Below the pieces are notes generated by a model. It saw nothing but the letters and a program-made list of their open reading frames with translations, made no database searches and was not told the origin of the DNA. The translations under genes and the position numbers were made by a program. Source: Candidatus Heimdallarchaeota archaeon (GTDB lineage Archaea > Asgardarchaeota > Wukongarchaeia > Wukongarchaeales > JBHIFL01). Taken from it: 29,203 nt of DNA. This document shows positions 1 to 29,203 of this stretch, piece after piece; within the stretch, counting starts at the first letter, position 1, and the number at the start of each line of letters is the position of its first letter. Location: positions 1-29,203 of the forward strand of contig JBHIFL010000050.1 in NCBI GenBank assembly GCA_046761065.1, given 5' to 3'.

Positions 1-383
1 GGAAAATATCGCTATAGATGCGTTCCCACGGTTCAACTTTTAGGGCAACAAGCTAAGTTACATTCTTGGGGGAGGTGATAATATTTTTTTTCAAAACTAG
101 AATTCTTCGAAAACACTAAAATTTTTTTAAAGAGTGTATTTCGGTCATTAATTGTTATCAAATAAAGAACTATTGATGAAATTGACAAATTGGTTCACAA
201 CTTTCCTTATACAGGTCCAAAACAATACCCTGATTTTCATTGGGAAAAATTAAAAATACATTGATAAAACAGGATAGTCGTCGATGGAGGCAGTCACATA
301 ATTGGGCACTAAGAAATTGAGTGATGATGACGAAAACAAACTTTGTAATATAGAAACTGACCAAAATTATAGGAAGTGTTCGG

Positions 384-752
384 ATGGAAGAAAGATCCAA
401 CAAACTAAGGGAAATCTTAGATGATCTAGATGCTACGGTTCCTGCAATTGAGGCAGTTGCAGTGGTCAGTATCGAGGGACTCCCTATTGAATCGAAACTA
501 CCCCCAAACATAGACGAAACGCGAGTGGCTGCGATGACGGCTGCGATGCTTTCCCTAGGAGAACGAGCGTCCTTAGAAGTAGGAAGAGGAGAGCTTGAAA
601 GGATCTTTGTAGAAAGCAAAGATGGGGTCATCATATTAATGGATGCTGGCCCAAATGCCGTATTATTCGTTTCAGCGAAGAAAAACGTCAAACTTGGTCT
701 AATTTTTTTAGACATGAAGCGTGCCGCAAGTCATATTGCTGAGTTTTTATGA
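384..752 (+). CDS. Roadblock/LC7 (MglB-like) domain protein
   Basis: 122 aa with the typical pattern AVVSIEGLPI...DETRVAAMTAAMLSLGER...GPNAVL...KLGLIFLDMKRAA. Confidence 0.9.
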   Translation: MEERSNKLREILDDLDATVPAIEAVAVVSIEGLPIESKLPPNIDETRVAAMTAAMLSLGERASLEVGRGELERIFVESKDGVIILMDAGPNAVLFVSAKKNVKLGLIFLDMKRAASHIAEFL

Positions 753-1092
753 TCTAATCAAGTATCAAGTAACTAAAGCATAATTTATTATACTGGTGAC
801 AATTTGTCAACTTTCACCTCAGAGTATTCGTTTTTCAATAAAGAATTCGATCCGCTTAAAAGAAATATATCAATTTGTAAGGTAAATTGATTAGAGGGAT
901 TTGAAGAACGATTACTAACTGAAAGGAGTTTTTTAATCTGTTATAAACTATATAATGACTCCCATTTTACAATAAATTCGGGAAAATATTAGAAACTACT
1001 TCAGAAGGAAATGTAGAAAAATTCTTTTTAAGAAAGGGATGAGAGTAAATAATACCAATTTTCTGAAGAGCAGAAGGAGGCTTCATGCCATA

Positions 1093-1884
1093 ATGATCCT
1101 TAGGTTAGACAAATTATTTGCTTGGTTTGTATCGAAAACATATGGATTATATGAATGGTATTTATGGAAACAAATTGAGGAGGGGCCTAAACCACGACAT
1201 ATTGGGCTCATTCTAGATGGTAACAGACGTTTTGCAGAGGTTCATGGCCTTAAAGCCTATTTGGGGCATGAGAAAGGTGCCGAAAAATTAGAAAATGTGT
1301 TGAAATGGTGTTGGGATATTGGGATCGAAATCGCAACAATTTATGCATTTTCCACAGAGAACTTCCAGAGATCCCCTGAAGAGGTCCGGGAGATCATGCG
1401 GATCATCGTTGAGTCGTTTGAAGAACTGTTGGAAGATGAACGGGTGCATAAAAATAAAGTAAAAGTCCGTGCAATTGGAAGACTTAATCTGTTACCAGAT
1501 TATGTTCAAAAAGCTATCCAAAAAGCGGAGGAAGAGACAAAAGACTATAATAATTACGTTTTGAATGTAGCAATCGGCTATGGAGGGCGGACAGAAATAC
1601 TCGATGCATTCCGAGCAATCGCAACAAAGATCCAAGAAGGAAAACTTGATACCAAAGACATCACTGAGAAGATAATAGAAGATCACCTTTACACAGCTGG
1701 TCTTCCGGATCCTGATCTTATTATCCGAACATCGGGAGAAGAGCGGCTTAGCGGATTCCTTCTGTGGCAAAGCGCCTATAGTGAACTATATTTTGTTGAA
1801 GCCTATTTTCCTGCTTTTCGTAAAATTGATTTCTGGCGGGCAATTAGGACCTTCCAACAACGAGATCGTCGTTTTGGAAAATGA
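1093..1884 (+). CDS. uppS: cis-prenyltransferase (polyprenyl/undecaprenyl diphosphate synthase)
   Basis: HIGLILDGNRR, YAFSTENFQR, IGYGGRTEI, PDLIIRTSGEERLSGFLLWQ motifs. Start may be 1039 or 1093; AAGGAGG lies at 1074-1080. Confidence 0.95.
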   Translation: MILRLDKLFAWFVSKTYGLYEWYLWKQIEEGPKPRHIGLILDGNRRFAEVHGLKAYLGHEKGAEKLENVLKWCWDIGIEIATIYAFSTENFQRSPEEVREIMRIIVESFEELLEDERVHKNKVKVRAIGRLNLLPDYVQKAIQKAEEETKDYNNYVLNVAIGYGGRTEILDAFRAIATKIQEGKLDTKDITEKIIEDHLYTAGLPDPDLIIRTSGEERLSGFLLWQSAYSELYFVEAYFPAFRKIDFWRAIRTFQQRDRRFGK

Positions 1885-2004
1885 ATCGAAAATGAAAAAT
1901 ACACAAATTATATCAAAAAGAGGCAAACACCAACATATGTTACAAACTAAAAAGATTTCCCCAACTTATCTATATTGCCTCTGCAAGTAGATGGGGGGAT
2001 TATC

Positions 2005-2472
2005 GTGCTTAGAAAACTAGGTCGGGCTCTTCGCGTATCCAAAGAAGGTGAAGAAGCAAATATTGCTTTAATCATCGATTCAGATCTTATTTTGGCGACC
2101 CACCAAGATCGAATTGGTAATATTCTCAGCGCGGCTAAAGAGCTCGGAAATGTCCGTATTTCAAAGATATTGTTAATCCAAGATGCTAACTCAAAAGAAA
2201 TGACCGAAAATGCGACGCGTCATGGTATTACTAGTGTGTTTGCACCCGGAGAAGATGTCAAAGTAATTTATTTAGCACTGGAAACCCTTGAAGCGGTACA
2301 TAATGATCAAATTGATACTATTGTTATTGGAACAGAAAATTCTGAGATTTTTCCTGTTTTGAGTGCCACAAAGGAGGGAGGAAAGCGAGTAGTAGTCATA
2401 GGTCGAGAAGATCGGATCAGTGAAGCATTGAGAAGTGTTGCGGACGAAGTTGTGTTCATGAACAACATATAG
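2005..2472 (+). CDS. NYN/LabA-DUF88 (TIGR00288-like) protein with degenerate acidic motifs
   Basis: IALIID, LGNVRISK, IDTIVIGT..SEIFPV..KEGGKRVVVIG..SEALRSVAD layout. GTG start at 2005 follows a G-rich SD; ORF open from 1975. Confidence 0.7.
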   Translation: MLRKLGRALRVSKEGEEANIALIIDSDLILATHQDRIGNILSAAKELGNVRISKILLIQDANSKEMTENATRHGITSVFAPGEDVKVIYLALETLEAVHNDQIDTIVIGTENSEIFPVLSATKEGGKRVVVIGREDRISEALRSVADEVVFMNNI

Positions 2473-2749
2473 GCATTTTCAGAGGAAATGAGAATCTGAC
2501 CTTAAATATTATTACAATTTTCTTTTTTAAACAACGAATTTAATTGAGGGGTTTTTAGGTACTCCCCTATCTTCAAAAAATTTGCAGGGTTTTATGTGGA
2601 ATTACGATTATTTCAGTTTAAGCCGTGCCTATAGTGATATTCATCTTTTCTGATAACTTTAACTTGTGCTGGTATAACATTTGGCAATTTTATAAATAAA
2701 ACGGATATCCCTTCCCAAGATAGAAGTCTAAACGGGAAAAGAGCCGAAA

Positions 2750-3646
2750 TTACAGTAGACCTTTGTGAACGAGCAGTTTGAATTCATCTATTGTGAGTTT
2801 TTCACCTGTTTTCCATTTTTCAAAAGCTGATTCAGCAGTTTGATCAATTAATTTTCTCGTCGCAGCTGAACGCTTCTTCTTCAAGGCTCCCTTCACACCA
2901 GAAAGCTGTTCGCGACAAGATTTCACTAGTTTTAGTTTGTCAATGAACTTCTGGTGCATTAAATCAGCTTGTTCTTTGGCTTTAAGAAACTCTGTATGCT
3001 TTTCATCCGCAGCTTTTCTAATTTCGGTAGCTTTTTCAATAGGCTCAGTGAGCTTTTCACGAATTGCCCGGGATTCGGTCACAAGTTCAGGAATACGGGC
3101 TTTAATAAAGGCTATGCGAGCGCGTAACGCTCTGGCATTTTTCTGTTTCTTTCTTATTTCGCTTCGAAGGTTTTCTCGTTCCTCTGCAGGTTTGAGTTTC
3201 CTTTGGATTTTAGCAATTCGTTCGACATAGTTTCGTTCCTCCTCCATTTTCATTACTGTAGTTTGAAGTTTCCACTCAAGATCACGTTGTTCGCGGCGCA
3301 AGCTGTGATATGGTATGCTAATGCTAGGATCACCTTTCATTTTTTCAAATTCTTCGTGGAGGGGAATAAGTTCCTCGCGAATTCGGGCGAGTTCCTCAAA
3401 ATTTGCTTCTTTTTCTAATCGCAAGCGAGTTAATTCGTTGGAGATTTCATGATCTCTATTTTTCATACTCCGAATTCTTTGGAAAAATTCACTTGCTTTT
3501 TGATTGAGTTCATTTCGTTCCCGTGCTAAGCGTGAGGTTCGTTCATTCATTTCATCTCTTGCACGTTGATATTCTCTTGCTTCAGCTTCGATTTCCGCTA
3601 GTTCCATAGAATATTTTTCAATAAGTGTTAATTCTGTCTCTGGCAA
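2750..3646 (-). CDS. Archaeal coiled-coil protein (COG1340-like)
   Basis: Heptad-rich E/K/R sequence, LEWKLQTT, AD.MHQKF, and C-terminal AFEKWKTGEKLTIDEF. Confidence 0.8.
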   Translation of the reverse strand: MPETELTLIEKYSMELAEIEAEAREYQRARDEMNERTSRLARERNELNQKASEFFQRIRSMKNRDHEISNELTRLRLEKEANFEELARIREELIPLHEEFEKMKGDPSISIPYHSLRREQRDLEWKLQTTVMKMEEERNYVERIAKIQRKLKPAEERENLRSEIRKKQKNARALRARIAFIKARIPELVTESRAIREKLTEPIEKATEIRKAADEKHTEFLKAKEQADLMHQKFIDKLKLVKSCREQLSGVKGALKKKRSAATRKLIDQTAESAFEKWKTGEKLTIDEFKLLVHKGLL

Positions 3647-4047
3647 GGATTTACAACCCCAACCATGTGTAATTAGAGTGCTTAAACTTATGCATGCTTA
3701 ATGATTTCAGGACTTTGATCAAAGCTATTAAGATTTTCAATACACTATACCAACAATTCAAGCCCATAAGGAGCTCTTCATGGGGCTTTCTTATCAGCAC
3801 CTAATCTTCTTGACAACTCGGTTTTACGTGATTATTCTTAGGAACGATACCTAAGACGAGCCCATCAGAAGAGCGTAAGTGACAGTAAGTGGGACAAAAG
3901 GAAAGTTCCCAATTAACCGTCAATGTTCCAAGTAATCGTCAGTCACTTGAGGGCTTTAAATTCTTCGGGAGTAACATACAGTGGGAGTATCATATGTAAG
4001 CCTTTGTGTCTTAACGAAATCGGTGGAATCGTAGTATTTACAAATTG

Positions 4048-5133
4048 TTAAGATAGACCACAAGGAAGGATATATTCACTATCCATTCTCCCTGAACCTA
4101 CAAGCAGCCGATACCATGTTTCATTTTGTTTTACGTCATCAACTCGTTCCAATTTTCCTTTGGCTATAACGGTTTCCCCCTCTTTTGCAACATTCGCAAA
4201 AAAATTCTCCCACGATATTAGCATTCGTACATTTGAAACTTTTGCCCCCCCTAGAAAGCGTTGTACAGAGATCCCATAGATTGCAGGATTGAAATAGGAA
4301 TTTTGAATATCTGTGATTTTTGCAATCAATGTTGCTATCCCACTGTCATGATAGATCCTATCTCCATAATTTTCATCGAATTCCTCAGATTTTCTAACAG
4401 GAAGGATGGAAAATCGTGTTCCTTCGAAAACCCCCTTATTCCAATGTCGATCGATCAGACACTTTACCATATTCTGATTTAAGCCAAATAGCTTCGCTTT
4501 CCGGTGTACAATTTCTTTTAGTTCTTTTTTTGCTAGGGGTTGGAAGTAATGGTGTTCAGATACAAGAGATGGCAGTTCCTCTGAGAGATGTTTTGCGTTT
4601 TCTCGACCAAAAATAATAAGGTCAATATCTGAATAGGTAGTATGGTGTATTTGGAGTGCCACTGATCCCGTTATCCCAAAATCTACTTGTCTAAAATCGA
4701 AGTGGTCCATTAATATTTGAGATATTTTGATAATTTTTTCCTCAAGTCGATCATGCTTTTCCTTGCGGATAAGATGCTTAAATTCGAGGTTTGAAAAATA
4801 CTCTTTTTGAATTTTCTTACAGGGAACAGCACTCATTAGTATGTTATTTATCGGGCATCTGAAAAGATATTCTGGGTGGTTCTCTTCAAGGAATTTGAAG
4901 GTTTTCATTACATTTATCGCCGAATATTCAGGTATCACTCTTTGGAAGTGAGTATTACCCTTTTTCCAGATTCCAGTTTCTATATCATCACTCGGAAGGT
5001 ATTTTAAATAAGCGAAAATCCTATTAGGAGGGTGAACATAACCAACGGCGGTAAAAAAGAAGCTTTCAAGGGTCTCCAGCATGTCTCGATCCCGGATCTC
5101 CTTTCGCCCTCCGATGTGGAAAGAGGTAGTCAT
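4048..5133 (-). CDS. Archaeal predicted nucleotidyltransferase (COG1665-like), paralog 2
   Basis: HPPNRIFAYLKY; Pol-beta-like GITGS...SDIDLIIFG; OB-like C-terminus AKGKLE; ATGA overlap with paralog 1. Confidence 0.8.
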   Translation of the reverse strand: MTTSFHIGGRKEIRDRDMLETLESFFFTAVGYVHPPNRIFAYLKYLPSDDIETGIWKKGNTHFQRVIPEYSAINVMKTFKFLEENHPEYLFRCPINNILMSAVPCKKIQKEYFSNLEFKHLIRKEKHDRLEEKIIKISQILMDHFDFRQVDFGITGSVALQIHHTTYSDIDLIIFGRENAKHLSEELPSLVSEHHYFQPLAKKELKEIVHRKAKLFGLNQNMVKCLIDRHWNKGVFEGTRFSILPVRKSEEFDENYGDRIYHDSGIATLIAKITDIQNSYFNPAIYGISVQRFLGGAKVSNVRMLISWENFFANVAKEGETVIAKGKLERVDDVKQNETWYRLLVGSGRMDSEYILPCGLS

Positions 5134-6188
5134 TCTTCAATCACCATGAAATCCCTGCGATCCCGACCTAAAAGCACTCGATACCATTTCCGTCCTGTTT
5201 TTTGATCAGTTATTTGCTCTAATTTCCCCTGAACACGCACTTGTTCCCCGATTCGCGCAGCATCACAGAATCTACCGCGAAAAGATTCGATAGTCTCAAT
5301 GTTGATGTTAAGCTGAGGTGGTGAAAGAATAATAACATCTTCGATATCATATATACATGGGGTAAAGAAGCGTTTTGAATCATTAGCAATTCTCGCCTTA
5401 AGAACAACGTCACCACAATCTTGAAAACATTGATCCCCAAAATTCAACCCAGTATCTTCGGGTTTACAAACAAGTCTGATGTAAAAATCGTACCCTTTGT
5501 ACAATCCTTGTAGAACTTTTTTGGTTTCAACCCGAACAAAGTCGTTGAAAGATATTGGAGTAGAAATTGAGCGAAATCGATATAGTTTTCGCAAGTCTAG
5601 ATCGCGATAAAAGGATAAGCCTTCAATCCTTGCCGTTTGAGTATATAATTTAGTCATTAAATCATAAACTCTTCTCCCCTCAATACTCCCATACACTACA
5701 AGGTCGATATCGGAGTGCTTTGTGTGTAAATCTACTAGAACAGATCCTGAAACCCCCATATTCATTGGAGGTATCTTTGCTTCTGAACATATAGCTTGAC
5801 CCAGATCTAAACAGTATTTTGAGAGTGGATCTAAGTCAGCGCTAATGCTTTGTGCAATCTTTTGGAATTTCTCAATGGGGTCATGAATTTGTAGGATTTG
5901 TTCATGCGGGACAGCTTGGATTGTGACCCCCAAACACTTGCTCGGATATAGATACCACGGATACCTTCTTCTCAGCTCTTTCTCGCGTTCTTCGAGCATA
6001 TAAACTTTGATATAACTCTTCCGCCTTTCTTTAAAGGCATTTTTCTCGACAAGGAAATCTGGAATGTATCTTAAGTATGCAATAACACGATCTGGAGGGT
6101 GAATCACGCCCTTTACGTCAAAGATAAGGCCTTCTTTTGTAGTCAAAAAAAAGCCCTCAATGGGCTGTTTACGTATAAAAGTGCTCAA
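5130..6188 (-). CDS. Archaeal predicted nucleotidyltransferase (COG1665-like), paralog 1
   Basis: HPPDRVIAYLRY; GVSGS...SDIDLVVYG; VQGKLE; starts 6 bp after the DHPS-like gene. Confidence 0.8.
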   Translation of the reverse strand: MSTFIRKQPIEGFFLTTKEGLIFDVKGVIHPPDRVIAYLRYIPDFLVEKNAFKERRKSYIKVYMLEEREKELRRRYPWYLYPSKCLGVTIQAVPHEQILQIHDPIEKFQKIAQSISADLDPLSKYCLDLGQAICSEAKIPPMNMGVSGSVLVDLHTKHSDIDLVVYGSIEGRRVYDLMTKLYTQTARIEGLSFYRDLDLRKLYRFRSISTPISFNDFVRVETKKVLQGLYKGYDFYIRLVCKPEDTGLNFGDQCFQDCGDVVLKARIANDSKRFFTPCIYDIEDVIILSPPQLNINIETIESFRGRFCDAARIGEQVRVQGKLEQITDQKTGRKWYRVLLGRDRRDFMVIEE

Positions 6189-6194
6189 TTTTCC

Positions 6195-7778
6195 TCAGCC
6201 AGTGGTAAATGGGTCTTCATCTTGGTAGTATTCCTTCCCTAAACTGAGATAAACCTCTGCTTTTTTTAATTCACTTCCTAGATAACAAGCATGTTTATAA
6301 TTATCTACAAGTTTACGTTCTAAAATCTCTAAACAAATCTCTTGTGCTTTTTTTCCTTTGAACCCAAGTCCTCTTCGACCAGATTTCGAAAAATGCTCAA
6401 CTATTATTGCTTTGTCGTTATAGTCCAAAAAGATCCTGAAATATCCTTTTTTATCCCTTTCTGTAAACTTACGTTTCTTTTGAACTTCAATTCGATCTAT
6501 TTTCTCGCCTATTAAACCCTCTATATCTTTTCTTCGTTTACTTTTTGCGATGAGCAGATCTATGCCCAGATCTTTTGGGGGCATATTTCTCTGCTTTGCA
6601 AAAAACGCCATTTTTGCACTATGAGCAGTTTCAAAAATGGTATTACGTGTTTTAATACTTGCTTCCGTCGTTAAAAATATGTTAATATCCAACTCGATCC
6701 CAAGTGATGTCATAACTCCATTTATTCCACCACTGTCGAAATCTGCAAATTCTGTGACATTTCCAATCCCCATACAAAGAGGGACTAATGGATGTTCTCT
6801 TCGAAAGGTAGAATATGCTGTAAGGGAGTTTAGGAGCCCAGGATAAATCATTGACTCCAGAATAAGGTCTCCTACTATCTTTTTATATCCAAGCTGACGA
6901 GCCGCGATAATATTGCAATGCAATTGCTTTACTCTTGATCTGGGGTCCGCGGGAACATTTCCAGCCTGTTTATCAGTCGGGAGAACAATAACCCCGACCT
7001 CCTTACAGGCTGAAACAACAGCCTCCATGTTTCGCCCGTCGATGCTAAACACAAGTTCAGCACCAGCGTCTACACCGGCTTCAATCTCAGAAGGATGTAT
7101 GCTATCAATTGAGACTAGTGCATCCAGACTTTCCAGCCTATCCCGAACAGTAGTAACGATCTTACCTATTTCCTTAGGGTGTTCTTCCCCTACTAGAGCA
7201 CCAATGTCGATGATTTTTGCTCCAGCTCTTACATATCTTACTGCACGCGCCAAGACTTTTTGAATAGGGAGTTCCAGAGCATCGGTAATTTCTGCTACAA
7301 TTACCGGTGGAAATCCCACCCCAACTGGAATACAAATATCGCTAGTCCCTAGATAAAACGTATGATCATTAATTTTTCTGATTTCTTTTTTGAATGTATC
7401 GAAAAAATGTTCAAATGTTTCTTTTTTTAGATCTTCCATTACTAAATCGGCGGCTTTTTTAGATGAAAGTTTTATATCACCAAGTAGAACATGATTCAAT
7501 ACTTCTGGTAAATCAAATGCATAACGTGGTCCTTTTACAATCTCCAAGTTTAAGGTTTTTGAGATTCGTGAGAAATCCCCATAGGCCATCCCAGGAACCA
7601 TTACAAGGTCTGATCCAACAAAGCGTTGACGATGTTCGCTGATAAGTTTAGGACTGATGAAAGCAGCCACCGAGACTGGGAGAACTTGGACGATAACTCC
7701 ATAAATATTCTTAATTTGGGCTTTAACAATTTCTGCAGCACAAATTCCTGTAACTACACAGATTTTTCCTGGTTTCAT
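6195..7778 (-). CDS. Dihydropteroate synthase-like protein (TIGR00284/Orf20-type) with C-terminal DUF4346
   Basis: VAEI, GAKIIDIG, VSIDS, GIGNVTE..DFDS pterin-binding barrel motifs; C-terminal DKKGYFRI...HACYLGSELKKAE...YYQDE. Confidence 0.9.
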   Translation of the reverse strand: MKPGKICVVTGICAAEIVKAQIKNIYGVIVQVLPVSVAAFISPKLISEHRQRFVGSDLVMVPGMAYGDFSRISKTLNLEIVKGPRYAFDLPEVLNHVLLGDIKLSSKKAADLVMEDLKKETFEHFFDTFKKEIRKINDHTFYLGTSDICIPVGVGFPPVIVAEITDALELPIQKVLARAVRYVRAGAKIIDIGALVGEEHPKEIGKIVTTVRDRLESLDALVSIDSIHPSEIEAGVDAGAELVFSIDGRNMEAVVSACKEVGVIVLPTDKQAGNVPADPRSRVKQLHCNIIAARQLGYKKIVGDLILESMIYPGLLNSLTAYSTFRREHPLVPLCMGIGNVTEFADFDSGGINGVMTSLGIELDINIFLTTEASIKTRNTIFETAHSAKMAFFAKQRNMPPKDLGIDLLIAKSKRRKDIEGLIGEKIDRIEVQKKRKFTERDKKGYFRIFLDYNDKAIIVEHFSKSGRRGLGFKGKKAQEICLEILERKLVDNYKHACYLGSELKKAEVYLSLGKEYYQDEDPFTTG

Positions 7779-7942
7779 GAGATTTCACCAATTTGGTAGA
7801 AGGATCTATGCATTGAAACTTTTCAAATCGATTCTTTAAATGAAACCATTTCAAAATAAGCGTGTTTAATAGGTGAAAAGTATAAAGTCGGGTCTTTCCT
7901 TCAATATAGTTGAATTGAAACTTGTTCCTGATAATTCTTCAC

Positions 7943-9022
7943 TCAAATACTAGCTTCAGATTGGATATTAATTTTCAGCTCTTCTTTCATGCTAATATAA
8001 TCAAGACATGTGCCAAAGGCTCTTCTTAACTCAAGGATATCCACAAGAGGCGCATTTTCTCCGCCTATTATTCCATCCGCAATATAAGCTGCTCCAAGAG
8101 CTGTTTCTTTAACAGTATAAAATTGAGACAATGATATAAATTGAAGAGATAGTGATTTTCCGGTCATTTTTTGAAGTGTTGTATGAAATACTGGATTCGT
8201 TGCAAGGCTTCCAGATAGCACAACATAATCAGGGGTGCAGGATAGGGAAACAGAAATTATATCCTTCGCTGTTTCTTCTACAAGACCCCGCCACCCCTTT
8301 CTATGTTTTCGATCATCTACGAATTCTTGATTTACTTGAGTTGGCTCTATCAAGGCTCCAATGATATCAAGAAATCCCCCATGATAAAGGGAATGCTTCT
8401 GAAAATTCTTTAAGAGGTAACATAGTTCCCCGTCCATGCCTCCTCGAGCTCTAAACCCCATACACCCTTCCGCACCTCCGATCCCGTCGACAATCATTCC
8501 AGATTGAATTCCAATTACCGCAGTAAAGGCCGAACCTGCCTCGACTAAAATAAAATTACATTCATCATAGGTCAGGTTCCATTGATCTGAGAGGGTTTTA
8601 AGCGCAACCGCGACACTACATACTTTATCAGGAGTCCCCATATCAATTCGATTTAATTTTCGATGCTTAGGCACAGTCGATAAGTGGATGACACCTGGAA
8701 GAACGAATCCAGGAATCTCAGCAGCTTTCAAGTTGGTTAGGACCTCAGTTAAGCCAAGAACGCGGTTCTCACCAGGGTGTTTTAATGTTAAAAGTGCCAA
8801 GTCCTGTTCAGTCAACGTGGACAACTGTTTCAGGGGGAGACCATATCCCGAAGGAATAACCACCGTTTGAACATTCTTATAGGTTTCAATGTATTCATAA
8901 ATCGTTTTTGGTCGTTCTTTAACATGCTTAGAAGGAATCCTAATTTCATGAAATGAAAGTTCATCATCAAGTACAACAATGCTCCAAGATCTGGAACCTG
9001 GATCCACTCCAATAACAGTCAC
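7943..9022 (-). CDS. DUF1464 family ASKHA (butyrate kinase-like) protein
   Basis: IGVDPGSRS, PSGYGLP, PGVIHLSTVP.HRKLNRIDMGTPDKV, IVDGIGG; GTGA overlap with mptG. Confidence 0.85.
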   Translation of the reverse strand: MTVIGVDPGSRSWSIVVLDDELSFHEIRIPSKHVKERPKTIYEYIETYKNVQTVVIPSGYGLPLKQLSTLTEQDLALLTLKHPGENRVLGLTEVLTNLKAAEIPGFVLPGVIHLSTVPKHRKLNRIDMGTPDKVCSVAVALKTLSDQWNLTYDECNFILVEAGSAFTAVIGIQSGMIVDGIGGAEGCMGFRARGGMDGELCYLLKNFQKHSLYHGGFLDIIGALIEPTQVNQEFVDDRKHRKGWRGLVEETAKDIISVSLSCTPDYVVLSGSLATNPVFHTTLQKMTGKSLSLQFISLSQFYTVKETALGAAYIADGIIGGENAPLVDILELRRAFGTCLDYISMKEELKINIQSEASI

Positions 9023-10047
9023 TCTTTCACCTCTATCGTAGCCCCATCATTATTAACACGCGAGGTTAAGACTTCTCCAGTAATATTTTCTTCTTCAAGA
9101 GTTGCTTGCATCGCTTTCTTCACATCATCCACTTTTCTTTGTCCAGAGACAAGGGCATAGGTAGTTGGGCCAAAACTACTCATTCCTGACCCAGTAGCCC
9201 CAGTTGCAAGAGCCATCTCCATGAGCTTGCCAATGATCTTATGTTGAAGCTCGATTTCAATTTTTTTGAACCCTAATTGTTGAATCGCGGTTAATGCCGT
9301 CCCAACCGTATAAATATCCAACTCGACTATTCCGGGCAAAAGTTGCATTAAGATAATTCGTGAGAGCTTCTCAACTTCTTTTTCAGGAATTGGGCAATAT
9401 TTTTGGAAAATATCTACTTCTCGAGTACCATGGGCCCCTTTCTCGATTTGAGGGAGAGTGATCACAAAAACCCAATCTCGAGGTACCTCATGGCGAATCA
9501 AGATTGGCGCAGGAGGGGCTCGAGCTGCTCGACTTGGAAGAAAGTTGCTTTTTTGTTTCCCCAGACCAAAAGAATGGCCTGCATCAAGAATAAACCCACC
9601 GTGTTCAAAAGCGGCGATTCCAATTCCCGATGTTCCTCCTCGCCACATCACTTTTGCAATCTCTCTAACTGTATAATTAAGGTTCAAAAGTCGATTTAAC
9701 GTCATTCCAAGTGCTAAAGAAAGCTGAGTCATACTCCCCATACCCACATGTCTTGGGATCATCTTCAAAACATCGATTTCTAGGTTGATCCTTTCATGTT
9801 TTCGAGTATATTTATTGTAATGACCCTTTGCATCAATTACATTCTTAAAAAAGCGGTCAACAAGAGAGTAGATTAGATCCAAGGCTGCCCCTCTAACAGT
9901 GAATTGCTCCTCGGATGGCTGTACTTTCAGACTGATATGAGGGTCCTCGAGAGCAACTCCTATTCCTCCATCTATTCGGCCTACGCCTCCATGTAGATCA
10001 ATCAGAGTCCAATGAAGCCGAGAGGGAGTTTTAACTCTCACCTGCAT
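9019..10047 (-). CDS. mptG: beta-ribofuranosylaminobenzene 5'-phosphate synthase (GHMP family)
   Basis: TPSRLH..LIDL, GRIDGGIG, HVGMGS.TQL, RGGTSGIG..AF..GGFILD.GH, GMSSFGPT. Confidence 0.92.
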   Translation of the reverse strand: MQVRVKTPSRLHWTLIDLHGGVGRIDGGIGVALEDPHISLKVQPSEEQFTVRGAALDLIYSLVDRFFKNVIDAKGHYNKYTRKHERINLEIDVLKMIPRHVGMGSMTQLSLALGMTLNRLLNLNYTVREIAKVMWRGGTSGIGIAAFEHGGFILDAGHSFGLGKQKSNFLPSRAARAPPAPILIRHEVPRDWVFVITLPQIEKGAHGTREVDIFQKYCPIPEKEVEKLSRIILMQLLPGIVELDIYTVGTALTAIQQLGFKKIEIELQHKIIGKLMEMALATGATGSGMSSFGPTTYALVSGQRKVDDVKKAMQATLEEENITGEVLTSRVNNDGATIEVKE

Positions 10048-10669
10048 TCTCAAGACCTACTTTTTTTAGTATATAATCCACAATAGCGGGATATTCAGTG
10101 CTGGCTACTCTTTGAATAATTTGTGCGTATTTTTTTATCTCCTTCTTTAACATAAACACTTTGTTTTGATCTTCTAGTGCTTCAAAGGGACGAATCCGCG
10201 ATGCATGTATTAACATCTCTATGAGTAGTGAAAATGCACGCGTATATGGCACAAACTTCCTTTTGACTTCTACATAAACCGGCTTACAAAAAACTAAGTC
10301 TCGTGTTTTGTCTTGAGAAGTCTCTATTCGATCAATTTGGCATTCAACCAAAGCAATTGCATCATAGAGTACAGGACAATTGATTTTTCTCCCTGATCTG
10401 AGACACTGCATTAACATTTTTTTCTCTTCGGCCCCATTAATGCAGGCCCAAGTAAAGATCCATGCGTTATCACTAAAATTAATCGAGCAAGCACGCGTAA
10501 TCTTTATATTCTTGGAGGTTTGAGTCGTCACATAGGGGAATAATATTAACCCTTGACCTAATCTAACGCCCATTGGAGCTAGATTTGGAGTTCCATCAGG
10601 ATTATATGTCCCACAAATGGTTTCATAAATAATCCCAGGCTTCAGATTAAGCTCTTTGAGCAAATTCAC
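10031..10669 (-). CDS. DUF447 family protein (flavin-binding split barrel-like, Orf22-type)
   Basis: IYETI..T....PNLAPMGV, T..NI, RA..L.IE.LIHASR; lies between the AIRS-like gene and mptG. Confidence 0.85.
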   Translation of the reverse strand: MNLLKELNLKPGIIYETICGTYNPDGTPNLAPMGVRLGQGLILFPYVTTQTSKNIKITRACSINFSDNAWIFTWACINGAEEKKMLMQCLRSGRKINCPVLYDAIALVECQIDRIETSQDKTRDLVFCKPVYVEVKRKFVPYTRAFSLLIEMLIHASRIRPFEALEDQNKVFMLKKEIKKYAQIIQRVASTEYPAIVDYILKKVGLENAGES

Positions 10670-12035
10670 CAGCTTTTTGCTCCTGTAGAATGAATTGAAC
10701 TATTTTTTCAGATTTTTCAATAGCTAAAGTTGCAGCTCTTTTCGTTTGTGCCATGAGTGCATCCTTATCTGGGGGAGTAGTGTTTCCCACTAACTGTTTT
10801 ATACGCGTGTACGCTGATTCACGATAATGGAGAGTCATATCGACTTCTTTCCCATTTTCAAACAAAATTCCTCGCTTTGGCGTCTCAACCACTTCTCCAA
10901 TTACATCTATTGCCACTCCTACAGCTCCAACGATGTTAATAACATCTTCAGCTATTATTCGTGGGCAAAAAATTAATAGGGAATCCATGGAAACTCCTAG
11001 ATAGTCGATAAACAGCCTTTCTAACAAGTCTAACACTTTTTTGTTTAATAATGCCTCGATTCGTTCCTTCTCGAGCTGAATCCCTACCTTTGCAACTCGA
11101 CATATTTCCCGTACGTCTCCTCGCAAACCCCCATTAGTCCAATCCGTGAGGGCATGAATTTTTTCAAAAAGCCCTGCCTGGTATAGTGCATCACACGCTC
11201 TTAAAAAGTCCATATTCAACGTTTGGAGGACTGTCTCAAAATTACCACTGTAGATCGCGGTTGTCGTGATGGTTCCTCCCCCAGCACCTTCTGTCATTAA
11301 GACCATATCACCTGGAACAATGCATCTCCTTGCAAGAATCCGCCCTTCCGATGAGATTACGCCCACAGCACCTACACAAGAGACTAACCTATCTCCAATT
11401 ACCATATCACCTCCCACTCGCAAAGTAGAGCCAGTCACTAAGGGTACCCCAGCTAACTTGGACACGGTCCTTATCCCTCCCGCAAAATCAAATAATTTCC
11501 CAACATCCCCATCATCTGCCAAATGAAGATCGGTAAATAAGGCGATTGGTTTTGCTCCTTTAACATAAACGTCTCTTAAGCTTGCTCGAGTGACATGAAA
11601 TCCTGCAAGGAACGGAAAATCACTTAACCGTGAATGGGTTCCATCTACCGCCATTACTATAATGTCTTTATCCCCCCTAACCGCCCCTGCATCATCTTGC
11701 TCTAAAGGCCCCAATAAGGCTTGATGGTTCAGTTCAATTGAATTAATTTCTGCTAGAAGCTGATGCACAAAAAAGTCTCCTTCTCCTCGGCACCCCACAC
11801 CCAAAGTCCCCATGTTGGCCCCTGCTTTTGGATATTCAAGTGCTTTCCCAATAATCCCACTCCCCTTTTTCCCAGAAACTAAAACTTCTTCAAGCACAGC
11901 CTCCGCAAATTCCTCAACTTTGTCACGTGACATATCTTTGAAAACTAAGATTTCCTCTACAAGTCGTTTCTTAATTAGATCAGGGTTATCCTGCTTCCGA
12001 AGGAGTGCCCGTGCGAGTCCTTCTAAATCTGTCAA
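10647..12035 (-). CDS. AIR synthase-related (PurM/HypE/ThiL/SelD superfamily) protein
   Basis: DLEG start, GVGCRGEGDF, DDAG, DGTHSRLS.FPF..GFHV.RA..RDV, DWTNGGLRGD. Confidence 0.85.
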   Translation of the reverse strand: MTDLEGLARALLRKQDNPDLIKKRLVEEILVFKDMSRDKVEEFAEAVLEEVLVSGKKGSGIIGKALEYPKAGANMGTLGVGCRGEGDFFVHQLLAEINSIELNHQALLGPLEQDDAGAVRGDKDIIVMAVDGTHSRLSDFPFLAGFHVTRASLRDVYVKGAKPIALFTDLHLADDGDVGKLFDFAGGIRTVSKLAGVPLVTGSTLRVGGDMVIGDRLVSCVGAVGVISSEGRILARRCIVPGDMVLMTEGAGGGTITTTAIYSGNFETVLQTLNMDFLRACDALYQAGLFEKIHALTDWTNGGLRGDVREICRVAKVGIQLEKERIEALLNKKVLDLLERLFIDYLGVSMDSLLIFCPRIIAEDVINIVGAVGVAIDVIGEVVETPKRGILFENGKEVDMTLHYRESAYTRIKQLVGNTTPPDKDALMAQTKRAATLAIEKSEKIVQFILQEQKAGEFAQRA

Positions 12036-12349
12036 TCAACTCACAACCAACTATGATACGTGTGCTTTATCGAGCTTAAATTTAAATGGAATTGCGCAAT
12101 TTGGAAATATCCTGAAAAGAATCCAAGAGAAATATCGAAACTTCTTTTTCCGCATCACGTTGTCTGCTCTGTGACTCATCCCATCTGTTTCTGCAATTAC
12201 AACCCTATCGCCTTTGCGTCGGATTATAACCTTGGTTTGTACGTTGGGGCAATATGAGGGCCTAAGTTCTTAGGTTTTTCATAGCTCACCTTATCTCCCT
12301 ACCACAAAATAGCAGAAGGGTTCCCCCGTAACATTTACGGACTTGCCAA

Positions 12350-12370
12350 AAAGCTTTAAACATTTAAATA
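12350..12370 (+). promoter_or_regulatory. Putative BRE/TATA promoter upstream of the structured leader and mptE
   Basis: A-run followed by TTTAAA and TTTAAATA (12363-12370), about 25 nt before the structured region. Confidence 0.45.
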
Positions 12371-12389
12371 CCATATATACAATAATTAT

Positions 12390-12631
12390 TGGGTGATAGA
12401 AACCCATGGATGCGGGAAATACCATGAAACCTGAACTATTGCTCCCCCATCTGTTTCAGTAGCGCTCGTAGGTCTGTCAGGGATAACTCCTGGCCCTGTC
12501 GCGGTGGAAGGTTCTGGGATCCCAGTTAAGCCATCCGCTGCGTGGTGAGTTCCGCATGAGATTACACATCCTCGACTGTATGGATGTAATCTCATTGGAA
12601 AGGGGTTTTTGTGCATCAAGGAGTGAAAAGA
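12390..12631 (+). ncRNA. Candidate structured leader RNA, copy 1 (upstream of mptE)
   Basis: Several hairpins; 12448-12631 aligns without gaps to the reverse complement of 17861-18044. Confidence 0.65.
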
Positions 12632-13417
12632 ATGTCTTGGTACGAGAAAATCGTCACGAGATTATCAATTAACCGCGTAACAGATATAAACGCCGCGAAA
12701 CTTCTCGCTAAGATGGTGGGGGACACATCTAAAGCGTTTAAGGCTTTGAAAGTGGAGGTCCAGGGGAAACCGGTCCTCCTCTTTGGCGCAGGACCTTCTC
12801 TTATTGAAGATTGCATAGTGCTCCAAGATTTACCAAACCGCGCTTGTCCTGTAATTATAGCAGCTGATGGTGCAACAACAGCCCTCCTCGAGAAAGGGGT
12901 TGTCCCCCATCTTATTGTGTCCGACTTGGACGGAAGGATCGAACACCTCATCGAAGCAAACAGAAGGGGAGCATATGTAGCAGTACATGCCCATGGGGAC
13001 AACATCCCGGCCCTGAAAGCGATTATCCCCCAATTGATGCACCTACGCGTCATAGGAACAGTCCAAGTGCCACCAATGCAGGGATTGTATAACTGCGGGG
13101 GCTTTACGGATGGGGATCGAGCTGTCTTTCTCGCAGATGCTCTGGGGGCATCAATCATCATCCTTGCGGGGTTCGACTTAGGGGATCGCGTTGGGCGATA
13201 TTCCGTTCCAACGATCACCACCGATCAAGAGGCCTCCCCCCGGAAGCGACTGAAATTGACAATTGCGAAAGAACTACTCGAAGCGTTTGCAGATCAGTTT
13301 AGCGCTTCTCTTTACAATGTTACCGCTCGTGGAATAGCAATCCAGGGTTTTGAAAGAGTCACGGTTAAGGAACTCATAGGGATCCTCAAAGAGGCTTGTC
13401 AGAAGTCCCAATGGTGA
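12632..13417 (+). CDS. mptE: 6-hydroxymethyl-7,8-dihydropterin diphosphokinase (archaeal MptE)
   Basis: GAGPSL, AADGA, VSDLDG, VHAHGDN, GGFTDGDRA, LAGFD; SD GGAGTGA at 12620-12626. Confidence 0.92.
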   Translation: MSWYEKIVTRLSINRVTDINAAKLLAKMVGDTSKAFKALKVEVQGKPVLLFGAGPSLIEDCIVLQDLPNRACPVIIAADGATTALLEKGVVPHLIVSDLDGRIEHLIEANRRGAYVAVHAHGDNIPALKAIIPQLMHLRVIGTVQVPPMQGLYNCGGFTDGDRAVFLADALGASIIILAGFDLGDRVGRYSVPTITTDQEASPRKRLKLTIAKELLEAFADQFSASLYNVTARGIAIQGFERVTVKELIGILKEACQKSQW

Positions 13418-13889
13418 GCGTGAACGATGCGCCTTGCCCCATGTATTCGGATACTGAACATCGAATTTGTGTTACATTATTTTGAACAATTTTATTTGCT
13501 AAATGAACGGTTAAAAGGCGTGCCAGCTCTTCGATGGTAATGTTAGAAGTCGGAAGGATGCAAACATCCACTTTGGGCAGAATATACTCTTTCCCAGAAA
13601 ACCGGATCCAGACTTCGTCTGCTTTTTCCTCAAGCTTTATGTTTGGATTCTCCCCTGGAATGAGTGTACGATGGTCCCACGCTCCTAAAATCTCTTCCAC
13701 GAGAGGCCGTAATTTGAAGAAGTCGACAACCATTAATTCCTCGTTTTGCTCCCCAAAAACTTCAATTTCAATGGCAAAGTTATGCCCGTGGATCGCCTCC
13801 GAATACCCTTCCCCTACCACAAAGTGGGCCGATGAAATTCTAAAAAACGGAAAACCTTGCGTTACACGAAACACGTTCGAACCATCCAT
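13386..13889 (-). CDS. 6-pyruvoyl-tetrahydropterin synthase family protein, PTPS-III-type motif
   Basis: SSAHF, SEAIHGHNF (E-x2-HGH, no Cys), VDF, WDHR, T.EELA, VSE; 32-bp convergent overlap with mptE. Confidence 0.85.
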   Translation of the reverse strand: MDGSNVFRVTQGFPFFRISSAHFVVGEGYSEAIHGHNFAIEIEVFGEQNEELMVVDFFKLRPLVEEILGAWDHRTLIPGENPNIKLEEKADEVWIRFSGKEYILPKVDVCILPTSNITIEELARLLTVHLANKIVQNNVTQIRCSVSEYMGQGASFTLTIGTSDKPL

Positions 13890-14005
13890 TTTCTTGTTGA
13901 GTGAAATAGAAGGCTCCTTCTTTCCCTATCTCTCGGAGGAGATTACCTCATAACTTTTTCCGCACAGTTCGGCAATCTTTTGAAAAATGCGGTAAGTAGG
14001 AGGAC

Positions 14006-14848
14006 TCACGCATAGGATTCTGGTATTAATTTAGGTAGGAACGTCCTTTTTACTATGTCTCGGACCACTTGATAGGCTTTAGAATCTTCTGGCAACTCTA
14101 ACAATGGTTTTCCCTCAAAGTTGAACTCTTGCACCAAGGGATCAAAGGGCACACTGGCAACAAAAGTCAAGTTATTCATTGCAGCGAATTTCGCGATTTT
14201 CTCTTCAATGTTGCGGCTTTCCAGTCTGTTGGCCACTAGGAAGGTCTTTCCAATCTCAATGTGTACCTTGGGCACTAGTTCGTTGATGCGACGCGCGGTG
14301 TGTAACCCCATCTGCGAGGCATCCGTCACGATATATAACGCATCCAACCTCTTTGCTGTCCGGCGATTCAAATGTTCCAGCCCAGCAACCATATCCATGA
14401 TGGTCAAGGGATAATTTTCCACCGTCGCATCCAGGATTTGCGTCAGCATATTATTGATCATACAATAACAGCCTTCTTTCTCGATCGCTCCCAACGTGAG
14501 GAGATCAAAGTCATCCTCCTCCACCAGTACCCGGAAGACTTGACTCTCCAGCCACCGATTCTTGTCAAATTCTGGGGGCAACTTTAGGATGTTTTTATGC
14601 AACCAATCAGTGGCATCGGCCACTGTTTTCGCATTTTTGACTCCAACCAGATCCGGTACATTCGTCGCAGGATCCGCATCTACCATTAAGATATATTCTA
14701 TTCCTTGCTGAATGAAGGATTTTAACATCAAGACGCTGATGGTGGTTTTCCCCACGCCACCTTTGCCCGCGATAGCAATAATCTGATTGGCTATCCGGGG
14801 TTCCTTGGAGGGGGGTCTAGGAAAAACTCTCTTCATTTTCCACACCAT
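14006..14848 (-). CDS. cooC: CooC/AcsF-type nickel-insertion ATPase
   Basis: AGKGGVGKTT, VDADP..N, EGCYC, DM.AGLEHL.R. Confidence 0.85.
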   Translation of the reverse strand: MVWKMKRVFPRPPSKEPRIANQIIAIAGKGGVGKTTISVLMLKSFIQQGIEYILMVDADPATNVPDLVGVKNAKTVADATDWLHKNILKLPPEFDKNRWLESQVFRVLVEEDDFDLLTLGAIEKEGCYCMINNMLTQILDATVENYPLTIMDMVAGLEHLNRRTAKRLDALYIVTDASQMGLHTARRINELVPKVHIEIGKTFLVANRLESRNIEEKIAKFAAMNNLTFVASVPFDPLVQEFNFEGKPLLELPEDSKAYQVVRDIVKRTFLPKLIPESYA

Positions 14849-14905
14849 AATATCTGTTTGTAGACCTTGAATATTAATGTTGGTACTTATGATTTAACTA
14901 AAACC

Positions 14906-14944
14906 ATAAACTCCTCCTTCCAACGATAAACTCCTCCCCCAACA
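14906..14944. repeat. Imperfect 20-bp tandem duplication upstream of cooC
   Basis: ATAAACTCCTCC at 14906 and 14926. Confidence 0.7.
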
Positions 14945-15100
14945 TGACTATCCCCTATCTTATCTTTATAGTTAAGATGACCCATGAAGCTCTAAGATCA
15001 AGAAGAGAATAAAGCGTCTCTCCAACGTCACCTGCTTATTCATACCTAGTATCAACTACGCTCAAGGCTTATTCGAAATAGGATTAGCCGTTTAAGAGCT

Positions 15101-16993
15101 TTAAGTCATATTTATAAGACTTTCCATATCTCGGGCAGGCACAGCTAGCTCCAGCTCCCGTAGTTTAACTGGAACAGGAATACCCGTCCCCGGGTCGATC
15201 CCACGAATCTGATAGTATTCGAGCAGCATGGGCTCCAGTTCCACCACCTGACCGGCTGTTGCCCCATTTTGAAGAGATTCTTTGAGAAATCTGGTAGGAA
15301 GCGTGTCATCCTTTCTCCGTATGCCCTCGCGCGCATTAAAACATCTTTCAATGTGAATAATTCGCTGAGCTGCCCGGGTAATCTCTTCTACTGTCATTTT
15401 GAGCCCTGTTGTAGCGGTATATAACTCCGCAGCCATTTGAGGATTCAGAATATCCATACACAATCCTATGTTCTTGCAAATGGTCATCGCATCAGTTAGG
15501 GCGGCAATTTCTTCCGTGTAACTAACAAGCACTCCTTTCCCCTTGAATTCAAGCCGATCTGCAATTTCACGAATGCCCCAGCGATTTTCTGCCATTTCGA
15601 AGTCATTCGTCAGTTCAAAAAAAGGCTCAGCCCGTAAATGGTCCCCGCCACGAGTCGCAATCGCATATGTTAATCCATACCCTTTAATCCCCCTAGGGTC
15701 CCCACAAATAAGCTCTAACCCTTTCGTATGAAATGCATATTTCTCAGATCCTTTTCCAATGAGTTCTGCGGCCCTCCGAACTCCATGAGCAAGCGTTTCC
15801 CCAAAGCCGGTCCGAGTGACAATCCAGGTCGTTAGAGTCTCGATCGTTTCCTTATTCCCCCAAGTGAGTTCAAGACCTCCCACATCCTTCTTGGTCAAGA
15901 TCCCTTTCTCATAGCACTCCATCACAAATCCAATGACCTCAGACGTCGTAATCGAATCAAGCCCCATCTTATTCACAAAGTTATTCATATGAAGAACAAA
16001 CTGCAAGTCCTTATTTCCCAGTCGCGAGCTAAAGCCACATTGCGTTTCGTACTCTGGGCCTTCACCTCGTGTACCGATGTAGGAACCCTCGTTTATCACG
16101 TAATAACGACTACAATGAACGGGGCACGCAAAACACGACTTTTGCTTCACATTATAAAGGCGTTGAAGCGTCTCCCCACTTACCGTGTCAGCGAATTCGA
16201 AGACCCCTTCTTTGAAGTGTCGGGTTGGGAGGATCCCCAGTTTATTCAGGGCGCTTACGAGTTGTGTCGTTCCTAGTTGAGCCCGACGTTCGTAACCCGG
16301 GTGAGTTAGCACTTGTTGTTTAAAGTTCTCGGCTAATTCATGGAACCGCTGCGGGGCTGCTACACTGATCGTTCCAGTTCCGCGAATCGCCAAGGCTTTT
16401 AAGTTCTTCCCCCCCATTATGGTTCCCATTCCGGCTCTCCCCGCCACCCGGGTGAGATTCGCTGCTATAATCGCGTATTTAACCCCATTCTCTCCTGCAG
16501 GGCCTATGCACGCCACTTGAATTCGCTGATCGTTGTGATCCCTCCGAATAACACGATGGGTTTCCCAAATATCTGTCCCCCATAGATGTACGGCATCAAG
16601 TATCTGTATCTCTTTGTCTTGAATGAAAATATAGCAGGGTTTCGGGGCTTTTCCAGAAATAATAATCTGGTCATACCCCGCATATTTCATCTCCGGGGCA
16701 AAATGCCCTCCCGCATTTGAATCGCCAAATATCCCTGTCAAAGGCGACTTCGCAGTGACTGTGAAGCGTGAGGCGCATGGAAAAGCCGTTCCATTTAGGG
16801 GACCCATCCCAAACATCAACAAATTCTCTGGGGACATGGGATCAGTATTTGAAGATACTTCATGATACATGATCATGGAGTTGAATCCGCGGCCGCCCAC
16901 CCACTTTCTCGCGAATTCCTCTTCCAATATCACTTGTTTGATCTTCCTGCGAGTTAGATCAATTCTCAAGATGGTTCCTGCATACCCAAACAT
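15101..16993 (-). CDS. aor: Tungsten aldehyde:ferredoxin oxidoreductase family protein
   Basis: KSPLTG, IGPAGE, GRAGMG..MGGKNLKA, CFACPVHC, GPEYET, GLDSI, RGGDH. Confidence 0.95.
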   Translation of the reverse strand: MFGYAGTILRIDLTRRKIKQVILEEEFARKWVGGRGFNSMIMYHEVSSNTDPMSPENLLMFGMGPLNGTAFPCASRFTVTAKSPLTGIFGDSNAGGHFAPEMKYAGYDQIIISGKAPKPCYIFIQDKEIQILDAVHLWGTDIWETHRVIRRDHNDQRIQVACIGPAGENGVKYAIIAANLTRVAGRAGMGTIMGGKNLKALAIRGTGTISVAAPQRFHELAENFKQQVLTHPGYERRAQLGTTQLVSALNKLGILPTRHFKEGVFEFADTVSGETLQRLYNVKQKSCFACPVHCSRYYVINEGSYIGTRGEGPEYETQCGFSSRLGNKDLQFVLHMNNFVNKMGLDSITTSEVIGFVMECYEKGILTKKDVGGLELTWGNKETIETLTTWIVTRTGFGETLAHGVRRAAELIGKGSEKYAFHTKGLELICGDPRGIKGYGLTYAIATRGGDHLRAEPFFELTNDFEMAENRWGIREIADRLEFKGKGVLVSYTEEIAALTDAMTICKNIGLCMDILNPQMAAELYTATTGLKMTVEEITRAAQRIIHIERCFNAREGIRRKDDTLPTRFLKESLQNGATAGQVVELEPMLLEYYQIRGIDPGTGIPVPVKLRELELAVPARDMESLINMT

Positions 16994-16997
16994 CGCT

Positions 16998-17513
16998 TTA
17001 GTCCCCTCTTACCTCTTTGATCTTGTTTAAATCAATCCCCCAAGAATTGAGCAATGAGTGTGCTAAGTTTAACGCTGTATTTTGTCGAATTCGATTGATA
17101 TACCCATTTAGGGATTCGAACCAGATCGCTCCGGTGTCGCAAGCCGCCACACAGGCAGGACTGCCTCCACACAAATCACAGACAAGACTCTTTCCCTCGG
17201 TGGGATGTAGGTGCAACGCGCCAATCGGGCAGTTTTCTATACAAATTCCACACCCAATACAAGCTTCCCACGCAACTAATGTTGCGCCCGTTGTTTCATC
17301 GATGGATAGTGCCGATTTCGGACATGAAGGCACACAGGGGTGGTTTTCACATTGGCGACAAACAATTGGGGCATCTACCCCAAGATTCTCTAATTTCATG
17401 ACCTGAATGCGGGAGATGCTGCTGCCGTAACGCCCTTCATGCGCAAAAGAACAGGCCAGTTCACAGCGCCTGCAGCCTGTACATTTTGAGAGATCGAGTA
17501 AAATCTTCTTCAT
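16998..17513 (-). CDS. 4Fe-4S dicluster ferredoxin-like subunit (AOR partner)
   Basis: CTGCRRCELAC, CRQC..HPCVPSCP, CIGCGICIENCP, CDLCGGSPACVAAC; likely start MKKILLD at 17513. Confidence 0.92.
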   Translation of the reverse strand: MKKILLDLSKCTGCRRCELACSFAHEGRYGSSISRIQVMKLENLGVDAPIVCRQCENHPCVPSCPKSALSIDETTGATLVAWEACIGCGICIENCPIGALHLHPTEGKSLVCDLCGGSPACVAACDTGAIWFESLNGYINRIRQNTALNLAHSLLNSWGIDLNKIKEVRGD

Positions 17514-17551
17514 TGTTTGAACACCGACACATGATTCACACATTCCTCCAC

Positions 17552-17860
17552 CTAGTCCTCGTCCCAATCTTCAATTGTTTCATCCCCGACATCTTCGTAT
17601 TCTCGAATTTCAAAGATTAATTGACCTTCAGGATCGGGGCACATCACGCGATTGACACGTGGCAACCAATCATTCCCTTCTTCTGTTATGATTCGTTCTT
17701 TGGCAGGGATTAGAGGGAGAATGCTGTTCAGCGCATAGAGGCAAATGTGTTTATTCTTCGGCAGATAGATCGTTCCTTTTCTCACCTCGAACTGATCCCC
17801 CACCTTATGTTTCCAGCACTTTCCCCGCTTTTCCACACACTCCACGACTAATCGTCTCAT
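17552..17860 (-). CDS. TIGR04076 family protein
   Basis: GKC..HKVGDQF, ICLYAL.SILP, CPDP. Confidence 0.85.
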   Translation of the reverse strand: MRRLVVECVEKRGKCWKHKVGDQFEVRKGTIYLPKNKHICLYALNSILPLIPAKERIITEEGNDWLPRVNRVMCPDPEGQLIFEIREYEDVGDETIEDWDED

Positions 17861-18145
17861 GTTTTTCGCTCCTTAATGCATAAATACTTCATTCCAAGGA
17901 GTTTGTGTCCACACCGCCGAGTAAAAGTTATTTCGTAAGGGATTCGCCACGAAAATAATGGCTAATCTTGATCCCCAAGATCCTCCGTCTCGACAGGGTT
18001 AGGAGTTGCACCTAGCTATCCCGTGAGTGCTGCCGAAGCAGGTAGCACCTTAGGAAAGGGATGACTGCCTGGACATCGCCGAGCTTCCCTAGCACCAAGG
18101 CGGCTCGCACTCGAACCCCGAAATGGTCATCTTCTGGCAGCACCT
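17861..18145 (-). ncRNA. Candidate structured leader RNA, copy 2 (upstream of the TIGR04076-4Fe4S-aor operon)
   Basis: Homologous to copy 1; cUUCGg tetraloop; UAGG-UGCAACU-CCUA T-loop-like hairpin; several further stems. Confidence 0.65.
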
Positions 18146-18311
18146 GAATAAGTTTATTAGGGATACCTATGAGTACCAATAAGGTTACTAATGATGAAAG
18201 TGGTGGGGATGGAAGGTTCCTTTTAATTACGACAAATTAAAGGAAAGAGGGACTGGGATCACTACGGGCACGACCCCGCCACTCCGTGAAACCATAGAGG
18301 AGCAGGATTCA

Positions 18312-18986
18312 TTGCTAGAGATAATTCTCTGGATAGTTGCTATCTTGGTACTTCTCGGGATCTTCAGCAGATTATCCCGCATAATCTTGAAGAAATATTT
18401 CCAAAAGGAAGCTTATTTGACGGTCGGAGATAGAGGTATTGCATTTGTTGGTCGGGCGCTTGACAGCCGTGTTCGGAAATGGCTGCAACCTCCCAGAGCA
18501 GTGATTGATTGGGTCGCCATTCATGAAGGGATGCAAGTATTAGAAGTCGGGGCAGGGTCTGGAACATATACAACTGAGGCTGCGAGGCGGCTGGGGGATG
18601 GAAAAGGTACCGTTCATGCTATAGATATACACCCAGGCATGATTAAACTACTCGAGAAAAAGTTGCAAAAGGAACAAATCACCAACGTGACGGTAACAGT
18701 AGCGTCAGCCTGTGACCTTCCCTTCTTGGACAAGTCATTCGACCGTGTTTTCATGATTACGGTCCTGGCGGAAATTCTCAACCGGCAAAAAGCCCTCCTC
18801 GAAATCAGTCATGTGCTAAAAGATGATGGATTATTAGCAGTAGGCGAATTTCTACCTGACGCAGACTATCCCTTGCGGAGAACCGTCATTCGCTGGTGCA
18901 AAGAAGCTGGGTTCGAATTAGTGGATAAATATGGAAGGATTATGCACTACGTACTAACATTTCAGAAGACAACGTCAGATCATTAA
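18312..18986 (+). CDS. Class I SAM-dependent methyltransferase (UbiE-like) with N-terminal TM helix
   Basis: VLEVGAGSG, HAIDI, LPF....FDRVF, VLK..G. Confidence 0.85.
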   Translation: MLEIILWIVAILVLLGIFSRLSRIILKKYFQKEAYLTVGDRGIAFVGRALDSRVRKWLQPPRAVIDWVAIHEGMQVLEVGAGSGTYTTEAARRLGDGKGTVHAIDIHPGMIKLLEKKLQKEQITNVTVTVASACDLPFLDKSFDRVFMITVLAEILNRQKALLEISHVLKDDGLLAVGEFLPDADYPLRRTVIRWCKEAGFELVDKYGRIMHYVLTFQKTTSDH

Positions 18987-19336
18987 GCAGTTAAAATTGA
19001 TCTAACAGTCGTGGCTAATGATCTACTTCTTTTTTCACTGGGGAAGATGTTTTTCTGTATTCTGTATAGAGATCCCTCTCAAAATGCTATTCTTATTGAA
19101 AAACCCAATCAAGGTCAAAGTCCTACCCTCCAAAATGAGTCCTAGAAACCTTGGTCACAGAGGAGGTAACCGGTGGATGACGGTAACCAACAGTGGAGAG
19201 CTGTCACCGAGGCTGTGGCTATGGTAATCCTCTAAATAAACCATGGTTAGGAGTTTCAACACAAGGCGATAAGACAATTTTATTAAAAAAAGGAACGAGT
19301 GACTGGAATCTGACGGACGTGGTCTCACTGGTCGAT

Positions 19337-20605
19337 GTGTCAAAGCACGTAACTGAGGTTTCGAAGGAGGAGCTCCAACGGATCGCCCTCGCAGGCACGC
19401 ACTTGCACAAATGGCAAGGGGAAGGGACTGAAGGACTCAGGAAAGTCATTAAGGAACAAGCCATAGTCCAGTTAGACCCCCTGAATCCCGCGGGAAGGGA
19501 GCACGATATCTTCTTCGCTGCTCGAGTACGGGACTACAAGATCGGGCAGTTTGAGGTGGTGGCTTATCCGGAGAGATTGATATTCGAGAGTTATGGTTAC
19601 CACGGACACTTCTAGGGCATACTTTGCGCTTTCGCAATAGAACACTTCCCATTATACTACTCCCGCATGGATCGGGAATTCCTTGGAAAGCATGTCCTCC
19701 GTCAGCATGAAGGGTTAGAGAAAGATCATCCCAATTTGCTTGATTCAGTGGAAGAGTATGTTCAAGAACATGGCGAGACGAGTGGTGATGATCTAAAAGA
19801 ACTGGGGAAGGCAGACCCGTCCTATGCGGCTTGGAGGTCTGGACGGCTAGGGGGAACTGCTCTAGAGACCCTGTGGTCACTAGGTAGGCTGGTCGTTTCA
19901 CGCAGGGACATGAACTTCAGGAAGGCATATGACTTCACTGAGCGCTTCATTCCGCGCGAACTCGTGCATAAGGTAGACTTCGACAAGGAGGAATTTGCCT
20001 TCCAAGACTTTGTGCTTAAGCAGAAGAGCTTTCCACTAATCTATCTTGGGAATCTATCACAGAAAAAATCGGGAGGGAAAGAAGGACTCTTCACCATGAG
20101 GAAGTCAAAACGCTTCGATCCAACCATCTTTAAACACGGGGGGGATGATGTACCTGTCATTCTCAAACCAGAGGGGTCTAAGATAGCCATAGCTGCCCCT
20201 CCTCACTGGGAGAAACTCTCTGCACTTACTCCTGACAATGAAATGAGAGCTATTGGTCCACTCGACCCACTCATCTGGGACCGCCGCATTACAGAGGAGG
20301 TATTCGACTTTGAGTACGCATGGGAGGTCTACAAGCGTGCAAATGAAAGGAGGTGGGGCTATTATGTTTATCCACTCCTCTACCTTGGGCAGCTCATCGC
20401 AAGGCTCGAAGTGAAGTTCGACAAGAAGACGAAAACTCTGACATTCTTTAATTTCCAGGCCGAAGAACATTATCCACGGGAGAATCGGACTGAAGACGCC
20501 TTGTTGAGGCTCATCACTCGCTGGGGAAGGGCGATAGACGCGACAACGATTCGCACTGACGAGAGTCTGAGGAAATACGGGTGTGACCAAGAAATTCAGC
20601 TATAG
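19337..20605 (+). pseudogene. YcaQ/AlkZ-like (HTH_42) interstrand-crosslink DNA glycosylase interrupted by an in-frame TAG (19613-19615)
   Basis: VQLDPLN QxD motif before the TAG; GPLDPLIWDR and WEVY....RRWGYYVYP after it, in the same frame. Start uncertain; pseudogene versus read-through unresolved. Confidence 0.75.
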
Positions 20606-20710
20606 CCGAAATACCCCTCCACCGATCCGAAACTACCTTTTTTAGTTGTTATAGACAATTATGGATTATAATATCAATAACCCCTTCTCTTTAACCAAAA
20701 GACATATAAC

Positions 20711-20759
20711 ATGAATAGGATGATTTACATGATAAGAATGACTAGGATGATTTGAATGA
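20711..20759 (+). repeat. 9-bp-period ATGA repeat array directly upstream of the AbrB-like gene
   Basis: ATGA at 20711, 20720, 20729, 20738, 20747 and 20756; TAGGATGATTT repeated at 27-bp spacing. Confidence 0.85.
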
Positions 20760-21031
20760 CAGAAGTTGCAAAAGGGAAATACATCTATGGAATTGCAACG
20801 GTGGGAGAAAGAGGCCAGATTGTAATCCCTAAAAAAGCACGTGAACACTTTAAAATTGAACCGGGAGACAAACTCCTCGTCATGGGGGACATAAAAAAAG
20901 GGATAGCCATACAAAAAACTGGAGTCATGAAAGATTTTGCCGTAAAAGTCTTAGGAGTTTTCAGTAAAGAAGAAAGCCCCGCCACCAGTGAAGAAGGAAA
21001 TAACGAGGGGCATTCCGACGATGAGGGATGA
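20756..21031 (+). CDS. AbrB/MazE/SpoVT family DNA-binding protein
   Basis: ATVGERGQIVIPKKAREHFKIEPGDKLLV. Confidence 0.92.
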   Translation: MTEVAKGKYIYGIATVGERGQIVIPKKAREHFKIEPGDKLLVMGDIKKGIAIQKTGVMKDFAVKVLGVFSKEESPATSEEGNNEGHSDDEG

Positions 21032-21035
21032 AATT

Positions 21036-21854
21036 ATGACAAACCCTTCTGCAGCGTCACCCTTGATATCCCATGAAAAACCTAAATATGGCCTGTATGC
21101 CCCTATCTTCTTAGTAGTAGTGTTGATCATCACTGGCATTGGGATAGGACTCTTAGTTTTAAATTATTTCTGGTCAAAAACAGTTTTAACCGTCTTAGGA
21201 TGGATTATAACAATTTTTGGACTCTATCACACATTTGTGTATCTCGGCTGGAGTTTTTTTGCCATTTCGGACGAACCGACCCCATGGAAGCAGGTTTTCA
21301 AACTAATAAAAGTGGACATTGATCAACCCCTTGAAATCTTAGATGTTGGCTGCGGAACTGGCCGAAACGCGTTGAAGATCGCAAAAGTAATGAAGAACAG
21401 TAATCTGTATGGCATTGATCTCTTCTTAGGAACTATGGTTCAAGGGAATGCTCTCTGGCGGGTTCAACGGAATGCTGAGTTAGAAGGTGTCGCTCAGAGG
21501 TGTGAATTTAAGGAGGGCGCAGCACAGGACATTCCTTATCCAGACAACAAATTTGATGTGGTTACGATGGGGTCCGTACTCCATGAGATCCATGCAGGCC
21601 GCGAAGAACAACTGAAAGCGCTTAATGAGGTTTATCGTGTTCTGATACCAGAGGGGACCTTCCTCACTATGGAGTTCGTGACCAATAAACTACGCACGAA
21701 GCTTTTGTTCAGTGTTTTTATCAAGTTGGCAGGCTTCAAGAGCAGGGATTATTGGATAAACTTGTTGCAGGACTCCAAGCTGACAGATCTTCAGGTGTAT
21801 GATGCATCCGTCAAAGGAATGGATCTATTCATCACCAAGAAGGCCGAAACCTGA
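21036..21854 (+). CDS. Membrane-anchored class I SAM methyltransferase
   Basis: Two N-terminal TM helices; ILDVGCGTG, GIDL, IPYPDNKFDVV, EVYRVL.P.G. Start could be 21021 or 20988. Confidence 0.85.
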   Translation: MTNPSAASPLISHEKPKYGLYAPIFLVVVLIITGIGIGLLVLNYFWSKTVLTVLGWIITIFGLYHTFVYLGWSFFAISDEPTPWKQVFKLIKVDIDQPLEILDVGCGTGRNALKIAKVMKNSNLYGIDLFLGTMVQGNALWRVQRNAELEGVAQRCEFKEGAAQDIPYPDNKFDVVTMGSVLHEIHAGREEQLKALNEVYRVLIPEGTFLTMEFVTNKLRTKLLFSVFIKLAGFKSRDYWINLLQDSKLTDLQVYDASVKGMDLFITKKAET

Positions 21855-22065
21855 TCCCACCTCTTTTCTCTTATCAAACAAGAAGTTGTTATTTCCAATC
21901 GCCGATAAACCCCACATTGAGGCTTCAGTTTTCATTCTCACCCTATCGGATGGAGTCTTCCTGCCGATCAAGTTAAAAATTCACCATCCCATCGTCTGCT
22001 ATTAGGTTCCAAGAGTTTCAGGAAACACCAATAAGATATTACAGAAAAAAAGACTGTGGGTTTTT

Positions 22066-23304
22066 ATGAGAGTCCATATCATCCCTTTCTTTTCTCCCCT
22101 TGCGCAGAGCAAATGGAAAACCAGTGTAGTGAACCAATTAGCGGAATCCGGTGCTCAGATTATTACGCCGGAGGATTTTCTCAATAAGGAATTAAAACGC
22201 AATCGAACTGTTCTTGATCAACACAACTATATTTTCGTTGGTACGGGCGGAACAGAGAATTTTATTGCCCCGTTTCTTTCAAAAACCAAGTTACGACCAC
22301 CTATCATCCTCTTAAGTTATGACAGGAATAATTCGTTACCTGCTGCGATGGAAACTCGCGCATACCTGCACCAAAATCACTTCACATCTCGTATTATTCA
22401 CGCAACTTTACCTCAACTTATCGAGAGGATCCGGGAATGGTGTGAATTTGCAGAAATTGAGACCAATATTCGAAACAGTCGAATAGGAATTGTAGGCAAG
22501 CCCTCTTCTTGGTTAATTGCCTCTAGTGTGAATCCCTCTGCCGTTCAACAACGATGGGGCGTAACCATTGAAGAATATCCTCTGACTAAAATAGTTGACA
22601 ACTTGAAAGACAAGTTATCGGAAGAATACAAGGTGACCTTAGACCAGTTTATTGGGCGTGCGGCCTGTTCAGATATCCCAGAGGATGAGATAAGAAAAGC
22701 CGGATTAGTCACCCAAGCCCTGCTTGAATTTGTACGGAAAAATAATCTCGACGCGATGACACTTGAATGCTTCACGCTCTTGGAGAAGATCAATATTACT
22801 GGGTGTCATGCACTCTCGCATCTGAATGATCTAGCAGGCTTTACAGCAGGTTGTGAAGGGGATGTACCTACAACCTTTACAATGATGCTCGCCAAACTGC
22901 TAACCCAACGACCCGTATTCATGGCAAATGTTGTAGATGTTGATATTGATGCTCATTCCGTTGTCTTTGCCCACTGTACCGTTCCAACGACAATCCTTGA
23001 GGGCTATGAGATTACAACACACTTCGAATCTGGTAAGAGCATGGCGATACGGGGGAAATTCAACCCCCAGGAGATTACCGTTCTGAAAGTTTTTGGTGAG
23101 GATCTTTCAGACTTTTGGATCTCTAGAGGAGTCATCACAGAAAATCTGACCAATGAACAAGGCTGTCGGACACAGATACGAGTAAGACTCACAGAATCTG
23201 TGAGTTACTTCCTGGAAGAGTCACTGGCAAACCACCATGTAGTCATTCCAGGTGATCATTACAGGAAGCTACAAGAGTTCTTCTCTTTCACATTTAGGCA
23301 ATGA
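22066..23304 (+). CDS. L-fucose/L-arabinose isomerase-like protein
   Basis: TGGTE, NSLPAAME, GCEGD, FMAN, AHCT, CRTQI, NHHVV..GD. Confidence 0.8.
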   Translation: MRVHIIPFFSPLAQSKWKTSVVNQLAESGAQIITPEDFLNKELKRNRTVLDQHNYIFVGTGGTENFIAPFLSKTKLRPPIILLSYDRNNSLPAAMETRAYLHQNHFTSRIIHATLPQLIERIREWCEFAEIETNIRNSRIGIVGKPSSWLIASSVNPSAVQQRWGVTIEEYPLTKIVDNLKDKLSEEYKVTLDQFIGRAACSDIPEDEIRKAGLVTQALLEFVRKNNLDAMTLECFTLLEKINITGCHALSHLNDLAGFTAGCEGDVPTTFTMMLAKLLTQRPVFMANVVDVDIDAHSVVFAHCTVPTTILEGYEITTHFESGKSMAIRGKFNPQEITVLKVFGEDLSDFWISRGVITENLTNEQGCRTQIRVRLTESVSYFLEESLANHHVVIPGDHYRKLQEFFSFTFRQ

Positions 23305-23648
23305 GAATGGGCTATCCATGCTCTCTACGTACCTAGGAGGGGATTGAAATAGCAATGTGATTTAAAATTACTATTCTCTGCTGAAACAGTGGTAAAAGCA
23401 CTGAATGAGATAGAAAATGAAGGAATTATTATACGAAAAGATAACAGACTTAGCCTTTACACATAATATACCCCTACAGAAACTCGAGATAAATGAAAAA
23501 TCAAAACATGGTCTGTATGCGCCTAACGACCCAAGATTTCGATTCCGTGAAATAAAACTGATTAACTACGAACCCTTTGTCGCTATTCGAAACCTATATA
23601 TTCTCTATAGTACCCTATAGATTATATTGAAAGGGGTGGAATCATTAA

Positions 23649-24164
23649 ATGCAAAAAAGTCTCCCAATATTAGAACAGTTTGCGGAGAAGCATATCGCGT
23701 CTACGAACGAGTGTGTTCCGACCTCTAAAGATCCAATAAACATCTTGTTGCAGTTTTATCGGGGTGAAATCGCTCGAAGTAACACATATCGAAGAACCAT
23801 AGATTCCCCAACTAGTTGGGCTGTATTGTTATGGACATTTACCCTTTCACTCTATTTGTCCCTCCCCGACTCGCCCTGGTTCACTCCCCTATTGTTAATT
23901 CCCTTGTTAATCTTCTTATTAAGAAAAGAGATTCATCGAACGCAAAAATATCATTCAGCTCTCACGCGAGCAAAGATGTTGCAAGCTATTCTCGTTGAGT
24001 GTATTGCTTCCTCATCGATTTCAATTGATCACCTAAAGGAGGCATTGGCTTTTGATAAAACAGATCTCTCCTTTTGGAAGATTGGAGAGGCTCGATTTTT
24101 TTCGACTTACGCCATGTTAATTGTATTAAGCTTCTTTGTAGTCCTAGTAAAGCTGTCTGTTTAA
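23649..24164 (+). CDS. DUF2270 family membrane protein
   Basis: FYRGEIARSNTYRRTIDSPTSWAV followed by TM helices. Confidence 0.75.
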   Translation: MQKSLPILEQFAEKHIASTNECVPTSKDPINILLQFYRGEIARSNTYRRTIDSPTSWAVLLWTFTLSLYLSLPDSPWFTPLLLIPLLIFLLRKEIHRTQKYHSALTRAKMLQAILVECIASSSISIDHLKEALAFDKTDLSFWKIGEARFFSTYAMLIVLSFFVVLVKLSV

Positions 24165-24197
24165 CTAAGTTTATTACAAATGAGCTAAACGAGAGAA

Positions 24198-25349
24198 TTA
24201 GACAGAAAAGTCAATTGTGTCATCAAGTCGTTTAACAAAGGAGCCCAAGCGTTGTAGTGCTTGCAGCGCCTGTTTTTTCCCTATTTTCGATTCTTCGATC
24301 CCTTGGCGGAGAATTTGAATGGATTGGTCCATGGCTTGCCGATCTACAGGAAATGGCAAGCCGTCCTTGCCGCCCACAGCAAAGGCGAATTTCGCAGGAT
24401 CTTTCCAGCTGGCGGTGGTCCCCCAAATGACTTCGGCTACTAAAGCCAAGCCCCGAATCGTAGCAGGACCAAGCCCTCGAACCAAGAGGAGGCCCGCAAA
24501 GTTCTCGGGTTGGAGTTCGTATGCGGTTTGAATCGCCCCCCAGTTGATCCGCCACGGCATGTGCAAAATTCTTGCAGAGCGGTCGAGTTCGGGACCGGTC
24601 AGCCACTTGTCAAGCGAAGCTTGGCCTTTCGGACGGTGAGCCTTAGCTAGAGAAGTGTAAAGCCGTTTCAAGTTCGTGGGATTGTCGGTGATTAAATCGA
24701 CTGCCGCTTTCCGAGCGGTTTCACTGCCGCCCGCGGTCATATCTAGTACATTATTCCTAACGAAATTGCAGGCGATCTTCTCCCCAGTGTTTGCCACAAA
24801 GCTTTTGACGTCAGAAGAGAGCCAATGATATCTCCGAGCGGATTTATCCAGTTCACTCATTCCTTGCTGAATAACTGCCCAATCGCCAGAATCTGTAACA
24901 ATCATGGTGTGGTGATAGAGATGGTACCCATCTTGAATTGCGGCACTGTCTACCTTCGCGATAAGACGGCTTGCCTTACGAAGCGCGGCGACTTTTGCTT
25001 CCGAAAAATCAAATGCTGCCCCAATTCTTTCAAGATCGTAGGGAGTTCTCTTTGATCTTTTGCCTTTACCTCCTGCGACCGCCATATGATGCTTCTCAGT
25101 GTCTAGAACTGTTCGCATAACCCCTGTCAGAACTGTTGTGGTGCCGGACGAATGCCAATCATACCCAAGGACGCAAGCCAAACTTTGAAACCAAAAGGGG
25201 TCCGAAATACGCGTCAGAAGCTCCTTAGGCCCATATTCGTCAAGGATCACATCAAAGATACACTCCGCAAGGATCCTCATCCGTTTGATTAACCAACGGG
25301 GGGCCTTACCCGGGTGTAATGGCAATGAAGCAACTCCCATTCGTGGCAT
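24198..25349 (-). CDS. DUF763 domain protein
   Basis: LPLHPGKAPRWL, DPFWFQS..CVLG.DWHSSG.TT, QDGY.LYHH, ARRYHW, F.FA.GGKDG.PFPV. Confidence 0.92.
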   Translation of the reverse strand: MPRMGVASLPLHPGKAPRWLIKRMRILAECIFDVILDEYGPKELLTRISDPFWFQSLACVLGYDWHSSGTTTVLTGVMRTVLDTEKHHMAVAGGKGKRSKRTPYDLERIGAAFDFSEAKVAALRKASRLIAKVDSAAIQDGYHLYHHTMIVTDSGDWAVIQQGMSELDKSARRYHWLSSDVKSFVANTGEKIACNFVRNNVLDMTAGGSETARKAAVDLITDNPTNLKRLYTSLAKAHRPKGQASLDKWLTGPELDRSARILHMPWRINWGAIQTAYELQPENFAGLLLVRGLGPATIRGLALVAEVIWGTTASWKDPAKFAFAVGGKDGLPFPVDRQAMDQSIQILRQGIEESKIGKKQALQALQRLGSFVKRLDDTIDFSV

Positions 25350-25453
25350 ACTCAGTGTTTCTCCTCATAGTGGAATTTCTGGACTTAATACTAACTAAAG
25401 CATAAGGAAAGAGTTTTTTTTGTTTCTGCCAGCTCCTCCGTATTGGTTCCTAA

Positions 25454-26314
25454 TTATTCTCGAACCACAGGAACAAATTCGACCCCGGGGCGTTTTGGTT
25501 TGTACTCCATCCGGTACAACCGCATAAGGGTGTAAATCTCAGGTGGAATTTCTTTCTGAACACATTCACCTAGGAGTGCTTTAATCGCTGAGGCGGTTAA
25601 GGGATAATCATGTGTGTATTTCCCGGAAGCCAATTCTTCCAAGATCTTATCAACTTGCTCCTTATCGAACTTATCACTCACTAACACGCGGACAAAGTCT
25701 TCCGTCTGGCGTAGCGCCTTCTTCGCTTCTTCTGCGAGCACTAAGGTTCTGTCATCCACTCGGTTAATATGCTTCGCCTCCACAATCTTAAGAAGGGAGG
25801 ATGCCGGATAAACCCCTTGTTGATCCCCCAATTGAGGATCAAATGGCCCCATGACCGCGTGGGGATCCATGCAAATCTCATCAGCGGCCAGAGCGATGAG
25901 GCAGCCGCCACTCATGGCATAGTGGGGCACAATGACGCGTGTAGGGGCAGGATGATCTTTTAGGGCCAATGCAATTTGTGTTGCTGCGAGCGCAATACCT
26001 CCGGGGGTATGAATGATCAAGTCAATTGGAGTGTTCGGATCTGCAGCTCTAATTGCTCGCAGAACCTCTTCACTATCATCGATGTCGATGTACCGCCTTA
26101 GAGGGATCCCAAAGAACGCAATGATTTCCTGCCGATGAATGAGCGTAATGGTGGTGGCTTTTCGCATTTTGGCAATTTTACGGAGTAGCTTTCGCCGCGC
26201 CGAATTAAGACGAGCCCGTTGGAGCTGCGGTACCAGGAATAAAAGGATGAAAATTATAATCCAGAGATTATTCAGGATGGATTGAAAGGATCCCAGATTC
26301 AGTCCATTGGTCAT
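25454..26314 (-). CDS. ClpP/SppA-like serine protease (SDH_sah family)
   Basis: IHRQE, IHTPGG, PHYAMSGG, GP.DPQ, THDYP; N-terminal TM helix. Confidence 0.9.
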   Translation of the reverse strand: MTNGLNLGSFQSILNNLWIIIFILLFLVPQLQRARLNSARRKLLRKIAKMRKATTITLIHRQEIIAFFGIPLRRYIDIDDSEEVLRAIRAADPNTPIDLIIHTPGGIALAATQIALALKDHPAPTRVIVPHYAMSGGCLIALAADEICMDPHAVMGPFDPQLGDQQGVYPASSLLKIVEAKHINRVDDRTLVLAEEAKKALRQTEDFVRVLVSDKFDKEQVDKILEELASGKYTHDYPLTASAIKALLGECVQKEIPPEIYTLMRLYRMEYKPKRPGVEFVPVVRE

Positions 26315-26582
26315 GTTTTTCCCACACTTCACGAAGCTCTATACACCTTAAGCAATAGTAAACGTACGCAAGCTTAATTTGTTTCCATCAGTTCAAACCC
26401 GAAATGCGTCTCTTATGTTCAAAAAGGGCTCGGACGACACAAGCCAGCTTTTCTTGTTTAATTCCTAACGAATTTCAAGCGTCAAGGGAGTTGCGCTTTT
26501 TGTTTGAATATGCTTGGGTACTATGATTGTGTTTTCTTCGTTCCAGACAAGAATGAAGGACTTGATCAATCGGGAGAGATAA

Positions 26583-27320
26583 TTATTTTATTAGGATCTT
26601 CTGGATGTCGCTAAAATTGGAAACGATAGCATCCGGTGCGAATTCACCAAACTCATGAGTAACATACTTCTTAGCCGGATCGAAAAGAATCGTCTTCATG
26701 CCGATTTTCTTAGCGGCAAGATCTGCTTCCACAGTATCCCCAATCATGACACCCTCCTCCGGCTTCATCCGAGTTGCGCGGAGTGCGTAACGGAAAATTC
26801 TCAAATCGGGTTTGTTGTACCCTATCTCCTCACTAATTAGGATCCAATCAAAGATTTCATACAAGCCCAACCAGCGTAACTTATTGCGCTGGAGATCAGA
26901 GGGACCATTGGATAGTATAGCCAACTGATACTGTTTTTTTAACCGATAGAGACCCCTTTTCACCCCAGGAAAGATCTGCACACAGTCCTTTCTTAGTCGT
27001 ACAAACGTATCAGCAAGTTCCACGACCAGCGAGTGGTTCCGGATCTTGAGCAGCTGAAGCATCTGGCGAACGCGATAGTGTGGATCCCATGGCACCGCTA
27101 CCTGGAGGGTTCCCTCTCGATACTCCTTGATTAGTTTTGCGACCAGTTTTCGGTGCACCTCAAGGAATTCAGCTTCGGTTACCGGGACTAACCGATCCCG
27201 AAATTGATGGTAGACCTTCCTTAAGGCGATGGCCATCCCTTTCGAGTTATCATGCAGCGTACCGTCTAAATCGAAAAAAAGCACTTTAATCTTCCCGAAA
27301 AGTGGGGTTCGTGGTGTCAC
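26583..27320 (-). CDS. HAD-IA family hydrolase
   Basis: FFDLDGTL, LSNG, KPD, IGD...D. Confidence 0.9.
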   Translation of the reverse strand: MTPRTPLFGKIKVLFFDLDGTLHDNSKGMAIALRKVYHQFRDRLVPVTEAEFLEVHRKLVAKLIKEYREGTLQVAVPWDPHYRVRQMLQLLKIRNHSLVVELADTFVRLRKDCVQIFPGVKRGLYRLKKQYQLAILSNGPSDLQRNKLRWLGLYEIFDWILISEEIGYNKPDLRIFRYALRATRMKPEEGVMIGDTVEADLAAKKIGMKTILFDPAKKYVTHEFGEFAPDAIVSNFSDIQKILIK

Positions 27321-27483
27321 CTTACTCCACCTATGTATTTCACTTGATGCACAAACGCCATTAGGGGAGGGTTCGCGCGAACTTCGAAAGAGGGAACAAA
27401 TTGTATTGCCACAGTTTGTGTTTTTTGCAGAAATATTTTAACCCAAATGCGAGGGATTCTTTTTCACAGTTGGGGGCTGAACA

Positions 27484-28452
27484 ATGGGACATTGGATTGA
27501 TGGTCATTGTGACACAGTGCTGAAAAAATTTTATGAACAACATGAGTTAAAATCCACAGACTTCTCCGAAGAATTCCAAGCCACCAGCGACTTACTTCTA
27601 GAGGGAGGGATAGATGTGCAAGTCGCGGCCATGTGGATTCCCACCGCCTTTGCGAAATTTGGGCTCGATATTGCGCTGGAAATGTTTGGGATTCTTTATG
27701 AAGACGTCCAAAAAGACGCAAAGCTCGTCCAGATCAAGAATAAGAGCGATTTTAGCAAGGTTCAAGTTAAAACAAAACTCGGGTATATTTTAGGGTTAGA
27801 AGGAGCAGAACCTATCGGAAACAACCTGAAACTCCTGCCAGCCTTCTACGAATTGGGTATACGCCTCATCACCCTGACTTGGAGCCGTAAGAACATGTTT
27901 GGAGAAGGTGTCCAGAAGGAGGTTAGGCTCGATGAAGGAGAAGGGTTGTCGCAGTTGGGGAAGCAGCTGGTTGCGGCGATGAATGAGCTGGGGATTGTGG
28001 TGGATGTCGCCCATCTCAATCGAAACGGCTTCCAAGATGTTGTCAAACACTCCAAGAGCCCATTTATTGCTTCCCATACATGTGCCTACTCGCTTGTAGA
28101 ACACGAACGGAATCTCTCGGATGAGCAAATCAAACTAATTGCCGAGTCGGATGGCTGTATTGGGATTACATTTGTGCCTGAATTTCTGGTGCCAAACCCA
28201 AAGAAAGAACCCGCAACCATTGAACACGTCATTGAGCACTTGCAATACGTAGTCGATCTGGTGGGGATCGATTATGTAGGTCTGGGGAGCGACTTTGATG
28301 GGATAGATAAGGCGCCTATTGGTCTCGAGAATGCCAGCAAGTTCAAGGAACTACTCCCTCACCTCAAAGAAAAAGGCTTTTCTAAGAAGGATATTGACAA
28401 AATCATGGGTGAAAACTGGCATCGAGTGTTTCGAGCGGTCTGGACGTCCTGA
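27484..28452 (+). CDS. Membrane dipeptidase (peptidase M19)
   Basis: DGHCDT, GLEG, DVAH, ASH, RNLSDE, GSDFDG. Confidence 0.93.
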   Translation: MGHWIDGHCDTVLKKFYEQHELKSTDFSEEFQATSDLLLEGGIDVQVAAMWIPTAFAKFGLDIALEMFGILYEDVQKDAKLVQIKNKSDFSKVQVKTKLGYILGLEGAEPIGNNLKLLPAFYELGIRLITLTWSRKNMFGEGVQKEVRLDEGEGLSQLGKQLVAAMNELGIVVDVAHLNRNGFQDVVKHSKSPFIASHTCAYSLVEHERNLSDEQIKLIAESDGCIGITFVPEFLVPNPKKEPATIEHVIEHLQYVVDLVGIDYVGLGSDFDGIDKAPIGLENASKFKELLPHLKEKGFSKKDIDKIMGENWHRVFRAVWTS

Positions 28453-28679
28453 GTGATCTTTTAAAAGGATAAGCCAAGAATAACAACGCAAGTAGTTTTG
28501 AACCTTCGAGGATTTGTTTCAGAGACCTTTTCGGCGAGAGTTATGGATTCTATTCTCTCTGTTCCAATGATTCCCGTCAAAGTGGGGTAAGATTGGAGAA
28601 TAATCTACGCGTAGCGAGACCATGTAGTTTAGGGAACACATGTCCAGTTCGTGTTCCCGTTCAAGAATTAAGACTGTCA

Positions 28680-29168
28680 TCAAAATGTATATGTTTCTCC
28701 ATGTAGGGAGAGGTGAAGCTGTTTTGTAAACTCTTTAAATTGTTCCGGGTGTTCAGTATGAATTGGAATGGTGAGGACAGGATCTAGGATTTCAATCATT
28801 GTTGCAATACTCTCCTGCGTGGCATGACCCGAGGTATGCGCGGAATCAAATGTCATATTACAAACACGAATCCAGTTTTGTAACTTCCTGAATGTGATTT
28901 CAGCTTCTTCATTATAAGGTTCAGATCGCCCATAAACAAATACACCATTAATATCTCGGCGCTTTTCCTTGAATTGGAGCAATTGAGAGATCCCATTACT
29001 TGTGCAGAGGAGATAATTCTTCCCATTCGCAAGGATCCGTTGCCGCCCTTCTGGTCCCCAAACAAAGAGATCATCCCGTTCCAGGTTTTCCAAGAGAATT
29101 TTTTCATGCAGCCTTCTTCCAATTCGGAATGTTTCTATGTATCTTTTTTCTCCTATTATTTTTTTATC
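28680..29168 (-). pseudogene. C-terminal fragment of an RNase J-like/beta-CASP metallo-beta-lactamase
   Basis: HTSGHA and IPIHTEHP motifs; frame closed upstream by TGA near 29170, with stops in all three frames before the window edge. Confidence 0.6.
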
Positions 29169-29203
29169 TCAAGTCGGTCAGGAGTGAGAGGGCTGCCCGG
29201 CAA

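Follow-up and report, generated by a model that had tools for sequence, protein, structure and literature searches.

A structured RNA module at the right end of Asgard ARAMP elements, a candidate guide-RNA scaffold, with dispersed copies at host gene ends

Introduction

ARAMP (Asgard RAMP; Makarova et al. 2020) systems were named from their gene content, and the passage on them in the review PMC8730458 calls their mechanism enigmatic, since Cas7, a second RAMP and Cas1 are present but an array is not. That passage mentions no RNA partner, multicopy dispersal or capture of host starts, although the original paper may do so. HRAMP, covered by the same review, likewise consists of array-less Cas5/Cas7 homologues with nucleases; it is haloarchaeal, and PMC8730458 lists no Cas1 and describes no RNA for it. 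The elements described here, each of which ends in a structured RNA of about 200 nt (hereafter the unit), share with ARAMP an Asgard host, a Cas7-like and a second RAMP gene, nucleases, a distinct Cas1 and the lack of a CRISPR array.

In TnpB systems the guide is the DNA flanking the element, from which homing to empty alleles follows, and omega-RNAs end in a Shine-Dalgarno (SD) sequence. The TnpB reRNA and the IscB omega-RNA of the IS200/IS605 group resemble the unit as structured RNAs overlapping the end of a nuclease gene at an element end. They differ in that the partners of the unit are class 1 RAMPs, HD and Cas1 rather than RuvC/HNH proteins or TnpA, and in that the genes downstream of it are host genes, not iscB. 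The homing guides of CRISPR-associated transposons and mini-arrays (PMC9881144; bioRxiv 10.1101/2023.03.03.530964) also involve guides outside arrays, directed at conserved host genes or the cas promoter, and share the every-sixth-base tolerance with a sister family described below; by contrast, the scaffold here is of 130–200 nt instead of a short repeat, the genes of the element include no Tns proteins, and Cas1 is the candidate integrase. Casposons (6OPM casposase) likewise carry a Cas1-fold protein on a mobile element, but neither terminal inverted repeats nor target duplication were found at the full element C36, which has no PolB among the genes seen and adds RAMP genes and the RNA. VIPR (bioRxiv 10.64898/2026.04.26.720920) is also an array-less RAMP system with a flanking non-coding RNA, but it is viral, and its vrRNAs consist of GGY/NN tandem repeats, whereas the unit folds into several stems and resides in cellular chromosomes.

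Results

Two copies of the unit in the window

The window, the whole stretch of DNA analysed, comprises positions 1–29,203 of contig JBHIFL010000050.1 of Candidatus Heimdallarchaeota archaeon (GCA_046761065.1). An earlier note had aligned copy 1 (12448–12631, +) without gaps to copy 2 (18044–17861, −), and we recovered the same 118/184 identical positions; other 184-nt diagonals of the window gave a mean of 46 ± 6 and a maximum of 75. The 44 transitions and 22 transversions between the copies showed no codon periodicity (25/22/19 by position), again as described. The looser similarity reported out to 12390/18100 was not confirmed, the unit starting at about 12435/18057, and the supposed pair proved to belong to a family of about 45 copies in this genome. 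Pfam matches bore out the MptE, 4Fe-4S and aldehyde:ferredoxin oxidoreductase (AOR) annotations, and the TIGR04076 label is the source's name on a 90% homologue. The features are as follows; bit scores are from a covariance model built from the unit's own copies, the window copies included.

12135–12634 (+): entire insert at mptE, in place of nine N-terminal codons and some 60 bp of the original leader; homology to the empty allele L194 ends at 12134 and restarts at 12635
12278–12431 (+): ARAMP divergent-promoter segment, BRE/TATA-like at 12350–12370, which arrived with copy 1 (sequence identity)
12435–12634 (+): unit copy 1 (about 200 nt), ending in an SD and a non-native ATG; 157.6 bits, absent from the orthologous loci L192–L194
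12478–12492 (+): T-loop-like hairpin of copy 1 (helix 3)
12620–12623 (+): SD GGAG provided by the unit (sequence)
12632–13417 (+): mptE, N-terminus nine codons shorter than in orthologues (PF01973, E = 1e-28; orthologue comparison)
15101–17860 (−): TIGR04076, 4Fe-4S and AOR genes, host or cargo, downstream of copy 2 (Pfam; source name)
17858–18057 (−): unit copy 2, adjoining the TIGR04076-4Fe4S-AOR operon at its native ATG; 186 bits
17869–17872 (−): SD GGAG of copy 2 (sequence), preserved in decayed orthologous copies
18045–18160 (−): HEAT-repeat-like coding fragment at the 5' junction of copy 2, outside the unit (translation by eye)

Both sites are empty in relatives (L192–L194 for mptE, L198 for the AOR operon). 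An ATG does stand at the end of each copy (12632 and 17860), as the earlier note had stated, but 12632 is not the native start of mptE, because the insert took the place of the original leader and nine codons; MptE of relatives has nine extra N-terminal residues. At this junction about 90 bp of host DNA were lost and a new SD and ATG gained. The promoter segment is 75% identical to the one before the nuclease-Cas7 gene of the full C36 element, and 81–86% identical to L060 and L065 over shorter stretches. Copy 2 has an orthologous, more decayed counterpart in L195–L197, in which the stems of the unit are decaying while the SD persists. The HEAT-like fragment is shared with L195–L197, and the HEAT gene next to it did not match it.

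Family of copies and their junctions

Other genes joined to units encode GMP synthase (guaA), DUF47, a cyclophilin-like protein, fumarase, eL20, an aminotransferase, XPD helicase and Mch. Among 40 copies of this genome, 11 stood at gene starts, five at convergent stops and three in in-frame fusions, the other 21 lying elsewhere. Abutment of a start or convergent stop thus applied to 16/40 copies versus 32/1500 random intergenic sites, with gene boundaries taken from a simple ORF scan and with counts that are not independent, since the copies are related. GGAG was preserved in all 22 start-abutting copies, compared with 15/47 others. The 3' end of the copies was fixed, with the 3' junction at gene ends, and 0 to 2075 nt of upstream genes were kept, including variable remnants of the HD gene, to whose end the unit could always be traced. 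These features support the earlier proposal that a mobile non-coding cassette provides genes with a leader and an SD.

Orthologous copies persisted across species at ychF, eL20 and the AOR operon. One element had different right junctions in L057 and L059, with 2.66 kb and five codons lost and an ATG supplied, and the junction at the fumarase gene was likewise shifted between L060 and C9. At the ychF, fumarase and cyclophilin-like genes, full elements stood in relatives and short remnants in this genome, a pattern that points to elements eroding once inserted. Degraded copies also stood in cassette-like arrays. For the copies of this genome, neither target-site duplications nor second genomic targets of the tails were found above chance. 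Of 150 further genomes of the phylum searched with the covariance model, one contained the unit; viral contigs gave no match to its core pattern, and pattern matches in genome contigs were mostly due to chance. Apparent excision joints between two C36 copies derived from paralogous copies and were dismissed.

Structure of the unit RNA

Covariation was real across 25 copies. The fold comprised 37 pairs that were 93% paired, 17 of them with compensatory changes, and the covariation tolerated G-U on one strand, which fits an RNA rather than a DNA end. Two of four hairpins named previously were recovered family-wide, the T-loop hairpin (helix 3; 96% paired, three compensatory pairs) and GCCA/UGGU (95% paired). 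The CUGUC and CUGG/CUUG hairpins were not among the family-wide helices: the partner of CUGUC lies upstream, and the CUGG/CUUG segment is part of a long-range stem in which 7/7 pairs covary. Rfam yielded chance matches only, at both gathering and E-value thresholds; omega-RNA, HEARO and reRNA families were not matched, and the neighbours of the unit were RAMP-HD and host genes. A hammerhead reading was dropped on inspection, one copy being core-like with stem I missing. Decayed coding sequence was rejected as the whole explanation, as no frame was open in all copies and stop positions varied. Some HD genes do read through the first 25 or so codons of the unit (tblastn E = 3e-4 on 12446–12514), and the read-through tail of the HD protein was modelled with pLDDT <50.

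The unit at the end of ARAMP elements

Full-length copies stood at the end of an ARAMP cassette. Full elements encode a phosphoesterase, a helicase and a Cas1-fold protein of about 1400 aa, with nuclease-Cas7, RAMP-HD and the unit arranged divergently. The host is an Asgard archaeon: NCBI labels homologues Heimdallarchaeota/Hodarchaeota, and the same-phylum genome G010 matches a Ca. Sifarchaeum contig. Cas7 is diverged (Pfam RAMPs E = 0.011; PADLOC Csm3 E = 0.005), with profile matches to Cas7-11 and type VII Cas7 (E = 2e-4 to 7e-4). The model of the RAMP-HD protein (pLDDT 86) resembles type III/VII RAMP chains, and the protein may be of the Cas5, Cas6 or Cas7 type; its HD domain matched weakly (E = 0.075) and has invariant H/D residues. 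The C-terminal 444 aa of the 1473-aa aCas1 protein fold as Cas1 (Foldseek E = 3e-8), and aCas1 matched a casposase profile (E = 5.5e-4); the ESM Atlas gave no usable match for it. No tandem or regularly spaced repeats were present in 17 kb of the locus, and a gene search of GTDB contigs found nothing. The unit is very probably the structured RNA with which mobile ARAMP elements end on their 3' (right) side. The cassette as the 3' end of a Cas1/Cas7/RAMP-HD element lay outside the view of the earlier note.

A sister family with guide-like tails

A sister ARAMP family, whose proteins are 27–33% identical to those of the window-type family, carries an RNA in the same position as the unit; at least six full elements had different flanks, and homology stopped at the RNA unit. 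The 3' tails of its internal units matched their own cas7 promoter in a six-base rhythm of mismatches: 30/39 mismatches fell on one six-base phase, and 6/6 sixth-base positions were mismatched versus 5/29 other positions. Cas7 filaments leave every sixth guide base unpaired (PMC9881144; bioRxiv 10.1101/2023.03.03.530964). Of nine additional tails tested in this family, four matched host genes just downstream (P ≤ 0.007).

Homology between the sister RNA and the unit was looked for and not detected, so the guide evidence bears on the window-type family through position and protein homology only, and we infer the guide step there. For the unfused tails of the window-type family, no target was convincing. 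Codons 11–19 of the downstream gene resemble the L060 tail, but a chance hit within that region scored as high, and the six-base pattern at the L059 junction had P of about 0.05.

Discussion

The reading we prefer, to which we assign a probability of roughly 0.6, is that the unit is an ARAMP RNA scaffold whose 3' flank acts as guide and that the elements home to gene ends. The unit is probably the missing guide-RNA scaffold of ARAMP systems. For the guide mechanism, drawn by analogy from TnpB RNAs and the sister family, we lean towards acceptance. The unit RNA would be bound by Cas7/RAMP-HD, and the 30–40 nt transcribed past it may have the guide role known from TnpB RNAs. This complex would mark or cut the matching gene end, and copying-in, by repair or Cas1-catalysed joining, would begin on the guide side, so that the right junction is precise, the left one varies and the target suffers a deletion. 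Only junctions compatible with a working host gene would persist: those at or just within an N-terminus, through the SD and ATG of the unit or its in-frame GTG at −20, and those at a convergent stop codon. The window copies would be such remnants, now kept mainly as leaders of mptE and the AOR operon. More tentatively, ARAMP may as a whole be a Cas1-built RNA-guided mobile element in which a long scaffold RNA with a 3' guide derived from flanking host DNA loads Cas7/RAMP-HD and steers insertion to housekeeping-gene ends, the SD and start codon of the scaffold rebuilding the interrupted gene.

The unit could instead be the right end of the element acting as DNA, or as RNA without a guide role: the giant Cas1 would join the end to new sites and cause repeated adjacent deletions, selection would halt this ratchet at the first essential codon, and the SD would permit it to reach the ATG. 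A fixed 3' end, right junctions shifted between close relatives (L057/L059, L060/C9), abutment of both starts and convergent stops, unfused window-type tails lacking a target and the cassette-like arrays all suit this explanation. We nevertheless consider it unlikely, as the one-strand, G-U-tolerant covariation suits an RNA, and as it leaves the six-base-phased matches of the sister unit and the retention of Cas7 unexplained. SINE-like retrocopying, in which cDNA from the 3' end of a cas7-HD-unit transcript is inserted with 5' truncations, would also produce a fixed 3' end and variable 5' ends. It is highly improbable given that no RVT_1 match (PF00078) was found in this 91%-complete genome, with positive controls, that target duplications and A-tails were absent, that full elements in relatives indicate erosion after insertion, and that the DNA brought in with copy 1 includes promoter sequence from ahead of the likely transcript start.

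Two explanations place the function of the unit in the host. A domesticated general translation or stability leader, for example one bound by L7Ae via kink-turn-like loops and selected for host regulation whatever its origin, accords with the SD preserved at starts and the copies shared across species at ychF, eL20 and the AOR operon; it has little probability, as stems decay in L195–L197 while the SD stays, empty alleles are viable, and convergent and intergenic copies exist. Less probable still, with scarcely any weight left to it, is a riboswitch sensing a pterin, Moco/Wco or GTP, the earlier note's proposal of a cis-regulatory RNA. Both window copies precede pterin-linked genes, the unit is structured with a T-loop-like hairpin, and mch and guaA are among other targets, but most downstream genes are unrelated and define no single pathway, five own copies face stop codons, orthologous mptE and AOR leaders (L192–L194 and L198) lack the unit, and its occurrence in one of 150 other phylum genomes and its constant link to the HD gene end also argue against sensing. 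A tempting but false riboswitch call is thus corrected.

Now that an RNA of about 200 nt is defined by its covarying stems, its 3' junction is mapped and filled alleles can be paired with empty ones, ARAMP is open to direct testing. For the host, the promoter region, the SD and the start codon of a cofactor gene now belong to an element end. If the guided mechanism is true, ARAMP would integrate by an RNA-guided route other than those of Tn7-CAST and IS110, and would rewrite the N-termini and leaders of host genes throughout an Asgard genome.

The duplicated leader and its fold

The duplicated leader described in the earlier note is real. Copies 1 and 2 aligned without gaps at 118 of 184 identical positions, against an average of 46±6 and a maximum of 75 on the other diagonals of the window, and their mismatches (44 transitions and 22 transversions) were spread evenly across the three codon positions. 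The looser similarity reported further upstream proved not to be homology, the covariance model placing the 5′ boundary near 12435 in copy 1 and 18057 in copy 2. The annotations of the genes flanking both copies were upheld, and the Rfam search proposed earlier returned no match.

12435..12634 (+), copy 1 of the ~200-nt structured unit, before mptE
13386-13889, PTPS-family gene, convergent with and overlapping the mptE 3′ end, an arrangement kept in three related loci (L192-L194)
14883-19253, block comprising the AOR operon and copy 2
17858..18057 (-), copy 2, before the AOR operon

In a seven-helix model built on 25 copies, 92.8% of cells were paired and changes on both sides occurred in 17 of the 37 pairs, a value reached by no shuffle; kinship among the copies inflates covariation tests of this kind. 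Pairing fell to 32–45% in slid controls. One column pair was A-U in eight copies, C-G in eight and U-A in five. Of the four hairpins drawn earlier, the T-loop hairpin and the GCCA/UGGU stem stood, and the other two gave way to longer-range stems. Tandem GA steps beside two stems resemble kink-turns and may form them.

The unit as the right end of ARAMP

Iterated nhmmer searches recovered ~45 unit copies in the 4.4-Mb genome. Their 3′ end was constant to within a few bases, and many were preceded by what is left of an HD-motif ORF, in lengths that varied from 0 to 2075 nt. The full context was found on contig C36:

phosphoesterase, DEAH helicase and 1473-aa protein, all on one strand
divergent side: unit copy, 555-aa nuclease-SAP-Cas7, 313-aa RAMP-HD, second unit copy, host XPD gene

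The 555-aa protein matched Csm3/Cas7 profiles, the 313-aa protein combined a RAMP fold with HD motifs, and the C-terminal 444 residues of the 1473-aa protein folded as Cas1 (pLDDT 82; Foldseek E=3e-8; casposase profile match). No CRISPR array was present at this locus. The gene order was backed by contigs that the same study obtained from other samples, the protein homologues carried Asgard archaeal labels, and the gene content agrees with ARAMP (Asgard RAMP) as reviewed (PMC8730458). ARAMP is already known by name; the literature searched, which covered ARAMP through that review, contained no description of an ARAMP RNA or of start-codon capture.

Past the C36 phosphoesterase gene (L137:4599-4790) a short palindromic motif with a TAGACCTCTACA core recurs four or five times at irregular intervals; this position is likely the left end of the element, and the motif copies are candidate integrase-binding sites. 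At L024:3846-5513, a SAP domain (E=6e-5) is inserted in Cas7, which also bears an N-terminal nuclease-like domain encoded separately in the related loci L057 and L059. A second ARAMP subtype on contig C12 (L136) lacks the unit. In L057 a left half of the C12 type is followed by a Cas7/RAMP-HD/unit module of the C36 type, which suggests that modules are swapped at the cas7 start. The L059 element contains an inserted RRXRR/HNH (IscB-like) gene (L059:1855-3378). Contigs C115, C131, C87, C164 and C149 and the end of C1 hold degraded units at densities of up to six per 10 kb, separated by toxin-antitoxin-like genes (PIN, DUF433, DUF5615; motif-based calls, not HMM) and accessory genes, and resemble a cassette array. 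A mini-array-like tandem pair of units ~62 nt apart precedes a host ATG at L140:1439-1878; a search for its target found none.

Insertion sites and captured start codons

At three orthologous mptE loci (77–80% protein identity) the unit was absent. Homology to the orthologous locus ended at 12134 and resumed at 12635, and the 500-bp insert combined an ARAMP promoter segment, 75% identical to its C36 counterpart, with the unit. Nine codons and ~60 bp of the native leader were displaced by it, and the ATG at 12632 is therefore not the native mptE start. Copy 2 had the same junction in three related genomes, with its stems broken and its SD intact, and was absent from a more distant relative; by this sequence comparison it is the older copy. 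The AOR operon and copy 2 were missing at the corresponding position of L192/L193, where ParA, HEAT and AlkZ-like genes are adjacent, and the block seems to have relocated as a whole.

The own genome has 40 copies whose 3′ end is intact; 11 of them lay at a start codon, five at a convergent stop codon and three formed in-frame fusions. The start or stop criterion was satisfied by 32 of 1500 randomly chosen intergenic positions. Over the whole set of copies, GGAG was kept in 22/22 start-abutting copies vs 15/47 others (Fisher P=2e-8, the copies not being independent), which indicates selection of the SD where it serves a host gene.

Downstream of the copies lie, among others, the genes for GMP synthase, DUF47, a cyclophilin-like protein, fumarase, eL20, an aminotransferase and XPD, and the convergent neighbours include gamma-glutamyltransferase and Fae-HPS. 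A pterin-sensing riboswitch, as proposed earlier, is refuted by these unrelated neighbours, by the copies at convergent stop codons and by a search of 150 other genomes from the phylum, of which one matched the unit model. The alternative of a mobile cassette held and is explained by ARAMP.

The junctions themselves had moved. L057 and L059 carry the same element (92–96% identical) with two right junctions, one at a radical-SAM gene and the other 2.66 kb beyond, at codon 6 of an AstE-like gene whose ATG the unit provides. The gap between unit and fumarase gene was 380 bp in L060, and on contig C9 the two were fused at an ATG. At ychF, fumarase and the cyclophilin-like gene, relatives hold full elements and the own genome only remnants. 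A solitary unit in L060 replaces ~95 nt of the nuclease-Cas7 linker.

Guide-like flanks and a proposed mode of insertion

A sister family (genomes G040/G057) comprises at least 10 Cas7 + RAMP-HD modules, at least six with a helicase-Cas1 gene, each terminating at a different ~130-nt unit whose RNA had no detectable homology to the window-family RNA. Tails of its internal units matched the element's own cas7 promoter at 19–24 of 24 bases, and 30 of 39 mismatches fell on one six-base phase (6/6 sixth positions vs 5/29 others). Cas7 filaments leave every sixth base unpaired (PMC9881144), and guides directed at promoters have been described (bioRxiv 10.1101/2023.03.03.530964). Of nine additional tails tested, four matched, with wobble changes, host genes lying immediately downstream (P<=0.007 each). 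Three G040 end units (L125, L127, L129) look like stand-alone small RNA genes: each is preceded at ~25 nt by a TATA-like box of its own, and a hairpin follows the guide-like tail.

The guide evidence is weaker for the window family. Its tails are mostly just host gene sequence; the L060 tail resembles codons 11–19 of the downstream gene, scoring no better than a chance match, and the L059 junction had mismatches at 5, 11, 17 and 29 (P about 0.05). The main rival, a ratchet of adjacent deletions at an element end that has no guide, is possible and, in our judgement, rather unlikely. Two observations weaken the case for retrocopying of the unit: no RT was found, and orthologous sites carry full elements.

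We favour, with a probability of about 0.6, a mechanism in which a Cas7/RAMP-HD guide RNA would have the unit as its scaffold and the flank as its guide, as in TnpB. A gene end would be targeted, followed by copying-in or Cas1 joining, and such insertion would leave the right junction precise and the left one ragged, with a deletion in the target. To survive, the insertion would then need the SD-ATG of the unit, the unit's GTG in frame at -20, or a convergent stop.
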